A DNA stretch of 64,000 nucleotides from Candidatus Omnitrophota bacterium (GTDB lineage Bacteria > Omnitrophota > Gorgyraeia > S143-82). A program made the position numbers and the translations under genes. Under the pieces are notes generated by a model. The model did not search any database, was not told where the DNA came from, and was given only the letters and a program-made list of their open reading frames with translations. The stretch is from contig WGBD01000001.1 in assembly GCA_015494465.1 (NCBI GenBank), forward strand, positions 25,030 to 89,029, in the 5' to 3' direction. Shown here in pieces: positions 1-64,000 of the stretch; positions within the stretch are counted from its first letter, which is position 1, and each line of letters opens with the position of its first letter.

Positions 1-546
1 CCCATCCAGATCGGGGACAAATCCCCTCTCCAACTCCGCCAACAATTCATTCACCACCAGTGCCCGGGTATAGGTCCCCAAGGACAACAACCTCTCGTAG
101 AACCGCCTGCGGGCAGAAGGGAAGGCCTCCCACACACGATAAAACAGATCCGAAGGATCGTGGGCGCTAAGTATCCCTTTCACCCCTGACAGGGCCTCGT
201 CGGAGATAGCGGACAGAGAGGTCTGCTCGAATGCCCCGAATATGGACCGCGCCCAAGGGTAAAACCTGTCCCAGTCCGAGAACTCCTCAACAAAACCCTC
301 CCAGACCGCCTTCATCTCCGGCAGGATGTCCTCAATCCCTCCCACATAAACCGGCCGGACGAGGGATAGCAGGTATCTCCAGAAGTCTTTCAGGGAATAG
401 GCGCGAGGAGGAAAAACCACCCCCCGTTTAGCAAGCAATCTATCCATAAAGAAAGAGGGCCTCAAGGAAGGAAAGACCACCGCCCACCTCTGCGCATCAT
501 CTTTATCCAGCAGTATGCGGACCACTTCCTCGTGCAGAGACCTCAT
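1..546 (-). CDS. hypothetical protein, N-terminal part only (gene continues past window start); not in ORF track
   Basis: Hand translation of minus strand from ATG at 546-544 gives MRSLHEEVVRILLDKDDAQRWAVVFPSLRPSFFMDRLLAKRG... open to position 1; its ATG overlaps the TGA stop of the upstream nuclease ORF (ATGA). Confidence 0.4.
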   Translation of the reverse strand, partial: MRSLHEEVVRILLDKDDAQRWAVVFPSLRPSFFMDRLLAKRGVVFPPRAYSLKDFWRYLLSLVRPVYVGGIEDILPEMKAVWEGFVEEFSDWDRFYPWARSIFGAFEQTSLSAISDEALSGVKGILSAHDPSDLFYRVWEAFPSARRRFYERLLSLGTYTRALVVNELLAELERGFVPDLDG

Positions 547-1031
547 ATCACCCTCTCCAGATGACCGGAACCGTCGGAAGAGATGTAAAAGAGATACCCC
601 TTTACATCCTCGCCAATTCCCCGGGAGAGTATCTCCGCGTACCTGCGCACCTGCTCTGCGTGATCCTGTCGGGGAGATGAAACCTTGTAATCCACCACCG
701 CAGACCCGCCCGCACGCCTCAGGAAAAGATCCACCCGGAACCTCTGCCCCCTCTCCCCGAGGATAGGGACCTCGCAAAAGACCTGAGCACCCTCCACAAG
801 ACGCAACAACGCACCAAAGCCCTCCGAGGCCTCCAATGCCCCAAACAAGGACAGCAACCTCTCCCGAAACTCCTCCCTCAAGCCGTAAGGGAGCATATCC
901 CCAACTGCCCTGTCAACCGCGCCGGTGAGATCTCTATCCCCTGAAAAGTAGGCCTCAAGGGCCCGGTGGACCAACTCCCCGAACCGCCTCTCCTCCCAGC
1001 CGACTACCTCCTCATGCCTTATCCTAATCAT
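543..1031 (-). CDS. RecB-family PD-(D/E)XK nuclease domain protein (AddA/RecB C-terminal-like)
   Basis: Motifs GELVHRALE, VDLFL, VVDYKVSSPRQDHAEQVRRY match RecB nuclease motifs (H..E, D, DYK, Q...Y); start overlaps helicase stop by 8 nt in a different frame. Confidence 0.6.
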   Translation of the reverse strand: MIRIRHEEVVGWEERRFGELVHRALEAYFSGDRDLTGAVDRAVGDMLPYGLREEFRERLLSLFGALEASEGFGALLRLVEGAQVFCEVPILGERGQRFRVDLFLRRAGGSAVVDYKVSSPRQDHAEQVRRYAEILSRGIGEDVKGYLFYISSDGSGHLERVI

Positions 1032-3534
1032 TCGCTCTCACCTCACCTCCGTCTTTAACCAACATGGGCCTTATCACCTCCTGCCAGGAGAAGACATAAC
1101 GGGATGGATCGGTGAGGAAGAGGGTCAACTTCCTCTTTGCCCTCGTCAGGGCCACGTACAAAAGATTGACATCGTCCCAGATGCGCAGGTGGGATTCGTT
1201 GCGGTAAAGTTCCCGCAGGGCAGGATGGCGCTTGGCCATGTTGGAATTGACGTAATATACCCGTATGTTCTCTCCCGGATCCCAGAAGAGATTTCCCTGT
1301 AGGCCCGGGCTGCGGTTCTCTCCTATTTTCACATCCAGAAACGGCAGAATCACCTCGTCGAACTCCAATCCCTTTGCGGAGTGAATGGTCATAACCCTCA
1401 CTGCTGAAGAAGCAAACGGAAGTGCCACCCGCTCGGCCTCCACCGGACTGTCCTCCTGATACTCCCAGAAGCGCAGAAATTCCTTCACGAAGGCACCGTT
1501 CCTGCTCTCCCAGTCCCAGAGGAGGTCCAGAAACGCAGATACAAACAGGTCCTGATCCGGGAAATTCTCCCTTATCCTCAACCTATCAATCAAATTCACC
1601 ACCGTGCGATAGATACTGCCCTCCACCGCCGAATCCAATACTTCCCACACCAGTTGACGGAAATAACCGCTCCCCCGCAGGCGTAGTTCCTCCTGCCAGT
1701 AGGAGAGTGGTTTGCCGGTAAAACAGGCCCAGACCTCCGAGATAATAATCCCCTTCAAAAAGAGATCCTCCTCGGGATAGGCAAGACAGCGAAGGAAGGT
1801 AACCAAGGCCATAACCACCGGATGCCCCACCAGAGTCATGGACTCCTCAGAGATGGCCGATATTCCCTCAACCGTCAGGCGGGAAATGACCTTCCTTGCC
1901 TCCTCCCGCCGTCTCACGAGTATCGCCTTCTCCCCCTCCGGACTGTTTTTCAGATAATCCACCAGTTTCTCTATCAACACATCTTCGTAATCCGACCACG
2001 ACAGGGAAGGATCCCCCTGCACCAGCAGAGAATCCACCTGCCCCTCCTCTTCTTTGACCGGCCTCTGCACCACCGCCTCCTCCGAGAAGACCCTATCCAT
2101 ACGCAACAGGACATCCGATTCAGTTTTATCCTCAGACAACCTGTCCACTATCCCGCTGAACAACTCGTTGTTAAAGGCAACAATCCCTTTGGCACTGCGC
2201 CAGTTACGATCCAAAACAAATTCCCGGAAATCAAACGGAAAGGCCTCCCTCAACATACCAAACATATCCGGATGACTCCCCCGCCAGCGGTATATCGTCT
2301 GCTTGGGATCGCCCACGCAAAACAATAAGCCACCGCTGGCAAGGGCCTCCTCAAAGATGGGCCGTAGGGCAGACCACTGGGAGAGACTCGTATCCTGAAA
2401 CTCGTCTATGAGAAAGTGCGTGTACCTTCCGAAGCGGGCAGAGATACGCTCGGCTACCAGATGGGGATCAAGGTTCGCTATGTCCAACTGGATGAGCGGA
2501 AGATAGGTTATGTCCTTCCGGCGACGCAGGTCGTCAAGCCCCCTCTTGAACGCGGAGTAAACGTACATAAAAGGTGCAGGGAAGGATCGACTAAAGGCCT
2601 CATCCAGACGATTAAAGGTCTCCAGAAGACTCAACCACATCTCGTAAAGTTCACGGGCGGGGTCTTCTGCCACCCTGCCCTTGAGCACACCCCTGCGAAA
2701 GGCCTCGTAGTCGGCGTAGGTGAGACTGAAGAATGTCGTCTTCACATCCTTCACCGACGCCAATATAGACTCACTGAGCCCTTCCAATGCCTCCCGAGAC
2801 CTTTTAGTCAGTTTCACCCTCAACGCATCTGCCCGACTCAGGAACGCATCCCTGAGACGCAGGACCTCCCTGATCAGGCCCTTAAGAGAAGTCGGAGTAA
2901 TGGGTTCTAGTTCCCTGCCGAGATGCGACTGCTTCTCCAGATAGACAGGAAACAGCCACTCCGCATAGCCTATCGGATCCCATCCCCGATAGACCGCCAA
3001 AGAGCGCGAAAAGTAGCCCACGAATCTGTAGATAGAGCGCAATAAAGTGCGATCGCTCTTAGCCCTCTCCAAGGCATGCGATACGATGAGGTCCATATCC
3101 GAACGGATGGACGTGCGCATAGCAGAATAAGGCGACAGGCCCAATTCGAAAGAAAAAGACATCCTCAACTGATTCAGAAAACTGTCTATCGTCTGGATGC
3201 GAATCCGTGAATAGTCAAAAACGAGGTCGATCAAAACCCTACCTGCCTCCTCTCGGACCTCATCCTCCGGCAGATCCAACAACTCCGCAAACTCCCCTGC
3301 CCTGTCCCCATACACCACCTCCATAAGGGTATCAATCACCCGCCTGCGCATCTCCTCCGCAGACTTGTTGGTGAAGGTAATAGCCAAAATAGAATCGGGA
3401 CCAATCCCTTTCAGGAGGAGGGAGATGTAAACCGCAGTTAAGGTATAGGTCTTCCCCGCCCCCGCCGAGGCAATAACCGACACCACCCCCGGCGCAGGCT
3501 TAGTACAATGCCGAACTATTTCTTTTAGGACCAT
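1024..3534 (-). CDS. UvrD/PcrA-family superfamily 1 DNA helicase
   Basis: Walker A ASAGAGKTYT, DEFQDTS, motif VI LLYVALTRAKRKL; ORF track gives GTG start at 3660 but ATG at 3534 is preceded by TATAAT and avoids overlap with upstream gene. Confidence 0.75.
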   Translation of the reverse strand: MVLKEIVRHCTKPAPGVVSVIASAGAGKTYTLTAVYISLLLKGIGPDSILAITFTNKSAEEMRRRVIDTLMEVVYGDRAGEFAELLDLPEDEVREEAGRVLIDLVFDYSRIRIQTIDSFLNQLRMSFSFELGLSPYSAMRTSIRSDMDLIVSHALERAKSDRTLLRSIYRFVGYFSRSLAVYRGWDPIGYAEWLFPVYLEKQSHLGRELEPITPTSLKGLIREVLRLRDAFLSRADALRVKLTKRSREALEGLSESILASVKDVKTTFFSLTYADYEAFRRGVLKGRVAEDPARELYEMWLSLLETFNRLDEAFSRSFPAPFMYVYSAFKRGLDDLRRRKDITYLPLIQLDIANLDPHLVAERISARFGRYTHFLIDEFQDTSLSQWSALRPIFEEALASGGLLFCVGDPKQTIYRWRGSHPDMFGMLREAFPFDFREFVLDRNWRSAKGIVAFNNELFSGIVDRLSEDKTESDVLLRMDRVFSEEAVVQRPVKEEEGQVDSLLVQGDPSLSWSDYEDVLIEKLVDYLKNSPEGEKAILVRRREEARKVISRLTVEGISAISEESMTLVGHPVVMALVTFLRCLAYPEEDLFLKGIIISEVWACFTGKPLSYWQEELRLRGSGYFRQLVWEVLDSAVEGSIYRTVVNLIDRLRIRENFPDQDLFVSAFLDLLWDWESRNGAFVKEFLRFWEYQEDSPVEAERVALPFASSAVRVMTIHSAKGLEFDEVILPFLDVKIGENRSPGLQGNLFWDPGENIRVYYVNSNMAKRHPALRELYRNESHLRIWDDVNLLYVALTRAKRKLTLFLTDPSRYVFSWQEVIRPMLVKDGGEVRAND

Positions 3535-3632
3535 AGGGTTATTATACAGCAATGAGATCCTAGCCCAACAACGAAACTGTCCGGGGAAGGAGGTGTAAGG
3601 CCCCGGACAACTTAATATGGCCTTTAGAAGCG

Positions 3633-4148
3633 TTATCGGTGTCTTCTCCTCCCAAACCACACGAAGCCGTTTTCGTCGATGTAATACTTTTGGAAGGCAA
3701 ACATATAAGGATGGTCAAAGGAGACGAAGTGCCATTGGCCACTCTGACTAATCCTTATCACATTTGACATCGTAACGAAGTCCAGTTGCCAACCCTGAGG
3801 GCCTTTTCTCAAGAAGAAAGGGGCATACTTTAGATCCTGTGGGTAATAGATGACCGCATACCTGCCTTTTATGGCAATCTTAAAAGGGACTCCCTCGTAT
3901 ATTCGCATATTATCCTGTTGGGCGTCGGTCACCGTCCAACGCCTGAAGAACTCTTTGGTCTCGTCGGTGTAGATGTCAAGGTCCGGGTCCTTTACGTGGA
4001 GACGACAGGCCTCCAGATAGCGTTTCAGGGTAAACTCTGGCCTGGATTGGGCACGGAAATAACTCTTATCAAATTCTCTGGCCCATAAGGTAAGACCGAT
4101 CCCAAGCACGAGCAGACACAAGATTACAGAGCTACCTCGCTTCATCAT
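3633..4148 (-). CDS. hypothetical secreted/periplasmic protein
   Basis: 171 aa ORF with N-terminal signal-peptide-like segment MMKRGSSVILCLLVLGIGLTLWA; no family recognised. Confidence 0.5.
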   Translation of the reverse strand: MMKRGSSVILCLLVLGIGLTLWAREFDKSYFRAQSRPEFTLKRYLEACRLHVKDPDLDIYTDETKEFFRRWTVTDAQQDNMRIYEGVPFKIAIKGRYAVIYYPQDLKYAPFFLRKGPQGWQLDFVTMSNVIRISQSGQWHFVSFDHPYMFAFQKYYIDENGFVWFGRRRHR

Positions 4149-4197
4149 CTCCCCCCTTCTTATGCCGGCCTCCCTTAACTAAAAAAATTATAGGGTT

Positions 4198-4235
4198 ATG
4201 AGCCAGATTCTTCTAGAAAGATTTCGTCTCATTTC
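4198..4235 (+). repeat. copy A of a 38-nt start-codon-containing dispersed element
   Basis: ATGAGCCAGATTCTTCTAGAAAGATTTCGTCTCATTTC; 34/38 identical to copy B; opens a 25-codon ORF MSQILLERFRLISVSKGFLGLKAEA. Confidence 0.6.
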
Positions 4236-4271
4236 GGTCTCGAAGGGTTTTTTAGGTCTCAAGGCCGAGGC

Positions 4272-4306
4272 GTGAGACAGATTCCTTATGGAAGATCTTG
4301 TCTCAC
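4272..4306 (+). repeat. copy C (diverged) of the same element, at the GTG start of the plus-strand membrane protein ORF
   Basis: GTGAGACAGATTCCTTATGGAAGATCTTGTCTCAC; shares CAGATTC...RAAGAT...GTCTCA core; ends form an 8-bp inverted repeat GTGAGACA/TGTCTCAC. Confidence 0.5.
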
Positions 4307-5099
4307 AAGGTATGATATAGGGATGAGGTCGGTAGTGTTAGCGCTCGAGTTGTTTCTGTTGGGTTATCTTGGGGCGGTGGTATCGGCCCTGTTGTATAAG
4401 TATGCCCCGAAATTGCATCCCGATCGGGGGTTGCTTCAGGCAAGCGTATTTGCGATACTCAGCCCGTCTTGTCTTTGCGCAAGTTATCCAGTCCTTCTCA
4501 CTATGAACAATCGCTATCTCAGGGTGTACACCGCCAGTCTCTCTGCTCTACTAAGTCCGTACATATTACTCTTTTCCTGGAGGCTGTTGGGCTGGGAGTT
4601 TGCGGGAGAGAGGGTCATCCTTTCCCTCACTTTATCATCCTTAATCGCCTCTTTTACCTACCGCATGGCCCCTCCGGGGGCACCTGTCAAAGACACCCTA
4701 TCCTCACTTGACGAAAGGCCGGCCCTGATGGCTATCGCAAACTCCATATTCAAACTCTCTTTAAGACCGCTCATCCTGACTATAGCGATTTCTCTCCTCG
4801 TGGCAAAGGTGTTGGATCCAAATCTGGTTGGGAAGTACGCCCTTTTCCCGGGCACGCGGACGATGGCGATAATATTGGCAGGTCTTGGAAAGTTCTGCTA
4901 CGGGCAGGAGACATTCCTCTTATATGCTATCCGCGGTCTGCCCCACAATCCGGGATTCCGACTGGGATTTTCACTGACCGGCAGTGGGATATGCCTTGGA
5001 ATGGTGCCTCTCTATCTCAAGATCTACGGCAGGATGGGAACCGCAATCTTTCTAATTACGACCTTCCTATTCGCCCTATCGCTCAATTGGCTCATTTAA
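4272..5099 (+). CDS. hypothetical polytopic membrane protein (start at GTG 4272 or ATG 4320)
   Basis: 275 aa ORF with several hydrophobic helices; one of only three plus-strand genes; GTG start coincides with repeat copy C. Confidence 0.5.
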   Translation: MRQIPYGRSCLTRYDIGMRSVVLALELFLLGYLGAVVSALLYKYAPKLHPDRGLLQASVFAILSPSCLCASYPVLLTMNNRYLRVYTASLSALLSPYILLFSWRLLGWEFAGERVILSLTLSSLIASFTYRMAPPGAPVKDTLSSLDERPALMAIANSIFKLSLRPLILTIAISLLVAKVLDPNLVGKYALFPGTRTMAIILAGLGKFCYGQETFLLYAIRGLPHNPGFRLGFSLTGSGICLGMVPLYLKIYGRMGTAIFLITTFLFALSLNWLI

Positions 5100-5472
5100 C
5101 GAAGGGTATCCTCATCAGGTGGGCCATAAGTAAGCCAAGGAAGAGATAAAACAGGCCTATCCCCCTTAAGACCGAGACCGGCAGGAGTTGGACCAACGAG
5201 ATTATCTTTTCGTAGGCCCTGCGGGTGGTTTTGAGGAAGAGCAATATCAATCCTACGATGATCACCAGATAGGATATCCAGCGAATGAGGGGCCACTTTA
5301 TTATCCCTGCCGCGGAAAAGAGGGGTGAGATGAGCCCGAAAAAGAAGAATAGCAAGATCCAGCGGACCTTCTTGTATGCCTTTTTGGTGAGTTTGGTGCG
5401 AAAAATTTCAGGCCTGATCAGAATGATCAGGCCCCAGATTATAAGAAACCAGCCTACTATCCTCTCTATCAC
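5092..5472 (-). CDS. hypothetical small membrane protein
   Basis: 126 aa, 3-4 predicted TM segments; start overlaps rplQ stop by 4 nt suggesting co-transcription with alpha operon. Confidence 0.5.
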   Translation of the reverse strand: MIERIVGWFLIIWGLIILIRPEIFRTKLTKKAYKKVRWILLFFFFGLISPLFSAAGIIKWPLIRWISYLVIIVGLILLFLKTTRRAYEKIISLVQLLPVSVLRGIGLFYLFLGLLMAHLMRIPFVK

Positions 5473-5957
5473 TCTTCGGCCTCTTCGCCTTCCTTGCCCT
5501 GTCTTCTCTGACGCTTGAAGAGGCTCCTGAGTCCGCCAAACACGCCCTTCTTTTCCTCCTCCTTGGGTGCCTCCACAGAGATCTGTGCAGGCTCACGATA
5601 GAATTCGGTCAGCTCTATTATGCAGAGGCTCGCACCATCTCCTTTACGCCACTGGGCCAGTTTGTATATGCGGGTATAACCACCGTTTCTCTCGCTGAAT
5701 TTGGGAGCAATCTCGTCGAACAGGAGTTTGACCAACTTCCTATCGTTGAGCACCCTGTTTGCCCGGCGCCTGGCTGCGAGTGTGTTCCGTTTACCCAAGG
5801 TGATTAGTTTCTCCACAACCTTACGCACCTCTTTTGCCAGCGCGGGACGGGTCTTTATCCTTTGATGAATCAACAGGGCCTTGGCAAGGTCCCTTAAGAC
5901 CGCACGCCGGGCCCCCATGTTCCGGGAAAGCCTCTGGGACTTCACTCTATGCCTCAT
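5469..5957 (-). CDS. rplQ: 50S ribosomal protein L17, with charged C-terminal extension
   Basis: N-terminus MRHRVKSQRLSRNMGARRAVLRDLAKALL typical of L17; directly downstream of rpoA; about 35 extra C-terminal residues rich in E/K/R. Confidence 0.9.
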   Translation of the reverse strand: MRHRVKSQRLSRNMGARRAVLRDLAKALLIHQRIKTRPALAKEVRKVVEKLITLGKRNTLAARRRANRVLNDRKLVKLLFDEIAPKFSERNGGYTRIYKLAQWRKGDGASLCIIELTEFYREPAQISVEAPKEEEKKGVFGGLRSLFKRQRRQGKEGEEAEE

Positions 5958-6964
5958 GATTCCCCTTCTCCTTCGCTTGTCTCAGGTTTGTATATCCGAG
6001 GATCTATCTTCATACCCAACGAGAGACCCAACTTGGCAAGGACCTCCTTTATCTCGTTCAGCGACTTCTTTCCGAAGTTCCGGTAAGAGAGCATCTCCTG
6101 TTCGGTTTTCATCACCAATTCGCCGATGGTTTTTATGTTGGCCTGTGAAAGGCAGTTAGTGGATCTGACCGAAAGTTCCAGTTCACTGATGGGCATACGC
6201 AGTTTCTCTGCCAGTTCCCTCTCTTCGGGCGTGAGGGAGGATTCGTCTTCGCCACCTTCCTCCTCCTCTATGTGCCCGAGTTCCGAGAAGATGTCGAGGT
6301 ACTTTCTCAATACCGTCGCGGAATAGACCAATGCCTCTTTTGGCTCTATAGCCCCGTTAGTGAAGACCTCTATTATCAACCTGTCGTAATCGGTCTGCTG
6401 ACCTACACGGGTGTTCTCCACCCTATAACTAACTCTCTGCACCGGGCTGAATATCGCATCCACTCCAATGGTACCTACAGGTCTCTCTTTCTTATTCTCC
6501 TCTGCGGGAAGATAACCCCGCCCTCTCTCTAACTCCATTTCCATGTAGAACTCCACATCCCCGGTTATGGTGGCGATGTGGTGGTCCTTGTTTACCACCT
6601 CAACGGTCTCGTCGGTAACGATGTCGGAAGCAGTCACCTCACCCGGGCCCTTCTTCTTTATGTGGACCTTCTTGGGGAAGGTGCCGTGGGCCTTGAACAC
6701 TAAGCGCTTTATGTTCAGGACTATGTCGGTAACGTCCTCCAATACGCCCTCTACCGCCGAGAACTCGTGAAGGGCACCGTCTATTTTCACCGAGGTCACT
6801 GCAACCCCGTCTATGCAGGACAGGAGCATCCTCCTAAGGGAATTCCCAAAGGTAACCCCATAACCTCTCTCTAGAGGCTCGGCCACAAATCTACCGTAGG
6901 TCGGTGTATGCTCTTCTACGACTATCTTCTTTGGCATCTGGAATTCACGCCACTTTATCCCCAT
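5954..6964 (-). CDS. rpoA: DNA-directed RNA polymerase subunit alpha
   Basis: EPLERGYGVTFGNSLRR N-terminal domain motif; C-terminal domain; position after rpsD. Confidence 0.95.
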   Translation of the reverse strand: MGIKWREFQMPKKIVVEEHTPTYGRFVAEPLERGYGVTFGNSLRRMLLSCIDGVAVTSVKIDGALHEFSAVEGVLEDVTDIVLNIKRLVFKAHGTFPKKVHIKKKGPGEVTASDIVTDETVEVVNKDHHIATITGDVEFYMEMELERGRGYLPAEENKKERPVGTIGVDAIFSPVQRVSYRVENTRVGQQTDYDRLIIEVFTNGAIEPKEALVYSATVLRKYLDIFSELGHIEEEEGGEDESSLTPEERELAEKLRMPISELELSVRSTNCLSQANIKTIGELVMKTEQEMLSYRNFGKKSLNEIKEVLAKLGLSLGMKIDPRIYKPETSEGEGES

Positions 6965-6989
6965 CGCATTTGACCTCCTCTAAAGAGAT

Positions 6990-7616
6990 TTATTTGGAAT
7001 ACAACTCGACTATCATCTGCTCTTTTATGTCTGCGGGCATATCCTCCCGTTCGGGCAGTCTGACTATCTTTACGGTGTTCTTATCCTCGTCCACCATCAA
7101 CCAGAGCGGGACCGGGCGTTTTTTATTCAGTTGCTTGTAATCCTTCAGGTGCTGTTTCACCTTCTCGTCGTTCTTGAAGGATATCTCGTCTCCCTCTCTC
7201 ACCAGGTAAGAGGGAATGTTCACCCGCTTGCCGTTAACGTAGACCCAGTTGTGCCGGACCATCTGGCGGGCCTGGGCCCTCGAGGTGGCAAATCCCGCCT
7301 GATAGACGACATTGTCCAAACGCCTCTCCAAGAGCTGTAAGAGGACGGTTCCAGTAACGCCCTTCTTGCGCTGGGCGATCCGGAAGTACCTGCGGAACTG
7401 CCTCTCCAAGACGCCGTACATCCTCTTGACCTTCTGCTTCTCCCTAAGCTGCAGGCCATAGTTGGAGAGTTTCGTCCTTATCCTACCGTGCTGTCCCGGG
7501 GCATACGGCCTGCGGGACAGGGCGCACTTATCGGTATAACAGCGAGGCCCTTTCAAAAACAGCTTCGTGCCTATCCGCCGACATATCCTGCACTTAGGTC
7601 CAAGGTACCTTCCCAT
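6990..7616 (-). CDS. rpsD: 30S ribosomal protein S4
   Basis: MGRYLGPKCRICRR... zinc-ribbon start and S4 domain; alpha-operon position. Confidence 0.95.
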   Translation of the reverse strand: MGRYLGPKCRICRRIGTKLFLKGPRCYTDKCALSRRPYAPGQHGRIRTKLSNYGLQLREKQKVKRMYGVLERQFRRYFRIAQRKKGVTGTVLLQLLERRLDNVVYQAGFATSRAQARQMVRHNWVYVNGKRVNIPSYLVREGDEISFKNDEKVKQHLKDYKQLNKKRPVPLWLMVDEDKNTVKIVRLPEREDMPADIKEQMIVELYSK

Positions 7617-7634
7617 ATCGCCTCCTCAATAATC

Positions 7635-8030
7635 TCAGACTCTTCTCTTCTTCTTTGGTCTGCAACCGTTGTGGGGGACCGGTGTCAAGTCCCTTACCCT
7701 CAAGATGCGAAAGCCCGCTGCCTGAAAGGACTTTATTGTGGCGTCCCTCCCTGCACCGGGGCCCTTTACCCATATCTCCACTTCCTGTATGCCTGCCTCT
7801 TTTGCCCTGCGAATCACATCCGCTGCTACCTGCTGGGCAGCGAACGGAGTGGACTTCTTGGAACCGGAAAAACCTACCATCCCTGCGGAAGAGGATATAA
7901 GGGCATTGCCCTCTCTGTCGGTAAGGGTAATGATGGTATTGTTAAAGGTGGCCTTTACGTGAACTATAGCCGATGTAATACCCTTTATTACCTTCTTCTT
8001 CCGTCTCTGTCCTTTGCGCCTCTGTGCCAT
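7635..8030 (-). CDS. rpsK: 30S ribosomal protein S11
   Basis: 131 aa; ...AHVKATFNNTIITLTD... S11 signature; operon position. Confidence 0.95.
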   Translation of the reverse strand: MAQRRKGQRRKKKVIKGITSAIVHVKATFNNTIITLTDREGNALISSSAGMVGFSGSKKSTPFAAQQVAADVIRRAKEAGIQEVEIWVKGPGAGRDATIKSFQAAGFRILRVRDLTPVPHNGCRPKKKRRV

Positions 8031-8049
8031 AGTGCTTCACTCCCGTTGT

Positions 8050-8433
8050 TTATACACCTGACTTCTTCTTGGCTCGCTTCAGGAGATTACCGCGAGGCCC
8101 CTTTCTGGTCCGGGCATTGGTCTTGGTCCTCTGCCCCCTGACCGGAAGGCCCTTCTTGTGCCGAATCCCTCTATAGCAGTTTATCTCCATCAACCTTTTT
8201 ATATTCTGTGCGACCTCCCTGCGCAGGTCACCTTCTACCTTGTAGTTTTTCTGGATAATCTCGGTTATCCGGGCGATCTCTGCCTCGGATAGGTCCTTGG
8301 CCCGCTTCATGGGGTCTATCTGGGCCTGTTTGAGTATCTCGCTGGACCTGCTCCGCCCTATCCCGTAAATGTAGGTCAGGGCTATCCAGATCGTTTTATC
8401 CTTCGGTATGTCGACACCCAGTATCCTCGGCAT
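8050..8433 (-). CDS. rpsM: 30S ribosomal protein S13
   Basis: [13 protein letters not shown]... typical S13 N-terminus. Confidence 0.95.
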
Positions 8434-8442
8434 AATCCCTCC

Positions 8443-8556
8443 TTATCCCTGTCTCTGCTTGTGGGCGGGATCCTCGCATATGACCCGCACTACCCCTTTT
8501 CGCTTTATAATCCTGCACTTGGGACATATCTTCTTGACCGATGCCCTTACCTTCAT
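8443..8556 (-). CDS. rpmJ: 50S ribosomal protein L36 (not in ORF track, below 60 aa)
   Basis: Hand translation: [37 protein letters not shown] (37 aa), canonical L36 zinc ribbon between rpsM and infA. Confidence 0.85.
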
Positions 8557-8570
8557 AATATTCCCCTCCG

Positions 8571-8792
8571 CTACTTGTATCGGTATACTATCCTGCCCCG
8601 GTTCAGGTCGTAGGGCGTCAGTTCTACCCTCACCCTGTCTCCGGGAACTATCTTGATAAAGTGCATCCTCATCTTACCCGCAACATGGGCGAGCACTCTA
8701 TGCCCGTTGTCGAGTTCTACCCTGAACATAACGTTGGGCAGACACTCGACTATCGTGCCGTCTACCTCTATGACGTTGTCTTTCTTGCCCAT
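8571..8792 (-). CDS. infA: translation initiation factor IF-1
   Basis: 73 aa, S1-like OB fold ...[28 protein letters not shown]... Confidence 0.95.
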
Positions 8793-8825
8793 AGCCCTTT
8801 AATAAAATCTCTGCCTACTGGAAAT

Positions 8826-8854
8826 TTTATATTTTAACTGATATTCAACCTCAA
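8826..8854 (-). promoter_or_regulatory. candidate sigma-70-type internal promoter upstream of infA
   Basis: Minus strand TTGAGG-17 nt-TATAAA in the 82-nt AT-rich map-infA spacer. Confidence 0.3.
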
Positions 8855-8874
8855 ATCCAGAAAAAGTTTTTTAC

Positions 8875-9621
8875 TCAGGTCAACACTTGGACCTCTCCAT
8901 CCAGAATAGCGATGGTGTGTTCGTAATGAGCACTCTTTTTACCGTCTAAGGTCCTAACGGTCCAGCCGTCCTCGGGATCTATACGGACCTTCCAAGTGCC
9001 TGCGTTTACCATTGGCTCTATCGCCAGAACCATCCCGGGGGATATGCGCTCACCCCTTCCCGGCTGTCCGTAATTTGGCACCATCGGGGGCTCGTGGATG
9101 TCAAACCCTACACCGTGTCCTACAAAATCCCTCACCACCGAGAAACCTGCCTTCTCAACCGTGCGCTGTATCGTGTAGGATATGTCCCCTATGTGGGTGG
9201 CAGTCTCGGCCTTCTTTATCGCCCGCTGAAGGGCCAAGAGGGTGGTCTCCATCAACCGCCTATCCTCTTCATTCACCTCACCGATGGCAAAGGTCCAGGC
9301 GGAATCCGCATAATACCCGCCTTTCTCTACCCCAACGTCTATGCCAACTATATCTGATTCCCTCAACACCTTCTTCTCCGAAGGTATCCCGTGAACCACC
9401 TCCTCGTTGACGGATATGCAACTCGCCGAGGGATATCCCCTATACCCTTTAAAGGCAGGTCTGGCCCCGTGATCCCTTATGTAGGTCTCTATAAACTTAT
9501 CTATCTCCTTAGTGGACACTCCGGGGACCAGTTTCTCCGGGAGTATTTCAAAGAGCGAATGTATTATCCGGCCCGCCTCTGCAATGCCCTCGATATCCTC
9601 GGGCCCTTTCAAGCGTATCAT
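8875..9621 (-). CDS. map: methionine aminopeptidase type I
   Basis: 248 aa; metal-ligand context DIVGIDVG, HGVGFDIHE; located between adk and infA as in many spc/alpha clusters. Confidence 0.9.
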   Translation of the reverse strand: MIRLKGPEDIEGIAEAGRIIHSLFEILPEKLVPGVSTKEIDKFIETYIRDHGARPAFKGYRGYPSASCISVNEEVVHGIPSEKKVLRESDIVGIDVGVEKGGYYADSAWTFAIGEVNEEDRRLMETTLLALQRAIKKAETATHIGDISYTIQRTVEKAGFSVVRDFVGHGVGFDIHEPPMVPNYGQPGRGERISPGMVLAIEPMVNAGTWKVRIDPEDGWTVRTLDGKKSAHYEHTIAILDGEVQVLT

Positions 9622-10271
9622 AGGGAGTTCAATATGTTCTCTATCTGCTTGAAGGTCTCTTCTGCGGAGACCTCACTGTTCACCTCAAAGAGGATACCTT
9701 TCTGCCTATAGAAATCCACTAAAGGTGCGGTCTGCTGGTTGTAGACCTCAAACCTCTGCTTGATGACCTCTTCTTTGTCGTCCTCGCGCTGGTATAGCTC
9801 CCCTCCGCAGATGTCACAGCGCATGTCGTTCTTCGGGGGCTTGTTTACCCTGTGATATATCGCCCCGCAGTTCCGACATATCAGGCGACCGGTCAACCTC
9901 ATCCTCACCACTTCCCAAGAGACTTTGAGGTAGATAACTGCGGTCAGTTCCCTGCCTATCTCCTTCAGGAGTTCATCCAATGCCTCCGCTTGGGCGACGG
10001 TGCGGGGAAAACCGTCCAACAGAAATCCCTTCTCCTTCGGCAGGGCCAACAGTTTCTCCCTTATCATACCGATGATCACCTCGTCGGGGACCAGTTCGCC
10101 CTTCTCCACGTATTCCTTTGCCTTCTTCCCCAACTCGCTCCCTGCCTTCATCTCCGCCCGCAAGATATCCCCGGTGGAGAGGTGCTCCAATCCGAGGCGC
10201 TCTCTCAATATCTCTGCCTGCGTGCCCTTTCCCGCCCCGGGTGGTCCCAATAGAACGAGATTCGCCGTCAT
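9618..10271 (-). CDS. adk: adenylate kinase (Cys4 zinc-lid type)
   Basis: P-loop GPPGAGKGTQ; lid CRNCGAIYH...CDICGGEL; ORF track start 10436 is an artefactual extension overlapping secY, ATG at 10271 gives a normal 217 aa. Confidence 0.9.
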   Translation of the reverse strand: MTANLVLLGPPGAGKGTQAEILRERLGLEHLSTGDILRAEMKAGSELGKKAKEYVEKGELVPDEVIIGMIREKLLALPKEKGFLLDGFPRTVAQAEALDELLKEIGRELTAVIYLKVSWEVVRMRLTGRLICRNCGAIYHRVNKPPKNDMRCDICGGELYQREDDKEEVIKQRFEVYNQQTAPLVDFYRQKGILFEVNSEVSAEETFKQIENILNSL

Positions 10272-11599
10272 CCGTACCTCCTCCCCCTTATCCTTCCCGA
10301 ACGGATAAATCCATCGTAGTGTCTCATAAGCAGGTGCGACTCTATCTGTCTTATCGTGTCCAGCAATACGCCGACGACTATCAATATACCCGTCCCTCCG
10401 AAGAACTGGGAGACCAGATAGGGGATGTTCAACCACCGGCTCAACAACATCGGTATCACCGCTATGATGGCCAAGAATATCGCACCAAGGGTGGTAACCT
10501 TTATCATAACGTCGTAAAGGTACTCTGCGGTGGGCATGCCCGGTCTTATGCCGGGGATGAATCCACCGTACTTTTTCAGGTTATCCGCGATGTCCAAGGG
10601 ACGGAATATTATCTGGGTGTAAAAGAAGGTAAAGAAGATTATCAGGGCCGAGTAAACCAATATGTAGGTTAGATCTGCGGTCCTTATCCAGTTGGCTACC
10701 TTTTCTATCCCAAACCGCAAACCCATACTGGCAAGGGTTGCGGGAAAGAGCAATACCGACTGGGCAAAGATTATGGGCATAACGCTGGCCTGATTGACCC
10801 GCAGGGGTATGTAGGAGGTTTGGCCACCGACAACCCGGGTTCCGCTTATCTTTCGGGCGTATTGGACCGGTATCTTGCGCTGTCCCTGAGTAATTGCGGT
10901 AACAAACCAGACCACCGCAAACAGCATTACTATCAGGAACACGACCACCTCCGGGCGGATCTGTCCGGTCTTGGCCAGGGTGTACAATTGGTAGATCGCA
11001 CCGGGCATACGGGAAAGGATACCTGCGGTAATAATCAGGGATATGCCGTTGCCTATCCCGTATTCCTGTATCTGTTCACCCAACCACATAATAAACGCGG
11101 TGCCGGTCGTAAGGGATATCATGGTCATTATCCTGAAGCCCCACCCCGGGAACAGGACCACCGCCTCGCCCCCTATACCGTTCTCGAGGTAAAGGGCGAT
11201 GAAGTAGGCCTGAAGGAGACACAATAGGATGGTCCCGTAGCGGGTGTACTGGAGTATCTGCCTATAACCGGTGGCTCCCTCCTTGGAGAGTTGTTCCAGC
11301 TTTGGTATCACCGGGGTGAGCAGTTGCAGTATTATGGACACCGATATGTAGGGCATTATACCCAAGGCAAAGATGGTCGCCCTCCGGAGTGCGCCTCCGG
11401 AGAAGAGGTTCATCAGCCCGAACAGACCACCACCCGCCTGCTTGGCGAGGTTGTCGAATATCTGGGCCAGTTTCAGACTGTCTATACCGGGGATCGGAAT
11501 GTAGGCACCTATCCTGTAGACGACCAACAGGCCCAAGGTGATGAGGAGTTTCTTTCGCAGGTCCTCTATCTTGAATATGTTGACGAAGGTCTTTAACAT
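10268..11599 (-). CDS. secY: preprotein translocase subunit SecY
   Basis: 443 aa polytopic membrane protein between rplO and adk. Confidence 0.95.
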   Translation of the reverse strand: MLKTFVNIFKIEDLRKKLLITLGLLVVYRIGAYIPIPGIDSLKLAQIFDNLAKQAGGGLFGLMNLFSGGALRRATIFALGIMPYISVSIILQLLTPVIPKLEQLSKEGATGYRQILQYTRYGTILLCLLQAYFIALYLENGIGGEAVVLFPGWGFRIMTMISLTTGTAFIMWLGEQIQEYGIGNGISLIITAGILSRMPGAIYQLYTLAKTGQIRPEVVVFLIVMLFAVVWFVTAITQGQRKIPVQYARKISGTRVVGGQTSYIPLRVNQASVMPIIFAQSVLLFPATLASMGLRFGIEKVANWIRTADLTYILVYSALIIFFTFFYTQIIFRPLDIADNLKKYGGFIPGIRPGMPTAEYLYDVMIKVTTLGAIFLAIIAVIPMLLSRWLNIPYLVSQFFGGTGILIVVGVLLDTIRQIESHLLMRHYDGFIRSGRIRGRRYG

Positions 11600-12045
11600 C
11601 AGGCTATGAGTTCTACCTCACCGCCAGCGGATTTCACCTTTTCCACCGCTGACCTTGATGCCTTGTGGACCTTTATCCTGAAGGCGACGGTAACCTCACC
11701 GTTGCCCAAGAGTTTTACCTTGGTGTGCTTCTTAACGAGGCCCTTTCTCAAGAGGTCCTCAGGGGTTATCTCACCTCCGTTGGGGAACACTGTGGAGAGT
11801 TTACCCACATTAACTATGCTGTACTCCTCAGCAAAGGCCCGGTTGTTGAAGCCCCTCTTGGGTATGCGCCTTATCAGGGGCATCTGGCCTCCCTCAAAAC
11901 CGGGATAGACGCCCGGTCCCGAGCGGGCCTTGGCACCTTTGTGCCCCCTTCCGGAGGTCTTGTCCATACCCGAACCGACTCCCCTGCCCACGCGCTTGGG
12001 GGAGGTATTTGCCCCTTTAGGCATCCTTATATCCTGCAATCCCAT
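11599..12045 (-). CDS. rplO: 50S ribosomal protein L15
   Basis: 148 aa, Gly/Arg-rich N-terminus; spc operon position. Confidence 0.95.
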   Translation of the reverse strand: MGLQDIRMPKGANTSPKRVGRGVGSGMDKTSGRGHKGAKARSGPGVYPGFEGGQMPLIRRIPKRGFNNRAFAEEYSIVNVGKLSTVFPNGGEITPEDLLRKGLVKKHTKVKLLGNGEVTVAFRIKVHKASRSAVEKVKSAGGEVELIA

Positions 12046-12060
12046 ATATCGTCTCCTCCT

Positions 12061-12564
12061 TTACTCTACCTTCTCGTCCTCTCCCAAGGGAGGAGGCGGT
12101 GTCATCTTCAACTTGGAAAACCCGTTCATCGCTGCCTTTATCAGGTTCACCGGGGTGTTGGACTTGAGGGACTTGGTCAATATATCCTGTATACCTGCCG
12201 CCTCGCAGAGGGCACGCACCACCTCGCCGGCGATGATACCGGTTCCGCGAGAGGCCGGCTTCATAACCACCTTGGAGGCGCCGAACTCCCCTATCACATC
12301 GTGGGGGATGGTGTGCCCCTTTATGGGTATCCAGACCATGTTCTGCCTTGCCTTCATCAGCCCTTTCCGGATCGCATCTATCACCTCATTGGCCTTACCA
12401 AGGGCATATCCCACCTTGCCCTTTCCGTTCCCCACAACGACGAGGGCGGAGAAGGAAAGTTTCTTCCCTCCGGTGGTGACCTTGGTGACCCTCTTTATCT
12501 GCAATACCTTTTCGTAAACTATCTCGTCTTGCTGCTCCTGAGTCTGCTTGTTGACCTCTGCCAT
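12061..12564 (-). CDS. rpsE: 30S ribosomal protein S5
   Basis: 167 aa; ...VTKVTTGGKKLSFSALVVVGNGKG... S5 dsRBD signature. Confidence 0.95.
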   Translation of the reverse strand: MAEVNKQTQEQQDEIVYEKVLQIKRVTKVTTGGKKLSFSALVVVGNGKGKVGYALGKANEVIDAIRKGLMKARQNMVWIPIKGHTIPHDVIGEFGASKVVMKPASRGTGIIAGEVVRALCEAAGIQDILTKSLKSNTPVNLIKAAMNGFSKLKMTPPPPLGEDEKVE

Positions 12565-12935
12565 CAGAACTTGATCCCTCCTTTCCTCATACCCTCAGCG
12601 CAGGCCTTTACCCTGCCGTGGTATCTATACCCGGCCCTGTCAAAGGCTATCTCTTCAATACCCTTTTCCTTAAGGCGTTTGGCCATAAGTTCTCCCACCT
12701 TCTCGGCTGCCTCCACATTTCCCCCATAGGAGATCTGATCCCTTATCTCCGGGGAGAGAGTAGAGGCACCGGTTATCACTATCCCCCGCTCGTCGTCTAC
12801 TGCCTGGACATAGAAGTGGCGCAGGCTCCTGTAGACCACCACCCTCGGCTTCTCTGCGGTCCCGAACATCTTCTTCAATATATGCTTGTGCCTGCGCTCT
12901 TTTCTCTTGCGCTTCTCCTTCGGATCCATTCCCAT
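12564..12935 (-). CDS. rplR: 50S ribosomal protein L18
   Basis: 123 aa; L18 family; operon position. Confidence 0.95.
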   Translation of the reverse strand: MGMDPKEKRKRKERRHKHILKKMFGTAEKPRVVVYRSLRHFYVQAVDDERGIVITGASTLSPEIRDQISYGGNVEAAEKVGELMAKRLKEKGIEEIAFDRAGYRYHGRVKACAEGMRKGGIKF

Positions 12936-12965
12936 AGCAAATCCTCCCAGTGAGGCTATCTTTCG

Positions 12966-13511
12966 TTACTTCTTACCGGCGGCCTTACCCGCCTTCCTGC
13001 GTATCTTCTCGCCGACGTATCTTATCCCCTTGCCCTTGTACGGCTCGGGTGGTCTTATCTTCCTTATCTCCGCTGCTACCTGACCTACCTTCTGCTTGTC
13101 TATCCCCTCCACCACTATCTGGGTGGGCTTCGGGGTCTGGATGTTTACTCCCTCGGGTATGGGGTAGACCACCGGATGGGAATAGCCCACTTCCAAGACC
13201 AACTCCTTGCCCTTCAACTGGGCCTTATAACCCACACCCACCATCTCCAGTTCCTTTTTATAGCCCTGAGTAACCCCGATTATCATGTTGTTTATCAGAC
13301 TGCGATACAACCCGTGCAGGGCCTTGTCCATCTTCAGATCGGTGGGACGCTCCACCCTTACCTGTCCGTCTTCCACCACTATCTTGATTCTCGGGGAAAC
13401 CTGCAGGGTGAGTTTCCCTTTCGGTCCCTCAACGGTGACTATATTGGCCTTATCCACGCTCACCTTAACGCCGTATGGCATAGGTATGGGCTTTTTCCCT
13501 ATCCTCGACAT
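12966..13511 (-). CDS. rplF: 50S ribosomal protein L6
   Basis: 181 aa; MSRIGKKPIPMPYGVKV... typical L6 start. Confidence 0.95.
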   Translation of the reverse strand: MSRIGKKPIPMPYGVKVSVDKANIVTVEGPKGKLTLQVSPRIKIVVEDGQVRVERPTDLKMDKALHGLYRSLINNMIIGVTQGYKKELEMVGVGYKAQLKGKELVLEVGYSHPVVYPIPEGVNIQTPKPTQIVVEGIDKQKVGQVAAEIRKIRPPEPYKGKGIRYVGEKIRRKAGKAAGKK

Positions 13512-13523
13512 AGACCTTTCTCC

Positions 13524-13919
13524 TTAATAGATGTAACAGATGTACTCTCCGCCGACTCTCAACTTCTTTGCGTCCTTATTGGTGATAACCCCTTTGGAGG
13601 TGGACAAAACCGCTATGCCTACACCCCGCTTCACATTGGGGAGGTTTTCGAGATCCACGTAGATCCGCCTACCCGGCTTGGAGACCCTGACTATCTCGCT
13701 GAAGGCGGGCTCGCCTTCTATGTATCGCAGATGTATCTCCAGTATCCCCTGCTTGTTGTCCTCTATATACCTGTATCCCCTTATGTATCCGTGATCCCTG
13801 AAAATGTCCAGTATCCTGCGTTTCAGGTTAGAGGCAGGTACGCGCACTACCTCCTTGCGCGCCATACCCGCATTCCTTATCGCGGTCAACATATCGGCAA
13901 TCGGATCGCTTACGCTCAT
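13524..13919 (-). CDS. rpsH: 30S ribosomal protein S8
   Basis: 131 aa; MSVSDPIADMLTAIRNA... typical S8 start. Confidence 0.95.
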   Translation of the reverse strand: MSVSDPIADMLTAIRNAGMARKEVVRVPASNLKRRILDIFRDHGYIRGYRYIEDNKQGILEIHLRYIEGEPAFSEIVRVSKPGRRIYVDLENLPNVKRGVGIAVLSTSKGVITNKDAKKLRVGGEYICYIY

Positions 13920-13932
13920 GAACCTTCCCTCC

Positions 13933-14118
13933 TTACCAGGAAGCGTGCCTTACGCCGGGAATTTCTCCCTTCCAAGCCATCTCACGAAAACATATCCTGC
14001 ACAATCCAAACCGGCTCAGGTAGGCCCTTGGCCGTCCGCATATATGACAACGATTGTACTTCCTCACCTTGAATTTCGGCTCCCTCTTCCACTTCTCTAT
14101 CATTGCCTTCTTGGCCAT
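13933..14118 (-). CDS. rpsZ: 30S ribosomal protein S14 type Z (zinc-binding)
   Basis: 61 aa with [23 protein letters not shown] Cys4 motif. Confidence 0.95.
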
Positions 14119-14129
14119 AGTCCCTCCTG

Positions 14130-14681
14130 TTATCTCTTTCTAAAAGGCATTCCCAACAATTCGAGCAGTGCCTTCGCCTCCTCGTCGGTCTCTGCAGTGG
14201 TGACGAAGGCGATGTCCATACCCTGCACCCGACTGACCTTATCCAGGTCTATCTCCGGAAAAATGGTCTGCTCCGCTATGCCCAGATTGTAATTCCCCCG
14301 CCCGTCAAAGGAGGACAACGGCACACCCCGGAAGTCCCTCAACCTGGGCAGTATGATGTTAACGAACCTGTCGAAGAACTCGTACATCCTCGCTCGTCTA
14401 AGGGTGACTTTACAGCCAACCGGCATACCCCTTCTTATCTTGAAGTTGGATATAGACTTCCTCGCCCTGCGGATGGCCGGCCTCTGGCCGGTTATCATCG
14501 CCAGATCATCCATTGCGGATTCCAACAACTTTATGTCCCGCGCTGCCTCACCTATACCCATATTTATCACTATCTTCTCCAGACGGGGCACCTGCATAAC
14601 CGATTCATATCCGAACCGGTTCATCAACTCCGGCACTATCTCTTCCCTGTATTTCTTAAGCAGTCTGGGCACGATTGCCAT
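14130..14681 (-). CDS. rplE: 50S ribosomal protein L5
   Basis: 183 aa; L5 family; operon position. Confidence 0.95.
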
Positions 14682-14696
14682 CTCGCTTTTCCCTCC

Positions 14697-15026
14697 TTAA
14701 ACGATCGCTCCACAGGACCTGCATATCCTGACCTTCTTACCATCCGACTCCACGCGAAATCCGACCCTAACACCACGCTTGCACTCGGGGCAGTAGAGCA
14801 TAACATTGGAGATGTCCATAGGCATCTCCACCTCTGTTATCCCGCCGGGCAACTCCTCGCTTATCCTTCTCACATGCTTCTTTGCCTTGTTCACGCCTTC
14901 CACGAGGACCTTGCCCTTGTCCCTGAGGACGCGCAGGACGCGCCCCATCTTGCCCTTGTCCTTGCCGGTTATAACCACGACCGTGTCGTCTTTCTTTATC
15001 TTCTTGAACTTCAACATCCCTATCAC
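14697..15026 (-). CDS. rplX: 50S ribosomal protein L24
   Basis: 109 aa; KOW motif region ...[16 protein letters not shown]... Confidence 0.95.
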
Positions 15027-15027
15027 C

Positions 15028-15396
15028 TCACAAGACTTCCGGTGCCAAAGATACTATCTTCATGAAATTTCTATCCCTGAGTTCCCGGGCGATGGGCCCA
15101 AAGACCCTCGTGCCCTTGGGATTGCCCTGATTGTCTATTATGACCACCGCATTGCTGTCAAACCTGACGACCGTTCCGTCCTTCCTGCGGATCGGAAACT
15201 TCTGCCTGACCACCACTGCCTTGACCACCGACCCCTTCTTTATCGGTGAATTCGGCAGGGCCTCCTTCACCGAACAGGTGATAACATCTCCCACCTGCGC
15301 ATAGCGGGAGTTCTTTTTATGTATTACGCCTATGCAGGCAACCTTCTTCGCCCCGCTGTTGTCAGCAACCACCAGACGAGTGCGCATCTGAATCAT
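15028..15396 (-). CDS. rplN: 50S ribosomal protein L14
   Basis: 122 aa; [24 protein letters not shown]... typical L14. Confidence 0.95.
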
Positions 15397-15641
15397 TTCA
15401 GCACCTCCAACAGCCTCCAGCGCTTCTCCTTAGAAAGGGGACGCGTCTCTATAAACCGCACCCGATCTCCAACCTTGGCAGTTTCTTTCTCGTCGTGGAC
15501 CTTGTACTTCTTCCTGACCTTCACCCTCTTCTTATAGAGCGGATGCTCCACCATTCGCTCGACCATCACGACGATAGTCTTCTGCATCTTATCGCTGACC
15601 ACAACGCCTTCCAATATCCTCTTCCTACTGCGCATAATCAC
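15393..15641 (-). CDS. rpsQ: 30S ribosomal protein S17
   Basis: 82 aa; OB-fold S17; operon position. Confidence 0.95.
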
Positions 15642-15844
15642 TTCTCCTGAGTTCTGGCCAACTCTCTCTCCCGCAAGATGGTTAGAATCCGGGCAATGTC
15701 CTTCTTTATGGCCTTGAACAGATGAGGCTTATCCGCCCCGGTAACCGCATGCTTCATCCTCAACTCGAAGAGTTGCTTCTTAAGGGCCAGGAGTTTATCC
15801 TGCAGCATCTGATCGTCCCACTCTCGCAAATCCCTTGCCTTCAT
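15638..15844 (-). CDS. rpmC: 50S ribosomal protein L29
   Basis: 68 aa helical protein between rplP and rpsQ. Confidence 0.9.
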
Positions 15845-15848
15845 AGTC

Positions 15849-16265
15849 TCACTCCATCGTTCTGGTCACGAACTTGGTCCGAAACGGCAGTTTGTAGGAG
15901 GCGGTCCTTATCGCCTCTCTCGCAAGGTCCTCGGGAACACCTGCTATCTCAAACAGTATCTTGCCCCGATGGACCACTGCAACCCAGCCCTCAGGAGAGC
16001 CCTTCCCCTTACCCATTCGGGTCTCCGCGGGCTTTTTGGTGTAGGACTTATCGGGAAATACCTTTATCCAGACCTTACCGCCCCTCTTAAGTTTCCTGCT
16101 TATGGCAACCCTGGCTGCCTCCAACTGGGTGGCGGTAAGCCAGGCGTTCTCTAAAGCCTTTATGCCGTATTCGCCAAAGGTGAGTTTACTGCCTCTAACC
16201 GCAATCCCCTTGCGGGTCCCTCTTTGGTGCTTTCTGTACTTGACTCTACTGGGCATCAAAGGCAT
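15849..16265 (-). CDS. rplP: 50S ribosomal protein L16
   Basis: 138 aa; [16 protein letters not shown]... typical L16. Confidence 0.95.
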
Positions 16266-16277
16266 AGCGCGTCCTCC

Positions 16278-16952
16278 TCACACGAACATCTCCATCTGCT
16301 CCTTGAAGATCTCCTTCAACGGCTTGCCCTCGCCGTGATAGACCCACACCTTTACACCGATGGTACCATATGTGGTCTGGGCCTCGGAGAGGGCGTAATC
16401 TATATCCGCCTTTAAGGTGGACAAGGGGACCTTACCTGCCCTGTACTTCTCGGTCCGGGCTATCTCTGCCCCGCCAAGCCTTCCACCTATCTCTATCTTT
16501 ATCCCCTGGGCGCCGGCCTGCATTGCCTGCTCTATCGCCCGCTTCACCGCCCGCTTGTAAGGGATGCGCTTCTCTATCTGATAGGCGATGTTGTCTGCGA
16601 TTATCTGGGCATCGGTCTCAGGGACGCTCACCTCTTCGGTGTCTATCCTGACCTCCTGATCGGTCGCTATCTGTTCTATCTCGTTCTTGAGTTTCTCTAT
16701 CTCCGCACCCTTGCGCCCGATTATCACCCCCGGACGGGCAGTGTATATTATTACCCGAAGGTTATTTTCTCCATAGCGCTCTATCTCTACCCGGCTGACC
16801 GCTGCGTGTCTCAGCTTCTTGCGGATGTGATCCCTAATCCTGCGGTCCTCTATAACATACTTGACGAACTTTGGCCCTTTGGCGAACCAGCGAGACCGCC
16901 AGTCCTTTATGTAACCGACACGCAACACGAAAGGATGTACCTTCTGTCCCAT
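16278..16952 (-). CDS. rpsC: 30S ribosomal protein S3
   Basis: 224 aa; MGQKVHPFVLRVGYIKDWRSRWFA... typical S3 (KH domain). Confidence 0.95.
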   Translation of the reverse strand: MGQKVHPFVLRVGYIKDWRSRWFAKGPKFVKYVIEDRRIRDHIRKKLRHAAVSRVEIERYGENNLRVIIYTARPGVIIGRKGAEIEKLKNEIEQIATDQEVRIDTEEVSVPETDAQIIADNIAYQIEKRIPYKRAVKRAIEQAMQAGAQGIKIEIGGRLGGAEIARTEKYRAGKVPLSTLKADIDYALSEAQTTYGTIGVKVWVYHGEGKPLKEIFKEQMEMFV

Positions 16953-16953
16953 A

Positions 16954-17343
16954 TTACTCCTCGTCTCCTTGGGTTAAATCTGTGCTCTCGTGCACACTAT
17001 CTTTGGTCTCCGGATATCGGACATCCAGTTCCACGGTTATGTGGGCGGTGCGCTTGCGGATGGGCATCGCCCTGCCCATGGTACCTGCCCTCCAGCGGTG
17101 CCATATCGGCCCGGGATCCGCACATATCTTGGATATGTAAAGGGCCTCGAGGGGAATATTCTTCTGCAAGGCGTTGTTTACCGCCGACTTCAACACCTTA
17201 TAAACCGGGTACTTTGCCCGCTTGTTCACGCCCAACAATATCTTTTCCGCCTCCAAGACGCTCTTTCCCCGGAGGTGGTCTATGACGTATCTGACCTTCC
17301 TCGGGGACATCCTTACGTATCTGGCTATCGCTCTAGCGACCAT
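16954..17343 (-). CDS. rplV: 50S ribosomal protein L22
   Basis: 129 aa; MVARAIARYVRMSPRKVRYV... typical L22. Confidence 0.95.
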   Translation of the reverse strand: MVARAIARYVRMSPRKVRYVIDHLRGKSVLEAEKILLGVNKRAKYPVYKVLKSAVNNALQKNIPLEALYISKICADPGPIWHRWRAGTMGRAMPIRKRTAHITVELDVRYPETKDSVHESTDLTQGDEE

Positions 17344-17356
17344 ATCAAGCCCTTCC

Positions 17357-17644
17357 TCACTTCCTCGCCATCGCCTTCTTGGCCTTTATACCACCGTGCT
17401 GGATGAACTTGCGAGTAGGGGCAAACTCGCCCAGTTTGTGCCCTACCATATTCTCGGTGACATAGACCGAAACGAACTTATGCCCGTCGTAAACCGCAAA
17501 TGTGTGTCCGACGAACTCCGGGATTATGTCCGACCTGCGGGACCAGGTCTTTATCGGGGTCCTGTCCCCGGTCTCCTTGGCCTTCATAACCTTTTTGAGG
17601 AGTTTTGGATCTACGTATGGACCTTTCTTAAGAGACCTTGGCAT
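17357..17644 (-). CDS. rpsS: 30S ribosomal protein S19
   Basis: 95 aa; [19 protein letters not shown]... typical S19. Confidence 0.95.
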
Positions 17645-17653
17645 AATCCCTCC

Positions 17654-18484
17654 TTACTTGCGTCTCCTGACGATGAGTTTATCAGACGGCTTCTTCTTGC
17701 GGGTCTTTTTACCCTTGGTGTTCCATCCCCAGGGGCTGACCGGATGAGGATTACCCTGAGGCGCCTTACCTTCACCACCACCGTGAGGGTGGTCAACCGG
17801 ATTCATCGCAACACCCCTGACGATGGGCCTGCGCCCCAACCAGCGCATCCTACCTGCCTTACCTATCACTATGGAATCGTGCTCGGGGTTGCTCACCTGC
17901 CCCACAGTGGCAAGGCAGTCCTGTAGGAACAACCGCACCTCACCCGACGGCATCTTTATGTGGGCATACTTACCTTCCTTGGCCATCAACTGGACACTCG
18001 TACCCGCGGACCGGGCAATCTGCCCGCCCTTGCCGGGATAGAGCTCGAGGTTGTGGAGTATGGTGCCCAGCGGTATAAACCTCAACGGCATCGCATTACC
18101 GGGTTTGACCTCTACTACCTGTGAACGGGAACTTATAACCGTATCCCCGACCTTCAAGCCCAGCGGAGCGATGATGTACCGCTTCTCTCCGTCCTCGTAC
18201 TGAATTAGAGCAATCCTCGCACTCCGGTTGGGATCGTACTCTATGGACAGAACCTTCGCGGGAATGTCAAACTTGTTGCGCTTGAAGTCTATTATCCTAT
18301 ACCTGCGCTTGTGCCCTCCACCCCGGTGCCTTACGGTGATGCGACCGTAAACATTGCGGCCGCCGGTTTTTTTCAGCGGAGCCAGAAGCGACTTCTCCGG
18401 TTCGGTTTTGGTAATCTCCTCGAAGGTGTATCCCGTCATCCAGCGACGGGAAGGAGTAACTGGTTTATAGCGCTTGATACCCAT
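17654..18484 (-). CDS. rplB: 50S ribosomal protein L2
   Basis: Internal start [17 protein letters not shown]... is the canonical L2 N-terminus; ORF track start at 18571 overlaps rplW and is an artefact of longest-ORF calling. Confidence 0.92.
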
Positions 18485-18486
18485 CT

Positions 18487-18771
18487 CTAACTTCCTGTCT
18501 CTATCTTGTGTCCCTTCTCCAGCGTTACTATGGCCTTCTTCCACTCGCCGGTATGCCCTTCCAAGCCCCACCTAATCCTCTTGGGCTTGCCGGGCATAAT
18601 CATAGTGTTGACCTTCTTTACCTTCACGTTAAAAATCTCTTCGACTGCCTTGCGAATTTCTATCTTGTTGACCGACTTTGGCACGACGAAAGTGTACTTG
18701 TTGTACCCCTGCTGGTCGACCGACTTCTCAGATTGGTATAAGAATTTGATTATATCGTACTTAGTTTTCAT
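18487..18771 (-). CDS. rplW: 50S ribosomal protein L23
   Basis: 94 aa; L23 family; between rplD and rplB. Confidence 0.95.
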
Positions 18772-19417
18772 CTGTCAATCCCTTTCTTTTGGTTCTGTCC
18801 ATCAATACCGCCCATGCCTCAACGTCTACTACCACCTTGTCCGCCCACATAAGATCGTAGGGATTAACATCTTTGGCCAGAAGGACCCATACATCAGGGA
18901 TGTTCCGCGAGGCCAGATACAGGTTATTGCTTATCTGGTTAACGACCACCAGACAATTGTCCACACCCGGCTCAACGCCAATCTTCTTGAGGGCCTGGGC
19001 AAACTCCTTGGTCTTGGGAGAACTGGCGTCAAGATCCTTTACCAGAAGGACCTTCGCCTCCTCAAGGGCACGCTTGAGGGCTGCCCGATAGGCGGACAAT
19101 CGCAGGGAACGAGTTATCTTCTGGGAGAAGTCTCTTGGCTTGGGCCCAAATACGACTCCTCCACCCCGCCAGAGAGGAGATCTGATGGATCCTGCCCTTG
19201 CCCTTCCAGTTCCTTTCTGTCTCCACGGCTTCCTCCCGCCACCAGAGACCTCTCCTCTGGTCTTGGTGGAGGCGGTACCGCTCCTCTGATTGGCAAGGTA
19301 GGCCTTGATGTAGAAGTACAAAGGATTGTTGCCGTTCCCCTTAACCGGGATATCCTCCGGATTGAACTCCAGTTTACCGGTCTCGTTGCCGTTAAGATCC
19401 TTTATGCTCAGTTCCAT
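18761..19417 (-). CDS. rplD: 50S ribosomal protein L4
   Basis: MELSIKDLNGNETG... with GGGRKPWRQKGTGRARAGS signature; ORF track start 19459 overlaps rplC, ATG at 19417 preferred. Confidence 0.92.
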   Translation of the reverse strand: MELSIKDLNGNETGKLEFNPEDIPVKGNGNNPLYFYIKAYLANQRSGTASTKTRGEVSGGGRKPWRQKGTGRARAGSIRSPLWRGGGVVFGPKPRDFSQKITRSLRLSAYRAALKRALEEAKVLLVKDLDASSPKTKEFAQALKKIGVEPGVDNCLVVVNQISNNLYLASRNIPDVWVLLAKDVNPYDLMWADKVVVDVEAWAVLMDRTKRKGLTDEN

Positions 19418-19433
19418 CTCTTCACACCTCGCG

Positions 19434-20060
19434 TTAAGACTTCTTGGCCTTGCGCACAAACACCATAGACTTGATGTGTCCCGGCACTGAACCCTTTATC
19501 ACCAACACATTGTTATCCTTGTCTATCCTAACAACCTTAAGATTCTGGACGGTCACCCTCGCGTTGCCCATGTGTCCAGGCAGGTGCCTGCCCTTTATCA
19601 CCCGTCCCGGGAAGGTGCCCGGTCCCAAAGAACCTATCACCCGATGGGACATGGAACCGTGGGTGGCAGGCCCACCGGACCAGCCCCAGCGCTTCATACC
19701 TCCTGCAAAGCCCCGCCCTTTGGACTTGCCAACCACATCCACCTTGGCAACGCCCTCAAAGAGCTCTATCCCTATCTCCTGACCGACCGAGGGCAACTCC
19801 TCACCCTTGGCCAGGACCTCGCGTATGTACCTCTTGGGCGGGATCTCCAGCTTTTTGAATATGCCCAGAACCGGCTTGGTGAGCTTATTCTCTTTTACGT
19901 CAACGAAGGCAATCTGAACGTTCTTCTTGCCAGAAGGAAATTCTTTTACGCCAAGAACGACTGCAGGATATATCTCTATAACCGTAACCGGGACGAGTCT
20001 GCCATCCTCTTCGAATATCTGGGTCATCCCCAGTTTTCTGCCAAACAAACCTTCTATCAT
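19434..20060 (-). CDS. rplC: 50S ribosomal protein L3
   Basis: L3 N-terminus (M)IEGLFGRKLGMTQIF; ATG at about 20060 is 9 nt downstream of a GGAGG Shine-Dalgarno; ORF track TTG start at 20069. Confidence 0.92.
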   Translation of the reverse strand: MIEGLFGRKLGMTQIFEEDGRLVPVTVIEIYPAVVLGVKEFPSGKKNVQIAFVDVKENKLTKPVLGIFKKLEIPPKRYIREVLAKGEELPSVGQEIGIELFEGVAKVDVVGKSKGRGFAGGMKRWGWSGGPATHGSMSHRVIGSLGPGTFPGRVIKGRHLPGHMGNARVTVQNLKVVRIDKDNNVLVIKGSVPGHIKSMVFVRKAKKS

Positions 20061-20094
20061 ATCGGTCAAGCCTCCTTTCGTCCAGCGCAGTTCG

Positions 20095-20125
20095 GCAGGT
20101 CTCCCCAGCCGAACTGTTAGACCAT
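20095..20125 (-). promoter_or_regulatory. second leader hairpin upstream of rplC
   Basis: 9-bp inverted repeat CAGTTCGGC / GCCGAACTG with 11-nt loop, about 25 nt upstream of the GGAGG SD of rplC. Confidence 0.35.
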
Positions 20126-20140
20126 ACCCATCTTCGGATA

Positions 20141-20178
20141 CAAAAAGGTGACGGGCGATCTATCTCCGGCCCGTCACC
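20141..20178 (-). terminator. intrinsic-terminator-like hairpin immediately downstream of rpsJ
   Basis: Minus-strand RNA: perfect 10-bp GC-rich stem GGUGACGGGC/GCCCGUCACC with 12-nt loop, followed by UUUUU; 6 nt after rpsJ stop, about 80 nt before rplC start. Confidence 0.55.
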
Positions 20179-20184
20179 CTTCGT

Positions 20185-20493
20185 TTACATCTTTATCTCT
20201 ACATCCACCCCTGCGGGCAGATTGAGTTTCTTCAAGGCATCTATCGTCTTGGCAGTCGGCCCCACTATCTCCAGGAGGCGCTTGTGAGTGCGTATCTCAA
20301 ACTGCTCCCTGGACTTCTTGTCTATCACCGGAGACCTCAACACGGTGTAGATCTCCCTCTTCGTGGGAAGAGGGATAGGACCAACCACCTTGGCACCCGT
20401 GCGCTGGGCAGATGCCACTATCTCTTTCACCGACCGATCGAGTATCCTGTGCTCGTACGACTTCAGCTTTATCCGTATTCTCTGTTCCGCCAT
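20185..20493 (-). CDS. rpsJ: 30S ribosomal protein S10
   Basis: 102 aa; [19 protein letters not shown]... typical S10. Confidence 0.95.
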
Positions 20494-20524
20494 GGCAAAG
20501 AACGACCGCCTCTCGAATCGCGAA

Positions 20525-21727
20525 CTACTCTATTATCTCGGTTACGACACCCTTTCCGATGGTCTTACCACCCTCACGGATAGCAAACCTCAACTCCTTC
20601 TCCAGAGCAACCGGTGCAATCAACTCCACCTCAAAGGTGACGTTGTCGCCCGGCATCACCATCTCAACGCCCTCGGGCAGTTTTATGGTCCCGGTAACGT
20701 CGGTGGTGCGGAAGTAGAACTGAGGCCTGTATCCGGTGAAGAACGGCTTGTGCCTTCCTCCTTCCTCCTTGCTCAGGACGTAGACCTGGGCCCTGAACTT
20801 GGTGTGAGGGGTAATGCTACCCGGAGCAGCGAGGACCATTCCTCTCTTGAGGTCCTTCTTCTCAACGCCCCTCAACAACAGACCAACGTTGTCTCCTGCC
20901 TGACCCTCGTCAAGGATCTTGCGGAACATCTCTATACCGGTAACCACGGTCTTACCGATCTTGTTGTTGAAACCGACGACCTCAACCTCATCGCCGACCT
21001 TTATCTTACCCCTCTCTATCCTACCGGTAGCGACGGTTCCACGACCGGAGATGGAGAAGACATCCTCAACCGCCATAAGGAACGGCTTGTCTATCTCCCT
21101 GACCGGATCGGGTATGTACTCATCTACCGCCTTCATCAACTCTATTATCGGCTTGCAGTTGGGACAGTCGTCCTTTCCGCAACCGCACTCCATAGCTTTC
21201 AGAGCGCTTCCCCTGATTATGGGGACCTCGTCGCCGGGATACTCGTACTTGCTCAGGAGCTCCCTTATCTCCATCTCGACCAGATCCAACAACTCCGGAT
21301 CGTCCACCTGATCTACCTTGTTCATAAAGACGACGATCGCAGGAACATTCACCTGTCTGGCCAAGAGGATGTGCTCTCTGGTCTGGGGCATCGGTCCATC
21401 GGTAGCAGCGACCACCAATATGGCACCATCCATCTGGGCTGCACCGGTAATCATGTTCTTTATGTAGTCAGCGTGCCCTGGACAGTCTATGTGGGCGTAG
21501 TGCCTCTTGTCGGTCTGGTACTCCACGTGGGCGATGTTTATGGTAACACCCCTCTGCTTCTCCTCGGGAGCGTTATCTATCTGATCGTATTCCTTTGCCT
21601 CAGCCATACCCCTCTGGGCAAGGACCTTGGTTATCGCCGAAGTCAACGTGGTCTTACCGTGGTCAACGTGACCTATGGTTCCGATGTTGACGTGCGGTTT
21701 CGTTCTTACGAACTTCTCTTTTGCCAT
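20525..21727 (-). CDS. tuf: elongation factor Tu (with unusual CxCx4CxxC insertion)
   Basis: 400 aa; [23 protein letters not shown]-domain motifs; domains II and III conserved; extra [12 protein letters not shown] loop in domain I. Confidence 0.97.
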
Positions 21728-21747
21728 CTCCTACACCTCCTGCTGTT

Positions 21748-23835
21748 TTATGCGCTCTTACTTGCTGTCCTCTTTCCGACGATCTTCTCGGCTATATTAG
21801 GCGGAACCTCCGCATAATAAGAAGGTTCCATTGTATATGTTCCACGGCCCTGTGTCAAGGACCTCAAGGCATTGGCGTAATCAAAGGTCTCCGCCAAGGG
21901 GATATCGCCCCTTATCACCTTCAAATGTCCCCTCTGTCCCAGAGAGGTTATCTTACACCTACGGCTGTTAAGATCGCCTATCACCGCACCCATATATTCC
22001 TCAGGAACGGTTACCTCTATGTCCATAATGGGCTCCAAGAGGATGAGCCCTGCCCTTTTGGCCCCGTCGCTAAGGGCAAGCGCTGCAGCCAGTTTAAAGG
22101 CGAACTCCGACGAATCCACCTCGTGGAAAGATCCGTCCACAAGCGTGACCTTTATGTCGGTAAGGGGATAACCTGCCAAGACCCCGTTCTGGGCCTCGGA
22201 GAGGATTCCCTCTTTTACCGCGGGGATGTATTCTTTGGGTATTACGCCTCCCTTTATCTTGTCCACGAACTCTATCCCTGATCCCCTTTCACCGGGTTCT
22301 ATCTCTATGATAACATGGCCGTACTGCCCCCTACCTCCGGACTGCTGTATGTACTTACCTTCACTGCGGACCGGCTTTCGGATGGTCTCGCGGTAGGCGA
22401 CCTCCGGAGTACCTACATTGGCATCCACGTTGAATTCCCGGCGCATACGGTCAACGATTATCTCCAGATGGAGCTGGCCCATGCCGGAGATAAGCGTCTG
22501 GCCGGTCTCGGGGTTATACCTGACCCGGAAGGTCGGGTCCTCTTCTTCAAATTTCTTGAGAGCCATGGCCAGTTTGTCCTGATCCGCCTTGGTCTTGGGC
22601 TCTATGGAAAGGGATATGACCGGCTCGGGGAACTTCATGGATTCCAAGATAATCGGATATTCCTCGTCGCAGAGGGTATCACCGGTCTTGGTCTCCTTCA
22701 GGCCAACGAAGGCGACTATGTCGCCGGTAAATATCTCTTTCACTATCTCCTGACGGTTTGCGTGCATCCGCACTATCTTGGAGACCCTCTCCTTGGTGCG
22801 ACGGGTGGAGTTGTATATGTAAACACCGGAGGTGAGCTTCCCGGAATACACCCGCACATAGGTTAGTTTACCAACGTAAGGATCGGTCATTATCTTGAAG
22901 GCTAAGGCACAGAAGGGCGCCTCGTCCGAAGGTATTCTCTCCTCGTATTCCCCGGTCTTGGGATTCATCCCCTTCACTGCAGGTATATCTATTGGGGAAG
23001 GGAGGTAGTCGCAGATCGCATCCAACAGCAACTGCACACCCTTATTCTTGAGGGCGGTTCCGCATAGGACGGGGACGAACTTATTCTTTACCACTGTACG
23101 GCGGATGGCCTTCTTTATGTCTTCGGTGGTAATCTCCTCCTCTGCGAGGTACTTCTCCATTATCTCATCGTCTACCTCGCCCAACCTCTCTATCAGGTTC
23201 TCCCGCCACTTCTTGGCCTCCTCTATCATCTCCTCGGAGATGGGCAGTATCTCCATCTCCTTACCGAGGTCGTCCTTGTAGATGCGCATATTCCACTCCA
23301 CCAGATCCACTATCCCTTTAAAGGAATCCTCTTTACCTACGGGTAATTGTATAGGCGCTGCATGGGAGGCCAAGCGCTCCTTCATCTGATCCAAGACTGC
23401 AAAGAAGTCTGCACCCACGCGGTCCATCTTGTTGACGAAGGCGATGCGCGGGACATTGTACTTGTCCGCCTGGCGCCACACCGTCTCGGTCTGGGGCTGA
23501 ACCCCACCCACACCGCAGAACACGACCACCGCACCGTCGAGGACCTTCAAGGACCTCTCCACCTCAACGGTGAAGTCCACGTGGCCCGGAGTGTCTATGA
23601 TGTTTATCTGGCAGTCCTTCCACTTACAGCTTATACTTGCCGCGGTAATGGTTATTCCTCTTTCCCTTTCCTGGGCCATCCAGTCGGTAGTGGCGGTCCC
23701 TTCGTGGACCTCACCTATCTTGTGTATCCTTCCGGTATAAAAGAGGATTCTTTCCGTAGTGGTGGTCTTGCCCGCATCTATGTGGGCGATAATACCGATG
23801 TTGCGTATCTTATCCAAAGGTATCTCTCTCGGCAT
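21748..23835 (-). CDS. fusA: elongation factor G
   Basis: 695 aa; [23 protein letters not shown]; str operon position. Confidence 0.97.
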
Positions 23836-23847
23836 GGTTCCCTCTCC

Positions 23848-24315
23848 TTACCATCTGAAGTGGGCAAACGCCTTGTTTGCCTCTGCCATCTTGTGGGTAT
23901 CTTCCTTCTTCTTGACCGCTGCACCCTCTCCGCGGTATGCAGAGAGCAACTCATCCGCAAGTTTCTCGTGCATGGGCCTGCCCTTTCTGGCCCGGGCAAG
24001 GTCCCGTATCCACTTCATTGCCAGAAAGTATCCCCTGTAATCGGGGACCTCCATGGGTATCTGGTAGGTTGCACCCCCGACCCTACGGGGTCTTACCTCT
24101 ACCCGAGGACGCACGTTGTCCAGGGCCTTGTAAAACACCTTTAACTCGTCCTCTCCGGTCTTTTCTTTTAATATCTTAAAGGCGGTATAAACTATACGCT
24201 GGGCAAGGGTCTTCTTGCCCCGCATCATTATCATGTTTATAAACTTGGCAACCCGCTCACTGTTGTATATGGGATCGGGTGCTATCTTGCGTCTCTCTGC
24301 CCTTCTTCGCCTCAT
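23848..24315 (-). CDS. rpsG: 30S ribosomal protein S7
   Basis: 155 aa; S7 family; between rpsL and fusA. Confidence 0.95.
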
Positions 24316-24330
24316 ATCCCCATCTCTCCT

Positions 24331-24705
24331 TTACTTCTTGGGCCGTTTGGTCCCGTAAAGCGAACGGGACTTCTTACGGCCTTCCACTCCAGCGGCATCC
24401 AACGCACCTCTTATAATGTGATATCTGACACCGGGAAGGTCCTTTACCCTTCCACCCCTTACCAAGACTATAGAGTGCTCTTGAAGGTTGTGCCCTTCAC
24501 CGGGGATGTATGCGGTCACCTCGATCCCGGTGGTCAGGCGGACCCTTGCGACCTTACGCAGAGCGGAGTTCGGCTTTTTCGGAGTCATGGTCCTAACCTG
24601 TACGCACACTCCCCTGCGCTGAGGACAACCCTTTAGAGCAGGAGACTTGGACTTTCTGACCTTCGGTTTCCTCCCCAGTCTAACTAACTGATTTATCGTC
24701 GGCAT
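24331..24705 (-). CDS. rpsL: 30S ribosomal protein S12
   Basis: 124 aa; [13 protein letters not shown]... canonical S12. Confidence 0.97.
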
Positions 24706-24721
24706 AATACCTCCCGTAAAC

Positions 24722-27700
24722 TTACCTCGGTATCTCTTCTAGGTCCTCTTCCTCGGCAGCTTTTATGTTTGCCTTGGCTCCCGTACCTGCGGGAATTACA
24801 TGGCCTACAATTACGTTCTCCTTAAGGCCGTAGAGACTATCCTTTTTACCAGCCCAAGCGGCCTCTGTCAAGACCCTTGCTGTCTCCTGGAAGCTGGCTG
24901 CGGATATAAAGCTCTCGGTGTGGAGCGCAGCCTTGGTTATCCCGAGGAGCACTGGGGAATAGGTGGCAGGCCTTTTCCCTTGCTTTATCAGTTCACGGTT
25001 AACAGCGAGGAGCTTGTGTTTGTCCACGTAATCACCTGCCAAGAACTCGCTGTCTCCCGGATCCTCTACCTGCACCTTGCGGAGCATCTGGCGGATGATG
25101 ATCTCTATGTGCTTGTCGTTTATCTTTACGCCCTGCAGGCGGTAGACCTCCTGTATCTCGTTGACCAGGTACTCCTGCAAGACCCTATCACCGCAGATCC
25201 TGAGTATGTCCTGCAGGACTACCGGCCCATCGGTCAACTGCTGACCTGCGGTAACGTAATCGCCTTTATACACGGTTGGGTGCTTACCCGGTGGCAGGAC
25301 GTACTCCTTAACCATACCCGAGGGACTGCGGATGATTATCTTCCTCTGTCCCTTCTTGGTCTCGCCGAACTCAACATACCCGTCTATCTCACTGATGATG
25401 GCAGGATCTTTGGGCCTCCTGGCCTCAAACAGCTCAGCCACCCTTGGGAGACCACCGGTGATGTCGCGGGTCTTGATAACCACTTTCGGTTGTTTGGCCA
25501 AGATATCTCCCGCCTCCACCTTCTGGCCCTCATCCACGAGAATGTGGGCACCCCTTGGAATGGGGTATATGCCGACGGTCTCTCCCTTGGCATTGAGTAT
25601 GACTATCTGCGGGTGATAATCCGCTCTGTGCTCCAAAACCACCCGCTCTTTTATACCCGATATCTCGTTCACCTGCTGTTTTATGGTGACGTTCTCTATG
25701 ATGTCTTCGTACTTGACCGTACCGTCCACCTCGCTGAGTATCGGCTGGGTGTAGGGATCCCACTTCACGATGGTCTCGTTGGCCTTGACCTTGCTCTTGT
25801 CGGGATAGAGGATCAGGGCTCCCTGGGGAACCGGATACCTCTCCAGTTCGCGCCCGCTGGGATCATTTATGCTGATGGCCCCGTTCCGGTTGAGGACCAC
25901 ATATCCCTCGGACTTCTTGGCCACCCGCAGGTTATGATAGACGAGCACTCCGTCGCTTTTGGGTTCTATGCTGGACTTCTCCACCACCCTGCTGGCGGTT
26001 CCACCGATGTGGAACGTGCGCATCGTCAACTGGGTGCCCGGCTCACCAATGGACTGGGCAGCAACTATACCTACCGCCTCGCCCACCTCGACAAGTTTCC
26101 CGGTGGCCAGGTTCCTGCCGTAGCACTTTGCGCACACGCCCCTCTGGGACTCACAGGTCAATACACTCCTTATGCGAACGGTCTCTATCCCTGCCTCGCG
26201 GATCTTCCTTGCCTTTTCCTCGGTTATCTCCTCACCCGCCCGAACTATCACCTCATCGGTAATGACGTCCACGATGTTGTCGAGGGCGGTCCTTCCTATT
26301 ATCCTCTCCTCCAGGCTCACGACCTCCTCGTCGCCCTCCATGATCGAACTAACCGCTATTCCGTTGAGAGTCCCACAGTCTTCCTCAACGACGATCACAT
26401 CCTGGGCGACATCCACCAGCCTGCGGGTGAGGTATCCCGCATCCGCGGTCTTCAAGGCGGTATCCGCCAATCCCTTTCTGGCCCCGTGGGCGGAGAGGAA
26501 GTACTCCAAGACATTCAGTCCTTCGCGGAAGTTGGCCACGATCGGGTTCTCAATAATCTCTCCCGAAGGCTTTGCCATCAATCCCCTCATACCTGCCAAC
26601 TGCCTTATCTGTAGTTTGGATCCCCTTGCGCCGGAGTCTGCCATGAGGAAGAGGGGATTGAAGGGATCGAATTCCTTAAACACATAATTGGAGACCTCTT
26701 CGGTGGTGTGGGTCCAGATGTCTATTATCTTGCTGTAGCGCTCACCCTCGGTTATCAATCCCTTGCGGTACTGCTCTTCTATCCTGCGGGCCTCCTTCAT
26801 CGCCTGCTCGATCAACCTCTTCTTTTCTTTGGGGACATTGAGATCGGTTATTGCGATGGAGAGACCCGAATAGGTCGCGTAGTTGAACCCGAGTTCCTTT
26901 ATCTTGTCGAGTGTCTCTACGGTAACTTCGTGCCCCATGCGATCGTATATATCCTTCACCAACTGGGCGAGCTTGCCCTTGTCCATCTGCAGGTTGACGA
27001 ACGGGAAGCCCTTGGGCAGATAGTGATTGAATACCACCCTCCCTACGGTGGTCTCGATTATCTGGGTCTTCTCCTCAGGCACATCCTCCTGCCCGTAATA
27101 GGGCCCCTTTATCCTCACCTTTATCTTGGCGTGGAGATCCACCTCCTTGTCCTGATAGGCGGTCAGGACCTCATCCACGTCGGCGAATACCATCCCTTCG
27201 CCCTTGGCTCCTGGTTTTTCCTTGGTCATGTAGGCGATACCTAAGACCATGTCCTGGCTGGGAGTGGCAATCGCCCGACCGTTTGCCGGGGAGAAGAGGT
27301 TGCGGGCTGCGTTCATCAGTATCCGGGCCTCGGTCTGGGCCTCCAAAGACAACGGCACGTGGACCGCCATCTGGTCTCCGTCGAAGTCTGCATTGAATGC
27401 TGCGCAGACCAGAGGATGGAGCTGTATTGCCTTACCCTCTATGAGTTTGGGCTGGAAGGCCTGTATACTCAAGCGGTGAAGTGTGGGTGCGCGGTTGAGG
27501 AGAACATAGTGGTCCTGGATCACCTCTTCCAGTATGTCCCAGACCTCGGACTTGGTGCGCTCTACGACTTTGCGCGCACCCTTTATGGTGTGGACGACGC
27601 CTCTTTCTTTCAGTTTCCTTATGATGAAGGGCTCAAACAACTCGAGGGCCATCTCCTTGGGCAGACCGCACTCGTTTATCTTCAACTCCGGTCCGACGAC

Positions 27701-28738
27701 TATGACCGAACGGCCGGAATAGTCAACGCGCTTACCCAACAGATTCTGACGGAACCGGCCCTGCTTACCCTTTAGCATATCCGCCAAGGACTTCAGCGGA
27801 CGATTGTTCGCACCGAGAGCGGGCCTCCCGTGCCTGCCGTTGTCAAACAGGGCATCTACCGCCTCCTGAAGCATCCTCTTCTCGTTGCGGATGATTATGT
27901 CCGGGGCGTTCAGAGCAAGGAGTTTCTTCAGACGATTATTGCGGTTTATCACCCTCCTGTACAGGTCGTTAAGGTCGCTGGTTGCGAACCTGCCACCGTC
28001 CAACGGCACCAATGGACGCAGATCCGGGGGTATCACCGGTATCACATCCATAACCAGCCACTCGGGCTGATTACCGGACCTGCGGAAGTCCTCCAGGATG
28101 GACAGGACCTTCAACTGTTTCTTTACATTCTGTCCGCCCTTCTCTATCTGCTTGCGCAGTTCCGCTATCTTCTTCTCCAGATCCAGCTCCAGAAGAAGGT
28201 CCCTAATCGCCTCAGCACCTATCTTGGCGACGAAGGTGCCCTCGCCGTATCTGTCGAGGCAGTCGTAATAACGCTCTATGGTGAGCATCTCCCCTTTGGC
28301 CAAGGGGGTATCGCCCGGATCTATGACGATGAACTCCTCGTAGTAGATGATCTTCTCCAGATTCCGATAAGACAGGCCCAACAGCGCGCTCAACCTGCTG
28401 GGGACGACCTTGAAAAACCATACGTGGACCACCGGTGCAGCCAACTGGATGTGTCCCATCCTCTCCCTGCGCACGGTGGAGCGGGTTATCTCCACCCCGC
28501 ACCGGTCGCAGACCACGCCCTTGTACTTCATCCCCTTGTACTTTCCACAGTTGCACTCCCAGTCCTTCACCGGACCGAATATACGCTCACAGAAGAGGCC
28601 GTCTTTTTCCGGTTTCAGGGTTCGGTAATTAATCGTCTCCGGCTTCTTGACCTCACCGTAAGACCAAGAGCGTATTGCCTCAGGAGAGGCTATCTTGATA
28701 GAGATACTATCAAACCCGCCTTTGGTACTAAATAACAT
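24722..28738 (-). CDS. rpoC: DNA-directed RNA polymerase subunit beta prime
   Basis: 1338 aa; zinc-binding CNCGKYKG...CDRCGVE, catalytic NADFDGDQM. Confidence 0.97.
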
Positions 28739-31700
28739 GTCTCTCCTTCTCCGCTTTTATGTCCAGCCCCAAACCTCTAATCTCCCTCATCAACACATTA
28801 AACGACTCAGGAGTACCACCCTCAAGGTGTGGTTCTCCCTTGACGATGGACTCGTATAGTCTGGTCCTACCCTCCACATCGTCGCTCTTCACGGTCAGCA
28901 TCTCGTGCAGGGTGGCAGCAGCACCGTAACCCTCCAGTGCCCAGACCTCCATCTCTCCAAAACGCTGACCACCGAACTGGGCCTTTCCGCCCAGAGGCTG
29001 TTGGGTTATCAGTGAGTAGGGGCCTATCGCCCGCGCGTGTATCTTATCCGCAACCATGTGTATCAGTTTCATTATGTACATGTATCCGACGGTGACTTCC
29101 TGATCGAACGGCTCTCCGGTGTGACCGTCGTATACAGTGACCTTCCCGTGCTCGGGCAGGCCTGCCTTTCGCATGTATTCCCGTATCTCCTCTTCACTCG
29201 CACCGTCGAACACCGGACAGGCGAAGTGCAGGCCGAGGAGCTTACCCGCCCAACCGAGGTGGGTCTCGAGTATCTGACCCACATTCATACGGGAAGGCAC
29301 TCCCAGCGGGTTCAAGACCACATCCACCGGTGTACCGTCTGCGAGGAACGGCATGTCCTCACGGGGGACTATTGTGGCTATGACGCCTTTATTTCCGTGC
29401 CTACCGGCCAACTTGTCTCCCACTGACAGCTTCCGCTTGGTAGCGACGTAGACTATCACCTTCTTAAGGACGCCCGGCTTGAGGTCGTCGCCGTACTTTA
29501 TCTGGTTTATCTCCAACTGTTTGTCGGTGAGAAGGGCCCGGTAGTCCTCTTCGTAATTAATGAGGACCTCCCTGGCCTCTTCCAAAACATCCTCCTCTAT
29601 CTTCATATCTGCCAGATCCTCCAGGGTAAGGGTCGCAGCCTTTCTGGCGCTCACCCCCAAGAGTTCCTGAAGGGTCTGGTTCTTTTTCTTCTCCAGTTCC
29701 TCTAACTTCTTCTGATAAAGGGCCTCTACCTCCTTTATCCGGGCATTCTCCAGTTGCCGGTCCTTCTTGGTCTTCTTCTTGGGATCCTTCCTCTCAAAGA
29801 CCTCCACCTTCACTACGACGCCCTCTACACCCGGAGGGGCAACCAAGGAGGTGTTCTTTACATCTCCTGCCTTTGTGCCGAATATGGCCCTGAGGAGCCT
29901 CTCCTCGGGAGAAAGCTCCTTCTCGGTCTGAGGTGTTATCTTACCAACCAGTATCGTGCCGGGTTTGACCTCTGCCCCTATGCGGATAATCCCATTTTCG
30001 TCGAGGTCCTTTAGGGCTTCTTCACTTATACCCGGTATGTCCCGGGTAATCTCCTCGTTGCCCAGGCGGGTCTCGCGGGCCTCTATCTCGAATTCGTCTA
30101 TGTGGATTGAGGTGTAGACATCCTCCCGCACGACATTCTCGCTTATCACTATAGCGTCCTCGAAGTTGTATCCCCGCCAGGGCATAAAGGCGACCAGGAG
30201 GTTCTTACCCAGAGCTAGCTCCCCGTTGGCAGTGGCCTGACCGTCGGCGAGGACCTCACCCTTCTTTACCTTCTGACCGGGCTTAACGATGGGCTTCTGG
30301 TTGACACAGGTATTGGTGTTGGAGCGCTCGAACTTCCTTAGGCGGTACTCAACCTCCCCGCTCTTGCCCTTTACGACTATACGGGAGGCATCTACGTAAA
30401 CGACCTCTCCTGCCTCCCGCGCTATCACCACTGCCCCGGAGTCCCGGGCGACCTTTGCCTCCATGCCCGTACCCACTATCGGGGCCTCGGTCTTCATAAG
30501 CGGTACCGCCTGCCTCTGCATGTTGGAACCCATCAACGCACGGTTGGCGTCGTCGTGCTCCAAGAACGGAATGAGAGAGGCAGCAACCGAAACCAACTGC
30601 TTGGGAGATACATCCATATACTCAACCTTCTCCGGCGGGACCTGAGGGAAGTCTCCCTTGTACCTACAGGAGACCAACGGGCCTATCAATCTGCCCTCTT
30701 CGTCTACCGGGGTGTTGGCGTTGGCTATGATCTTCTCCTCTTCCACATCCGCAGTGAGGTACTCTATCTTGCCGGTTAACCTGCCGTTCTCCACCTTTAT
30801 GTACGGCGTCTCCAGAAAGCCCAACTTGTTCACCCGGGCATAGCAGGCCAGAGAGTTTATCAATCCGATGTTCGGACCTTCCGGGGTCTCTATCGGACAT
30901 ATTCGCCCGTAGTGGGAGGGGTGTATGTCCCTCACCTCAAAGCCTGCCCTCTCCCGGGATAGACCTCCCGGACCAAGCGCGCTCAGACGGCGCTTGTGGG
31001 TGGTCTCTGCCAAAGGATTGACCTGATCCATAAATTGGGACAGAGGCGAACGGGCAAAGAAGTCGTGTATCTGGTTGTACAGGAACTTGTAATTTATGAT
31101 GTGCTGGGGCAGAAGTTTTTTCAGGTCCTCTTCCCCGAGGATGGAGATCCTCTCCCTTATGGCCCGCTCCATACGGACCAAGGCTATACGCACCTGTTCC
31201 TGCAACAGCTCACCTGCGGGTTTTACCCTCCGGTTGCCAAGGTGGTCTATGTCGTCGGGTTTGCCTCCCAGATCCGCCTGCAGGGAGAGGAGATACTTCA
31301 CGGTAGCGAGCATTATGTCCGGCGTCAGGACCCGCTTGGAAGGGGAAAGCTTAATACCGAGTTTCCTATGGATGATAAAGGCCCCGACATCGCCCATGTC
31401 GTAATATCTGGGATCGTAGAACATCCTTATAAAGAGGTTCTGGGCGATCTCTAAAGTGGAGGGCTCGGTGGGCCTCATCTTGCGATGAAACTCTAGAAGA
31501 GCGGACTCCATGTCCCTGTTGTGGCTCTTCTTTAGGGTGGGCTCAAAGGCCTTGAAAAGCTCCTCGCTCCCGAGGGCCTTTCTTATGTCCTCATCAGTAG
31601 AGAAGCCGAACATCCTCAGGATGTCCGCTGCGTTGAAGGTGCGCCTCCGGTCTATCTGGACTATAAGGGCATCGGCGTAATCGAAGTGGAAGTCAACCCA

Positions 31701-32195
31701 GGCCCCCCGATGGGGGATGATACGGGCTATGTAAGTGGGCTTCCCGGTGGGATGCTCTTCTTCTATGAAGAAGACACCCGGAGACCTCTGCAACTGGTTA
31801 ACGATCACCCTCTCGTCGCCGTTGATAACATAGGAGGCATTAGGGGTAATGAGTGGGATCTCACCCATATACACATCCTGCTCCCGGGCCTCTTCCCCTA
31901 CGATCAGACGGAAACGGACCCTGAGCGGAGCAGAATAGGTCACCCCCCGCCTCTTGGCCTCCTCTATAGAGTACCTCGGGATACCTATCGAATAGGACAC
32001 ATACTCCAGCCGAATCCCTTTTTCCGGTATCTCTATAGGGAAAATCTCCCGAAATACCGCCTCTAATCCCTGATTCTTCCTCTTACTGGCGGGGACACTT
32101 CTCTGGAGGAAGTTTTCGAAGGAATTTACCTGCAGTTCCAACAGATACGGGATCTTCGCCTGTTCTTTTACCCTACCGAAACTTATCCTTTTCAT
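28728..32195 (-). CDS. rpoB: DNA-directed RNA polymerase subunit beta
   Basis: 1155 aa; conserved beta-subunit blocks; directly upstream of rpoC. Confidence 0.97.
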
Positions 32196-32251
32196 GGCCC
32201 TCCACTATTAACGGTTAACGGTGATTTTGCACATACACTATCATAATCACG

Positions 32252-32280
32252 ATCCCCTGTCCCGCACGGACAGGGGATCG
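32252..32280 (-). promoter_or_regulatory. rplL-rpoB intergenic attenuator-like hairpin
   Basis: Perfect 12-bp inverted repeat GATCCCCTGTCC / GGACAGGGGATC with 5-nt loop in the 108-nt rplL-rpoB spacer; no clean U tract. Confidence 0.45.
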
Positions 32281-32303
32281 CAACCTATTGACGCTTAAAG
32301 GGA

Positions 32304-32696
32304 TTACTCGAGTTCAACAACGGCCCCGGCAGCGGTGAGTTTGTTCTTTATCTCCTCTGCTTCCTCTTTGGAGACGTTCTCTTTCACCTTGGAAGGCGCC
32401 TTGTCGACCAGTTCCTTTGCCTCCTTGAGACCGAGGTTGGTAATAGCCCTGATCTCCTTTATGACCTGTATCTTGTTGGGCCCGGCCTCCTTCAGGACCA
32501 CGGTGAAGGAGGTCTTCTCCTCCTCAGCGGGAGCACCTGCGCCCGCACCTGCCATTGCACCGGGGGCCATTGCCATCACCGGAGCGGCTGCCTGCACGCC
32601 GAACTTGTCCTCCAAGGCCTTCACCAACTCGGAAAGCTCCAACACGGTGAGGGAACTGATTTCCTCGATAATCTGGTTCAACTTTTCACTAGCCAT
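32304..32696 (-). CDS. rplL: 50S ribosomal protein L7/L12
   Basis: [34 protein letters not shown]...; Ala/Gly/Pro hinge; ORF track start at 32705. Confidence 0.95.
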
Positions 32697-32711
32697 CTCA
32701 CACACCTCCGT

Positions 32712-33251
32712 TTACTTACCCTGCTGTTTTTCCTCTATCGCCTTTAAGACGTACACCAACTTGCGCAACACACCGCTTAGCGCACCAACCAGACCGGAAA
32801 GCGGTGCGGAGACCGCACCGACGACCTGCGCGTAGAGATAATCCTTGGAGGGCAGTTTGCTCATCGCCACGATGTCGTCGGCACTCAGGACCCTGCCCTC
32901 TATAACGCCACCAAATATCTGCACCACATCCTTGTTCTGGGTGGCGAAATCCACGACCAATTTGGTAAAGGCAATGGTATCCTCGCAGGGGAAGACCAGT
33001 GCAGACTGGGCCTGACAGAACTGAGCCAATTCGGGCATACCCGCCTGTTCAGCGGACAACTTCGCCAAGGTGTTCTTCACCACCAGCATCCGGGCACCTT
33101 CCTCTCGAAGTTTTCTCCGGAACTGGTTCAGGTCGTTGGCAGAGATGCCAACATAGGTTATGACCACCGCACCGCCCTTCTCCTCGAGGAGGGCCTTTAC
33201 ATCCTCAACTATCTTCTCTCTGGCTATCCTTCCTAACGCTACCGATGCCAT
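32712..33251 (-). CDS. rplJ: 50S ribosomal protein L10
   Basis: 179 aa; L10 family; upstream of rplL. Confidence 0.95.
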   Translation of the reverse strand: MASVALGRIAREKIVEDVKALLEEKGGAVVITYVGISANDLNQFRRKLREEGARMLVVKNTLAKLSAEQAGMPELAQFCQAQSALVFPCEDTIAFTKLVVDFATQNKDVVQIFGGVIEGRVLSADDIVAMSKLPSKDYLYAQVVGAVSAPLSGLVGALSGVLRKLVYVLKAIEEKQQGK

Positions 33252-33265
33252 AGCCCAACTCTCCT

Positions 33266-33946
33266 TTATACAGATATCTTCAGACCCGGCCCCATAGAAG
33301 TGGAGACATAGGCAGACTTGATGAGATTACCCTTCACCGCTTGCGGTTTCAACTCCTTAACCCGTTCTACAAAATGCATTATATTATCAACTAAATGCTC
33401 CTTTGGGAAGGAAATTTTTCCGACCCCGGCATTTATACACCCCTGCCTGTCGGTCTTGAACTCCACCTTACCCGCCTTCACCTCACGAACTGCCTTTGCC
33501 ACATCTTGGGTAACGGTGCCGGTCTTGGGGGAAGGCATAAGGCCTCTTGGCCCGAGTATGCGGCCCAACTTGGACAGTTCCCGCATCATATCCGGGGTGG
33601 CTATCACGCTGTCAAAGTCCAACCAACCATTTGCTATCTTATCTATCAACTCCTTCCCGCCAACGTAGTCTGCCCCTGCCTCCTTGGCTTCCTTTTCCGC
33701 CTCACCGGAGCATATCACCACCACTCGCACCTCCTTTCCCAGGCCATGGGGCAGAACCACCGCACCCCTTATCAACTGATCCGGCTTCCTCGGATCCACA
33801 TTCAAGGCAAGATTGACCTCCACGGTCTCGTCAAACCTGGGCTTAGGCTCTAACTTCTTCAGGATCTCCACCGCCTCCTCTACGGAGTAGACCTTGTTGA
33901 GATCCAGATCCTTTACCAGTTCCTGATAACGCTTGCTCCTTTTCAT
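33266..33946 (-). CDS. rplA: 50S ribosomal protein L1
   Basis: 226 aa; L1 family; between rplK and rplJ. Confidence 0.95.
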   Translation of the reverse strand: MKRSKRYQELVKDLDLNKVYSVEEAVEILKKLEPKPRFDETVEVNLALNVDPRKPDQLIRGAVVLPHGLGKEVRVVVICSGEAEKEAKEAGADYVGGKELIDKIANGWLDFDSVIATPDMMRELSKLGRILGPRGLMPSPKTGTVTQDVAKAVREVKAGKVEFKTDRQGCINAGVGKISFPKEHLVDNIMHFVERVKELKPQAVKGNLIKSAYVSTSMGPGLKISV

Positions 33947-33947
33947 C

Positions 33948-34376
33948 TCAATCTACCACCTTTATTCCCATGCTCCTCGCGGTCCCTTCTACCATCTTTA
34001 TCGCCGACTCCAGATCACCTGCGTTCATATCCTGGAGCTTTTGCTTGGCTATCTCCACCACCTTATCCCGGCTGATCTGGGCAATGGTCTCTCTCCCGGG
34101 AGTGGAAGACGCCTTGGCTATGGCGCAGGCCCTCTTTATCAGCACGGAGGTGGGTGGACTCTTTATAATAAAGTCAAAAGACCTGTCTTCGTAAACGTTT
34201 ATGACCACGGGCAGGATAAGCCCCGGCTCCTTGTCTCTGGTCCTGTCGTTGAACTCCTTCACGAAGGCACCGATGTTGACCCCGTGCTGTCCCAAGGCAG
34301 GACCAACCGGAGGAGCAGGCGTGGCCTGTCCTGCGGGTATCTGCAGTTTTATCTGGGCAACTACCTTCTTTGCCAT
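33948..34376 (-). CDS. rplK: 50S ribosomal protein L11
   Basis: 142 aa; [35 protein letters not shown]... canonical L11. Confidence 0.97.
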
Positions 34377-34393
34377 ACCGAATTCTCCTTAAC

Positions 34394-34924
34394 TTATATC
34401 TTCTCTACCTGCCAGAACTCCAACTCCACCGGGGTAGTACGGCCAAATATGGCCACGGAGACCTTCAACTTCCCCTTCTCCGGGTAGACCTCATCGACCA
34501 CCCCACTGAAGTTAAGGAACGGCCCCTCTATAACCCTAACCGCCTCCCCGGGGAAGAACATAACCCGAGGCGTAGGCTTCTCTTGAGCCTCTTGGGACCT
34601 GCGCATAATCTCCTCAACCTCTCTTTCAGTAAGGGGGGTGGGTTTGTTCCCTGCACCGATAAACCCGGTTACTCCAGGCGTATTGCGAATGGCATACCAG
34701 GTCTCCTCGTCCAGATCCACCTCCACCAATATGTATCCCGGGAAGAACTTGCGCTCGGAGATGCGCTTTTTCCCCTTCTTTACCTCCGAAACCTGTTCGG
34801 TAGGGATGAATATCTGAGAGACCTTATCCTGCAGGCCAAGGGTCTTTATCCTGTCTTCCAACAGGGCCTTGACCTTGTATTCAGAACCCGTATGGGTGTG
34901 CAACACATACCACTTTTTGGCCAT
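34394..34924 (-). CDS. nusG: transcription termination/antitermination factor NusG
   Basis: 176 aa; NGN domain MAKKWYVLHTHTGSEYKV... and C-terminal KOW. Confidence 0.95.
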   Translation of the reverse strand: MAKKWYVLHTHTGSEYKVKALLEDRIKTLGLQDKVSQIFIPTEQVSEVKKGKKRISERKFFPGYILVEVDLDEETWYAIRNTPGVTGFIGAGNKPTPLTEREVEEIMRRSQEAQEKPTPRVMFFPGEAVRVIEGPFLNFSGVVDEVYPEKGKLKVSVAIFGRTTPVELEFWQVEKI

Positions 34925-34927
34925 TCC

Positions 34928-35113
34928 TCACCTCAAAATGAAATTGATCACCTTTAATATCAAAAAATCCACTATCCCGATGTACCCTGCCAACAGGAAC
35001 GTAAATATCAAGACCAACACCGAAGAGGCGAACAACTGCCTCCGCGAGGGCCAAGATATCCTCTTGAACTCTACTATTACGCTACCTATAAAATCCTTGA
35101 CCCGCTGTATCAT
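34928..35113 (-). CDS. secE: preprotein translocase subunit SecE
   Basis: 61 aa single-TM protein immediately upstream of nusG. Confidence 0.9.
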   Translation of the reverse strand: MIQRVKDFIGSVIVEFKRISWPSRRQLFASSVLVLIFTFLLAGYIGIVDFLILKVINFILR

Positions 35114-35133
35114 CCAACAATACCTTTTTCCAA

Positions 35134-35207
35134 CAGGCCTGGAGGGATTCGAACCCCCAACCCGCGGTTTTGGAGACCGCCGCTCTGCCAGTTAGAGCTA
35201 CAGGCCT
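35134..35207 (-). tRNA. trnW: tRNA-Trp (anticodon CCA)
   Basis: Minus-strand 74 nt AGGCCTGTAGCTCTAAC...GGTCTCCAAAACCGCGGGTTGGGGGTTCGAATCCCTCCAGGCCTG; 7-bp acceptor stem, TTCGAAT T-loop, anticodon loop CTCCAAA; no encoded CCA tail. Confidence 0.9.
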
Positions 35208-35361
35208 ACTTCTTCTTGACTTCCCGGTGCAGGGTATGTTTGCGACAGTGCTTGCAATATTTCCTTAATTCCAAGCGCTCCGTGTGGGTGCGCTTATTCT
35301 TGGTATAGTGATAATTCCTATTACCGCACTCGGTGCACTCAAGAGATATCGGCTCTCTCAT
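35206..35361 (-). CDS. rpmG: 50S ribosomal protein L33 (not in ORF track, below 60 aa)
   Basis: Hand translation [51 protein letters not shown] (51 aa), Cys4 zinc-ribbon L33 between the two tRNAs. Confidence 0.85.
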
Positions 35362-35379
35362 CGTTGCCCTTTCTTCTTA

Positions 35380-35452
35380 AGCCCACGACCGGAATCGAAC
35401 CGGTGACCTCATCCTTACCAAGGATGTGCTCTACCGACTGAGCTACGTGGGC
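35380..35452 (-). tRNA. trnT: tRNA-Thr (anticodon GGT)
   Basis: Minus-strand 73 nt GCCCACGTAGCTCAGTCGGTAGAGCACATCCTTGGTAAGGATGAGGTCACCGGTTCGATTCCGGTCGTGGGCT; acceptor GCCCACG/CGTGGGC, anticodon loop TTGGTAA. Confidence 0.9.
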
Positions 35453-35516
35453 ACAAAGCAACCTTATGATAAGCCATAATTTTAGTAATCATCAACTCAG
35501 GTGTCAAGGGAAAATT

Positions 35517-37304
35517 TCAATCTATCTTGAGCGTGGCTAAGAAGGCCTCTTGCGGGACCTGGACCTTGCCCATCATCTTCATCCGCTTCTTACCTTCCTT
35601 CTGTTTCTCCCAGAGCTTTCTTTTCCGGGTGATGTCCCCTCCATAACACTTGGCGGTCACATTCTTGGCCAAAGGTCGTATCTTCTCGCTGGCGATTATG
35701 CGCGAGCCTATCGCCGCCTGAACCGAGACCTCGAAGAGCTGGCGGGGGATCAACTCCTTCAACTTGCGCACCACTGCCTTGCCCCGCTCGTAGGCCTTCT
35801 CCCTTGGCACGAGGAAGGACAGGGCATCGGTTGGCTTGCGGTTGAGGAGGATGTCCATCTTGACCAGATCCACCTTTTCGTATCCGTCCAACTCGTAATC
35901 CAGAGAGGCGAATCCCCGAGAGACGGTCTTTAGTTTGTCGTAAAAGTCGGTGATTACCTCAGCCAATGGCAGGCGGAATATCAGCTCCAAGCGGTCATTG
36001 CCCAGATAATTCGTCTGGATGTGTCTGCCCCGCTTTTCCTTGCACAGGTTCATCACCGGCTCTATAAACGAGATAGGGATTATTATGTTTGCCCGGATGT
36101 AGGGCTCATAACTGGCCTCTACCTTCTCGGGTGGGGGCATCTGGGAGGGACTGCGCACCTCTATCTCCTTGCCATCAACCGTCCTGACCTTATACACCAC
36201 CGAAGGGGTGGTAAGGATGAGATCCAACCCGAATTCCCTCTCCAACCGCTCCTGGACTATCTCCATGTGGAGCATCCCTAAAAAGCCACAGCGAAAACCG
36301 AATCCGCAGGCAGTGGAGTTCTCGGGCTCGAACACGAAAGAGGCATCGTTCAGGGACAGTTTCTCCATGGCATCCCGCAGAGCAGGGAAGTCCGCGGGAT
36401 TCACCGGATAGACCCCGGCGAAGACCATTGGCGGGATCCTGCGGTAGCCGGGAAGGGGCCTATCCGTCGGTCTCTTCAGGTGGGTTATCGTATCACCCAC
36501 ATTGACCGAGCGGGGGTTCCTTATGTTGGCAAAGAGATAGCCTACCTCCCCCACCGTAAGGGAGTTAACCGCCACCCTCTCCGGAGTGAGCACCCCTATC
36601 CCCTCCACCTCAAAGGAATCTCCAGTTGCCATAAACTTTATCCTGTCCCCCACCGCCACCGTCCCGTCAAAGACGCGGAAATAGACGATTACCCCCTTGT
36701 ACTGGTCGTAATGGGAATCGAACACCAGGACCCGCAACGGGGCGTCCTTATCGCCTTGGGGTGGGGGTATCTCCTTTACGATGCGCTCCAGTATCTCCTC
36801 GATACCTATGCCCTCCTTGGCAGAGGCCAGTATTATCTCCTCGGATGAGAAGCCCAGTGCCTCCACCTGAGGCAGGACTACGTCCAGATCCGCACTGGGC
36901 AGGTCTATCTTGTTCAGGACCGGGATGACCTTCAACCCCTGCTTGCGGGCCAAGTGGAGATTGGCAATCGTCTGGGCCTCCACCCCTTGAGAGGCATCCA
37001 CAAGGAGCAAGGCCCCCTCGCAGGAGGCAAGGGCCTTGGACACCTCGTAGGAGAAGTCCACGTGCCCGGGGGTATCTATGAGGTTTAATACATATTCCTT
37101 GCCATCCTTGGAGCGATAATTAAGCCGTACCGCGGAGGACTTGATAGTTATCCCCCTCTCCCGCTCCAGTTCCATGTCGTCCAGCAACTGTTCGTGGAAC
37201 CTGCGCTCGTCCACCGCCCCGCAGAACTTTATGATCTGATCCGCAAGGGTGGACTTTCCGTGGTCTATATGGGCTATTATGCAGAAATTTCGTATGTTCT
37301 CCAT
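35517..37304 (-). CDS. lepA: elongation factor 4 (LepA)
   Basis: 595 aa; [29 protein letters not shown], LepA-specific C-terminal domain. Confidence 0.95.
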   Translation of the reverse strand: MENIRNFCIIAHIDHGKSTLADQIIKFCGAVDERRFHEQLLDDMELERERGITIKSSAVRLNYRSKDGKEYVLNLIDTPGHVDFSYEVSKALASCEGALLLVDASQGVEAQTIANLHLARKQGLKVIPVLNKIDLPSADLDVVLPQVEALGFSSEEIILASAKEGIGIEEILERIVKEIPPPQGDKDAPLRVLVFDSHYDQYKGVIVYFRVFDGTVAVGDRIKFMATGDSFEVEGIGVLTPERVAVNSLTVGEVGYLFANIRNPRSVNVGDTITHLKRPTDRPLPGYRRIPPMVFAGVYPVNPADFPALRDAMEKLSLNDASFVFEPENSTACGFGFRCGFLGMLHMEIVQERLEREFGLDLILTTPSVVYKVRTVDGKEIEVRSPSQMPPPEKVEASYEPYIRANIIIPISFIEPVMNLCKEKRGRHIQTNYLGNDRLELIFRLPLAEVITDFYDKLKTVSRGFASLDYELDGYEKVDLVKMDILLNRKPTDALSFLVPREKAYERGKAVVRKLKELIPRQLFEVSVQAAIGSRIIASEKIRPLAKNVTAKCYGGDITRKRKLWEKQKEGKKRMKMMGKVQVPQEAFLATLKID

Positions 37305-37307
37305 CGC

Positions 37308-38306
37308 CTACCTCAGGACATAAAGGCAGACAGCCCACAGGAGATAGATTATACCCAAAAGGTAACTGGCAGGAGAAAGAGGACCTACCTTCTTCACCTG
37401 CCTCATAAGGGCAAAGAGGACAAATATAGAGGTCATCAGCACGATAACCCCGTAAGAGAACAGGTGCTCCAGTGAACCTGCCAACATCGTCCCGGGGATC
37501 AACAGATCCACCACCGGTATGATAACCACATTGAACATATTACTGCCGAAGACATTGCCCACCGCCATATCCACCGCACCGAGCCTTACAGCGGAAATAG
37601 AGACCGTAAATTCCGGCAGACTGGTGGCCATCCCCAACAATATCCCCCCCACCAGCGTACCCCCGAGAGGGACTCCCGCAATTGGGATCTGGGAAATCCT
37701 ATCGCACACCACCGCTATGGCCACTCCTGCCACCACCACCGCGAGCGAGAGAAGACCTATCCGAAGGAGCCTATCTCTATTGAGACCTTCCTTTTCCTCT
37801 CCCTCTCCCTCTCCCTCTCCGTTTGCCTTCTCAGCGCTCCACATCCCCACACCGATGGCAAAGTAGGAAAAGAGGACAATCCAATCCATCGCTGGCATAC
37901 CCGCCAGCGGAAATCCGTAGCCATTGTTGTAGAGATACAGACCCAAGGAGAGCATAGAGATCATCACCAAGGCCCCGAGCGCAGAGACCAGAGACTGTCG
38001 GGATATCGAATAACTGAGGGAATCGCTGACCCGACGATTCGCCAGATCCGCCCATATTAACATACTTATGTTGAACACATTGGAACCGTAGATGTTGCCC
38101 AACCCCAGATCCCAGTTTTTAAGGGCCCCTGCTGTGAGCGTAGAAAGCAGTTCCGGCAGTGAGGTGATAAGCCCCAGTAGGAATACCCCCAAGAATCCCC
38201 TGCCAAGGCCCGTCTCTTCTGCCAGCTCGTCCACCTCGCGAGTCAGATGGGATCCCGCCTTCCATATAAAGACAGCCAAGACGACAAAGGCAACAAAGTA
38301 TAGCAT
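37308..38306 (-). CDS. Na+/Ca2+ exchanger (CaCA) family membrane protein
   Basis: Two alpha-repeat motifs (GNIYGSNVFNI and GNVFGSNMFNV) separated by an acidic loop EKANGEGEGEGEEKEG. Confidence 0.8.
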   Translation of the reverse strand: MLYFVAFVVLAVFIWKAGSHLTREVDELAEETGLGRGFLGVFLLGLITSLPELLSTLTAGALKNWDLGLGNIYGSNVFNISMLIWADLANRRVSDSLSYSISRQSLVSALGALVMISMLSLGLYLYNNGYGFPLAGMPAMDWIVLFSYFAIGVGMWSAEKANGEGEGEGEEKEGLNRDRLLRIGLLSLAVVVAGVAIAVVCDRISQIPIAGVPLGGTLVGGILLGMATSLPEFTVSISAVRLGAVDMAVGNVFGSNMFNVVIIPVVDLLIPGTMLAGSLEHLFSYGVIVLMTSIFVLFALMRQVKKVGPLSPASYLLGIIYLLWAVCLYVLR

Positions 38307-38309
38307 CCA

Positions 38310-39449
38310 CTACCTCCTCCTCAAGAACGCCACCACCTCCACATGTGGGGTGTGAGGGAACATATCCACCGCCTTAAAGTCCACCAACTCGTAGACCGAG
38401 AGCAGATCCTTGAGGTCTGCCATAAAGGTCAGGGGATTGCAGGATATGTATACGAGGTCCCGCGCCCCCAACTTGGCCACCCTATACCGGACCTTAGGAG
38501 GCATCCCAGAGCGTGGGGGATCGATTATCACGCAGTCAAACTGCCCCCGCCAGTTGGGATTCAGGCCTAACAAGGCGCGGACATTTCCCTTGAGCATAGA
38601 GTAGCCCTTTATCCCGTTCAGTAGGAGATTCTGCTTGGCCTCCCCAACCGCCCCGTCGTCCATCTCTATACCCAAGACCTCAAATCCCGCCTTCGCCAAG
38701 ACCAGCCCTATCCCCCCCGAACCCGCATACAGATCCAACACCTTGCCCTGAACATTATTAGAAACGTAATCCTTTACCCAGGCGTAGAGTATCTCCGTGC
38801 TCCAGGGATTGACCTGAAAGAATCCCCGCAGGCCTACCACGAACCTCATCCCGAGGATCTCCTCTACCAGATACCCCGCTCCCCTCAGGTGAACGACCCG
38901 GTCATAACCCACCGCATCCCCCCAACCATCGTGGACCACCCAGTAAAGCGTATCCACCCAGTCCAGATCAGAAAACCGCCGGGCCAACTCCTCTCCCAAG
39001 ACCTGCCCCTGGGAAGAGGTCACCAACGCCAGGAGATATTCCTCCTTACGGGTCCGCTTGACCACCACATACCTCAAGAAGCCCTTGTGAGAGTACTTGT
39101 CGTAGGGGATGAGGGAATGCTCACGGGCGAAATCCCGCAGGACATCAAGTAGTTCGGGCAGGCGCTCGGAAAACAGAAGGCACTCCTGGAGGTCTATTAC
39201 CCTCCGGTTCTGTCCCCTCTGATGGAACCCCAAGAATACCTCTCCCCCCTCACCCCGAGAAAAGGTGAGCTCGACCTTGTTCCGGTAAAAAAAAACGCGC
39301 GGGGAGGGCTCTACCTCGAACTCCGGCAGATCAACCTTGTGCTTATAGGCCTGCTTGTGCACCAGATCCCGCTTGAGGCCCAATTGCTCCTCGTAAGGCA
39401 CATCCTGTATGGCACAGCCTCCGCAGACCCCAAAGTGTTTACACAGCAT
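38310..39449 (-). CDS. RNA (uracil-C5)-methyltransferase, RlmD/TrmA family
   Basis: N-terminal Cys cluster CKHFGVCGGC, SAM-binding VLDLYAGSGGIGLVLA, catalytic region DPPRSG. Confidence 0.75.
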   Translation of the reverse strand: MLCKHFGVCGGCAIQDVPYEEQLGLKRDLVHKQAYKHKVDLPEFEVEPSPRVFFYRNKVELTFSRGEGGEVFLGFHQRGQNRRVIDLQECLLFSERLPELLDVLRDFAREHSLIPYDKYSHKGFLRYVVVKRTRKEEYLLALVTSSQGQVLGEELARRFSDLDWVDTLYWVVHDGWGDAVGYDRVVHLRGAGYLVEEILGMRFVVGLRGFFQVNPWSTEILYAWVKDYVSNNVQGKVLDLYAGSGGIGLVLAKAGFEVLGIEMDDGAVGEAKQNLLLNGIKGYSMLKGNVRALLGLNPNWRGQFDCVIIDPPRSGMPPKVRYRVAKLGARDLVYISCNPLTFMADLKDLLSVYELVDFKAVDMFPHTPHVEVVAFLRRR

Positions 39450-40338
39450 ACCCCAGCTCCCTTATAAGATCGGGATCGTTCATCCAATCCTCGTCTACCT
39501 TGACCCACAGATCCAGATGCACCTTCTTGCCAAACAACAACTTCAACTCCTTCCTGGCCCTCGTGCCCGCAGCCTTAATGAGCTGTCCCTCCCTACCAAT
39601 AATTATACCCTTGTGCCTGTGCTCCTTGGTAATCACCACTGCCTTTATATATATAAGGTCTGGCCTCTCTTCCCTAATCTCCTCAACCACCACCGTAAGA
39701 TAGTGGGGGATCTCCTCGCGCAAGAGGTTAAGGAATTTTTCTCTAATTACCTCTGCCACAAAGAGTTTCAACGGAAAATCCGTCTTCATGTGCTCGGGAT
39801 AGTAATAGTGATCCGCAGGAGGCAAGAGCTCAAACAGGGCATCTATAACCTCATCTACCCCTTCTCCTCGAATAGCGGAGACCGGGATAAAGTACTTGGT
39901 AATCTCCTTCGTCTCCTCGATGTAGTCGTTCACAAAGCCCTTACCCTTGTCCTTTTTATTGAGGGCGACCACCACCGGCTTGGAGACCTCCTTGAGGGTA
40001 TCAATGATAACCCGCTCCTCCTGCCCAATCTTGTCGTGGATGTCCACCACATAAAGGACCGCATCCACATTCTGCAGGGCAGTGAAGGCAGTGTTGTTGA
40101 ACCGCTTAGCCAAGGGAAAGCGTATGAGATTTATCCCCGGGGTATCCACGAAAACGATCTGTCCCCGGTCATCGGTGTATATTCCCCTCACCTGATGGCG
40201 GGTGGTCTGGGGAACCGGAGATATAATAGAGACCTTGTGATTCAATATAGCGTTCAGCAGGGTAGACTTCCCCGTATTGCATCGTCCCACTATGGCAACA
40301 AACCCAGCCTTTTTGGACATAGCGGTATATTCTATCAC
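39439..40338 (-). CDS. era: GTPase Era
   Basis: G1 GRCNTGKST, G3 DTPG, G4 NKKD, C-terminal KH domain; TAGAAT 9 nt upstream of ATG without Shine-Dalgarno. Confidence 0.93.
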   Translation of the reverse strand: MIEYTAMSKKAGFVAIVGRCNTGKSTLLNAILNHKVSIISPVPQTTRHQVRGIYTDDRGQIVFVDTPGINLIRFPLAKRFNNTAFTALQNVDAVLYVVDIHDKIGQEERVIIDTLKEVSKPVVVALNKKDKGKGFVNDYIEETKEITKYFIPVSAIRGEGVDEVIDALFELLPPADHYYYPEHMKTDFPLKLFVAEVIREKFLNLLREEIPHYLTVVVEEIREERPDLIYIKAVVITKEHRHKGIIIGREGQLIKAAGTRARKELKLLFGKKVHLDLWVKVDEDWMNDPDLIRELGYAV

Positions 40339-40378
40339 AAAAGAGTAGAATCCTCCCCACTAATCCACCCCCGGATCT

Positions 40379-40416
40379 ATGACACAGATTCTTCCAGAAA
40401 GATTTTGTCTCATTTC
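40379..40416 (+). repeat. copy B of the 38-nt element, antisense to flanking genes
   Basis: ATGACACAGATTCTTCCAGAAAGATTTTGTCTCATTTC in the 309-nt spacer between the small membrane protein gene and era; opens plus-strand ORF 40379..40711. Confidence 0.6.
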
Positions 40417-40647
40417 CCAGAGGTCACGGACAAAAAACTATAGGAAAAACGAACGAGAAGACATAGTACAGGCCCATCCAGGTCCTATAACGAAACAGAC
40501 AGCAGATTGCCCTCTGATCGTTTTTAATCCACCTCCGTGTCCTAAAAAAGGAGAGAAAAGAGGCAACCGCCCGCTGAATCCCAATGCGAACTTTATTTTT
40601 ATTTCCGGAGCCCGTTCTCTTATCTCTGCATCACCTAGATCTCACTT

Positions 40648-40968
40648 CTATCCCCTAAGGCCCTGCCAAATACCCCAACCTATCAGTACCAAAACAAAAA
40701 AAACGAGGTAGGCCACAGCGAGAATAAATCGCATCCGGGCGATAGCCCTCGCCCCTTCGACCTTAGGGGAGTCCATCTTCTCTCCGAAAAGGATACGCAA
40801 AACAATCCCTGTTCTGCCCGGAGCGATATCGGCGATACTTTCCGGTCTGCCTAATCTCCCCCACAGATCGGACCCTTCCTCTCTCATCAGACGGATAAGC
40901 CTTTCCACTGCTTGCAGATACCACACAAAAAGCCCAAACCCTATAAATACCACTGCAAAACTAAACAT
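40648..40968 (-). CDS. hypothetical small 2-TM membrane protein
   Basis: 106 aa with two hydrophobic helices; 16 nt downstream of TPM-PDZ gene on same strand. Confidence 0.45.
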   Translation of the reverse strand: MFSFAVVFIGFGLFVWYLQAVERLIRLMREEGSDLWGRLGRPESIADIAPGRTGIVLRILFGEKMDSPKVEGARAIARMRFILAVAYLVFFVLVLIGWGIWQGLRG

Positions 40969-40983
40969 CCTCCCACCTTCTAG

Positions 40984-42492
40984 CTAAAAACAACCTCTCC
41001 TGTCGGTCCTTTCCAGGACGAGCTCTATCTTCTTCCTCTCCTTCAAATCCCGCAGTATCTCTAATGCGATTCTATCTCCCGGTCTGTGCCTGCGTATGAT
41101 GTCCAGAAACTGCCTCGGGAGCAATTCACCGTAAGGACCTTTTCTGCCGTCAACGGTTAGAATGATATCGCCCGCCTTCAACCCTGCCTCGTCAGCAGGA
41201 CTGCCCGGACACACATCAAGCACAACGGTTGAGGGCACACCTGCGTACTTTTCTTCTACCTGGTTCGTCATCGCGATGTATGCCCCAATCCAAACGCGCG
41301 GAGGCCTCTGGTAATGCTCATATATGGAAAACACATCCCTGGCATTCGGCATCTCTGCCAGCAGGTCGGACCTCTTCCTCAACGACATCATACGCGGATC
41401 CAATGTGTAATCATTCATAAGGACTTCCACATAAGGGTAAAGCCAGGCATCGTTTGCCCAGTGGACATACGGTCCGCCGAAGACGAGTCCCCGGGCCATT
41501 GCATCCAAGTCCATCTGCCAGCCCTTGTCCGTTTTTTCTATGAAGTACGGTGGAAGTTTTGCCATCTTCATGTAATCCGCATCCGGATGAAACACCACTG
41601 CCCACTTGCCCTTCTGTCTCACCTCATAACTAACGCCATCCCAGGCCTGGGCCTCGGCTCGTCTCTGGCCGGTAGTGGTGTTCCAGTACCTGAAGAATGC
41701 CTTGGTGCGCTCGTTGAAGAGGTCCACGGAATAATCCGACAAATTCATCGTGCAGAATTCCAGATAGCGCCTGAAGGCAAGTTCCGGAGTGGGTTGGGCA
41801 GAGAAGTACTCCTTCAACTCCTTGGGCGTTTGGGGGCGCGGTCTCCTGAGGGCGGATCCAAAGTCGAATCTCCCTTTTGCGCCTCCACCACCGGAGTAGT
41901 GGCCTATCCTTAAGCGCTCCTTTATCTGCCTCACATCAACGCCCCTATCCTGCATACGGTATATCCTGTAGACGAAGTTCTCTATACTGGCCAGAAAGCC
42001 TTTCTCCCAGTCCGCCTGTTCAAGAAACTCGTTCAGTATCTCCCTCTCCACCTGGCCTACATACCTATCCGTAAACACCGCCTCTAAGTCATAACCGATC
42101 TCTATCTTCACCTGTTTGGTCCGCCAGTCTATCAGTATCAGGACACCCTTCTTACCCTGAGTGCTCCTGCCTATCTGCCAGCGGGTAAATATGTCCGCGG
42201 TATAGGTGGTAATGTCCTTTGGAGCCACGGAGGGCACCACCATCACCACGAAGTCTATGTCAAAGGCCTTACGAAGGTTTTGCCCCATTTGATTTATCTC
42301 TCTCACCACATCCATTGGGACCACACCGACGAAATCAAAGCAAAAGATCTCCTTACCCTTGGCATCCTTGGGCCTCCTCGCCGGGACACTTCCGCGTTTG
42401 TGGGCATGGGAAAACCGTTCGTAAGCCCAAAATCCAAGGCCGGAAAGCATCACGAGGAGCAATCCAATCAGTACAACCCGACCGATCTTCAT
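40984..42492 (-). CDS. membrane-anchored TPM-domain protein with C-terminal PDZ domain
   Basis: N-terminal TM; TPM/DUF477-like block FDFVGVVPMD...VLILIDWRTKQVKIEIGYDLE; about 250 aa unassigned; C-terminal PDZ GSPADEAGLKAGDIILTVDG. Confidence 0.7.
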   Translation of the reverse strand: MKIGRVVLIGLLLVMLSGLGFWAYERFSHAHKRGSVPARRPKDAKGKEIFCFDFVGVVPMDVVREINQMGQNLRKAFDIDFVVMVVPSVAPKDITTYTADIFTRWQIGRSTQGKKGVLILIDWRTKQVKIEIGYDLEAVFTDRYVGQVEREILNEFLEQADWEKGFLASIENFVYRIYRMQDRGVDVRQIKERLRIGHYSGGGGAKGRFDFGSALRRPRPQTPKELKEYFSAQPTPELAFRRYLEFCTMNLSDYSVDLFNERTKAFFRYWNTTTGQRRAEAQAWDGVSYEVRQKGKWAVVFHPDADYMKMAKLPPYFIEKTDKGWQMDLDAMARGLVFGGPYVHWANDAWLYPYVEVLMNDYTLDPRMMSLRKRSDLLAEMPNARDVFSIYEHYQRPPRVWIGAYIAMTNQVEEKYAGVPSTVVLDVCPGSPADEAGLKAGDIILTVDGRKGPYGELLPRQFLDIIRRHRPGDRIALEILRDLKERKKIELVLERTDRRGCF

Positions 42493-42527
42493 CTCCTACC
42501 CCCTACACTGCCGGTCCCCGGAGACCT

Positions 42528-43118
42528 CTAAAACTTTACCTCCGCGGGCTTGTTAGCCTGATTCGTTGCCTTGAAAAACTCCTTAGGCCTAAAGCCCAAT
42601 ACCTTGGCAATGATCTTGTGAGGGAATATCTCCAGGGTTCGGTTGTAGTCTGCTACAGCATAGTTGTACCTCTCCCTCGCCACTGCGATGCGGTTCTCGG
42701 TGCCCTCTAACTGGTCCTGAAGGGCCAAGAAGTTCTGGTCGGCCTTGAGGTAGGGATAGTTTTCCACCAACGCCAACAACCTCTCAATCTCCCCATCTAA
42801 TACGCTCTTTGCCTCCATCAACTTCTCAGGAGAGGCACCGTTACCCTTAAGGAGATTTTCCATCATCGCCCTGGTCTTGGTCACCCCAAGCAGTACCTCC
42901 TTTTCGTGAACCGCATAACCCTTTACCGTATTAACGAGATTCGGTACCAGATCCAGCCTCCTCTGGAGTTGGGCCTCTACATCCCCCCAGGCAGCCTCTA
43001 CTGCCTTCTGCTTTGTTACGATGGTGTTATAGGCAACCACAAACCAGCCCAAAATCACCGCAACGAAGATCAATACAACCACACCAACCGCACCACTGCC
43101 TACCCGATTCATTCTCAT
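42528..43118 (-). CDS. lemA: LemA family protein
   Basis: 196 aa, N-terminal TM then LemA-type helical domain (...AWGDVEAQLQRRLDLVPNLV...VENYPYLKADQNF...RERYNYAVADYN...). Confidence 0.8.
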   Translation of the reverse strand: MRMNRVGSGAVGVVVLIFVAVILGWFVVAYNTIVTKQKAVEAAWGDVEAQLQRRLDLVPNLVNTVKGYAVHEKEVLLGVTKTRAMMENLLKGNGASPEKLMEAKSVLDGEIERLLALVENYPYLKADQNFLALQDQLEGTENRIAVARERYNYAVADYNRTLEIFPHKIIAKVLGFRPKEFFKATNQANKPAEVKF

Positions 43119-43135
43119 CTCAGACCTCCTTTTTA

Positions 43136-43900
43136 TTAGGCCCCGTAATAACTAACTTCCTTGGCCTCTCTCACCACAATACTGCCCGGGAAGGCCTTGG
43201 TAAAGACCTTATAGACCTTCACCGCACGGTTGTAGGCAAGCCTTGCCTTCGTGAGCATCTTCTCGACTTCCCTGATCTGCAATATCACGGTCGCGTAGTC
43301 CTTGCCGAATTCCGTAATAGGATAGGACTCCACCAATGCAAGTAGTTTGGACGCACCCGCATCTACCTCGTCGAGGTTGACATTCCGGTAATTGCTGAGT
43401 TTGGTCCGCAACTTGGCAATCTCCTCCAGCAAGGTTCTCTCTATCTGGGCGTGGCGCTCGGCAAGGGATATGGCCTTCTCCAAGAGGTCCACCTTCTGCT
43501 GATAAAAGGCCAAGACCGACGCCCAGGCCTCGTTGACCCTCTCCTCCAAGCGTATCTTTTGGTTCCTGAGATGGATAAAGAACAACTGCCAAGCGGTGAT
43601 GATAAACACCGCCAGGGCAACGATTGAGAATAAGAGCGCCCTATCCATGTCTCTCACCTCCTTCACGACCCACCAGATCCCAACCCCGACCACTAGGGCC
43701 AGCGGGATAAACCGCAAAAAGCTCAACACCGGATAAGCCCCTTTCTTCTCACCCTCTCCGGTGGCCTCTATCAACCTCTCCAGAACCTGCTCCTTCTTTA
43801 CCTGAGAATCCAGTATCGCCTGCTTCAGGGCGGAGGCCTCCTCAGGGGATATACTCCCCTTCATCAGCATCTCGTCTATTCTCCTCATCTCCTCCTGCAT
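43136..43900 (-). CDS. LemA-like protein with N-terminal SHOCT-like motif
   Basis: N-terminus RIDEMLMKGSISPEEASALKQAIL resembles SHOCT; TM segment; C-terminal LemA-like region (...VESYPITEFGKDYATV...ARLAYNRAVKVY...). Confidence 0.6.
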   Translation of the reverse strand: MQEEMRRIDEMLMKGSISPEEASALKQAILDSQVKKEQVLERLIEATGEGEKKGAYPVLSFLRFIPLALVVGVGIWWVVKEVRDMDRALLFSIVALAVFIITAWQLFFIHLRNQKIRLEERVNEAWASVLAFYQQKVDLLEKAISLAERHAQIERTLLEEIAKLRTKLSNYRNVNLDEVDAGASKLLALVESYPITEFGKDYATVILQIREVEKMLTKARLAYNRAVKVYKVFTKAFPGSIVVREAKEVSYYGA

Positions 43901-43910
43901 ATGTCCCCTC

Positions 43911-44270
43911 CTACAACTCCTTTATCAACTTGCTAGCCACTTCCGCCGAGATATTCCCCTTATCCACCTGATTGAGGATGTACCGGATCTCACCAGCCCT
44001 ATGCTCCTCCACCAGATCCCTGAGGCGGGCAATCACCCTGTCCAGACGCAGGCGTACGGTGGGATAACTTACCCCCAACTTCCGGGCCAGATCCTTTAGT
44101 TTCCCATCGCAGAGCAGGAACTCCTCTATCAGGCGCTGGTCCTCGTAGGGCAACCTGCTCAAGGCGCTGAGGGAGAACAGACCCGAGATCTCCGTCCCGC
44201 AGTCCTGACACCCGACCGCGCTCACCCTCACCTTACCACCGCAGAACGGGCACCTGTCCATCAACCTCAT
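43911..44270 (-). CDS. DUF2089-like zinc-ribbon/HTH protein with C-terminal SHOCT-like motif
   Basis: CPFCGGKVRVSAVGCQDCG zinc ribbon, HTH-like LARKLGVSYPTVRLRLDR, C-terminal ILNQVDKGNISAEVASKLIKEL; strong SD GGTGAGGAG and TTGACT-N16-TATATT upstream. Confidence 0.6.
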   Translation of the reverse strand: MRLMDRCPFCGGKVRVSAVGCQDCGTEISGLFSLSALSRLPYEDQRLIEEFLLCDGKLKDLARKLGVSYPTVRLRLDRVIARLRDLVEEHRAGEIRYILNQVDKGNISAEVASKLIKEL

Positions 44271-44460
44271 CTCTCCTCACCTCATCTGGAAATATAACAA
44301 AAATTAAACCAAAGTCAACAAATTGATTGAAAAAATGCAACAAAATTGACGAATTAATTTAACAATATTGAATGGCTACTCCATTCCCCCTCCCATCCAC
44401 CCCTCAGCAAGGCTCTCAATCCTAACTCTGGTCCTATATATGTGTTAAAATTAATCCGTA
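44271..44460. promoter_or_regulatory. AT-rich divergent promoter region between DUF2089 gene (minus) and comM-rpoN (plus)
   Basis: 190 nt far more AT-rich than surroundings; direct repeats CAACAAATTGA / CAACAAAATTGA / AATATTGAA; minus-strand TTGACT-N16-TATATT plus SD GGTGAGGAG; plus-strand TAAAAT 10 nt before comM ATG. Confidence 0.5.
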
Positions 44461-45990
44461 ATGGCAGGTATAGTTAAAGTACACAGTATCGGAATGTTTG
44501 GGGTGGAAACGGTACCGGTTGAGGTGGAGGTGGACCTCTCCAGCGGACTGCCGAGCGTAGCGATCGTCGGACTTCCTGATTCAGCGGTAAGAGAGAGCAA
44601 GGAGCGGATAAGGTCCGCCCTAAAAAACACCTTCAACACCCTACCCAAAGGCAGGTTGACGATAAGCCTTGCCCCTGCAGATGTCAAAAAGGAAGGGGCA
44701 TTCTTTGACCTGCCGATAGCCCTGGCGATCCTTGCCCACCTCGAGGTCCTGCCCCGCCAAACCCTGCAGGAGTTCACCATCATCGGAGAACTGTCTCTGG
44801 ACGGGAAGGTGCGCAGGGTAAACGGGGCCCTGGCCATAGCAGACGAGGTGGCAAGGTCGGCCAAATTGCCTCAGAAACTTATCCTACCCCACGCCAACAG
44901 GTTAGAGGCCAGCTTGATAAGAGATCTTCAATTATACCCGGTCAAGAGTCTCGCGGAGGCAGTCGAGGTAATTCTCGATCCGGAACGACCTCCTTATTCC
45001 CGGCAGGGAGAACCAGACATAGAAAACGAATCGCTTAACGAAGACCTGGACTTCGCGGAGGTGAAGGGGCAGGAGACCGCCAAGCGGGCATTGGAGATAT
45101 CCGCTGCCGGTGGACACAATGTCCTTATGGTCGGCCCCCCGGGAACGGGCAAGACCATGCTCGCCCGCAGGCTCCCGACCATCCTTCCACCCCTTACCGA
45201 GGCCCAGATAGTGGAGACGACCAAGATATACAGTATAAAAGGGCTCCTCGGGGAAGACGGCATCGTCCGCAGGCCACCCTTCCGAGCCCCTCACCACAGC
45301 AGTAGCGCCCCTGCAGTAGTAGGCGGAGGCAATCCCCCGATGCCCGGTGAGATAAGCCTCGCCCACAACGGGGTGCTGTTTCTAGACGAGCTGCCGGAAT
45401 TCCGCAGGGATGTCATAGAGGCCCTGAGGGAGCCCATGGAAGAGGGATACATCCGCATCTCTCGGGCAGGCACTACCACCAGGTTTCCCGCCAGATTCAT
45501 AATGATTGCAGCGATGAACCCCTGCCCCTGCGGTTACCTCAACAGCACCCGTCGGACCTGCGTGTGCGAAGAGTACCAGATACAGAGGTACCGCAGAAAG
45601 GTCTCTGGACCCATTCTGGACAGGATAGACCTACACATAGAGGTCAACGACATAGAACCGGAGAAACTACAAGCCAGTGAATCCTCGGTGGATTCCGCCT
45701 CTATGAGGGAACGGGTCATAAAGGCACGGGAACGCCAGAGGTGGCGCTTTCGTGATACCCCGATAGAGACCAACTCCCAGATGAGCAACAGACTCATAAG
45801 ACTCCACTGCAGACTGGACGATAAGGCCCAGGAGATGCTCAAACAGGCAGTCCTGCGCCTGGGACTGTCCACCCGGGCCTACACCCGCACCCTCAAGGTG
45901 GCAAGGACCATAGCGGACCTCGAGAACAGTGAGCAGATAAAGACCACGCACATACTCGAGGCCCTCACCTACCGGTTTTCTTGGCAATGA
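44461..45990 (+). CDS. comM: Mg-chelatase-like AAA+ ATPase YifB/ComM
   Basis: 509 aa; N-terminal Lon-protease-like domain, Walker A GPPGTGKTMLA, C-terminal Mg-chelatase domain. Confidence 0.9.
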   Translation: MAGIVKVHSIGMFGVETVPVEVEVDLSSGLPSVAIVGLPDSAVRESKERIRSALKNTFNTLPKGRLTISLAPADVKKEGAFFDLPIALAILAHLEVLPRQTLQEFTIIGELSLDGKVRRVNGALAIADEVARSAKLPQKLILPHANRLEASLIRDLQLYPVKSLAEAVEVILDPERPPYSRQGEPDIENESLNEDLDFAEVKGQETAKRALEISAAGGHNVLMVGPPGTGKTMLARRLPTILPPLTEAQIVETTKIYSIKGLLGEDGIVRRPPFRAPHHSSSAPAVVGGGNPPMPGEISLAHNGVLFLDELPEFRRDVIEALREPMEEGYIRISRAGTTTRFPARFIMIAAMNPCPCGYLNSTRRTCVCEEYQIQRYRRKVSGPILDRIDLHIEVNDIEPEKLQASESSVDSASMRERVIKARERQRWRFRDTPIETNSQMSNRLIRLHCRLDDKAQEMLKQAVLRLGLSTRAYTRTLKVARTIADLENSEQIKTTHILEALTYRFSWQ

Positions 45991-47318
45991 AGCAGAAGCT
46001 GACCCAGACCACATCCATCCGACAGGAGATACACCTCACTCCCCAGATGCAGCAGTTTCTCAAGGTCATACAAATGCCTGCATTGGAACTGTACCAGTTT
46101 ATACAAACCGAACTGGAGAACAATCCCCTCCTAGAGGCGGAGATGGACTACGAGGTGCTACAGGACCAACCCACGCCGCCAGAAGACATAACTGAGACCC
46201 TGCCCGATCCCGACACCCTCTTCACCCAAGACCTCTACAATCCCGTAAACGAGCAATACGACTACGGAGACAGCGACCACCTTCGTCCTGAACCAACCTG
46301 TAGGGAGAACTGGCGGAGTCAGGCAGTAAAAGACCTCAGGTTAACACTGGATGAGAGAGAGGCCAAGATCGCAGAGTACATAATATTCAACCTCGACGAG
46401 GAGGGCTTTCTCAAACTCACCGACGAAGAGATCGCCCAGGCTCTGGGGGTTGAGGAAGAGGAGGTCCAATCGACACTTGCCCACCTGAGACAGATACTGC
46501 CTCCCGGTCTCACCGCCCGCACCGTGAAGGAGTGCCTCCTCCTGCAGATAGAACGACGGGAAGGCAGGGAAAGTCCGACCTACCGCATAGTAAACGAGGC
46601 CTTCTCCGACCTCATACGCAGAAGATACAGGAAGATCGCCCGAGAATTAAAGCTGCCCCTAAAACAGGTCAACCTCGTCGCCCAGAACCTTTCTCGATAC
46701 CGCACCCGTCCATTGGTCGCCAAGGACATCCCCGCCTGCGCCTACCCCGAATACGAGATAAAGGTAGTGGACGGACAGATAGTGATAGAGAGGATATCCA
46801 CCCTGCCCGTCCCAAGGCTTCGTTTAAATCAAAGGTACATAGAGACCCTGCGCAATTCCAAGGACAGATCTGCCCGCAAGTTCCTCTCCCATTACCTGCA
46901 AAGGGCAAAGGCAGTGATACAGGCCACCCGAGAGCGGGAGGAGAAACTGCTGTCTCTCCTGCAATTCCTGGCCCAGCGCCAACGGGAATTCGTAGAGAGT
47001 GGACCTGCTTACCTAAAGCCCCTCACCATGAAACAGGCCTCGCGTACCACCGGCCTGTCGGAATCAACCATCTCCCGACTGGCTAATAACAAGTTCGTGC
47101 AGGTCCCGTGGGGATGCATCAGGATAAAGGACTTCTTCCTCAATCCCCTCTCCTACACCAACGACACACCCAGAGATATGATATTGGGAATCATCAGGGA
47201 GATCATAGAATCCTCGGACAAACGCTTATCCGACGAGAAGATACGGGAACTCCTCAAGGAACGCGGTATACAACTATCCCGCAGGACAGTGAACAAATAT
47301 AGGCACATGCTGGGATGA
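45981..47318 (+). CDS. rpoN: RNA polymerase sigma-54 factor
   Basis: 445 aa; region I, core-binding region, C-terminal RpoN box RRTVNKYR; start overlaps comM stop by 10 nt. Confidence 0.92.
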   Translation: MAMKQKLTQTTSIRQEIHLTPQMQQFLKVIQMPALELYQFIQTELENNPLLEAEMDYEVLQDQPTPPEDITETLPDPDTLFTQDLYNPVNEQYDYGDSDHLRPEPTCRENWRSQAVKDLRLTLDEREAKIAEYIIFNLDEEGFLKLTDEEIAQALGVEEEEVQSTLAHLRQILPPGLTARTVKECLLLQIERREGRESPTYRIVNEAFSDLIRRRYRKIARELKLPLKQVNLVAQNLSRYRTRPLVAKDIPACAYPEYEIKVVDGQIVIERISTLPVPRLRLNQRYIETLRNSKDRSARKFLSHYLQRAKAVIQATREREEKLLSLLQFLAQRQREFVESGPAYLKPLTMKQASRTTGLSESTISRLANNKFVQVPWGCIRIKDFFLNPLSYTNDTPRDMILGIIREIIESSDKRLSDEKIRELLKERGIQLSRRTVNKYRHMLG

Positions 47319-47322
47319 GGGC

Positions 47323-48507
47323 TCAAATCACAAACTCCTCCAGCGATTCTATTCGGATGGTTTCCATTCTATTTTCAAGATCTCGGGAGGAACTGAACCT
47401 AACCTTGAGGTAATTCCTCGCAGTACCTATCCAGACGCCTCTTTGTTCCTCTTCTTCGAACAGGACCTCCAATTCCCTGCCTACGAACCGCTCTGCATAC
47501 TCCCGGGCATAGATTTTGGCCCGATCCAGGACCTCCGCCACCCGTCTCTTCTTCTCCCTTCCGCTGACCTGTCCATCGAAGCCCTCTGCAGGTGTACCCG
47601 GGCGGGGACTGAATGGAAAGGCATGCACCCGCATAGGCCTTATCTCGTCCAATAAAGAGAGGGTCTCCTTAAACTGCACCTCTCCTTCACCGGGGAAGCC
47701 AACCATTATGTCCGTGCTTATCGCTATATCTGGGACCTCCTTTCGTATCCGTTCCACCAACCGCAGGATGAAGTCCCTGTCGTAAGGCCTGCCCATCCGA
47801 CTCAGGATCTCCGAAGATCCGCTCTGGAAAGGAATGTGCAGGTGCTCACAGAGTAGGCCCTCCTTGCAGGCCTGAACGATCTCATCCGAGACGAAAAACG
47901 GCTCTATAGAACTCAACCTCACCCGGGCAATCCCCGCCTTTTCCCGGGCAAACCTCGCCAAGGAGACCAGATCCTGTCCGCCCCAGCCCATGCATATCCC
48001 GGTAAGGACTACCTCCTGCACACCTAACTCACCAAGTCGCAAGAGGTCCTGCTCTATTGCCCGCGGGTCTCTCAATCTGGCCTCTCCCCTCAACTTTGGT
48101 ATGTAACAATAGGTGCACCCCATACTGCATCCGTCCTGGACCTTCACGAAGGCCCGGGTGTGCCCGTAGAAGGAAGTGATACCCCCCGGCAACTGGAAGA
48201 ATCTCTCCTTCTCCACTTGCGGGACAAGGCGGACCTCCCCAACGCTCTTTTTCTGGAGCAGGAGTGCGGTGGCACTGCAGGCGGTAACGAGTACCTCCTT
48301 ACCCTCCCTAAGGGCCTTTTTCGCAGTCTGCTCCGCCTTGGACTGGGCCCGGGATGTGACCGCGCAACCGTTTATTATCACCGTACGGGCAGAGGCCCAA
48401 TCGTCGGTAAGAAGGATCCCCTGGCGCACCAAGGCCTCCCTCATCAACTGGCCCTCGTACTGATTGACCTTGCATCCAAAGTTAACTATCAATACCGGTC
48501 CCGTCAT
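47323..48507 (-). CDS. MiaB-family radical-SAM tRNA/ribosomal methylthiotransferase (MtaB/RimO-like)
   Basis: N-terminal MTTase domain FGCKVNQYE, radical SAM CSMGCTYC, C-terminal TRAM; ORF track start 48537, ATG at 48507 fits family N-terminus. Confidence 0.85.
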   Translation of the reverse strand: MTGPVLIVNFGCKVNQYEGQLMREALVRQGILLTDDWASARTVIINGCAVTSRAQSKAEQTAKKALREGKEVLVTACSATALLLQKKSVGEVRLVPQVEKERFFQLPGGITSFYGHTRAFVKVQDGCSMGCTYCYIPKLRGEARLRDPRAIEQDLLRLGELGVQEVVLTGICMGWGGQDLVSLARFAREKAGIARVRLSSIEPFFVSDEIVQACKEGLLCEHLHIPFQSGSSEILSRMGRPYDRDFILRLVERIRKEVPDIAISTDIMVGFPGEGEVQFKETLSLLDEIRPMRVHAFPFSPRPGTPAEGFDGQVSGREKKRRVAEVLDRAKIYAREYAERFVGRELEVLFEEEEQRGVWIGTARNYLKVRFSSSRDLENRMETIRIESLEEFVI

Positions 48508-48814
48508 CCAGATCGTCCTCCCACTCCAGACCTGCAAGCGGATTCTGAATCACGGCATCGTAATCGTAAAGGCAATAAATGGCCTCCCTGCTAACCTTGT
48601 AGTGAGTGTAATATCGGATGGCTCCGACCATCACCACCAAGGTACAGGCCAGCACCACCCCCCATCCCCCTCGCAGTAACAGGCCTCGCCATCCGGGGAC
48701 TACCCTGCGCCTTTCCTCCTCCAAGGCCCTTTTGAGGATGACGCCCCACAGCCCCTTTGGCGGGGATTCCTTGAGACCCTTCATCCCCTCGTACAACCTG
48801 TCTATCCTGTCCAT
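48482..48814 (-). CDS. hypothetical single-TM protein, putative anti-sigma factor
   Basis: 110 aa with one TM segment; start overlaps ECF sigma stop by 13 nt; no HxxxCxxC zinc motif, so assignment is positional only. Confidence 0.4.
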   Translation of the reverse strand: MDRIDRLYEGMKGLKESPPKGLWGVILKRALEEERRRVVPGWRGLLLRGGWGVVLACTLVVMVGAIRYYTHYKVSREAIYCLYDYDAVIQNPLAGLEWEDDLDDGTGIDS

Positions 48815-49341
48815 AACCCCTCCTGCTTCAAGAGGATCCGTCCCTGTTTCCTAAACTCTTCCCTGGCCCGATTGAGGCGACTCTTTACCGTGTTTACACC
48901 CATCCCCAGGGCCCTGCCTATCTCCTCGTAAGATAGCCCTTCCACCTCCCGCAAGACCAATATCAACCGCGTCTCCGGCGACAATCGCCTGAGTATCTCC
49001 CTCACCAATTCCTTGTCTTCCCACCTCTCACCAGGGCGATCGTCTGCCTTCAAGGTCTCTTCCTTTATCCCGCAATCCTTTCTCCTGCGAAGGTAATTGA
49101 GGGCGGTATTCACCGTCGCCCTGTATATGTAGGTCTTCAAACTGGAACGGAACATAAACCCTTTAACCTTCCGATAAAGGCGCAAGAAGACCTCCTGCGC
49201 CAGATCCTCTGCCTCGGAAGGGTTGCCCAGGACATTGTAGGCAACGCTGTACACGAAAGAGCCGTACCTGTGGTAGACCTCCTCAAAGGCCCGCAGGTCC
49301 CCTTTACGCAGTCGCTCTATCAGGTCCCTGTCCTCAACCAT
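48802..49341 (-). CDS. ECF-type RNA polymerase sigma-70 factor
   Basis: 179 aa; region 2 (...YRYGSFVYSVAYNVLGNPSEAEDLAQEVFLRLYRK...) and region 4 HTH (...LSYEEIGRALGMGVNTVKSRL...). Confidence 0.9.
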   Translation of the reverse strand: MVEDRDLIERLRKGDLRAFEEVYHRYGSFVYSVAYNVLGNPSEAEDLAQEVFLRLYRKVKGFMFRSSLKTYIYRATVNTALNYLRRRKDCGIKEETLKADDRPGERWEDKELVREILRRLSPETRLILVLREVEGLSYEEIGRALGMGVNTVKSRLNRAREEFRKQGRILLKQEGLWTG

Positions 49342-49357
49342 AATCCCGTCTCAATAC

Positions 49358-49386
49358 ATTAGACACGCAAAGGCGCACTTAAGTTC
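49358..49386 (-). promoter_or_regulatory. candidate ECF-sigma-dependent (autoregulatory) promoter upstream of ECF sigma gene
   Basis: Minus strand reads GGAACTT-N16-GTCTAA, about 16 nt upstream of the sigma ATG, matching the sigE/ECF consensus (-35 GGAACTT, -10 GTCTAA). Confidence 0.55.
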
Positions 49387-49404
49387 CCCAGAGATTCACC
49401 GATA

Positions 49405-49434
49405 GACAAAAAGAGGGGGATCAGCTCCCCCTTT
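49405..49434 (-). terminator. intrinsic terminator downstream of nitroreductase gene
   Basis: Minus-strand RNA AGGGGGA-gcuga-UCCCCCU followed by CUUUUUG; about 30 nt after nitroreductase stop. Confidence 0.6.
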
Positions 49435-49465
49435 AGATCCCAAGAAAGGGCCACTCAGCATCCAA

Positions 49466-49978
49466 CTACTCTAACCTATCCCAGTGCAGTACCTCGTCAA
49501 GGGAGCGCTTGTTCCTCGGAAGATCCCAAAGGGAAGGATCCGCCGGCCTCCCCACCGCTATCACGCTCACCAACCTGTATGCCTCGGGATCCGCCCCGCA
49601 GAACCTCACGACCTCCGGGGCGTAGTCCTTCTTGTCCCCTGCAATCCAGCACGAGCCATATCCAAGGGCCGTAGCGGAAAGGAGGATGTTCTCTGTGGCA
49701 GAGGAACCGTCCTCCAGATACTGCTTGGTCGGTCGGCACAACACGATTATCGCGCACCCGCAATCCTTGAGGAACGGCCCGTTCCTTCCCACGATCCGGG
49801 TCAGCTCCTCCAACCGCGCCTTGTCGGTTATCACTACGAACTCCCATGGCTGTTCGTTGCGTGCGGTGGGGGCAAGCCTGCCCGCATCCACCATCAACTC
49901 TATGTCTTCCCTTTTTACCTCTGACCCGTCGTACTTGCGGATGCTCCTGCGCCTGCGCACCACATCAAAGAAATCCAT
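49466..49978 (-). CDS. nitroreductase family protein
   Basis: 170 aa; RRSIRKY N-terminal motif and nitroreductase fold. Confidence 0.8.
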   Translation of the reverse strand: MDFFDVVRRRRSIRKYDGSEVKREDIELMVDAGRLAPTARNEQPWEFVVITDKARLEELTRIVGRNGPFLKDCGCAIIVLCRPTKQYLEDGSSATENILLSATALGYGSCWIAGDKKDYAPEVVRFCGADPEAYRLVSVIAVGRPADPSLWDLPRNKRSLDEVLHWDRLE

Positions 49979-49988
49979 AATTCCCCTC

Positions 49989-50801
49989 CTAATTTCCTAT
50001 GCACAACCCCTTGCACTCGTAATCCATAAGCCTGCGCAGGGCGGAAAGGACCGCCATAAAACTGGTGCGGGGGTTCTCCGGTGAAGGTAGGTTCTCGGTG
50101 CGGGTAAATATCCTGCCGTGGCTTCCCTCCACCACGAGTTCGTGTACATTAGTGGATAGGGCGGGATCTGCCACTATCCTTACATACACCCCTCGCATCC
50201 GCCCTACTGCCAGACTCACCGTCGCTGCGACATTGATGTTCTTGGGAAAGTACCTCACCGCCTGCCTGACCGTGCCGGAGAAGACCTCTGTCTTCTCATT
50301 CAGAGAAGACAAGTCTATTCCCTGCTTCTTAATGTACTCCACCCCTGCCAGTCCGGATGGAGGTTTGTAGGTCGTCAATGTTATTCTCTTTATCCTACCG
50401 AGGGCAGCGGACTTCAGGGCATCTATACCCGATATCGCCCCGCTGGGCACCAAGACCCTGATACCCACCTTTTCCGCTCGCTCCAACAGATCCCCACAGG
50501 CCAGCAATCCCCCCACGCTCAAGACCATCAGGTCCTTCCGATGCCTTATGCACAACTCCAGGACATCCCTCACCACCGAGACTACCGCAGTCTCCAACAC
50601 CAGGTCTACCGAGGAGACCAACCTATCAAGGTCCTTAACCACCCTTACCCCCCAGCGCCTGTTGACCTCCTCTACGCGCAGGGGATCTACCTCGCACACT
50701 CCGCCCAACCGCAGATGGGGGAACATTCCCCCAACGAGATGCTCCACCACAACCGAGCCTATCGCCCCACAACCGACGACACCGACCTTCTTCTTCCTCA
50801 T
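49989..50801 (-). CDS. nadX: L-aspartate dehydrogenase (NadX-like)
   Basis: Rossmann VGVVGCGAIGS; C-terminal ...NINVAATVSLA...IVADPALSTNVHELVVEGSHGRIFTRTENLPSPENPRTS resembles my recollection of Thermotoga NadX. Confidence 0.65.
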   Translation of the reverse strand: MRKKKVGVVGCGAIGSVVVEHLVGGMFPHLRLGGVCEVDPLRVEEVNRRWGVRVVKDLDRLVSSVDLVLETAVVSVVRDVLELCIRHRKDLMVLSVGGLLACGDLLERAEKVGIRVLVPSGAISGIDALKSAALGRIKRITLTTYKPPSGLAGVEYIKKQGIDLSSLNEKTEVFSGTVRQAVRYFPKNINVAATVSLAVGRMRGVYVRIVADPALSTNVHELVVEGSHGRIFTRTENLPSPENPRTSFMAVLSALRRLMDYECKGLCIGN

Positions 50802-51655
50802 CCCCGCTCCCCGGCCCTGAAGACCACATTGTCTATCAGCCTGGCCCGGCCGAACCAGACCGCCATCGCTAAGACATACCTCTCCCCGGGAGCTAACTTC
50901 CTCACCGGTGCCATGTCCTCCCAGCGCACCAGCTCCACATAATCGACCTTTCCCCCCGCCATTTCCACATCCCTAGCCAGTTCCTTCAACACCCTGCCGA
51001 CCTGCCTGCCTGCGAGGAGTTCCCGTTTGCCCTTCAACAGGCTCTGGTATATGATGGGAGCCTTTCTCCTCTCCTCTTCAGATAAATACACATTGCGAGA
51101 GCTCATCGCCAGACCGTCAGGCTCCCTGACTATCGGCATTATCCTTATCCTTATCGGGAAGTTGAGGTCCGCAACCATCTGTTCTATGATCCTGGCCTGC
51201 TGGACATCCTTCTGACCGAAGTAGGCCACATCCGGCATCACTATGTTGAACAGTTTGGCCACCACCGTACAGACCCCCCGAAAGTGTCCGGGCCGGGATG
51301 CCCCACAGAGGTGCTTATCCAATTCCTTTACCTCTACATAGGTGAGAAAGGGTTGAGGATACATTTCCTCTACGGAAGGTGCGAACACGAGATCTACTCC
51401 CGCCTCCTTACACAGTTTAAGGTCCCGACGCAGATCCCGGGGATACCTGCGGTAGTCTTCTCTGGGACCAAACTGTATGGGATTCACGAAGATGCTGACC
51501 ACGACGAAGTCGTTGTACTTGCGGGCCTGGCGGATAAGTGAGAGGTGCCCCTCGTGGAGGTAGCCCATGGTGGGAACGAAGCCCACCCTCTGACCTCGCC
51601 TCTTGGCCGAATCAACTGCCTTGCGCACCGTGGTTATCTTCTTGGCTACCTTCAT
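50798..51655 (-). CDS. panC: pantoate--beta-alanine ligase
   Basis: 285 aa; GFVPTMGYLHEGHLSL HIGH-type motif. Confidence 0.92.
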   Translation of the reverse strand: MKVAKKITTVRKAVDSAKRRGQRVGFVPTMGYLHEGHLSLIRQARKYNDFVVVSIFVNPIQFGPREDYRRYPRDLRRDLKLCKEAGVDLVFAPSVEEMYPQPFLTYVEVKELDKHLCGASRPGHFRGVCTVVAKLFNIVMPDVAYFGQKDVQQARIIEQMVADLNFPIRIRIMPIVREPDGLAMSSRNVYLSEEERRKAPIIYQSLLKGKRELLAGRQVGRVLKELARDVEMAGGKVDYVELVRWEDMAPVRKLAPGERYVLAMAVWFGRARLIDNVVFRAGERG

Positions 51656-53742
51656 GACCCACTATTATACGACAGTTCCAGCGCCTCCTCCACTATCCGT
51701 GGCTCTATCCCCTCCATACACACCTTTACCTCCCGCGGACAGTCCTTTTTATAACAAGGGGCACAGGTATCCAGATAGACTACCCGAAATCGAGCCTTGA
51801 TCCTTCCCGGCGGAAGGGGGACATGCCTTTGGGGCGAGGTAGGCCCGAAGTAGACCACCGTCGGCACCTTGAGGGCAAAGCCGAGGTGCATAAGGGCACT
51901 GTCCGGGGTTATCAGCAGAGAAAGGCTTGCTACTATCCGCAACAGTTCCTTAACCGAGGACCTTCCCACGAGGTCCACCAAGGAAATCCCCTTAGAGGAG
52001 AGCTCCCGAACCAACTCCTTCGCCACTTCTCTATCCCTATCCACCCCCAACAGGACGAAGGTCGCCTTCAGCTTTGCGGAAAGGTCCTCTATCACCCGCA
52101 GGATCTGATCCTTATCAAGAGACTTACTTTTCCAGCGGGATGACATCACGATGCCAATCAATCTATCTTTCATCTCTCCGCTTACCAGATTGGCGAGGAG
52201 TTTGAGCCTGACGGTCTCCTTCTCCTCGTCGGAGACTTCAAATAGGGGAGACTCCGGAGGGATGGGCTGGATCCCGGCGGACCTCAGGAATCTCACCTGC
52301 TCAAGAAGGGGGAAGTCCTGAACATACTCTATCGGATCCGTGTAGAGAAACCTCCCCAACTTCCGGGCATAGCCAAGTGTCCGGTAGGCCCCGGACCGGC
52401 TGGCCAGGAACTGCGTCTTCACCTTCCCCTGCAGGTCAAAGACCACATCCGGACCCCAGCGTCTTAGCCATCTTCCATCCACTCCCCGGCAATCCTTTGC
52501 CCGCTCCCCCCAGAGATCGCAGGTGTACTCAGAACCCACCACCACAAGGTCAGAACCCGGAAATTGCCTCCGTATAGACTCAAACGAATAGGTCCCCAGC
52601 ACGACATCCCCAAAAGAGGAGGTCTTGATAATGCCTATCGAATAGGTCCCGTACACCTCCTCGTAGACCTTAAGCGTGCGCTCGCACATCTCCTCAAGGC
52701 TATAACGCTGACTCTCCCTAAACCCCCTCTCCGCCAAGGCACTGGCCAGGTCCCGCCTGCGAATCAGCAATTCCATCTTCTCTGCCCAGTCGCCCGGATC
52801 GCCGGGCCGGGCCAGAAGTCCGGTCTGAGAATGGGCAATCAACTCGTTGAGCGCGGGAAGGTCCGAGGCGATAACCGGACGGCCTACTGCCCAAGCCTCC
52901 AGGACTGCCCTCCCGAAGGACTCCGGATACACCGAGGGCACCAGCACCGCATAGGCCTTGGCCAGCAATCCCGCCACATCCTTAACCGGCCCCAGGAACC
53001 TGACCGACGATCCCAAGGAAAAGCGGGTAATCAGGGAACGCAGGCGGGAATAGTACTTCTCCTTCCGCCCCACATCCCCGGCTACCCACAATTGGGCACT
53101 GGGGAAGTTCCTGACCACCTTGGCAAAGGCCTCGAGGGCAACATGGATCCCCTTGTTCGGGGTTATACGGCTTACGATGAGGAATATCGGCTCATCCACT
53201 ACCCTCGCCTTGGGGAATTCCTCCCGTTCAACCCCGCGGGGGATAACCACTATCTTGGCCTCCGGGACCCCAAACACCGAATGCATGTGTTCCGCTATCA
53301 ATTGGGAGGGAGTTATCACCCGCCTGCCCATCCCCATCACCCAGGAGATGGGACCGCGGGAATACAGGCCGTGGCAGGTGGTAACGAAGTTCACCACCTT
53401 GGGGTACCTCTCTCGGGCAAACCTCCGGCGGTTGACCCAGCGCACCGCATGATACCCTATCCAGCCCGGCACCCGGGAGCGGGCATGGACTATGTCCACG
53501 CCCAATTCCTCTATCAAGTGCGCCAAGCGAGGGACCTGGGCGAGCATAACCAGAGGATTCTTGGAGTGCACCGGCATACGGATGTGCCTTGCCCCCATCC
53601 TCTCAAGGCTGGACTGCCTCCATCCCCCGGAAGAGACGACTATCGCGGTGTGCCCCTGAGATATCAGGTAGGAGCAGACCTCAACAGTGCCCCGTTCCAC
53701 CCCCCCGCTGTCGAGTTTAGGCAGGATCTGGAGTACCTTCAT
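51652..53742 (-). CDS. bifunctional glycosyltransferase: N-terminal GT4 fused to C-terminal GT9 (heptosyltransferase-like)
   Basis: N-half GT4 ...PSVYPESFGRAVLEAWAVGRPVIASD...; C-half GT9 ...IKTSSFGDVVL...LLITPDSALMHLGFALKVPTVVYFGPTSP; single 696 aa ORF. Confidence 0.75.
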   Translation of the reverse strand: MKVLQILPKLDSGGVERGTVEVCSYLISQGHTAIVVSSGGWRQSSLERMGARHIRMPVHSKNPLVMLAQVPRLAHLIEELGVDIVHARSRVPGWIGYHAVRWVNRRRFARERYPKVVNFVTTCHGLYSRGPISWVMGMGRRVITPSQLIAEHMHSVFGVPEAKIVVIPRGVEREEFPKARVVDEPIFLIVSRITPNKGIHVALEAFAKVVRNFPSAQLWVAGDVGRKEKYYSRLRSLITRFSLGSSVRFLGPVKDVAGLLAKAYAVLVPSVYPESFGRAVLEAWAVGRPVIASDLPALNELIAHSQTGLLARPGDPGDWAEKMELLIRRRDLASALAERGFRESQRYSLEEMCERTLKVYEEVYGTYSIGIIKTSSFGDVVLGTYSFESIRRQFPGSDLVVVGSEYTCDLWGERAKDCRGVDGRWLRRWGPDVVFDLQGKVKTQFLASRSGAYRTLGYARKLGRFLYTDPIEYVQDFPLLEQVRFLRSAGIQPIPPESPLFEVSDEEKETVRLKLLANLVSGEMKDRLIGIVMSSRWKSKSLDKDQILRVIEDLSAKLKATFVLLGVDRDREVAKELVRELSSKGISLVDLVGRSSVKELLRIVASLSLLITPDSALMHLGFALKVPTVVYFGPTSPQRHVPLPPGRIKARFRVVYLDTCAPCYKKDCPREVKVCMEGIEPRIVEEALELSYNSGS

Positions 53743-55091
53743 CAGTTGTGGTGCACCATTTGTAGTTTAACGAAGTCCTTTGCCAGAGAGTAGACCTTGC
53801 CCGCACCCAAGAATACCAAACAATCCCCGGATCGGGTCGCCGCCCTGACCTCGTCCAGGTCGTAGGAGAGCATAGCGTAGGCAGGAATAGACATCCCCCG
53901 ATTGAGCTCAAGGGCAAACCTCTCCGCGCTTATACCCGGAATAGGATCCTCACTGGCGGAATGTATCGGGGTAACCAAGACCGCATCCGCATACCTCAAC
54001 GCAGACATAAACTCCGACCAGAAGGCGGAGAAACGACTATATCTGTGGGGCTCAAAGACCACCAACATCCTCCGCTTGCCTATCACCTGCCTCACTGCCT
54101 CAAGGGTGGTGCGGATCTCGGTGGGATGATGGGCATAATCGTGCACGACGGTGATCTCTCCCTTCAACAGGACATCCATCCGGCGTGAGACTCCGGGAAA
54201 CGATGCCATAGCCCTCAAGGCGTCCTCTCCCTTTATCCCCAAGATGTCACAGACCTGCAGGACACCGCAGGCATTCCTGACATTGTGCACGCCCACCAAC
54301 GGCAGACGCTGGGAAAGGATCCTCTCCTCCCTCCTGTCCAGTATCTCCACCCGCATAGAGAAATCCTCCCCCACATCAAACCTTAGGGGGAGATAGCGCC
54401 CCTCCTCCACGAACCTCACATTATCAAATCCCGCAAACTCCTTGCCCAACTTACTCCCGAGTCCGAAGAGGAATCGGGTCTCCTTCCTCTGGAGGATAAA
54501 ATTGCGAAAGAACTCCGCCATGCCCGCTTCGTCCTGATAGAAGTCCACATGCTCCAGTTCGAGGTAAGGGATAAACATGACCTCCGGATTAAAGAGAGAA
54601 AAGGTCCCGTCGCTCTCGTCCAACTCCAGGACCGAAAAATCCCCCATCCCCAACCAAGCGTTGCTGTTTATCTTCTTCACCACCCCTCCGATGTAGGCGG
54701 AAGGCTGGTATCCCAGTTCGTGGAGAACCCAGGCCAGAAGCGCAGAGGAGGTCGTCTTGCCGTGGGCACCGGTTACCCCTATTATCCGGGTGGACTTGAA
54801 TATGGCCTGGAGAATCTCCGCCCGGTGGTAGATAGGGATCCCTAGATCCCGAGCCAGTACCAACTGGGGATCGTCGTCAGATATGGCACTGGAGCGCACC
54901 ACCGCAGAGACCTTCCGGTTCTTAACGACCTCCAGGAGGTCTTCGAGAACGAGACCCTGCCTCACCAGATCGTCTATTATGTAGTTATGGGAGATGTCGG
55001 TCCCGCTGACGGTGTGCCCCATCTGCAGGAGCAGGCGGGCTATCCCGCTCATCCCGATGCCTCCCACTGCCAATATGTGTATGTGCATCAC
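53742..55091 (-). CDS. murC: UDP-N-acetylmuramate--L-alanine ligase
   Basis: 449 aa; N-terminal GIGMSGIA, ATP-binding GAHGKTTSSALLA. Confidence 0.9.
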   Translation of the reverse strand: MMHIHILAVGGIGMSGIARLLLQMGHTVSGTDISHNYIIDDLVRQGLVLEDLLEVVKNRKVSAVVRSSAISDDDPQLVLARDLGIPIYHRAEILQAIFKSTRIIGVTGAHGKTTSSALLAWVLHELGYQPSAYIGGVVKKINSNAWLGMGDFSVLELDESDGTFSLFNPEVMFIPYLELEHVDFYQDEAGMAEFFRNFILQRKETRFLFGLGSKLGKEFAGFDNVRFVEEGRYLPLRFDVGEDFSMRVEILDRREERILSQRLPLVGVHNVRNACGVLQVCDILGIKGEDALRAMASFPGVSRRMDVLLKGEITVVHDYAHHPTEIRTTLEAVRQVIGKRRMLVVFEPHRYSRFSAFWSEFMSALRYADAVLVTPIHSASEDPIPGISAERFALELNRGMSIPAYAMLSYDLDEVRAATRSGDCLVFLGAGKVYSLAKDFVKLQMVHHN

Positions 55092-55369
55092 ACCACCTCT
55101 ACTTCCCAGTCAAGCAATTCCACTTCCGGATAACCCCTAAGGTAATCCAACAACGATTCAACCCCGCTGTCTACCTCTCCCCTGACCTGCCTCAACATCG
55201 CTACCGACAACATGGTCCTCTGCCACTTGTCCTTGAAGTCCGTCTCTATCACCGAGGCGTTAAAGCTCTCGCGGACCTTGTTCTTCAGGGCCTTGAGCAC
55301 ACTGCGCTTGTGCTTTAAGGACCTGACCTGCGGTATGTGGAGGTCCAGGTGCACGATGGCCACGAACAT
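55088..55369 (-). CDS. DUF503 (YlxP-like) protein
   Basis: 93 aa; MFVAIVHLDLHIPQVRSLKHKRSVLKALKNKV... resembles YlxP/DUF503. Confidence 0.6.
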   Translation of the reverse strand: MFVAIVHLDLHIPQVRSLKHKRSVLKALKNKVRESFNASVIETDFKDKWQRTMLSVAMLRQVRGEVDSGVESLLDYLRGYPEVELLDWEVEVV

Positions 55370-55378
55370 AGCGGATTT

Positions 55379-56383
55379 CTATCCCAACACTACCGTGCGG
55401 TTCTTTCCCTGTCGCTTCGCGGTGTAAAGGGCCTGATCCGCTATTTCTATTATAGAATAAGGATCCTTTCCGTCCTCAGGAAAAGCTGCCACGCCTACGC
55501 TGACGGTCACATTAAGGGTCTCGTTATAGGCAATTACGGGACTGGCGGAGACCACCTCACATATACGCTCCCCCGCCCTCTGGGCACCCTTCTTGTCGGT
55601 GTCCAATAGGATCACGCAGAACTCCTCCCCACCGTAGCGACCCACCAGATCTATCTCACGGGCGGTGGACTTTATGCGGGAGGCCACCTCCTTCAGGACC
55701 GCATCTCCTACGAGATGGCCGTAGGTATCGTTTATCTTCTTGAAGTCGTCCACATCTATCATCAAGAACCCAAGTGGACTGCCGAACTTGTTCGCCCGCA
55801 ACAAACTCTCAAAGAACCTATCCAGCACATACCTGCGCACATACACACCGGTCAGCTCGTCGGTTATCGCCATCTCTTCTATCGCCTTGTACAGCTTAAT
55901 CCTGCGCATCCCCAAGGCAAACTGATTGGCGAGGATGTGGAAGACATCCAGATCCTTCTCCTTACACCCCTTCACCGCAAGGTATCCCCGGATGTCGTTC
56001 TCCACCCTTATGGGGAAGAGGTAGTACTCGAGGCTATGGGTCAGTGACAACTGACTGCTGTCTATGAAGATACAGTCCTCTACCTCTATGTATTCCTTTA
56101 GCTTCTCCTTAAATGTCTTGAACATCTCCACCTCATCGAGGGTCTTGGTAAGGTCCTTGATTATCTCGTAGAGTCTTACCTCCTTCTCCGCTGCCCGCTC
56201 AAACTGCCGGTTCTTCGCCCGTTGGCGCTCCAGATCGTAGTACATCTTCTTGCGGGTGGACTCCAACTCTTCCACCTTTGCCTTCATTTCCGCCACGATC
56301 TTGCGGTGCTTCCTGACGAGGTAAAGTATCACCCCAAGACCGATCCCCACGACTATGGTCAGACTAAACATCAAGCAGAACAT
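55379..56383 (-). CDS. diguanylate cyclase (GGDEF), membrane-anchored
   Basis: N-terminal TM and coiled coil; GGDEF domain with RYGGEEF active site and RxxD-like context. Confidence 0.85.
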   Translation of the reverse strand: MFCLMFSLTIVVGIGLGVILYLVRKHRKIVAEMKAKVEELESTRKKMYYDLERQRAKNRQFERAAEKEVRLYEIIKDLTKTLDEVEMFKTFKEKLKEYIEVEDCIFIDSSQLSLTHSLEYYLFPIRVENDIRGYLAVKGCKEKDLDVFHILANQFALGMRRIKLYKAIEEMAITDELTGVYVRRYVLDRFFESLLRANKFGSPLGFLMIDVDDFKKINDTYGHLVGDAVLKEVASRIKSTAREIDLVGRYGGEEFCVILLDTDKKGAQRAGERICEVVSASPVIAYNETLNVTVSVGVAAFPEDGKDPYSIIEIADQALYTAKRQGKNRTVVLG

Positions 56384-57627
56384 ACCCGGTCCTTCCCCAT
56401 AGACTTGGCCCGATACAGCCTCTCATCCGCCTTCTTTATCAGGGTGGTTCGGTCCCGACCGTCTTTGGGATAACTGGCCACTCCTATGGATACGGTAACC
56501 CGCGTAGGGGTGCGCCTGAGGACCACCTCCTTCTGGGCGATCTCCTCCCTTATGCGCTCAGCTATCTCCACCGCGGACCTCGTGTCCTTGCCCTCCAGAT
56601 AGATAAGAAATTCCTCCCCACCGTACCTGGCCACGATGTCCTTGTGTCTGCGGGTGTGCTTCAGAAGGATCTTTGCGATGCTCTTTATGATGATGTCTCC
56701 TGCGGTGTGGCCGTAGGTGTCGTTGTACTTCTTGAAGTCGTCTATGTCCAGCATCAGGAGAGAGAAGGTGCTCTGCTTGCGATAGAGGAGGATCTCGTCT
56801 AACCTCTCCAGTATGTACCTCCTCAGGTAAAGCCCGGTCAGGCCGTCGTGCAGGGCCAACGATTCCATCCGCTTGTAGAGTATAGTATTGCCTATAGCCA
56901 CTGCAGCAAGGTCCCCTATCGTCTGGAGAAAGGAGAGATCCTCGGAATAGAAAGTATACTTGTCAAACGAGTTCAACCTCAAGATCCCTATTACCTTCTC
57001 TTCCAATATCAACGGCACCGAGATGAGGGAACCGACTGGGGTGGTTTTGCCCAGACTCTCCAGATCGAAGCGATAATCCTGACTGGTATCCTCTATGAGG
57101 AGGGGACAGGCGTGCTTTATTATCCACTTGTCGAAAATGTCTCCGGTCTTGGGCAGTCGATAAAAGTCCACATCGACCCCTGCGGAATCCACCAGTTCTA
57201 GACGCTGTTTCTCCTCGTCCACGATGTAAATCACGCATTGATCCGCCTTGGGTATCATGTCCAGAGTCTTTTGGACTATGTAGTGGGCAACTGCCTCCAG
57301 AGAGAGGTTATAACTCAACTTCTGCATCATGGACTCGAGCGCGAGATAGCGATTCTTCTTTCTCTGGAGAGCAGATTCTATCCGGGAGGCCTGCTCTAAC
57401 TCTGCCTGAAGGAGATTTATCCGCTCGTAGAGGTCGCTTTTCTTTATCTCCCAAGCACAGACCGAGTTGCTTATCCGACGATAAATGAAGACGATCGCGG
57501 AAAGGACGACTATGTAGGCCAAAAACAAAAAGAAGAGGTTATAAGGACAGGTCAGGGTTACATACACAAGAGGAACGACTACGTAAGCAGAGATCGCAGT
57601 GATTGTTAGTAGACTACGCTTAAACAA
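56371..57627 (-). CDS. diguanylate cyclase (GGDEF) with TM region and GAF-like sensor
   Basis: N-terminal TM helices, GAF-like middle domain, GGDEF domain with RYGGEEF. Confidence 0.85.
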
Positions 57628-58726
57628 TTGCCTTCTCTGTGTCCTTGTCGAAAAAGTGGGCCTTTGACATGTCGAAAATTACTTCTACTTCCGAATTGAC
57701 GCTAGGGGCCAAGTTCGGCCTCATCCTCGCTACAAAGGTCCTCACCCCGGTGGTGAAATAGACGAAGGAATCCGATCCCATAGGCTCTATCACCTCGCAT
57801 ATCACCTTCGCCCTGTTGCCCACCTGTTTGGCAAAGGTAACGTAACCTATGTCGTGTATGTCCTCGGCCCTTATCCCCATTATCACCTCTTTACCGAGAT
57901 AGGGCTTCAATTGGCCGTACATAGATTCGTTGATGCGCAGTTCCAGTCCATCGCCCTTGAAGTAGTACTTGTCCTCCCTCCTCTCTATCTTCCCAGTGAA
58001 GAAGTTCATGGGCGGGGTCCCGATGAATCCCGCCACGAACTTATTGGCGGGCTTCTCGTAGACGACGATCGGGTCGTCAAACTGCTGTATCTCCCCTGCC
58101 CGGAGTATGCATATCCTGTCCCCCATGGTCATGGCCTCGACTTGATCGTGGGTGACATATATCATCGTGGTCTTCAACCGGGCATGGAGGCGCTTTATCT
58201 CGGTGCGCATCGTCACCCTCAACTTGGCATCCAGGTTGCTGAGGGGCTCGTCGAACAAAAAGACCAACGGCTTACGCACTATCGCCCTCCCGACCGCTAC
58301 CCTCTGACGCTCTCCTCCCGATAGTTCCTTGGGCTTGCGATTCAGGAGGTGCTTTATCCCCAAGATCTCGGCTGCCTCCTCTACCCTGCGCCTTATCTCA
58401 TCCTTAGGATACCGGCGCAATTTCAGACCAAAGGCCATGTTGTCGAAAACAGTCATGTGAGGATAGAGGGCGTAGTTCTGGAAGACCATAGCGATGTTCC
58501 TATCCTTCGGCGGGACATCGTTCACCAACCTATCCCCGATGTAAATCTCCCCCGAGGTCACGCTCTCAAGGCCGGCTATAAGCCTCAAGGTGGTGGACTT
58601 ACCACAACCTGACGGGCCGACCAACACCACGAATTCGCCATCTTTGATGTCCAGATTTATACCCTTAACCGCAACTACGCCTTTATCGTATCTTTTAACG
58701 ACATTCTTAAGCACTACCTTGGCCAT
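57620..58726 (-). CDS. ABC transporter ATP-binding protein, MalK/UgpC/MsmX type
   Basis: Walker [10 protein letters not shown], signature LSGGERQRV, Walker [14 protein letters not shown]-terminal TOBE-like regulatory domain; no adjacent permease or binding-protein genes. Confidence 0.88.
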
Positions 58727-58749
58727 AGACCTCTCCCCTAGCTGAAAGA

Positions 58750-59610
58750 CTACACTCGCTTATTACCCCAGAGTGCCTCCAAAAGCGTAATAAGCGTATT
58801 ACGGAGGTTTTTACGCTCTACAATCATATCAATTAATCCATGCTCCTGCAAGAATTCCGAACGCTGGAATCCCTCTGGGAGATCTTGGTTTATGGTCTTC
58901 TTTATAACCCGCGGACCGGCAAAACCTATCAACGCCCCGGGCTCGGCGATCAACACATCTCCCAGAGAGGCAAAACTGGCAAGGACCCCTGCCATGGTGG
59001 GATTGGTCAACACCGATATGAATATCCCACCCATAGACTGGTACCTGCCTATCACCGCCGAGGTCTTGGCCATCTGCATCAAGGAGAACATCCCCTCGTA
59101 CATCCTCGCCCCCCCTCCAGAGGCAGAGATGATGATAAGGGGAAGCATCTCCTCTATGGCCACCTCGGTTACTCTCGCCACCCGCTCGCCCAACACCGAA
59201 CCCATCGACCCCATAATGAACCGGGAATCGGTAACCGCAACTGCAACCCGCCTGCCGTTCAATCTGGCGGTGCCGGCCATTATGGCCTCGTCCATTCCCG
59301 TTTTAGTTCGAGCCTCTTCCAGTTTCTCTTTGTAGGTCTTGGGACCGGAGAAGTTCAAGGGATCGGCAGTACGGAGCTCGGTGAACATCTCCTGAAAAGA
59401 TCCCTCGTCAAAGGTCATCTTTATCCTCTCTTCAGCCGAGATGGAAAAGTGATGTCCGCAATTAGGACAAACCCAGAGGTTCTCCTGCAACTGCTCGTTA
59501 AGGATCATCTTGTAGCAGGCATCACAGCGGGTAAAGATATCCGAGGGGACGTCCTTTTTCTTGGTCTTCTTGAACAACAGAAAGCGTTTTCGCGGTTTAA
59601 ATACGCTCAT
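58750..59610 (-). CDS. accD: acetyl-CoA carboxylase carboxyltransferase subunit beta
   Basis: N-terminal zinc ribbon CDACYKM...CPNCGHH followed by carboxyltransferase domain. Confidence 0.92.
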
Positions 59611-60191
59611 GCCCTTTCTCCCGAATAAAGCCGACGCCTCCTTATGTAGGAATCCACCTCCTCCGGCACCAAGAACCGCACGGATAGGCCCTGGCGAATC
59701 CTCTCCCTTATCAAAGAGGAACTGACTTCTATCCTAGGCATAGACAGGTACACCACATCTACTATCCCTCGGAGCTGATCAGCCGAGCCCTCGCCATGCC
59801 TAGTCGCAACCGCAAATTTAACCAATTTTACCAGCTTTTCCCAGTCTTTCCAAGAAGACAGGCCCTGGAGGGCGTCCGCCCCCAATAACCAGTAGATCTC
59901 CAGATCCGGCCGTTCCCTCAACAGATCCTCCACCGTGTCTATGGTGTAGGTCGTGCCAGCCCGCTCAACCTCCCGGGTATCCAACTCGAATCCCTCAAGC
60001 CCAGATATCGCCAACCTCACCATCTCCACCCTATCCTCAGCAGGAGCAACCGGGCGCTTGTAGGCACTGGAGAAGTAGGGCATAAACACCACTTTCTCCA
60101 GCTCTAATTCCTCCAGGGCCCACTGGGCCAGGATGAGGTGACCTATGTGTGGGGGATCAAAGGCCCCACCCAGCACGGCAATCCTGTCCAT
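59607..60191 (-). CDS. nadD: nicotinate-nucleotide adenylyltransferase
   Basis: 194 aa; GGAFDPPHIGH nucleotidyltransferase motif. Confidence 0.9.
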   Translation of the reverse strand: MDRIAVLGGAFDPPHIGHLILAQWALEELELEKVVFMPYFSSAYKRPVAPAEDRVEMVRLAISGLEGFELDTREVERAGTTYTIDTVEDLLRERPDLEIYWLLGADALQGLSSWKDWEKLVKLVKFAVATRHGEGSADQLRGIVDVVYLSMPRIEVSSSLIRERIRQGLSVRFLVPEEVDSYIRRRRLYSGERA

Positions 60192-60195
60192 ATCC

Positions 60196-61476
60196 TCACT
60201 GCCTTATCTGTCCCTCGCCGAACACCACATACTTGTAGGTGGTCAACTCCTCGACCCCCATCGGCCCCCTGGCGTGGAGCCTGTCGGTGCTGATGCCTAT
60301 CTCCGCCCCAAGCCCAAACACTCCCCCGTCGGTAAATCTCGTAGAGGCGTTCACATAGACCGCAGCAGAATCCACCTCCCTCACGAACCGCAGACCTGAC
60401 TCGTAGTCGGAGGTGATAATCCCGTCGGAATGGTGGGAACCGTGCTCGTTTATCCAGTCTATCGCCTCGTCCAACGACGAGACTACCTTTATCGCGATTA
60501 TCAGGTCCAGATACTCCTCGTACCAATCCTCCTCCGAAGCGGGTTTGCAGTCTATTATCTGGCGCGTCCTTTCACATCCCCTTACCTCCACTCCGTGTTT
60601 CTTGTAGACCTCCGCCATCTTGGGAAGGAATGTCGGGGCAACATCCTCGTGGACCAGTATCTTCTCTATAGCGTTACACACCCCTGGGCGCTGGACCTTG
60701 GCGTTCTCGCATATCCTCACCGCCATCTCCACATCCGCACTCCTGTCCACATACTCGTGACAGACCCCTTTATAGTGCTTTATCACCGGGATAAGGGAAT
60801 TCTCGGTAACGAACCTTATCAGTCCCTCTCCTCCTCTGGGGATGATCAGGTCTATCAATCCCACCTGCTTGAGCATCTCCCCCACCGCAGACCTATCGGT
60901 CGTCTCAATAAGAGCTATGCAATCCGGATCTATGTCCACCTCTTTGAAAGCGGACTTCAGGGCGGAATATATCGCCATATTGGAATTGATTGCCTCTTTT
61001 CCTCCCCGGAGGATGGCACCGTTGCCCGACTTCACGCAGAGCCCGATGCAGTCGGAGGTGACATTTGGACGGGACTCGTAGATGATACCGATTACCCCTA
61101 TGGGCACCCGTACCTTGTGTATCCAGAGATCATCCTTGTTCCTCCAGGCGGATATCACCTCGCCCACCGGATCCTTGAGGTTTGCGATCTCCTCTAAGGA
61201 GACTGCCATTGCCTCTATCCGCCTCTCGTTCAACAGGAGCCTGTCCTTCATCGCCTGACTCAACCCGTTCTCCTCGGCCCACTGCATATCCTTCCGATTG
61301 GCAGAGATGATCTCCTGCATACGCTCCCGCAGGGCCTTGGCCATTGCCCGTAGTAACCTATCCTTCTCCCGCGAACTTGCCTTACCTATAGAGTAGGAGG
61401 CCCGTTTTACCCTCTGGGCCATGTCCCGCACATAACTGACCACATCCGTCTGCATAATCAACCCTCCTCGCTCCAT
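60196..61476 (-). CDS. proA: gamma-glutamyl phosphate reductase
   Basis: 426 aa aldehyde-dehydrogenase-fold protein with ProA-type layout; true start may be the ATG about 61455 just after proB stop. Confidence 0.9.
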   Translation of the reverse strand: MERGGLIMQTDVVSYVRDMAQRVKRASYSIGKASSREKDRLLRAMAKALRERMQEIISANRKDMQWAEENGLSQAMKDRLLLNERRIEAMAVSLEEIANLKDPVGEVISAWRNKDDLWIHKVRVPIGVIGIIYESRPNVTSDCIGLCVKSGNGAILRGGKEAINSNMAIYSALKSAFKEVDIDPDCIALIETTDRSAVGEMLKQVGLIDLIIPRGGEGLIRFVTENSLIPVIKHYKGVCHEYVDRSADVEMAVRICENAKVQRPGVCNAIEKILVHEDVAPTFLPKMAEVYKKHGVEVRGCERTRQIIDCKPASEEDWYEEYLDLIIAIKVVSSLDEAIDWINEHGSHHSDGIITSDYESGLRFVREVDSAAVYVNASTRFTDGGVFGLGAEIGISTDRLHARGPMGVEELTTYKYVVFGEGQIRQ

Positions 61477-62615
61477 ATCACCATATTGTCCCTGTGAATG
61501 GCCTCACGCCCGGCCCTTTTCCCGATAAATCTTACCATCTCCTCAGAGGACATCCCGGCAATCCCCCTGCCGATTTCTTCTCCTCCACAGAAGACCTCCA
61601 CCACATCACCCTTATTAAACTGCCCCACTATCTCCCTCACCCCGGCGGTGAGCAGGCTCTTTCCCCTGCAAGATATCGCCTCTCTGGCCCCTGCATCGAC
61701 GATTATCCTGCCCTTGGGACGGGCGATGTAGGCAATCCACATCCGTCGGGAGTCTATACGCCGACTCGCAGGTAAAAACAGCGTCCCGCGGTGGATCTTC
61801 CTGACCAAAAGGTCAATGAGTATATCCCGGGCGTGCCCGTTGGCAATTATGGTGTAGATGCCCCACTTGCTCGCAATAGAGGCAGCGTCCAACTTCGTGG
61901 CCATACCACCCACGGTGGTCCTGCCCCTGCGCTTACTGGAGACCATGGCCCGAATACCAGCATCTACTCTTTCTACCACCGGAACCACCTTACGAGAGGC
62001 AACATCCGAATACAACCCTTCCACATCCGAGAGTATTATCAGGACCTTGGCATCGCAGGCACCCGCCACCAGCGCAGAGAGCCGATCGTTATCCCCGAAG
62101 GCAATCTCCTCGGTAGAGACGGTGTCGTTCTCGTTCACCACCGGAACGATTCTGCGCTCTATGAGTTCGTTCATCGTGTTCTTGGCGTTGATGTACCTAC
62201 TGCGACTGCGCAGGTCCTCGGCGGTCAACAGTATCTGGGCGCAGGTAAGCCCTCTGGCGTGGAACAGGCGCGCGTACTTCTTCATAAGTTCCACCTGACC
62301 CACCGAGGCGCAGGCCTGGAGCAAAGGGATACTCTTGGGCCGGACATTCAATCCCAAGGCCGACATCCCCCCCGCCACCGCCCCCGAACTCACCAACACC
62401 ACCTGCCAGCCGTGCCGAACCAGAACCGCAACCTGACGCACCAGATTGGACATCCTGCGCACATTCAGGGCAAGCGAATTCTTAGAGGTCAGGAGGCTAC
62501 TGCCTATCTTTATCACACACCTCTTAGGCGCTATCTCCGGCAGATATAAGTGACCGTAGGAAGCGTTCATTCTCTTCTTCTGCTCTGGAAATGAATTCCT
62601 CATCCGCTCCCGCAC
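61458..62615 (-). CDS. proB: glutamate 5-kinase
   Basis: Amino-acid kinase domain (VIKIGSSLLT...) plus C-terminal PUA domain; ORF track start overlaps 3' end of upstream PHP gene, true start probably internal. Confidence 0.9.
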   Translation of the reverse strand: MRERMRNSFPEQKKRMNASYGHLYLPEIAPKRCVIKIGSSLLTSKNSLALNVRRMSNLVRQVAVLVRHGWQVVLVSSGAVAGGMSALGLNVRPKSIPLLQACASVGQVELMKKYARLFHARGLTCAQILLTAEDLRSRSRYINAKNTMNELIERRIVPVVNENDTVSTEEIAFGDNDRLSALVAGACDAKVLIILSDVEGLYSDVASRKVVPVVERVDAGIRAMVSSKRRGRTTVGGMATKLDAASIASKWGIYTIIANGHARDILIDLLVRKIHRGTLFLPASRRIDSRRMWIAYIARPKGRIIVDAGAREAISCRGKSLLTAGVREIVGQFNKGDVVEVFCGGEEIGRGIAGMSSEEMVRFIGKRAGREAIHRDNMVIWSEEG

Positions 62616-63195
62616 CCCTCAAGACCCTCCGCATCACATCGTACGGGAGCATGTCCTTGGGGGCGTGGGCGTCGTTATTCACCACCACGGATGCCCCAAT
62701 CTCCCGGGCCAATCTGAGGACCCAGCCATTGGCGTAGCAGTGCCCGGATCGGGTGGTTATCTCCAGCCTCACACCCTTGATCCTGGCCAACTCCACTTCC
62801 CTCTCCGAGATAAACCCCGGGTGGGCAAGGATGTCACAGCCCGCCTCTATTGCCGACAGATTCGTGCCCTCCGCAACCGGCTCAACCGGACTCTCCCCGT
62901 GGACAACCACCACCCTCGCCCCCAGGGTGCGGGCCAGAGAGATCATCTTGCCTATCTTGGAAGGCGGGACATGGGTCAACTCCACCCCAGGAAGGACCTT
63001 TAAAGGATAGTCCTTGGGCAGATTATCCACGAAGGTAATGAGGGACTCCAACACGAACTCCAGATTGGAGGCATCGCAGTGATCGGTAATAGCGATCACA
63101 TCAAAACCGAGAGACATGTATCGTTGGGCTATCTCCGACGGCACACAACAGCCGTCGCTAAAGACAGAGTGTATGTGCAGATCCGCCTTAAGCAT
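62524..63195 (-). CDS. PHP-domain metal-dependent phosphoesterase
   Basis: 223 aa; LHIHSVFSDG and ITDHCD His-rich motifs of the PHP family. Confidence 0.75.
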   Translation of the reverse strand: MLKADLHIHSVFSDGCCVPSEIAQRYMSLGFDVIAITDHCDASNLEFVLESLITFVDNLPKDYPLKVLPGVELTHVPPSKIGKMISLARTLGARVVVVHGESPVEPVAEGTNLSAIEAGCDILAHPGFISEREVELARIKGVRLEITTRSGHCYANGWVLRLAREIGASVVVNNDAHAPKDMLPYDVMRRVLRGAGADEEFISRAEEENERFLRSLISAGDSA

Positions 63196-63294
63196 ATTAC
63201 CTACCCCGTTTTACTTTATCTATCCTATAATACCACAAGTATGCCCTTTACCAACCAATGGGGCAATCTCTTTTTGCCCCTCTACACCCCAGCC

Positions 63295-64000
63295 CTATGT
63301 TCCCCAGCACACCAACAACGACACGCCTATGCAGTAAAGGCCAAAGAGGAACAGGAGGTGGGCCAAGACTACCCGGCGCAGGAGGGCCAGAGAGACCATG
63401 CCCGACAAGAACGAGACCAATATCCCTGCAGAACTCACCCAACCAAATCCCGCGGGGCTCTTGATGGCGGAGTACAAAAACGCCAAGGCGATGATGGGGA
63501 TTCCCGCAAGAAACGACAACTCAAAGGCGGAAAGGGGAGAGAAACCCAAGAGCAACAGCAGGGTTATGGTAATGCCCGAACGCGAGATCCCCGGGAACAC
63601 CGCTATCGCCTGTACCAGCCCCAGCAATATCGCCTCACCCCACCTTAGATCCCGCGCCTCTCTCCCCCCTAATCGGATTCCACGGGTACCCAGAAGGATA
63701 AAACCCATAGCGGTGAGTATCCCTGCGGTGTACCTCGGCTGGGAGACCAACAACTCCGCCAGAGGATCCAGTCTCAGGGCAACGAGGCCGGAGACTAATG
63801 TAACCAAAATCAACTTCAGGACAAAGACCCTGCCCTCCCTGCCGAACAAACACTCCAAGGCGAGCGTCTTTATCCGAGGATAGAAGTAGACCAACAGGGC
63901 TATCAAGGTCCCAAAGTGCAAAGAAGTCAACAAGAACATCTCCGGCAGGTTTGGCCGTATCCCTGCCACCTCGGTCAGGAACACCAGGTGGGCAGAACTG
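63295..64000 (-). CDS. uppP: undecaprenyl-diphosphatase (UppP/BacA), N-terminus beyond window end
   Basis: Polytopic membrane protein with PGISRSGITI motif; ORF open to the window edge. Confidence 0.8.
   Translation of the reverse strand, partial: SSAHLVFLTEVAGIRPNLPEMFLLTSLHFGTLIALLVYFYPRIKTLALECLFGREGRVFVLKLILVTLVSGLVALRLDPLAELLVSQPRYTAGILTAMGFILLGTRGIRLGGREARDLRWGEAILLGLVQAIAVFPGISRSGITITLLLLLGFSPLSAFELSFLAGIPIIALAFLYSAIKSPAGFGWVSSAGILVSFLSGMVSLALLRRVVLAHLLFLFGLYCIGVSLLVCWGT

Follow-up and report, generated by a model that had tools for sequence, protein, structure and literature searches.

A probable three-polypeptide AddAB-type helicase-nuclease with a separately encoded AddA nuclease in an Omnitrophota bacterium

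Gene organization of the locus

The window analyzed here, a stretch of 64,000 nucleotides from a Candidatus Omnitrophota bacterium (contig WGBD01000001.1), contains at its edge three consecutive genes on the reverse strand, coding for a helicase, a small nuclease and a partner protein (Table 1). A preliminary description of this DNA had reported a separate RecB-type nuclease ORF overlapping the helicase out of frame, as well as a third ORF that is joined by an ATGA overlap and runs off the window. This layout holds, and every coordinate and feature of it was verified. A Logan assembly (L001, SRR10312501), possibly derived from the same reads, is 100% identical over the helicase-nuclease junction. 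Searches for contigs that encode the nuclease or the adjacent 171-aa protein gave short Logan contigs only.

Table 1 Features of the three-gene locus, in window coordinates
Feature	Position	Strand	Description
AddA helicase subunit gene	1024..3534	-	836 aa; ATG at 3534, TAG stop at 1026-1024; SF1A RecB/AddA-type motor without nuclease domain
AddA nuclease subunit gene	543..1031	-	162 aa; ATG at 1031-1029, TGA at 545-543; free-standing RecB-family PD-(D/E)XK nuclease
Predicted AddB, N-terminal 182 codons	1..546	-	ATG at 546-544; open to position 1, cut by the window edge
Helicase stop/nuclease start overlap	1024..1031	-	8 nt, nuclease in the +1 frame; context AATGATTAG; read from the sequence
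Shine-Dalgarno-like purine-rich tract GGAGGTGAGGTGAG before the nuclease ATG	1037..1050	-	
Nuclease/AddB stop/start overlap (ATGA)	543..546	-	putative translational coupling
TATAAT hexamer	3541..3546	-	6 nt upstream of the helicase ATG; no Shine-Dalgarno sequence

An in-frame GTG at position 3660 represents an alternative start of the helicase gene; the start at 3534 is preferred because the orthologues are 832 aa long and share the same N-terminus. The TATAAT hexamer is embedded in GTATAATAACCCTATG, which is unchanged in the orthologous locus L002 despite different upstream genes. It was missed by a promoter consensus scan of the helicase upstream region in the window because its -35 element is poor, and it may serve as a candidate promoter of a leaderless transcript. 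The rpoA/rplQ ribosomal operon is located upstream of the trio in the window, and smpB is found downstream of it in L002; the genomic context is that of housekeeping genes.

The helicase subunit

The helicase ORF (AddA-H) matches the Pfam family UvrD-helicase (E = 7.7e-36) together with UvrD_C, and its best NCBIfam matches are the RecB-like helicase PRK13909 and recB (TIGR00609). The helicase profile of the clade aligns end to end with Escherichia coli RecB (1W36_B; residues 19-806 against 21-809, E = 2e-48) and matches Bacillus subtilis AddA (3U44_A) at 8e-48. Among solved structures, this profile ranks RecB and AddA above PcrA, Rep, UvrD and GajB. The SF1A motifs I-VI are intact, and 16 relatives share without change the Walker A motif (AGAGKT), DEFQD, GDPKQTIYRWRG, TIHSAKGLEF and LLYVALTRA. 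As noted in the preliminary description, the polypeptide ends just past motif VI (LLYVALTRA), with a tail of 38 aa compared with 217-291 aa in fused relatives. The eight closest helicase clusters are all 832-843 aa in length, and the dN/dS ratio of the helicase is 0.12. The curated cut-offs of the AddA/RecB family models are missed by a wide margin (PRK13909.1-2, 239.5 bits against 650; addA_Gpos, 124.8 against 707.65). Since all family models, for AddA and AddB alike, fall far below their cut-offs, the locus belongs to a divergent lineage.

The free-standing nuclease subunit

The second ORF (AddA-N) is the RecB-family nuclease of AddA, with the domain present and intact. It matches the Pfam family PDDEXK_1 (E = 8e-5). 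In the 909-position model PRK13909.1-2, the helicase ORF covers positions 331-703 and the nuclease ORF positions 760-902 (E = 1.5e-11 for the nuclease), and therefore the two ORFs tile one AddA-type model. The junction sits in the variable linker of the fused homologues, so that the entire nuclease domain is contained in the nuclease ORF. The residues G18/H22, E87, D101, (D/E)-Y-K at 114-116 and Q127..Y131 are kept in five orthologues and in 22 free-standing nuclease homologues, and the dN/dS ratio against L002 is 0.23. The nuclease of the window has a single cysteine and no CxxC motif, and hence no Fe-S cysteines.

The AlphaFold2 model of the 162-aa protein (pLDDT 93.5, pTM 0.87) has B. subtilis AddA as its top Foldseek match in the PDB (4CEH_A, E = 2.6e-6, TMq 0.58-0.63). 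The best sequence matches of the nuclease profile are likewise the C-termini of AddA-like proteins of ~1000-1150 aa. A single-sequence PDB search with the nuclease gave zero matches, and a profile was needed there; a word-indexed homology search returned only the nuclease itself and one relative.

The partner gene encodes a predicted AddB

The third ORF is assigned to AddB by way of its orthologue in L002, a protein of 913 aa whose N-terminus is 87% identical in amino acids to the 182 codons that lie inside the window (dN/dS 0.13). In the preliminary description this partner belonged to an unknown family, with AddB suggested as something to be checked; the suggestion was right, and the family is a known one. 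The L002 orthologue matches PF12705 at residues 616-909 (E = 9e-37) and the alphaproteobacterial-type model addB_alphas (TIGR02786) at 6e-24. In the region outside the window, the orthologues from L002, L089 and L092 all have a C-terminal PD-(D/E)XK nuclease (PF12705, 1e-32 to 1e-37). Its nuclease motifs are conserved alongside four cysteines of an Fe-S iron staple that are invariant in the three proteins (C628, C899, C902 and C908, with a single cysteine ahead of the nuclease core and a CxxCx5C arrangement after it). The AddB-like partners span 909-939 aa.

The N-terminal region of AddB is predicted to be a vestigial, inactivated SF1 helicase-like domain. In a profile search, the vestigial motif V region of an AddB orthologue matches Rep (1UAA, E = 0.0018), and a Walker A motif is absent from the window fragment and from the orthologues. 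The AddB fragment had no match in a word-indexed homology search, and a single-sequence PDB search with AddB gave no match, profiles being required here as well.

Conservation of the split

The preliminary description had proposed a comparison of fused and split architectures among orthologues. The arrangement of a helicase and a free nuclease is kept in at least five further lineages, with helicase identities from 86% down to about 30%, and the junctions differ among them. In L002 (helicase identity 86%), a TAA stop is followed by a 4-nt gap before the nuclease. The helicase and nuclease genes overlap by 17 nt in L089 (helicase identity 48%) and by 28 nt in L093/L094, where the nuclease is about 27% identical and which comprise four contigs from ENA and JGI samples. 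The overlap is 4 nt in Thermosulfurimonas marina, an isolate with a complete genome, and 11 nt in a T. indicus-like genome. Among the five nuclease ORFs examined, four start with ATG and that of L089 with GTG. A Shine-Dalgarno-like tract is present at four of the five junctions examined (the window, L002, L089 and L092), where GGAGG or GAGG precedes the nuclease start by 6-9 nt. L002 and L089 share the ATGA overlap between nuclease and AddB, and L092 has a TTGA overlap instead.

The three genes are not always adjacent. The combinations helicase-nuclease-AddB, helicase-nuclease, nuclease-AddB and helicase alone were all found, a variety that fits three autonomous subunits. The helicase-nuclease pair is unlinked from AddB in L006, and L096 has the nuclease-AddB pair with no helicase gene close by. 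L003 and L090 carry the helicase alone, and the nuclease-AddB pair was seen only on L096, a contig that belongs to a different sample of their project; the two parts may belong to one genome.

Fusion is nevertheless the usual state of AddA/RecB, as the preliminary description had it. The census rests on a scan of genome contigs with generic helicase motifs, and covers, among the matches listed, distant AddAs that are mostly from Bacteroidota. In about 72 of the 80 distant AddA loci among these matches, a nuclease-profile search placed the nuclease at the helicase C-terminus, and a separate nuclease ORF was present in two MAGs of the 80. A scan from motif VI gave a tail of 217-291 aa in 52 of the 56 scored distant loci, again among the matches listed.

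Alternative explanations of the three-gene arrangement

For the split, the preliminary description had left a genuinely divided gene, a frameshift and a sequencing error side by side. A single-base indel, arising in sequencing or assembly or as a recent frameshift that pseudogenised a fused addA, would produce just such an 8-nt out-of-frame overlap of the two ORFs, and isolated frame breaks do occur in a few distant MAG loci (L052, L069, L022 and P0024). Such an artefact or decay is nonetheless exceedingly improbable here, given the recurrence of the split in five or more further lineages whose junctions differ; in one of these the nuclease is preceded by a TAA stop and a gap, and another is represented by a finished isolate genome. 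Moreover, the nuclease is under purifying selection and keeps every catalytic residue, every nuclease starts from a codon of its own, mostly with a Shine-Dalgarno-like tract, and the L096 nuclease is away from any helicase gene. Programmed +1 ribosomal frameshifting, which would yield a canonical fused AddA, possibly beside the separate products, draws on the nuclease being in the +1 frame of the helicase at three loci (the window, L002 and L006), and on a +1 frame that is open for some codons before the ATG in several orthologues. A common +1 frame in three cases has a chance probability of about 1 in 4, however, and conserved slippery or stimulatory sequences are lacking. In the window, a TGA lying 6 nt before the nuclease ATG shuts the nuclease frame, and in L002 the helicase stop comes before the nuclease start. 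Together with the separate starts of the five nuclease ORFs examined, four of them with a Shine-Dalgarno-like tract, and the unlinked helicase and nuclease genes of some genomes, these features make programmed frameshifting very unlikely, though on sequence evidence some +1 frameshifting to a fused protein may occur at a low level. Judged from sequence, the split is thus genuine: it is conserved in distant relatives with differing junctions, both ORFs are under purifying selection, and the pieces are sometimes non-adjacent.

A possible defence trio had also been raised. A dedicated anti-phage module of the Gabija/GajB type or similar, in place of housekeeping repair, is suggested by PADLOC GajB models that match the helicase (best 4.5e-33) and by Cas4 models that weakly match the nuclease; moreover, AddAB and RecBCD enzymes degrade foreign linear DNA. 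The GajB matches are limited to generic UvrD motifs, though, whereas RecB and AddA give better matches that run from end to end, and GajB ranks below PcrA and UvrD as well. No match to GajA and no OLD-family or other defence partner was found, and the neighbours of the helicase are a RecB-type nuclease and an AddB-type protein. Because the partner is AddB, the idea of a defence trio falls. In addition, no defence island surrounds the trio, which borders on the ribosomal protein/rpoA operon and smpB and occurs in every relative examined, like a core gene set. We regard a dedicated defence role as highly improbable. The partner is thus the AddB expected of a standard AddAB operon, which the preliminary description had set against its own reading, but the operon is non-standard because AddA is split.

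A model of the three-polypeptide enzyme

The gene structure, the domain identity, the intact catalytic motifs, the conservation of the split and the purifying selection are established. Taken together, the locus very probably encodes an AddAB-type helicase-nuclease for the processing of double-strand-break ends, built from three polypeptides rather than two. In the proposed enzyme, AddA-H would be the sole active SF1A 3'-5' motor. AddA-N would be translated separately, from its Shine-Dalgarno sequence and the ATG overlapping the helicase stop, and would cut the 3'-terminated strand. AddB would provide the inactivated helicase scaffold, presumably acting as the Chi-scanning module, and an Fe-S-stapled nuclease for the 5'-terminated strand. 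The stop/start overlaps may couple translation of the trio and would thereby keep the subunit amounts matched. AddA-N is proposed to dock non-covalently on the AddA-H/AddB body, at the site that the fused domain occupies in canonical AddAB.

Assembly of the complex, the strand assignment, a Chi response and a role in recombinational repair are predictions that draw on the homology with B. subtilis AddAB (PMC3321194) and on the working of severed RecB, as E. coli RecB still functions with its nuclease domain provided on a polypeptide of its own (PMC10954480, PMC13181404). A more speculative extension, which we consider rather unlikely, is that AddA-N is a dissociable and exchangeable subunit, whose release or repositioning would drive Chi-type control of 3'-strand cutting or the hand-over to RecA loading, or that it serves more than one helicase. 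The nuclease-AddB pair of L096 and the helicase-nuclease pair of L006 are compatible with a dissociable AddA-N, and are not a demonstration of it. Should it prove true, this lineage would offer a natural test of the 'nuclease-swing' and 'rearrangement' models of RecB.

In textbook AddAB and RecBCD, the nuclease for the 3' strand is tethered on the helicase polypeptide. The need for this covalent tether is debated, and the RecB severing studies of 2024-2025 reached differing conclusions on the nuclease-swing model. The nuclease has been kept as a separate gene among helicases only ~30% identical, with the genes sometimes unlinked, which indicates that nature can do without the covalent link. 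The three-subunit variant of AddAB is apparently new and undescribed: a full-text literature search, which did not extend to the AddAB/RecBCD phylogenomic survey of Cromie 2009, found no description of a natural split AddA. The named sources in the protein search label these helicases 'UvrD/REP helicase' or 'AAA family ATPase', and AddAB would therefore be scored as absent from these genomes. Thermophile proteins from the cultured Thermosulfurimonas marina and Thermodesulfatator indicus provide material for structural and single-molecule study of nuclease positioning and regulation.

Comparison with known systems

The closest known system is AddAB (RexAB), including the B. subtilis enzyme (3U44/4CEH) and the Bacteroides and epsilonproteobacterial types. 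The shared features are co-operonic genes, one active SF1A RecB/AddA-type motor and, on the AddA side, a RecB-family nuclease that lacks Fe-S. Shared too is the partner of about 910-940 aa, in which an N-terminal region resembling an inactivated helicase is combined with a PD-(D/E)XK nuclease at the C-terminus, and in which four cysteines are conserved. The present locus differs in that its AddA nuclease forms a 162-aa polypeptide of its own with its own start codon, and in the gene order addA(H)-addA(N)-addB. A Walker A motif is present in B. subtilis AddB and is not known from AddB of the alphaproteobacterial type; the AddB described here resembles the latter.

Mycobacterial AdnAB is a heterodimeric relative that likewise combines UvrD-like modules with RecB-type nucleases, and its subunits AdnA and AdnB are found in the matches by structure and by sequence. 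Each Adn subunit, however, is a motor with ATPase motifs and a fused nuclease, whereas here the partner has no Walker A motif and the nuclease is detached. Cas4 and stand-alone RecB-family nucleases share with AddA-N the small, free PD-(D/E)XK fold, a similar size and weak profile matches; Cas4 has a four-cysteine Fe-S cluster and a CRISPR context, in contrast to the cysteine-poor nuclease of the window, whose best fold match is AddA. RecBCD has RecC and RecD (the SF1B motor) as partners, and no RecC- or RecD-like gene lies beside the helicase in the window or at any related locus.

The engineered, severed E. coli RecBCD (RecB1-927CD plus the RecB nuclease domain) also carries its helicase core and nuclease on separate polypeptides. 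It is still active and Chi-responsive, both in vitro and in vivo (PMC10954480), and RecB cut at the helicase-tether junction has near wild-type activity (PMC13181404). The severed enzyme is a laboratory construct of the three-subunit RecBCD, with RecD as a second motor, whereas the arrangement described here is natural, conserved and of AddAB type, without RecD nearby. As in severed RecB, the natural split leaves a short linker before the first nuclease motif on the nuclease ORF, and it forms a natural counterpart of the recent experiments in which RecB was cut in two.

Gene layout of the locus

The locus carries three consecutive genes, ORF1 to ORF3, and the two overlaps of the preliminary description are borne out by reading of the minus strand. 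Helicase motif VI (LLYVALTRA) is followed by 38 residues to the end of ORF1. A stretch of 2186 nt of L001, a Logan assembly contig from run SRR10312501 (possibly the same reads), is identical to the window, junction included.

A perfect TATAAT lies 6 nt 5' of the helicase ATG, which is devoid of a Shine-Dalgarno tract. The 16-nt string at this site, GTATAATAACCCTATG, is the same in L002, an 86%-identity relative (9985-10003), despite other upstream genes. The conserved TATAAT and the missing Shine-Dalgarno tract suggest that the operon transcript may be leaderless. The gene of a 171-aa protein with a hydrophobic signal-like N-terminal segment and no Pfam match separates the helicase from the rplQ-side genes; the otherwise syntenic L002 lacks this gene and has AAA_14/DUF4143, cupin and other genes in its place. 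In both genomes (L002, 4109-4489), the gene of a conserved 126-aa multi-pass membrane protein with no family match overlaps the end of rplQ at the tail of the rpoA-rplQ operon. Rfam gathering-level matches in the 64-kb window comprise two tRNA genes only, and no rRNA.

Features of the locus and its surroundings in the window
Feature	Position	Strand	Size or type
ORF1, helicase	ATG at 3534 to TAG at 1026-1024	minus	836 aa, read from sequence
ORF2, nuclease	ATG at 1031-1029 to TGA at 545-543	minus	162 aa, read from sequence
ORF3	ATG at 546-544, open to position 1	minus	182 codons in window
ORF1/ORF2 overlap	1024-1031	minus	8 nt, out of frame
ORF2/ORF3 overlap	543-546	minus	ATGA
TATAAT site	3534-3546	minus	
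171-aa protein	3633-4148	minus	171 aa
Membrane protein	5092-5472	minus	126 aa
tRNA gene	35134-35207	minus	
tRNA gene	35380-35452	minus	

ORF1 and ORF2 correspond to one AddA-type protein

ORF1 is a helicase containing the Pfam domains UvrD-helicase and UvrD_C. Its best curated family matches are the 'RecB-like helicase' PRK13909 and recB, every score being far below the cut-off. Against solved structures, a profile built from ORF1 plus 15 relatives matches E. coli RecB (1W36_B; E = 2e-48, single stretch over positions 19-806) and B. subtilis AddA (3U44_A; E = 8e-48), and both outrank PcrA, AdnB, Rep, UvrD and GajB. The ATPase and helicase motifs are all invariant in ORF1 and its relatives.

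ORF2 is a nuclease with the RecB-family motifs G18..H22, E87, D101, D114-Y-K116 and Q127..Y131. Its AlphaFold2 model (pLDDT 93.5, pTM 0.87) is uncertain only over the first ~8 residues, and the closest solved structure is the B. subtilis AddA nuclease domain (4CEH_A; E = 2.6e-6, TMq about 0.6), followed by MGME1, the Cas4-family ACE1 and AdnA. A Cas4-type Fe–S nuclease was rejected because ORF2 has a single cysteine. In the 909-position NCBIfam model PRK13909.1-2, positions 331-703 match ORF1 and 760-902 match ORF2; the two therefore tile one AddA-type protein, and are termed AddA-H and AddA-N here. When the nuclease profile was run exhaustively with HMMER against 1.84 billion representatives, seven clusters reached E <= 1e-10, all free-standing (159-172 aa). 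Weaker matches are mixed, including C-termini of ~1000-1150-aa proteins (63/148) and small proteins.

Conservation of the split

In a 5.8-billion-protein database, the helicase measures 832-843 aa in all eight closest clusters (42-86% identity), and fused AddA-like proteins in the same search reach 1000-1130 aa. Thermodesulfobacteria, the closest named relatives in architecture, include ~30%-identical helicases of 824 aa (Thermodesulfatator indicus) and 836 aa (Thermosulfurimonas marina). A GGAGG/GAGG tract is located 6-9 nt 5' of the nuclease start at four of five junctions examined (window, L002, L089 and L092). Comparison of the window with L002 gives dN/dS values of 0.12 for the helicase, 0.23 for the nuclease and 0.13 for the ORF3 fragment (dS 0.5-0.7).

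Split loci related to the window
Locus	Relationship	Helicase	Junction	Nuclease	Third gene
L002	86% helicase identity, rpoA-rplQ synteny as window	832 aa	TAA stop + 4-nt gap	162 aa	913 aa
L089	48% helicase identity	843 aa	17-nt overlap	159 aa	915 aa
L093/L094	nuclease ~27% identical; four contigs, ENA and JGI samples	820 aa	28-nt overlap	172 aa	909 aa
L092	T. marina CP042909.1, finished isolate genome	836 aa	4-nt overlap	173 aa	939 aa
L006/L007	T. indicus-like	824 aa	11-nt overlap	183 aa	none adjacent

Alignment of concatenated pairs with fused homologues places the break in the length-variable linker from the helicase to the first nuclease motif, and a short pre-motif segment is kept on the nuclease ORF (MIRIRHEE, compared with RLILRKNN and KIARRELG in fused proteins). 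Distant AddA relatives (24-30% identity) at 80 GTDB loci, taken from among the matches listed, served as control. The C-terminus of the helicase ORF carries the nuclease in ~72 of these 80, with 217-291 aa from motif VI to the C-terminus in the fused proteins. Among the 80 listed, the nuclease is in another frame only in L052 (6007-9179) and L069 (4740-5393). These two MAG loci, and L022 (5986-8853), a MAG locus likewise showing a frame break or shortened tail, could represent independent splits or assembly indels.

Conservation in relatives, junctions that differ between loci, and purifying selection exclude a sequencing error or pseudogene, and the split is, as judged from these gene comparisons, real, as the preliminary description had considered. 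Programmed +1 frameshifting, which would join helicase and nuclease, is unlikely: a conserved slippery site is not present, the +1 frame of the window closes 6 nt ahead of the nuclease ATG, the helicase stop of L002 lies upstream of the nuclease start, and the two genes are unlinked in some genomes. A dedicated defence system, the role raised earlier as a possibility, is not supported, since GajB matches are generic, GajA is missing, the partner is a predicted AddB, and the surroundings are housekeeping (rpoA/rplQ operon; smpB in L002).

Gene arrangements among relatives

AddA-H and AddA-N occur without an adjoining AddB gene in L006, which also encodes a second, short UvrD-like helicase (503 aa; 15400-16911) ~2.4 kb downstream of the split pair. 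In L003 and L090, AddA-H stands alone, and metE or unrelated genes come next. Contig L096 (1-2185) encodes a free AddA-type nuclease (161 aa) and then an AddB-like gene, with a LOG/TIGR00725-like gene in place of the helicase 5' of the pair. This pair may belong with a helicase-alone genome, as L096 comes from the same sampling project, though from a different sample. The varied arrangements in L096, L003 and L090 thus indicate shuffling of the three genes among relatives, which would fit three autonomous genes. In a crude neighbour-joining tree, which does not settle one versus several origins of the split, helicase-only proteins form three groups among fused lineages: the window clade, a T. 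marina/T. indicus clade and a Thermodesulfobacterium clade (775-789 aa).

The third gene encodes a predicted AddB

The 182-codon ORF3 fragment alone has no family match; it shares 87% identity with the N-terminal part of the 913-aa protein from L002. Through this orthologue, the partner suspected to be AddB-like is identified by homology as AddB; features beyond the N-terminus were read in the L002, L089 and L092 proteins, as the window holds the N-terminus only. PF12705 spans their C-terminal ~290 residues (E = 1e-32 to 1e-37), and they match addB_alphas TIGR02786 (6e-24), TIGR03623 and addB_Gpos. A further region matches the motif V/domain 2A segment of Rep helicase (LQARGLGF vs HASKGLEF, E = 0.0018). 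In all three orthologues, Walker A is absent (VFPSLRPSFF there), and the nuclease motifs GT..H, D..D, DYK and Q..Y are invariant, as are four cysteines (CP.RFYYRY, then C-terminal C-x2-C-x5-C). These proteins thus share the signature of B. subtilis AddB, an inactivated helicase with an Fe–S-stapled nuclease (PMC3321194).

A proposed three-subunit AddAB and its RecB precedent

The locus is classified as a predicted three-subunit AddAB. Named protein-search sources annotate the helicases as 'UvrD/REP helicase' or as 'AAA family ATPase', and our full-text literature search brought up no account of an AddA split in nature; the Cromie 2009 phylogenomic survey lay outside its scope and may hold an earlier mention. 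By homology, AddA-H would be the only motor, translocating 3'-5', AddA-N would cut the 3'-terminated strand, and AddB would act as the scaffold, scan for Chi and carry the nuclease for the 5' strand. The overlapping stop/start codons and Shine-Dalgarno tracts suggest that translational coupling may even out subunit amounts.

In E. coli, RecB(1-927)CD shows activity and a Chi response, both in vitro and in vivo, when the nuclease domain is supplied separately (PMC10954480). A cut in the RecB tether where it joins the helicase leaves activity near wild-type, whereas a cut where it joins the nuclease eliminates Chi activity (PMC13181404). Both studies provide direct experimental precedent for a RecB-family nuclease domain working non-covalently. 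The natural split resembles the tolerated helicase-junction cut, because the pre-nuclease segment stays on the nuclease.

Follow-up and report, generated by a model that had tools for sequence, protein, structure and literature searches.

The -10 boxes that stand ahead of the ATG codons of a UvrD/AddA-like helicase gene, era and comM in the 64,000-nucleotide stretch of DNA analysed here (the window) are real and occur above chance. A TAnAAT hexamer is found 5' of each of these codons, at a distance of 6, 8 and 9 nt, respectively, and ATG is the start codon throughout. We propose that these boxes are extended -10 promoters from which transcription would begin at the AUG or within 3 nt of it, yielding leaderless mRNAs, a reading to which we assign a probability of roughly 0.78. 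On sequence criteria, leaderless mRNAs would be made from about one third of the operon-first genes of the lineage and are not a quirk of three genes. The first-pass annotation had suggested a subset of leaderless or near-leaderless transcripts, and the suggestion is supported, since each prediction that could be tested at the sequence level held. The three genes and their boxes are as follows.

1024..3534, minus strand: UvrD/AddA-like helicase gene, 836 aa, with NCBIfam and Pfam matches; ATG at 3534, without a Shine-Dalgarno (SD) sequence
3541..3546, minus strand: helicase -10 hexamer TATAAT, separated by a 6-nt gap (AACCCT, 3535-3540) from the ATG, which is the complement of 3532-3534
3574..3613, minus strand: GC-rich hairpin of 13 bp and then UCGUUGUU, in the interval from the upstream gene's stop (3633) to the helicase -10
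39439..40320, minus strand: era, 293 aa, NF000908 spanning residues 4-291; ATG at 40320
40329..40337, minus strand: era extended -10 TGaTAGAAT (with the preceding TG, TGTGaTAGAAT), with an 8-nt gap (40321-40328) to the ATG
44443..44451, plus strand: comM extended -10 TGtTAAAAT (TGTGtTAAAAT from 44441), with a 9-nt gap to the ATG at 44461
44461..47318, plus strand: operon of comM/yifB (44461-45990, 509 aa, TIGR00368) and the overlapping rpoN for sigma-54 (45987-47318, Pfam Sigma54 domains)

Distribution of the boxes relative to gene starts

A box was scored when a -10 match of at least 5/6 was present at a gap of 4-11 nt before the start codon. In a sample of about 183 kb with a GC content of 54%, which does not constitute a whole-genome classification, boxes preceded 15 of the 49 operon-first genes and 4 of the 115 internal ones (164 genes; p = 3.5e-6), and among the operon-first genes they preceded 14 of the 31 without an SD versus 1 of the 18 with one (p = 0.004). 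The statistics of SD presence against -10 proximity, proposed earlier as a genome-wide check, came out over these 164 genes with the boxes concentrated in SD-less operon-first genes. The same trend is seen in the window alone (4/13 operon-first versus 1/59 internal genes; Fisher p = 0.003). Furthermore, the TG of an extended -10 accompanies 10 of the 19 boxes where 1/16 would be expected (p = 5e-8), an 8-fold enrichment located exactly at -15/-14. An annotation-free scan of the first ATG of long open reading frames gave 25 of 246 sites with gaps of 6-10 nt against 6.4 +/- 2.3 in shuffled sequences, with a maximum of 13 in 500 shuffles, and the other 5-nt gap windows gave 1-5 strong -10 matches. 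Strong matches at gaps of 6, 7, 8, 9 and 10 nt numbered 8, 4, 5, 9 and 3, respectively, and about 0.6 per bin elsewhere. An artefact in which in-frame stops within TAA-containing hexamers inflate the matches before a first ATG was considered and rejected, no period-3 enrichment being seen at all gaps.

These figures bear on the view that the boxes are chance AT-rich hexamers, with promoters further upstream and SD-less leaders translated in an SD-independent manner (unstructured A/U-rich leader, protein S1). In its favour, the counts of TATAAT, TGNTANAAT and TGNTANNNT over the whole window equal the shuffle expectation, so that only their position relative to gene starts is informative; TGNTANAAT, for instance, has 3 matches in 128 kb (both strands), two of them located 8-9 nt ahead of the ATG in operon-first genes that lack an SD. 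Likewise, a consensus promoter scan found no -35 of at least 4/6 at 16-18 nt for the helicase gene, era or comM, and missed all three boxes because it required such a -35. The missing -35 is nevertheless to be expected of extended -10 promoters, although the helicase has no correctly placed TG. We consider chance distinctly unlikely, given that the peak at gaps of 6-10 nt exceeds every composition-matched shuffle, that TG is enriched at precisely the expected position, that the boxes are confined to operon-first genes and that, as described below, box and spacing are conserved inside flanks that cannot be aligned.

Conservation at orthologous loci

At the orthologous loci of about five related MAG species, which are non-independent observations, the hexamer and its spacing are kept and the upstream DNA and upstream genes vary. 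The TATAAT reported 6 nt upstream of the helicase ATG is indeed present on the minus strand, the end originally given for the site (3545) clipping one base of the box. A 24-nt block, GTATAATAACCCTATGGTCCT, is identical in L003, the locus of an 86% identical helicase ortholog, and the remaining upstream DNA can barely be aligned. Box and spacing are kept in four of six sequences, as TATAAT-6 in the window and L003, TGgTATACT-9 in L045 and GATAAT-10 in L006. The two others, L004 and L046, have no convincing -10 at the correct distance; lacking an SD as well, they speak for the chance view, and it seems that short leaders can be translated in this clade independently of an SD. Eight helicase orthologs are 832-843 aa long, and a metagenome scan with the helicase returned distant UvrD-like proteins only, with no ortholog among them. 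The helicase gene heads its transcription unit and is followed by PD-(D/E)XK nuclease genes, which points to an AddAB-like module. The gap of 98 nt that separates it from the upstream gene holds the hairpin, a possible terminator dividing the two transcription units: in folding models it forms a local stem in both the MFE and the centroid structures, the fold of the whole segment being non-significant (z = -0.96), and its 14-nt loop kept it from being called by the terminator scan.

In era the box had likewise been recognized correctly, but the start had been placed at 40338; the ATG is at 40320 and the gap is 8 nt, not 9. What lies at 40338 is a GTG in the same frame, and its TG belongs to the extended -10 itself. 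Orthologs carry TATGcTATAAT-9-ATG (L001/L008), TATGtTATAAT-9-ATG (L007) and GATAAT-8-ATG (L009), so that box and spacing are kept in 4/4 distinct sequences with an upstream consensus of TRTGnTA(T/G)AAT; a scan of genome contigs with Era contributed one useful locus. The gene, separated from its upstream neighbor by 327 nt, heads a conserved operon of era, a tRNA U5-methyltransferase-like gene, a Na/Ca exchanger gene and lepA (to 35517), which is shared by L007, L008 and L009, whose upstream genes all differ.

The TAAAAT described as about 10 nt from the comM ATG is present at an exact gap of 9 nt. L010 (91% amino acid identity), L012 (58%) and L011 (60%) carry the 11-mer TGTGTTAAAAT unchanged within upstream DNA that is otherwise unalignable, and box and spacing are shared by the window, L010, L012 and L014. 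In L011 the distance from the conserved box is 15 nt to an in-frame ATG and 45 nt to the ATG of the annotation. The comM-rpoN pair is kept in all relatives, with an upstream neighbor that differs in every genome and that, in the window, is divergent and 190 nt away. The designation of all three boxes as extended -10 elements (TGn) applies strictly to era and comM. In the helicase the TATAAT is perfect but the TG of TGTATAAT is displaced by one position, and L003 carries GG there.

Shine-Dalgarno sequences and choice of start codon

SD sequences were scored as the duplex energy of positions -20..-3 with ACCUCCUUU. The energies of the helicase gene, era and comM are +0.9, +0.2 and +0.9 kcal/mol, which bears out the earlier remark that they lack SD sequences. 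Of the 73 window genes, 55 have a clear SD of the GGAGG type, with energies of at most -6 kcal/mol, and for 42 of them the energy is at most -8, most lying between -8 and -13 kcal/mol; the strong anti-SD energies of the r-protein genes and of the DUF2089 gene agree with the GGAGG-type SDs attributed to them. Besides the three genes, only four in the window are above -3, and the start of each overlaps an upstream stop.

The absence of SDs could also reflect mis-assigned start codons, the true starts carrying SDs elsewhere and the -10 boxes being irrelevant or within the coding sequence. The candidates for such starts are GTG 40338 in era, GTG 44503 in comM and GTG 3483 in the helicase gene. A GGAGG indeed lies 13 nt 5' of GTG 40338, which counts against a leaderless era, and the equivalent GTG is the start given in public databases for an Era of 96% identity (P0121); GTG 44503 is likewise used in a public comM annotation (P0241, starting METVPV). 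However, the 13-nt spacing is poor for an SD, and the extension from GTG 40338 is missing from all other era orthologs, which begin 3-4 residues ahead of GFV (MAKSGFV, MAKAGFV, MPKSGFV), with an in-frame TAA 6 nt before the ATG in L001. For comM, position 1 of the TIGR00368 profile aligns to residue 7 of the long, 509-aa form, and orthologs retain residues 1-14 (MAGIVKVHSIGMFG). Helicase orthologs from five loci share the N-terminal pattern M-[VIL]-x-[KDE]-[IE]-I, and in L003, L004, L006, L045 and L046 (5/5) the ATG is the first start codon past an in-frame stop located 3-27 nt upstream. Mis-assignment is therefore barely credible, and the evidence from orthologs and profiles led us to reject the alternative starts GTG 3660, TTG 3552, GTG 3483, GTG 40338 and GTG 44503.

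Other sites in the window

Three further sites complete the picture.

4311..4325, plus strand: fourth candidate, TATGAT (4311-4316), 6-nt gap and ATG at 4323 of a 258-aa protein
44291..44318, minus strand: promoter of the DUF2089 gene, TTGACT-16-TGtTATATT, about 20 nt upstream of the start at 44270
51653..51669, minus strand: TATAAT (51664-51669), 8-nt gap and ATG at 51655 of panC, whose start overlaps the stop of an upstream glycosyltransferase gene

The 258-aa protein encoded from ATG 4323 has no family match, and its gene, with an anti-SD energy of -3.9 kcal/mol, diverges from the gene that ends at 4148. Its ortholog in L003 has an identical caaggTATGATatagggATG and an independently called start that also gives 258 aa. 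The TATAAT before panC is either an internal promoter or a chance match. The DUF2089 gene, which carries the SD GAGGTGAGGAG and is the only one for which the consensus scan found a full promoter, provides the contrasting case of an operon-first gene with both a leader and an SD. Neither the Rfam scan nor the tRNA scan gave a hit near the boxes.

Proposed mode of initiation

We hypothesize that the boxes are genuine sigma-70-type -10 elements, mostly of the extended form TRTGnTAnAAT. Promoters of this form work without a good -35, and the established distance between a -10 and the transcription start is 7-10 nt. On the basis of the -10-to-start distance we infer that RNA polymerase would start at the A of the ATG for the helicase gene and the gene at 4323 (both with a gap of 6 nt) and at most about 3 nt before the ATG for era (gap 8) and comM (gap 9), a leader of 1-3 nt being as likely as none for comM. 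The resulting mRNAs would have neither a 5' UTR nor an SD, and ribosomes, if they behave as on the leaderless mRNAs of other bacteria, would bind the 5'-terminal AUG; the downstream genes of these operons would be served by ordinary SDs or by overlapping stop/start coupling. Folding of the four candidate mRNAs predicts little structure over the first 40 nt for comM and the helicase gene, and places the corresponding part of the era coding sequence among the most structured (-9.3 kcal/mol, rank 68 of 73).

The conserved A/T-rich element occupies the usual position of an SD in genes that have none, and it might accordingly act as a translational enhancer or standby site in the RNA of a 5' UTR and not as a DNA promoter. 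This seems highly improbable to us, since the conserved positions are T1, A2 and T6, which are read by the sigma factor, together with a TG two bases upstream, a pattern more specific than A/U richness. The analogous motif of Deinococcus radiodurans, moreover, could not be replaced by a ribosome-binding site and proved to function as a -10 element (PMC12340547). In L004 and L006, in addition, the divergent ATGs of the helicase gene and a permease gene are only 20-21 nt apart, the permease gene being preceded by TGaTATCAT-6-ATG and TATGgTATTAT-6-ATG, respectively, which leaves scant room for UTRs.

Comparison with known systems

The extended -10, or '-16 region', TRTGn promoters of Firmicutes were reportedly described by Voskuil and Chambliss in 1998. 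The boxes reported here resemble them in the TRTGnTAnAAT of era (TGTGa, TATGc, TATGt), comM (TGTGt) and several other genes and in the absence of a usable -35, but the Firmicutes promoters normally drive leadered, SD-containing mRNAs. A -10 placed directly before the start codon is, on the other hand, well known and backed by experiment in Actinobacteria and Deinococcus-Thermus. In D. radiodurans and Thermus the -10 is typically about 6-7 bp upstream of the open reading frame (PMC12340547), and in D. deserti the leaderless architecture, established by dRNA-seq, applies to 47-60% of mRNAs (PMC4007540); the fraction estimated here from sequence looks lower, about 30% of operon-first genes. The TA-led genes of Deinococcus-Thermus likewise lack an SD and a conserved -35, coexist with SD-led genes in the same genome, share their motif among orthologs and have given rise to mis-annotated start codons. 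In the present lineage, in contrast, the middle positions of the box are informative (TAtAAT-like) and an upstream TG or TRTG is frequent.

In Mycobacterium tuberculosis a Pribnow box is found 6-8 nt from gene starts (PMC6028130), and for Mycobacterium and other Actinobacteria, group C of GeneMarkS-2, the same dual model of gene starts holds, with a Pribnow box at 6-8 nt for operon-first genes and SDs otherwise, the predicted fraction of leaderless operons being 25-50% (PMC6028130; PMC3898074). Unlike these, the system described here belongs to an Omnitrophota-like MAG lineage of medium GC (54%), sampled over about 183 kb. The same architecture appears in Zheng et al. 2011 (PMC3160421), in passages of which TANNNT near -10 relative to the start codon is taken to imply a leaderless gene, TAtaaT-like signals are described in medium-GC phyla and a TG peak replaces the -35 in some low-GC genomes. 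Omnitrophota is not mentioned in those passages, and no report of leaderless genes in this phylum was found elsewhere.

Implications

Public MAG annotations mis-start genes of this type, comM being short by 14 aa in P0241 and by 6 aa in P0242 and era being 6 aa too long in P0121, and a gene caller that models leaderless starts, for example GeneMarkS-2 with its group C, would be better suited to the clade. We may also envisage, as a rather doubtful extension, that leaderless initiation is a lineage-wide major mode that defines a functional set of genes comprising era-lepA (ribosome quality control), comM-rpoN (sigma-54), the AddAB-like break-repair helicase, c-di-GMP and membrane proteins. If so, translation of this set would be uncoupled from SD/anti-SD pairing and hence favored under stress or altered ribosome states, and some of the promoters would be additionally controlled via a 33-bp TGAGAC-N21-GTCTCA palindrome that abuts or precedes them. 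The present analysis provides a usable promoter consensus for the lineage, TRTGnTAnAAT, and would extend a known but phylogenetically patchy mode of expression, that of leaderless mRNAs, to an uncultivated Omnitrophota-like lineage.

Putative leaderless starts at helicase, era and comM

In the window, three genes lacking a Shine-Dalgarno (SD) sequence display a -10-like box a few nucleotides upstream of the start codon, and based on the sequence we predict, with a probability of roughly 0.78, that they are expressed from leaderless or near-leaderless mRNAs. The sites are:

complement of 3541-3546 (-10 hexamer) and 3532-3534 (ATG), minus strand: UvrD/AddA-like helicase, 5'->3' ctgTATAATaaccctATGGTCCTAAAA
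ATG 40320, minus strand: era, upstream sequence tgTGaTAGAATataccgct, 8-nt gap between hexamer and ATG
ATG 44461, plus strand: comM/yifB, tgTGtTAAAATtaatccgtaATG, 9-nt gap

All three boxes noticed in the first-pass annotation are present and their motifs stand, but the strand, one coordinate and spacings off by one nucleotide had to be corrected; for era, the ATG lies at 40320, 8 nt from the box, and the GTG at 40338 is in frame with it. The window has a GC content of 54%; among named relatives, a 'Candidatus Omnitrophota' MAG comes closest (Era identity 81%).

The choice of start codons is in accordance with protein homology. NCBIfam RecB/AddA-like profiles align to the helicase from residue 18-19, its orthologs (n=8) measure 832-843 aa, and each of the five orthologous loci inspected has its corresponding ATG as the first start codon past an in-frame stop, with M-[VIL]-x-[KDE]-[IE]-I...PGV retained at the N-terminus. 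Likewise, the NF000908 match to Era (293-aa form) runs from residue 4 to 291, and the orthologs begin with MAKSGFV, MAKAGFV or MPKSGFV; the sole protein annotated with the extension to GTG 40338 is P0121 (MIEYTAMSKK...), which is 96% identical. In the 509-aa form of ComM, residue 7 corresponds to position 1 of the TIGR00368 profile and residues 1-14 are conserved in orthologs; for P0241 (495 aa, METVPV...), identical (100%) along its entire length, the public annotation places the start at GTG 44503, and for the ortholog P0242 (locus L010, 25-43) at a later GTG, six codons late. Public annotations in this lineage thus misplace the starts of leaderless-type genes, namely comM (P0241, P0242) and era (P0121).

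Shine-Dalgarno sequences

SD strength was calculated for 73 curated window genes as the duplex energy between positions -20 to -3 and ACCUCCUUU. Energies reached -8 kcal/mol or below in 42 of the 73 and -6 or below in 55, and the ribosomal protein genes and the DUF2089 gene, described earlier as having clear SDs, are indeed among those with strong energies. Only seven genes lie above -3 kcal/mol: the helicase, era and comM (+0.9, +0.2 and +0.9), which confirms their lack of an SD, and four whose start overlaps the upstream stop and which are therefore translationally coupled.

An unbroken array occupies 5092-35452 (minus strand), with rpmG, tRNA-Trp, secE, nusG, rplKAJL, rpoBC, rpsLG, fusA and tuf, and continues past tuf into the S10, spc and alpha operons. 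Almost all of its genes possess a strong GGAGG SD; weak ones are seen at secE and rpmG, both downstream of tRNA genes. GGGAGG-type sequences also occur 13-45 nt 5' of the era ATG in two genomes (window 40339-40360, minus strand; related locus L001, 1126-1170), one of those in L001 preceding an 8-codon mini-ORF (MVNVLVML*) whose stop falls within the TATAAT box; these are probably a coincidence.

Conservation of the boxes

Loci carrying orthologs of the three genes in related genomes (L-numbers) display comparable arrangements. For the helicase, a 24-nt block, GTATAATAACCCTATGGTCCT (-13 to +9), is identical in the window and in L003 (86% ortholog), while the rest of the upstream DNA can hardly be aligned and synonymous changes are already present in the coding sequence that follows. 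L045 (43% aa identity) has TGgTATACT-9-ATG, the number being the gap, and L006 GATAAT-10-ATG; no convincing box was found upstream of the helicase in L004 and L046, and an SD is absent in all six sequences (window and five ortholog loci). For era, the boxes are TATGcTATAAT-9-ATG (L001/L008), TATGtTATAAT-9-ATG (L007) and GATAAT-8-ATG (L009). For comM, the window shares TGTGTTAAAAT unchanged with L010, L012 (gap 7) and L011; in L011 it lies 15 nt 5' of an in-frame ATG. L014 has TATCAT-8-ATG. In L004 (2980-3001) and L006 (2979-3001) just 20-21 nt separate the start codon of the helicase from that of a divergently oriented ArsP-like permease gene, so that each promoter must overlap the other one as well as the coding sequence on the opposite side; a clear extended -10 stands at precisely 6 nt from the permease ATG (TGaTATCAT-6-ATG and TATGgTATTAT-6-ATG, respectively).

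Position of the boxes relative to gene starts and operons

In an annotation-free test on the window and related loci (~183 kb), TATAAT matches (at least 5/6, with A2 and T6 required) were counted 5' of the first ATG in every ORF of 100 aa or more; their numbers peak at gaps 6-10 (8, 4, 5, 9 and 3, against ~0.6 per bin elsewhere). After addition of two further loci, and here as in the other tests counting orthologous, non-independent sites, a box at gap 6-10 was found in 25 of 246 sites, whereas 6.4 +/- 2.3 were expected (maximum 13 in 500 composition-preserving shuffles) and the remaining 5-nt gap windows held 1-5 each. At least nine different gene families contribute: helicase, permease, the 258-aa protein (ATG 4323, plus strand), era, comM, queH, a DUF212 protein, a GGDEF protein and a 177-aa protein.

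Among 164 genes (independent gene calls for the loci plus the curated window list), a box precedes 15/49 operon-first but 4/115 operon-internal genes (Fisher p = 3.5e-6), and 4/13 against 1/59 in the window alone (p = 0.003). When SD presence was compared with -10 proximity in this sample, 14 of the 31 operon-first genes without an SD were boxed and 1 of the 18 with one (p = 0.004). The extended -10 TG precedes 10/19 boxes (expected 1/16, p = 5e-8).

The helicase follows a 98-nt gap containing a 13-bp GC-rich hairpin with a U-rich tail; a PD-(D/E)XK protein gene lies downstream in the window, and in ortholog loci the module consists of a small ~160-aa gene and a ~915-aa PD-(D/E)XK protein gene. 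Era is the first gene of an operon continuing with a tRNA U5-methyltransferase-like gene, a Na/Ca exchanger and lepA, kept in L007, L008 and L009 with a different upstream gene in each. ComM leads a comM-rpoN (sigma-54) pair conserved in all relatives, the divergent upstream gene being a different one each time.

Two further sites were observed. At 51653-51669 (minus strand), a perfect TATAAT stands 8 nt before ATG 51655 of panC, which has no SD; this ATG, however, shares an ATGA with the stop codon of the glycosyltransferase gene that precedes panC. The box is either an internal promoter inside that gene or due to chance. In L012 (5829-5856), TGTGaTAAAAT lies 7 nt before the ATG of a 127-codon ORF, uncalled in the source annotation, within the 372-nt gap from rpoN to a radical-SAM gene; the ORF may be a leaderless gene that was overlooked, or the gene downstream of it may have been given a wrong start.

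A palindromic intergenic repeat of ~33 bp (TGAGAC-N21-GTCTCA, e.g. aaATGAGACAAAATCTTTCTGGAAGAATCTGTGTCATag) is found at:

4199-4231, 4273-4305 and 40380-40412: window
6762-6790, 6846-6878 and 8134-8166: L003
14905-14972: L009

The copy preceding the gene at 4148 and the one preceding era agree at ~35/38 positions. The copy at 4273-4305, with perfect 8-nt arms, ends 4 nt before the TATGAT box of the ATG-4323 gene and thus overlaps the -35 position. Such a repeat may serve as the operator of a dimeric regulator, or it may be one of the REP-like hairpin elements.

Proposed mechanism and relation to known systems

Leadered operon-first window genes have boxes of the same kind 20-38 nt upstream of their SD-led start, for example TGtTATATT with TTGACT (DUF2089 gene), TGgTATTAT (gene at 63195) and TATAAT (gene at 4148). 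Since both groups use the same kind of -10, a single housekeeping sigma factor plausibly serves them. The usual distance from a -10 to the start of transcription is 7-10 nt. At a gap of 6 (helicase, ATG 4323) the optimal start would be the A of the ATG, and with gaps of 8-9 (era, comM) this A would still be in range, a G three nt upstream being an alternative for comM. Applied to these gaps, the distance predicts transcripts with 0-3 nt leaders, which would be translated via the 5'-AUG-dependent leaderless route; the start sites are deduced from the -10 position, and the mode of translation by analogy with other bacteria.

The boxes correspond to the 'TA-led' leaderless signature of Zheng et al. 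2011 (PMC3160421), and the pattern matches the GeneMarkS-2 'group C' dual start model, in which a Pribnow box lies 6-8 nt from operon-first gene starts (PMC6028130). Experimental verification of this signature came from dRNA-seq in D. deserti (PMC4007540) and from mutagenesis in D. radiodurans and Thermus, with the -10 typically ~6-7 bp upstream of the ORF (PMC12340547). In contrast to these systems, the phylum is a different one and the TRTG extension is frequent, more as in Firmicutes promoters; a TG peak in some low-GC genomes was noted by Zheng et al. (PMC3160421). Full-text literature searches found no report of leaderless mRNAs in Omnitrophota/Omnitrophica. The subset of leaderless or near-leaderless transcripts proposed initially is thus supported, at the level of prediction, by SD absence, conserved boxes, operon-first position and statistics. 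The expression mode is already known, and its probable occurrence in Omnitrophota is the addition; it is of most use for correcting start codons and as a source of a promoter consensus in an uncultivated lineage.

Follow-up and report, generated by a model that had tools for sequence, protein, structure and literature searches.

A short sequence that opens with a start codon recurs at two places in the window, the 64,000-nucleotide (64-kb) stretch of an Omnitrophota contig that was analysed here, and the question it raises is what kind of element it is. An earlier note described it as a 38-nt element with three copies and offered three candidates, namely a regulator operator overlapping start codons, a structured 5' RNA element, or the remnant of a duplicated gene 5' end. 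To our knowledge, gene regulation in the Omnitrophota is almost unstudied, and the group has no cultured, genetically tractable members. In this paper we describe the copies and their dyad symmetry, the constraint on them, their positions relative to consensus promoter boxes and the paralogy of the arrays that they form, and we find neither a coding nor an RNA-covariation signal. The reading that we favour, tentatively and at a little short of an even chance, is that of a predicted operator-like site, to which a DNA-binding protein would attach as a dimer or tetramer and which spread as regulatory regions were duplicated.

All three copies are real and lie where they had been reported, A at 4198-4235, B at 40379-40416 (34/38 identical to A) and C at 4272-4306. 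Within the window, the strict search pattern of the earlier note matches A (4204-4231) and B (40385-40412) and nothing else, its degenerate core matches A, C (4278-4305) and B and nothing else, and neither pattern was matched in 100 dinucleotide-preserving shuffles. A repeat search groups the copies as one family (D5) in which, compared with A, B is 90% and C 64% identical, and a profile built from the copies found no further one in the whole 64 kb. All three (3/3) are intergenic (Table 1).

Table 1. Positions of the element and of neighbouring genes and predicted promoter boxes, numbered from the first letter of the window.
Feature	Position	Strand	Remarks
171-aa secreted or membrane-anchored protein gene	3633..4148	-	downstream of copy A; paralog of the middle of the TPM/PDZ protein
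Predicted -10 box TATAAT, 171-aa gene and the helicase/nuclease genes behind it	4187..4192	-	read from sequence; T(A/G)GAAG of copy A 17 nt upstream
Copy A	4198..4232	-	ATGAGACGAAATCTTTCTAGAAGAATCTGGCTCAT on minus strand; proximal to 171-aa gene; TATAAT box 5 nt beyond its end
Spacer between A and C, 39 nt	4233..4271		two additional GTCTC/GAGAC half-site-like pentamers (4237, 4256)
Copy C	4272..4306	+	distal at locus A; central 5 nt in the reverse-complement state; TATGAT box of membrane gene 4 nt on
Predicted -10 box TATGAT, membrane gene	4311..4316	+	6 nt before ATG 4323, leaderless-type; TGGAAG of copy C 16 nt upstream
Permease-like membrane protein gene	4323..5099	+	downstream of copy C; true start ATG 4323 or GTG 4335, not GTG 4272
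era GTPase gene	39439..40320	-	downstream of copy B
Predicted era extended -10 TGATAGAAT	40329..40337	-	8 nt before ATG 40320; identical in L018
Copy B	40379..40413	-	single copy; centre ~74 bp upstream of predicted era transcription start

Eight additional copies were found outside the window, at loci L002, L019, L018, L005 (Omnitrophota S143_82) and L004. Contigs of close relatives were found via protein homologs, and copies L5 and L4 via pattern scans of species-representative genomes, in which these two were the genuine matches. The alignment used throughout holds 11 copies, A, B and C together with L2a, L2b, C', L18-1, L18-2, L18-3, L5 and L4. Loci L002 and L019 belong to the JOHN19 relative (sample ERZ23491094), where the order is C', a 54-nt spacer, L2b, an AAA_14/DUF4143 ATPase gene, L2a and the 172-aa ortholog of the 171-aa gene. 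Copy L2a (L002 1297-1333) is the ortholog of copy A, and the gene upstream of it differs from that in the window; C' (L019 95-127) is the ortholog of copy C and L18-3 (L018 374-410) that of copy B. In GCA_054005615.1 (L018, Era 96% identical) three tandem copies stand before era, L18-1, L18-2 and L18-3 in order toward the gene. Copy L5 lies upstream of argB in S143_82, whose representative genome gave one pattern match as a whole, and copy L4 lies on a 1.7-kb contig binned as Dojkabacteria. Both loci of the window are thus conserved in relatives and copies occur in other genomes, the opposite of the lack of copies and of conservation that the earlier note had linked to chance or a recent local duplication.

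Searches farther afield gave nothing of this kind. A scan of JGI metagenomes returned chance matches that lacked the other conserved positions, a scan of viral contigs returned one chance match, and plasmid and phage records held only chance partial matches. A phage or plasmid origin was rejected on the last two results. Outside a small group of uncultivated Omnitrophota the element is not known.

The repeat unit is a near-palindrome of 35 bp centred on its 18th base, and this replaces the 8-bp stem with a 19-nt loop that had been proposed; that the copies are imperfect palindromes was correct. The minus-strand consensus from the 11 copies is ATGAGACAAAATCTTTCTGGAAGAATCTGTCTCAT, in which two half-sites of 17 bp, ATGAGACAAAATCTTTC, flank one central base. 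Thirteen pairs of symmetric positions show complementary bases in 93% of the cells of the 11-copy alignment, which is dyad symmetry of the operator kind. The outer arm reads ATGAGAC / GTCTCAT and is the source of the ATG or GTG, so that by construction a start codon stands at the beginning of both strands. The central 5 bases occur in two reverse-complement states, TCTGG-like in A, B and five others and CCAGA-like in C and three others.

It is these start codons that invite a coding reading, in which the unit is a short peptide, an upstream ORF or a duplicated-gene 5' end. Short ORFs open from the ATG or GTG at the head of either strand of the palindrome, and an in-frame 3-nt indel separates the window from L018 downstream of copy B. 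Against this, the ORFs vary in length (6 to 110 codons) and their tails are unrelated, most of the substitutions that separate the copies are non-synonymous, the gene callers use other starts, and similarity ends at the palindrome. The GTG at 4272 in copy C had been taken as the start of the membrane gene; the callers place the start downstream, at 4335 (254 aa) in the window and at the ATG equivalent to 4323 (258 aa) in the relative's locus L019. In L019 a 4-nt insertion in C' breaks the frame into the membrane gene, so that the copy's ATG is no longer in frame and a stop precedes the real ATG. For a duplicated gene 5' end, similarity would have to reach beyond the 35-41-nt unit to which it is confined, and the genes that follow (era, argB, AAA_14 ATPase, secreted protein) are unrelated. 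The coding reading is effectively refuted: the ATG/GTG match is incidental, the elements overlap or precede predicted promoters and not start codons, and conservation is at the level of nucleotides and not of protein, as had been suggested.

Conservation of the element exceeds what the surrounding DNA would give. Orthologous copies agree at 32/35 (A vs L2a) and 34/35 (B vs L18-3) positions, compared with 72% identity at era third codon positions and 54-78% in adjacent intergenic DNA. With neutral identity set at 72%, the binomial P is 0.005 for A vs L2a and 0.00015 for B vs L18-3, and it ranges from 2e-6 to 0.0015 when the adjacent intergenic identities replace 72%. These values show the element to be under selective constraint. 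In the 11 copies, 17/35 core positions are invariant, among them 11, 17 and 25, which would be unpaired in a hairpin, and the half-site asymmetries at 9/27 and 11/25 are retained in nearly all copies.

Constraint on a palindrome could also reflect an RNA hairpin, transcribed with the downstream gene or by read-through from the gene upstream and acting in processing, stability or translation control. The gene-proximal copies are all oriented like their downstream gene, as judged by arm asymmetry, several copies lie between co-directional genes, and the consensus hairpin is about -12 to -17 kcal/mol. However, the orientation count comes to only about four independent cases, and the consensus-like copies fold well (z -1.9 to -4.9) as would any palindrome. 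Pairing in the 11-copy alignment is 93.0% vs 92.0% in column shuffles, of which 75/500 do as well, and 42/500 attain the covariation score, which is therefore not significant. The only double change is at the terminal pair (1-35), from A-U to G-C in two copies, and RNAalifold retains the outer 8-bp stem alone, with a covariation term of -0.19 kcal/mol. There are 8 G-U cells on the gene strand vs 5 on the opposite strand, and thus no strand bias of G-U over A-C.

Of the individual copies in the window, C alone beats shuffled sequence in folding (z -3.7 and -4.6); A and B, with one stem-breaking change each, do not (z +0.4 to -1.4). Rfam 15 gave two tRNAs alone at gathering score in the window and nothing credible up to E = 10 around either locus, and no intrinsic terminator was found at any copy, the stems being AT-rich and lacking a T run. 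Predicted promoters lie downstream of the copies or overlap them. We give an RNA-level element, and with it the structured 5' RNA of the earlier note, little probability; the invariant unpaired positions and the tolerated stem breaks instead indicate sequence-specific recognition of duplex DNA.

The positions of the copies relative to promoters bear on what such recognition might do. The promoters are consensus predictions, so that the relation of each copy to its promoter is an inference, and so are the reality of these promoters, the binding of a protein and the direction of regulation. In A and L2a a conserved TATAAT begins 5 nt past the copy end, and in C and C' a TATGAT lies 4 nt past the copy end and itself 6 nt before the ATG. 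Copy L2b is followed after 6 nt by a 10/12 promoter, TTGACA-17-AATATT, and L5 after 22 nt by another, TTCAGA-17-TATAAT, and in B and L18-3 the box TGATAGAAT lies 44 nt past the copy end and 8-9 nt before the era ATG. The site centres are about -35, -35, -61, -74 and -75 from the predicted starts, with no common helical phase, and none of the gene-proximal copies lies downstream of its own predicted promoter. A hexamer at the palindrome centre, T(G/A)GAAG, stands 16-17 nt upstream of the -10 in A/L2a and C/C', and this placement relative to the -10 of the gene that is faced explains why the centre of C and C' is flipped. The distal copies with a flipped centre number three, and for two of them (L18-1, L4) there is no promoter on the side that they face. 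Promoters of the sigma-54 (GG-N10-GC) and ECF (AAC-N16-17-CGT) types were looked for by eye in and after the copies and do not fit, the spacing being wrong.

At locus A, copies A and C sit in the gap between divergent genes, the 171-aa gene on the minus strand and the permease-like membrane gene on the plus strand. Behind the 171-aa gene, on the same strand, follow genes for a UvrD-like helicase and a PD-(D/E)XK nuclease. The 21-nt stretch at the TATGAT of the membrane gene, CACAAGGTATGATATAGGGATG, is identical in the window and L019, and L002 shares copy A and the TATAAT with the window, the remaining leader being only 54% identical. A motif said to accompany both loci, AAAAAAYTATAGG, stands at locus A, where on the minus strand it reads CCTATAATTTTTTT, is the predicted -10 box for the 171-aa gene and has been retained in the relative; the closest relative does not conserve the corresponding motif at locus B.

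Copy B had been described as antisense to the LemA/TPM module and era, and it overlaps neither, sitting in a 310-nt gap between the gene for a 106-aa membrane protein (stop 40648) and era. A promoter scan gave no sigma-70 site at locus B. The era layout of an extended -10 followed by the ATG recurs at L009 (TGTTATAAT, 9 nt) and L022 (TGCTATAAT, 9 nt), and this recurrence, with spacings of 8-9 nt, supports the assignment of the era promoter and is suggestive of leaderless mRNAs. The window Era has its best named matches in Candidatus Omnitrophota, and the Era of Omnitrophota MAG S143_82 is 74% identical. No copy was found near era at six loci (~140 kb) from five relatives that are more distant (Era 69-84% identical), where the gene lies within an accA-thyX-x-era operon or behind still other genes; on its 5' side the era block borders on five different neighbours among the relatives.

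How one element came to stand before such different genes is best seen in the arrays. Copies stand alone or form arrays of two or, at most, three. Array members are in direct orientation, 64-90% identical, with start-to-start distances of 65, 74, 85 and ~92 nt. The array of L018 aligns copy for copy with that of JOHN19, L18-1 with C' at 30/35, L18-2 with L2b at 30/35 (a GAAAAAA variant being common to the two) and L18-3 with L2a at 35/35, and the first spacer can be aligned as well. One regulatory array has thus been duplicated before two unrelated genes, era and the 172-aa gene. Copy number varies between close relatives, with 1 vs 3 copies at era and 2 vs 3 at the 171-aa locus, and L4 agrees with C' at 34/35. 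That copy A is a recombinant of the middle and proximal copies was considered and is not claimed, there being one informative site only. The edges of the element are also edges of homology: BLAST homology between the window and L018 starts at 40416 and that between the window and L002 at 4235, the contigs of L019 and L002 share their last 45 nt, which belong to copy L2b, and the era and uvrD synteny breakpoints coincide with the element.

Spread of this kind might be the work of the element itself, if it were a REP- or MITE-like repeat, that is, a hairpin palindrome or a composite of 130-190 nt with terminal palindromes, carried by a transposase-like, hairpin-recognising enzyme of the RAYT or IS200/IS605 type or by recombination; it would persist as a selfish element or for a structural role, for example in stabilising mRNA or binding protein, and not as a dedicated operator. 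We consider this unlikely, although a good deal agrees with it. Like REPs and REPINs, the element is an imperfect palindrome of ~35 nt, intergenic, variable in number between close relatives and found at rearrangement boundaries; its consensus-like copies fold well, arrays with related spacers stand at two loci, near-identical copies occur across genomes and loci, including on a contig binned to another phylum, and synteny stops at its edge, with an assembly break inside a copy. REPs number tens to hundreds per genome, and the copy number here seems low, with 1 pattern match in the S143_82 genome, 3 in the 64 kb of the window and 0 in the ~140 kb of five other relatives. The copies lie upstream of promoters, including a divergent region, where REPs favour 3' ends and operon interiors, and they form direct arrays and doublets in place of the inverted doublets of REPINs. 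The GTAG-type 5' tetranucleotide is absent (the 5' flanks are GAA, TTG or TAA), and neither a RAYT gene nor a Y1 transposase was found among the 30 window ORFs scanned against Pfam or among the called genes of the loci. Also against a repeat of this type, unpaired positions are invariant and the window copies tolerate stem breaks.

The homology breaks admit a further reading, in which the unit is a site of the lox/FRT/dif type at which a tyrosine recombinase inserts, deletes or shuffles gene cassettes. A 13-9-13 layout can be read from the alignment, with inverted 13-bp arms ATGAGACAAAATC and GAATCTGTCTCAT around an asymmetric 9-bp spacer TTTCTGGAA that occurs in both orientations, and this resembles loxP and FRT (13-8-13) and dif/pdif sites in its ~13-bp inverted arms and ~9-bp asymmetric centre. 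In JOHN19 the AAA_14/DUF4143 gene is bracketed by two direct copies, which the window lacks. In each of the two comparisons that could test this, homology between relatives breaks off exactly at the element; the element also sits at the era and uvrD breakpoints, and two contigs from one sample share a 45-nt end that lies in a copy. The 35-bp unit would then be the target of an undescribed Omnitrophota recombination or cassette system that inserts and excises accessory genes (AAA_14/DUF4143) before core genes, which would explain both the synteny that ends exactly at the site and the assembly break in one copy, and the site would mark a new cassette system. We regard both the recombinase site and the cassette system as improbable. 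No recombinase gene was found near any copy. Between the direct repeats A and B, at a distance of 36 kb, stand the ribosomal-protein and rpoBC genes, so that recombination between the two copies would be lethal. The centres differ between copies (TCTGG, TCTAG, TCAGG, CCAGA, CCATA), and such unequal spacers would block exchange; moreover, the arms hold their orientation when the centre flips, which strand exchange does not yield. L019 contains another AAA_14 insertion, which no copies flank, and the element resembles neither dif, including its consensus, nor attC core sites.

The operator-like reading takes in the symmetry, the constraint and the promoter positions together. A dimeric or tetrameric sequence-specific protein, encoded elsewhere in the genome, would bind the 35-bp duplex. 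At locus A the back-to-back copies would each lie over the -35 region of one divergent promoter, and because A and C cover both -35 regions, a bound protein would control both promoters. The copies before era (copy B), before the AAA_14 ATPase gene in the relative and before argB in the distant relative would act in the fashion of an upstream site, 45-95 bp upstream of the predicted start. Within this Omnitrophota lineage, the whole regulatory region, with up to three copies and their spacers, may have been duplicated onto new genes, and era may have acquired its array after separation from the ancestral operon. Of the candidates first offered, a regulator operator comes closest to this evidence, without the overlap with start codons.

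Several observations weigh against an operator. The downstream genes (era, argB, ATPase, secreted protein, permease) do not add up to an obvious regulon; the site centres lack a common helical phase, and two distal copies face no promoter; recent spread or gene conversion, instead of selection for binding, could have made copies at different loci identical; and the breaks of homology at the element edge in two comparisons, together with the two contigs that end in one copy, fit recombination or mobility at least equally. No cognate regulator gene adjoins any copy. The sole small helix-turn-helix protein in the window is a DUF2089 protein (43911-44270), and it was rejected as the regulator, its own promoter bearing an unrelated palindrome.

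A strongly constrained 35-bp site that marks several promoters is a concrete handle on regulation in these bacteria. The site can be used as bait to capture its regulator by DNA affinity, and it permits a regulon to be defined computationally across metagenome-assembled genomes. The placing of one three-site array before era and before an unrelated gene is a case of regulatory-region reuse, and such reuse is one way in which a core gene could regain expression once cut from its operon.

Among known systems, several repeats and sites can be set apart from the element by form. Integron attC sites (RYYYAAC ... GTTRRRY) measure 57-141 bp, whereas the element runs from ATGAGAC to GTCTCAT over 35 bp. 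Unlike a CRISPR array, the arrays here hold three copies or fewer with uneven spacing, share a spacer between two loci and have no cas domains in the scanned genes. We know of no match to the consensus sequences of attC, dif, parS, the ARG-box, CIRCE, LexA or NikR, and these comparisons serve as leads only.

Palindromic operators at divergent promoters are well known, for example tetO1 and tetO2 between tetR and tetA, and half-sites of the NikR type stand two helical turns apart. The element is like the tetO1/tetO2 type in its dyad symmetry, in its back-to-back sites over divergent -35 regions and in that one of the two predicted promoters drives a membrane transporter-like gene, and like such operators it has extra single sites upstream of other promoters. 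It differs in the length of the site (35 bp, with 17-bp half-sites), in that the regulator gene is not adjacent and in that the downstream genes are functionally unrelated.

In its distribution the element resembles the putative mobile promoters, or promoter propagation, described by Matus-Garcia et al. (2012, PMC3488235), a class that is defined by sequence similarity of 5' regions, with the mechanism unnamed. Here too, similar upstream regions stand before non-homologous genes, both within the genome and among relatives (A vs B 34/38, L2a vs L18-3 35/35), and the shared unit includes a whole three-site array with its spacer. It departs from that class in that the shared part is mainly the 35-bp palindrome, the era -10 boxes lying outside the shared unit. 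Set against these systems, the element is most likely a lineage-specific cis-element of an ordinary kind, a predicted palindromic protein-binding site in promoter regions.

Synteny breaks repeatedly at the 5' boundary of the conserved era / tRNA-methyltransferase / Na-Ca exchanger / lepA block. When this boundary was compared between the window (39439-40338), the GCA_054005615.1 locus (L018) and the era loci of more distant relatives (L009, L012, L014, L017 and L022), five different upstream neighbours of the block were found among the relatives: accA-thyX-x, MCP with a 1126-aa protein, pst-phoU, LemA-TPM with the 106-aa gene, and a PDDEXK_9 ATPase.

In the JOHN19 relative (sample ERZ23491094), two contigs share their terminal 45 nt (L019 1-45, as reverse complement, and L002 1-45), which comprise element copy L2b and 6 nt of flanking sequence. 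A branch point of the assembly graph thus falls exactly at the element, which population-level structural variants could explain.

AAA_14/DUF4143 and AAA-ATPase-like/PDDEXK_9 genes occur as variable insertions in the relatives' genomes. One variable AAA-type ATPase gene is flanked by element copies on both sides, and another separates the permease-like membrane gene from the 126-aa gene, two genes that overlap in the window. A palindrome with perfect arms, GTAAACAATTT...AAATTGTTTAC, lies directly 5' of the second AAA_14/DUF4143 gene of L019 and looks like an operator different from the 35-bp element.

Copy L4, on a 1.7-kb contig (L004; coverage 1.6) binned as Dojkabacteria, differs at 1 of 35 positions from C', the ortholog of copy C in the Omnitrophota relative; ahead of it, at 1519-1541, part of its left arm is duplicated (ATAATGAGACATAATGAGAC). 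Possible explanations are misbinning of the contig and transfer of the element.

Copy B lies in a segment of about 150 nt that is flanked on both sides by a 14-nt direct repeat, TAATCCACC[C/T]CCG (minus strand GGTGGATTA), and element copies in L018 are followed by a related GTGGATT motif. The repeat may be due to chance or belong to a larger repeated unit.

Five genes near copy B form a same-strand run that is probably an operon. Upstream of it lie a predicted TTGACT-17-TATATT promoter and an AT-rich palindrome that is unrelated to the 35-bp element. Residues 227-333 of the TPM/PDZ protein are paralogous to the 171-aa protein encoded beside copy A (36% identity, E 5e-23), which has only two homologs among 5.8 billion proteins; thus one rare domain family is represented near both element loci.

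Coordinates of features in the window and in related loci
Feature	Location	Strand
171-aa protein gene, adjoining copy A	3633-4148	-
TPM/PDZ protein gene, near copy B	40984-42492	-
Run, in order: DUF2089 (zinc ribbon + HTH + SHOCT-like), LemA-like, LemA, TPM/PDZ, 106-aa membrane protein	43911-44270 to 40648	-
AT-rich palindrome	44341-44370	
14-nt direct repeat	40358-40372; 40524-40539	
Perfect-arm palindrome	L019 2313-2345	
Variable ATPase-type genes	L002 153-1301; L019 978-2312; L018 1-228; L022 13220-14794	
-10 box close to ATG	window 40318-40338, 4311-4325; L009 5846-5866; L022 4037-4057; L019 131-145	

A good -10 box, often TG-extended, lies just 6-9 nt before the ATG of several genes that lack a Shine-Dalgarno sequence. 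This sequence layout suggests that the lineage makes frequent use of leaderless mRNAs. As listed, the era ORF (from GTG 40338) probably includes six codons too many, the true start being ATG 40320.

Two neighbouring GGDEF genes (55379-57627) share a 64-nt stretch (55704-55767 and 56696-56759) at 78% identity and are therefore tandem paralogs. The order ABC/MalK, GAF-GGDEF, GGDEF is common to the window and S143_82 (L014); uvrD comes next in S143_82, not in the window.

Follow-up and report, generated by a model that had tools for sequence, protein, structure and literature searches.

Few bacterial proteins are as abundant or as well studied as elongation factor Tu (EF-Tu), whose textbook picture derives entirely from forms that are free of the cysteines considered here (E. 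coli, Thermus). The window, that is the whole 64-kb stretch of DNA analysed here, encodes an EF-Tu that carries four closely spaced cysteines in its GTPase domain, C181-G-C183-G-K-D-D-C188-P-N-C191. This locus raises the question whether these cysteines bind a metal, which metal that might be, and what a metal site would do in a core translation factor.

The tuf gene and its four-cysteine loop

The tuf gene is located on the minus strand at positions 20525..21727 and encodes 400 amino acids plus the stop codon. According to the open reading frame list of the window, the neighbouring genes are arranged in the order fusA-tuf-rpsJ-rplC, all on the minus strand, with fusA at 21748..23835, rpsJ at 20185..20493 and rplC at 19434..20069. 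This is the str/S10 operon position (rpsL-rpsG-fusA-tuf-rpsJ), and relatives keep the same gene order. The product is an EF-Tu by all measures applied: PDB matches to EF-Tu reach E = 1e-205 and extend over residues 1-400, its homologs have the three-domain architecture GTP_EFTU, D2 and D3 (PF00009/PF03144/PF03143), and the AF2 model superimposes on the GTP form of EF-Tu (1EFT, 1EXM, 1OB2) with TM-scores of 0.90-0.92. The G motifs GHVDHGKT (P-loop), DCPGH, NKxD and SAL are all found in the translation and are invariant across the alignments. Named Omnitrophota homologs share 80-84% identity with the window EF-Tu. Only one tuf copy is encoded in the 64-kb window and a Cys-free tuf paralog is absent there. 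The Cys-bearing tuf is no anomaly of this window; it is the normal state of the lineage.

The motif is encoded at 21155..21187 on the minus strand, and the translation agrees exactly with the preliminary description in sequence, residue numbers and coordinates. The putative ligands are, in order, Cys181 (TGC, 21185..21187), Cys183 (TGC, 21179..21181), Cys188 (TGT, 21164..21166) and Cys191 (TGC, 21155..21157), all read from the minus strand. Four of the five cysteines of the protein are found within the motif, while the fifth, C82, is universal and part of DCPGH. The chance that four of five randomly placed cysteines fall inside 11 residues of 400 is P = 2e-4, and the pattern C.C.{4}C..C occurs a single time across the six reading frames of the 64-kb window.

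Upstream of the motif lies S174-A175-L176 (21200..21208, minus strand), the G5 guanine-recognition motif of EF-Tu; it lies five residues before the first cysteine, and G173, S174 and A175 are invariant. Downstream follows the last G-domain helix, residues 192-204 (21116..21154, minus strand; DSSP on the AF2 model, pLDDT 97). The AF2 model was built from a 134-sequence alignment, single-sequence AlphaFold2 having reached a mean pLDDT of only 39. It has a mean pLDDT of 94 for residues 181-190 and of 97 for residues 191-200, and DSSP assigns residues 182-191 to a coil flanked by the helices 175-181 and 192-204. In the model, the motif is thus placed after the helix that follows the G5 "SAL" and before the final G-domain helix. 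The preliminary description had put it before the linker between domains I and II; what it precedes is the last domain I helix and not the linker itself.

The loop is the most variable part of the G domain in both length and sequence. Compared to E. coli/Bacillus-type EF-Tu it is five residues longer, and compared to Thermotoga-like EF-Tu one residue longer, whereas it is about five residues shorter than the loop of Thermus, as implied by the chain ranges in the PDB match table. The term "insertion", by which the motif was initially described, is therefore valid against E. coli/Bacillus-type and Thermotoga-like loops, but not against the longer loop of Thermus. The commonest form of the motif, ECGCGK[RK][DE]C[EQ]WCG.IWEL, aligns with a Cys-free loop of the type EGD.EW..KI.EL, including the conserved Trp. 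None of the EF-Tu structures matched in the PDB carries the Cys4 motif, and these include E. coli, Thermus, Mycobacterium, Synechococcus, mitochondrial and reconstructed ancestral proteins. The preliminary description stated that E. coli, Thermus and Thermotoga EF-Tu have no cysteines here; the solved structures lack the motif and the Thermotoga-like loop is devoid of Cys. A PDB search with the 20-residue motif alone returned only two insignificant matches (E = 0.11 and 8.3), hence the knuckle is without a structural template, and a solved structure with the same CxCx4CxxC sequence was not found in the PDB search either.

Conservation, distribution and loss of the cysteines

Of 217 homologs collected, the loop could be extracted in 215. 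All four cysteines are present in 211 of these and the ligand cysteines are wholly absent in the other four. In the 134-sequence alignment, which reaches down to 74% identity, the four cysteines are invariant in all motif-bearing homologs (132/132). G182, G184 and K185 are likewise conserved among motif-bearing homologs, and positions 186, 187, 189 and 190 vary freely. The four cysteines are kept even where motif-bearing sequences share only 54% identity outside the loop. Among the at least 120 genomes matched by the DNA scan described below, both TGC and TGT are in use at every Cys codon, and it is therefore the amino acid on which selection acts. We also inspected 50%-identity representatives, which are mostly fusions and fragments and give a rough unbiased sample of loop types; the 76 loops of this sample contain no Cys in 50 cases, one in 23, two in 2, three in none and four in one. 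In the single-Cys loops that were read, the Cys stands in a 'KC-I' context and aligns to position 193, which is no proposed ligand. Occurrence of the ligand cysteines among orthologs is all-or-none.

The motif is not rare, as the preliminary description had implied. A degenerate-DNA scan with one genome per species, in which the pattern itself required the four cysteines, matched at least 120 species-level genomes, and among the matches listed all (120/120) are EF-Tu with CxCx4CxxC. Phylum-level labels with a Cys4 EF-Tu number at least about 22. Carriers include Moorella, Sporomusa, Desulforudis, Syntrophomonas, Pelotomaculum, Thermodesulfatator, Sulfobacillus harzensis, Leptospirillum group IV, anammox bacteria, Aquificota and Patescibacteria, as well as metagenome-assembled genomes labelled Thermoleophilia, Gemmatimonadota, Binatota and Nitrospinota. 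In Thermodesulfatator indicus, both tuf copies have the motif. The motif thus turned out to be widespread, though apparently not yet characterised: a search of the full-text literature open without subscription found no account of bacterial EF-Tu with a Cys4 or zinc site. When the loop was masked, the nearest neighbour carried the same taxon label in 55 of 71 cases, compared to about 12 expected by chance. Thus, the motif resides on lineage-typical EF-Tu backbones and is not a single mobile allele. Its distribution, together with one polarised loss, suggests that the motif is possibly ancestral in bacteria.

This loss is seen close to the window lineage. The relatives P0011 and P0013 have an orthologous tuf without the motif, in the same context rpoC-rpsL-rpsG-fusA-tuf-rpsJ, and outside the loop they share 93% and 91% identity with the window EF-Tu. 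Together they are sister to the window group, inside a Cys-bearing Omnitrophota-like clade. Protein alignment and regional DNA reveal a 15-nt deletion accompanied by C188E and C191K. The missing 15 nt correspond to 21173..21187 on the minus strand, coding for CGCGK (residues 181-185), and are absent from the orthologous tuf of these closest Cys-free relatives (L121, L122). Judged from the sequences, absence of the motif in P0011 and P0013 is a recent loss. The site is dispensable, because the Cys-free sister lineage evidently functions without it. The S14 protein of this lineage is still of the zinc type. A wholesale removal of zinc sites, of which loss of the motif would have been one part, is therefore rejected for S14.

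A putative zinc knuckle and competing explanations

The four cysteines probably build a small Zn(Cys)4 knuckle of structural function at the G-domain surface, which would make this protein a "C+" form of EF-Tu. A metal site is most likely, considering the invariant cysteines, the all-or-none pattern, the confidently modelled loop and a spacing that has precedents among zinc sites. We infer that the metal is zinc, with one ion bound by four thiolates, and that its role is mainly structural. The ligands come as two close pairs, CxC and CxxC, as in a Zn(Cys)4-type arrangement, and CPxC is a classical knuckle half. Zinc-type Cys4 motifs are also kept in the adenylate kinase lid, S14, L36 and L33 encoded in the window. 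Such a knuckle would fasten the end of the short helix after G5 (SAL, 174-176) to the start of helix 192-204, cap the N-terminus of this last G-domain helix and stand in for the hydrogen-bonded or hydrophobic loop of Cys-free EF-Tus. It may in this way rigidify the region around G5 as well as the base of the helix that leads to domain II. The "C+" EF-Tu would be an old and widely inherited form in bacteria, which some lineages may have lost by a short deletion and substitution of the leftover cysteines.

Taxonomy counts for the zinc-knuckle reading as well. Among the matches listed, the groups richest in Cys-bearing EF-Tu are Clostridia-type Bacillota, 'Deltaproteobacteria', Aquificota and Acidobacteriota, and it is in the same groups (Clostridia, 'Deltaproteobacteria', Aquificae, Acidobacteria) that C+ ribosomal proteins are most frequent (PMC3087516 table 2). 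There are also observations that speak against a zinc knuckle. With four ligands in 11 residues the site would be unusually compact, and no solved structure was found to share its sequence. The Cys-free sister lineage works without it and keeps a zinc-type S14. C+ ribosomal proteins abound in Thermotogae (PMC3087516), yet Cys is missing from the Thermotoga-like EF-Tu loop.

An alternative that we consider unlikely is a redox or zinc-release switch, in which oxidants or O2 would oxidise the thiolates, free the zinc, destabilise or inactivate EF-Tu and thereby brake translation in mostly anaerobic organisms. Many of the named carriers are regarded as strict anaerobes (Moorella, Sporomusa, Desulforudis, Syntrophomonas, Pelotomaculum, the anammox genera and Thermodesulfatator), and CXC and CXXC halves are also those of the Hsp33 zinc centre. 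Furthermore, EF-Tu is already a redox target in cyanobacteria via Cys82; the title of the PDB entries 8YLY/8YM3 reads 'EF-Tu in regulating photoinhibition'. However, Sulfobacillus harzensis and Leptospirillum group IV, which are believed to be aerobic or acid-mine organisms, carry the motif too, as do the genomes labelled Thermoleophilia, Gemmatimonadota, Binatota and Nitrospinota. A switch would also come without a partner or regulatory element, and oxidisability is common to any Zn(Cys)4 site and hence no proof of function.

It is rather improbable that the site serves primarily as a zinc reservoir, such that the abundant EF-Tu stores much of the zinc in the cell, the site is kept or lost with zinc supply and a structural role is secondary. 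The idea draws on the C+ ribosomal proteins, for which a role as Zn reservoirs of the cell and a part in its zinc economy have been described (PMC7873864; PMC3087516), on the parallel between their taxonomic pattern and that of Cys-bearing EF-Tu, and on loss of the motif in a close relative. It fits poorly with the lack of a Cys-free tuf paralog within the 64-kb window, with the motif in both tuf copies of T. indicus and with the zinc-type S14 that persists in the lineage without the motif.

Very improbable is another cofactor, a rubredoxin-like Fe(Cys)4 centre or a small Fe-S cluster that would make EF-Tu iron- or oxygen-responsive. The CPxC half does resemble a rubredoxin knuckle and anaerobes are enriched among the carriers, but the first half is CxC and not CxxC, the spacing is unlike that of known 4Fe-4S or 2Fe-2S motifs, the motif is present in taxa believed to be aerobic, and iron in so abundant a protein would be very costly. 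That the cysteines bind no cofactor at all, being a lineage-specific, metal-free loop variant with possible disulfides, accords with the variability of the loop and with dispensability of the motif in a close relative, but it is hardly credible, given four cysteines that stay invariant at only 54% identity outside the loop while their neighbours vary, the all-or-none pattern, and a reducing cytoplasm in which stable disulfides are unexpected.

Thermophily was rejected as an explanation. The preliminary description had considered a thermostabilising role, but many carriers live in groundwater or sediment or belong to the anammox organisms, and these are taken as mesophiles, while thermophiles of the Thermus and Thermotoga type lack the motif.

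If the knuckle does bind zinc, many bacteria would spend roughly one zinc ion per EF-Tu. An E. coli cell contains about 10^5 EF-Tu molecules and about 2x10^5 Zn atoms. EF-Tu zinc would then rival the whole ribosomal zinc pool and EF-Tu would be a factor in zinc economy, and translation elongation would have a built-in oxidant-sensitive site. The reconstructed ancestral EF-Tus in the PDB (5W75, 5W76, 6GFU, 6HTW, 6I8R), presumably those used for inferring ancient growth temperatures, are without the motif; with zinc bound, ancestral reconstructions and thermostability inferences would overlook a metal site that is possibly ancestral. Scoring genomes for the motif would moreover provide a simple marker and an addition to the classical C+/C- ribosomal protein set. 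An encompassing view, which we regard as distinctly unlikely in its entirety, is that much of bacterial diversity, chiefly anaerobic and deep-branching, makes EF-Tu, its most abundant protein, as a zinc metalloprotein, that EF-Tu both acts as a dominant sink for zinc and senses oxidants through its thiols, that oxidation or zinc starvation strips the knuckle and throttles translation, that repeated losses accompany adaptation to oxic or zinc-poor habitats, and that the EF-Tu of the last bacterial common ancestor was zinc-bound.

Comparison with known metal sites and loop variants

The structural zinc knuckle that we favour has to be seen next to several known systems. Closest in kind are the C+/C- ribosomal proteins (S4, S14, S18, L28, L31, L32, L33, L36), the two forms of which were reportedly described by Makarova et al. 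2001. As with EF-Tu, these are core translation proteins that exist in a four-Cys form and a Cys-free form, with an all-or-none pattern and losses that recur within phyla (Chen, Roberts & Luthey-Schulten 2009; PMC3087516). EF-Tu is absent from the C+/C- lists in those parts of PMC3087516 that were available. The architecture differs, because each ribosomal site is a zinc ribbon in which beta-hairpins carry two CxxC knuckles at a distance of 10-20 residues, whereas the EF-Tu motif (CxC-x4-CxxC) spans 11 residues in a coil between two helices. With only four residues between the pairs and no strand in 182-191 (DSSP), it is not a classical zinc ribbon; as modelled, the site is a short knuckle. 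A Zur-type switch or a Cys-free tuf paralog, as known for C+/C- proteins, was not found in the 64-kb window or among the T. indicus tuf copies.

The spacing has a precedent in the ROK family, where the zinc motif CxCGxxGCxE/D places its first three ligands as C-x-C-x4-C (PMC3553997), and therefore so tight an arrangement can bind one Zn. The ROK fold is unrelated, its site adjoins the sugar-binding site and the fourth ligand is a distant His. The EF-Tu sequence lacks G-C-x-E and its fold is that of EF-Tu. In Hsp33, the redox switch domain is C-terminal and has the pattern CXC-x(27-32)-CXXC, while in EF-Tu only four residues separate the pairs and the motif is within the GTPase domain, which does not make a redox centre of this type. 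A rubredoxin-type Fe(Cys)4 site does not match either, since the first pair is CxC and the second, C[PEQA]xC, continues with K or G.

A zinc knuckle in the G domain is said to occur in archaeal/eukaryotic initiation factor 2 gamma (Schmitt, Blanquet & Mechulam 2002). This, too, is a four-Cys insertion into a G domain, in a translational GTPase that carries tRNA and belongs to the EF-Tu family, but insertion point, spacing, factor and domain of life are different and there is no sign of a common origin. The EF-Tu family itself offers the loops of Thermus, which is 10 residues longer than that of E. coli, and of the Thermotoga type (EAPDDPNHEAYKP). Both occupy the equivalent position, following the G5 helix and preceding the last G-domain helix, and differ in that they have no cysteines and no metal. 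This position is a known hot spot for length variation.

The adenylate kinase LID provides a parallel from outside translation. Its Cys4 zinc is found in Bacillus and other Gram-positive bacteria and in Thermotoga, and is replaced by a hydrogen-bond network in E. coli; the structural zinc was reportedly described by Glaser et al. 1992, Berry & Phillips 1998 and Perrier et al. 1998. Here, too, a housekeeping nucleotide-binding protein has a lineage-variable Zn(Cys)4 site in a non-catalytic surface loop, and zinc-free orthologs work. The adenylate kinase encoded in the window carries the LID motif CRNC-x16-CDIC. Fold, location and spacing (CxxC-x16-CxxC) differ from the EF-Tu motif, and zinc has been experimentally shown in adenylate kinase, whereas in EF-Tu it is deduced. 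If EF-Tu does carry a zinc knuckle that some lineages have given up, its history would match that of the C+/C- ribosomal proteins and of the zinc and zinc-free lids of adenylate kinase.

A probable cysteine knuckle in the window EF-Tu

The window encodes EF-Tu in a tuf open reading frame of 400 codons (20525..21727, minus strand), adjoined by fusA (21748..23835) on one side and by rpsJ (20185..20493), followed by rplC, on the other. Solved EF-Tu chains match the protein over its full length (E down to 1e-205 in a PDB search), the three EF-Tu Pfam domains are present in its database homologs, and an AlphaFold2 model built on a 134-sequence alignment matches the EF-Tu GTP form with TM 0.90-0.92. 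Translation places the codons of Cys181, Cys183, Cys188 and Cys191 at 21185-7, 21179-81, 21164-6 and 21155-7 (minus strand); the interval 21155..21187 and the residue numbers given for the CxCx4CxxC motif in the preliminary description are thus exact. The sole further cysteine is the universal C82 of DCPGH. Four cysteines within 11 residues have a probability of about 2e-4 if five are placed randomly, the motif occurs only once across all six frames of the window, and a chance origin of the cluster is not plausible. An antisense open frame of 484 codons (20363..21817, plus strand) covers the entire tuf gene and looks like a by-product of its codon bias rather than a gene. At 36627..37289 a stretch distantly resembles the EF-Tu G domain (29% identity across 245 aa by tblastn); by its sequence it is another translational-type GTPase and not a second tuf.

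Mean pLDDT of the model is 86, with 94 for residues 181-190 and 97 for 191-200, and DSSP assigns helix to 175-181, coil to 182-191 and helix to 192-204. The knuckle begins five residues past the guanine-recognition (G5) motif S174-A175-L176, and in the model it caps the last G-domain helix, which leads into the domain II linker. We know of no main contact with EF-Ts, aminoacyl-tRNA or the ribosomal GTPase centre that involves this face.

Distribution and conservation of the motif

CxCx4CxxC is present in 116 of the 120 best database homologs of the window EF-Tu, the closest of which, where named, belong to 'Candidatus Omnitrophica/Omnitrophota'. A profile search with diverse seeds added Leptospirillum group IV, Nitrospirota, Desulfuromonadales and Thermodesulfatator indicus, the last with the motif in both tuf copies. 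A degenerate DNA pattern of about 41 bits (G-S-A, the four cysteines at the same spacing and a downstream D-x3-P-x-P) was then run against one genome per bacterial or archaeal species, with taxa assigned by record title. The scan gave at least 120 matches, more than 120 species carry the motif, and all 120 matches listed translate to EF-Tu with the four cysteines. Among the matches listed are at least 36 Bacillota (such as Moorella mulderi, Sporomusa ovata, Caloramator, Desulforudis, Sulfobacillus harzensis, Syntrophomonas, Pelotomaculum and Symbiobacterium), at least 21 'Deltaproteobacteria'/Desulfobacterota-type, 8 Omnitrophota, 7 Planctomycetota (including Kuenenia, Scalindua and Jettenia), 5 Patescibacteria/Saccharibacteria, 5 Actinomycetota (Thermoleophilia), 4 Armatimonadota, 3 Nitrospirota, 2 Chloroflexota and 2 Binatota, and at least one each from Aquificota, Nitrospinota, Acidobacteriota, Gemmatimonadota, Elusimicrobiota, Spirochaetota, Bacteroidota, WOR-3, Coatesbacteria and Ratteibacteria. 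The other 17 matches listed are two Proteobacteria-labelled MAGs, two 'Candidatus Bruticola', 12 unclassified bacteria and one archaeon-labelled contig. The latter (L096; JACQXV010000210.1, 2568 bp), labelled 'Candidatus Woesearchaeota archaeon', carries a bacterial tuf whose loop and flanks resemble those of anammox bacteria (Kuenenia/Jettenia) and is probably mis-binned. With at least 120 species-level matches across many phyla, the motif is a widespread form of EF-Tu and not peculiar to this genome.

The metal site that the preliminary description would call notable is likely, but the motif is common. The statement there that E. coli, Thermus and Thermotoga EF-Tus lack these cysteines agrees with the loops of these types and with the PDB, where the motif is absent from every solved EF-Tu, among them those of E. 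coli, Thermus, Mycobacterium, Pseudomonas, Acinetobacter and Synechococcus as well as mitochondrial and reconstructed ancestral proteins. The loop is ordinary for the window genome. Taken as a class, it is a candidate metal site that seems to have escaped study, in a protein that ranks among the most abundant and best known of bacteria.

Several observations speak for functional ligands. In the 134-sequence alignment, whose members are 74-97% identical to the window protein, all four cysteines are present in 132 of 132 loop-bearing sequences; G182, G184 and K185 are strongly conserved as well, and positions 186, 187, 189 and 190 take many residues. Both cysteine codons are used at each of the four sites among the 120 listed genome matches, which indicates selection on the amino acid. 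The pattern is all-or-none: 211 of the 215 homologs that yielded a loop carry the complete motif, and the other four have no ligand cysteine. Among 76 loops of 50%-identity cluster representatives, 50 contain no cysteine, 23 one, two contain two, none three and one four, the last from a 44% identical EF-Tu. The single-cysteine loops that were read have it in a 'KC-I' context, aligned to position 193. An extra fifth cysteine directly behind the motif, at position 193 (window 21149..21151; C-x-C-I), occurs in 7 of the 120 listed genome matches, and is also the single loop cysteine of a separate, otherwise Cys-free loop family (...PEYKCIWELM...). Three aberrant entries, an E. coli-like EF-Tu with an internal duplication from about residue 130 to 200 (P0220, 423 aa) and the over-long P0010 (475 aa) and P0012 (491 aa), are probably assembly or gene-calling artefacts.

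Loop homology and loss

The commonest loop across phyla is ECGCGK[RK][DE]C[EQ]WCG.IWEL (120 listed genome matches). Its E-W and K-I-x-E-L residues line up with their counterparts in the Cys-free EGD.EW..KI.EL loop found in E. coli/Bacillus-type EF-Tus. The two loops are thus homologous, and what sets them apart is the five residues CGCGK and the exchange of Cys188 and Cys191. Once the loop is masked, identity between motif-bearing EF-Tus of the scan falls to as low as 54%, and for 55 of 71 the nearest neighbour bears the same taxon label, where chance would give about 12. The motif is therefore carried by backbones typical of each lineage, which is evidence against a single recently transferred allele as its source.

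The direction of change can be read in one case. Two homologs of 395 aa, P0011 and P0013, lack the motif (ALE-----GDEENKKAILEL), and their genes lie in the same rpoC-rpsL-rpsG-fusA-tuf-rpsJ-rplC context. Outside the loop they are 93% (P0011) and 91% (P0013) identical to the window protein, while no other motif-bearing homolog exceeds 85%; identity to the window's own proteins is 82-84% for their flanking EF-G and 93% for S10, and a neighbour-joining tree places the pair as sister to the window group within the Cys-bearing clade. The pair thus represents a recent loss in an orthologous gene, by a 15-nt deletion and two substitutions, rather than a paralog. Zinc-type S14 is still present in this lineage, so the loss did not belong to a wider removal of zinc sites.

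A putative zinc site among zinc-variable translation proteins

The best explanation of the loop, which we favour with some reserve, is a structural Zn(Cys)4 knuckle. The motif, its wide distribution, the conservation of its cysteines and one recent loss are shown here; we infer which metal is bound, that the four thiolates share one ion, and that the role is structural. Such a knuckle would hold the G5 helix and the C-terminal G-domain helix together. CPxC is a classical knuckle half. The ROK zinc motif CxCGxxGCxE/D shares the C-x-C-x4-C spacing of the EF-Tu loop (PMC3553997). Further Cys4 sites are encoded in the window, all on the minus strand: the adenylate kinase between secY and map (9618..10300) has a lid with C187-RN-C190...C207-DI-C210 (CxxC-x16-CxxC, CRNC-x16-CDIC) and is of the zinc type, and S14 (13933..14118; short 61-aa type, CxxC...CxxC), L36 (8443..8556; CxxC...C...H) and L33 (35209..35376; CTEC...CKHC) are by their motifs zinc (C+) forms.

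That a zinc site here serves redox regulation is unlikely, and a zinc-reservoir or zinc-economy role somewhat more so; an iron or Fe-S cofactor is improbable, and cysteines without any cofactor are very unlikely. Neither role suggested in the preliminary description, thermostabilising or regulatory, was borne out. Thermostabilisation as a specific purpose is unsupported: Thermus- and Thermotoga-type EF-Tus lack the motif, and many carriers come from groundwater, sediment and anammox settings and are presumably mesophiles. If EF-Tu has a metal site, predictions open to experiment follow for zinc economy, for oxidant sensitivity and for ancestral reconstructions.

Two other window proteins have cysteine pairs. 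uL24 (14697..15026, minus strand) ends with CPEC-x18-CRSC, a relative (locus L123, 16817-17143) has CSGC-x18-CKKC at the equivalent site, and B. subtilis L24 reads DPKT...AKKS there. L24 is missing from the C+/C- list of PMC3087516, so the window uL24 may be a further zinc form that has gone unlisted. The second, a small protein (43914..44276, minus strand; about 120 aa), has a zinc-ribbon-like N-terminal CPFC...CQDC and a helical C-terminal part.

Searches of the open full-text literature, with literal motif strings among them, turned up no account of a zinc or Cys4 site in EF-Tu of bacteria. Functional analogues are the zinc of the adenylate kinase lid and the zinc knuckle in the aIF2-gamma G domain. 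The closest known concept is the dichotomy of ribosomal proteins into zinc (C+) and zinc-free (C-) forms, described in the introduction of PMC9976891 and in PMC3087516; EF-Tu is missing from the C+/C- lists examined. Among the listed matches, Cys-bearing EF-Tu is most frequent in the groups that table 2 of PMC3087516 names as richest in C+ ribosomal proteins. Like these proteins, EF-Tu combines an all-or-none cysteine pattern with recurrent loss and a taxonomic bias. A paralog switch of the C+/C- type was not found for tuf in the 64-kb window or between the Thermodesulfatator indicus copies, and the ribosomal sites are ribbons, whereas that of EF-Tu is an 11-residue knuckle. The four cysteines of EF-Tu likely form a structural zinc site that varies a known kind, the lineage-variable structural zinc sites of translation proteins.
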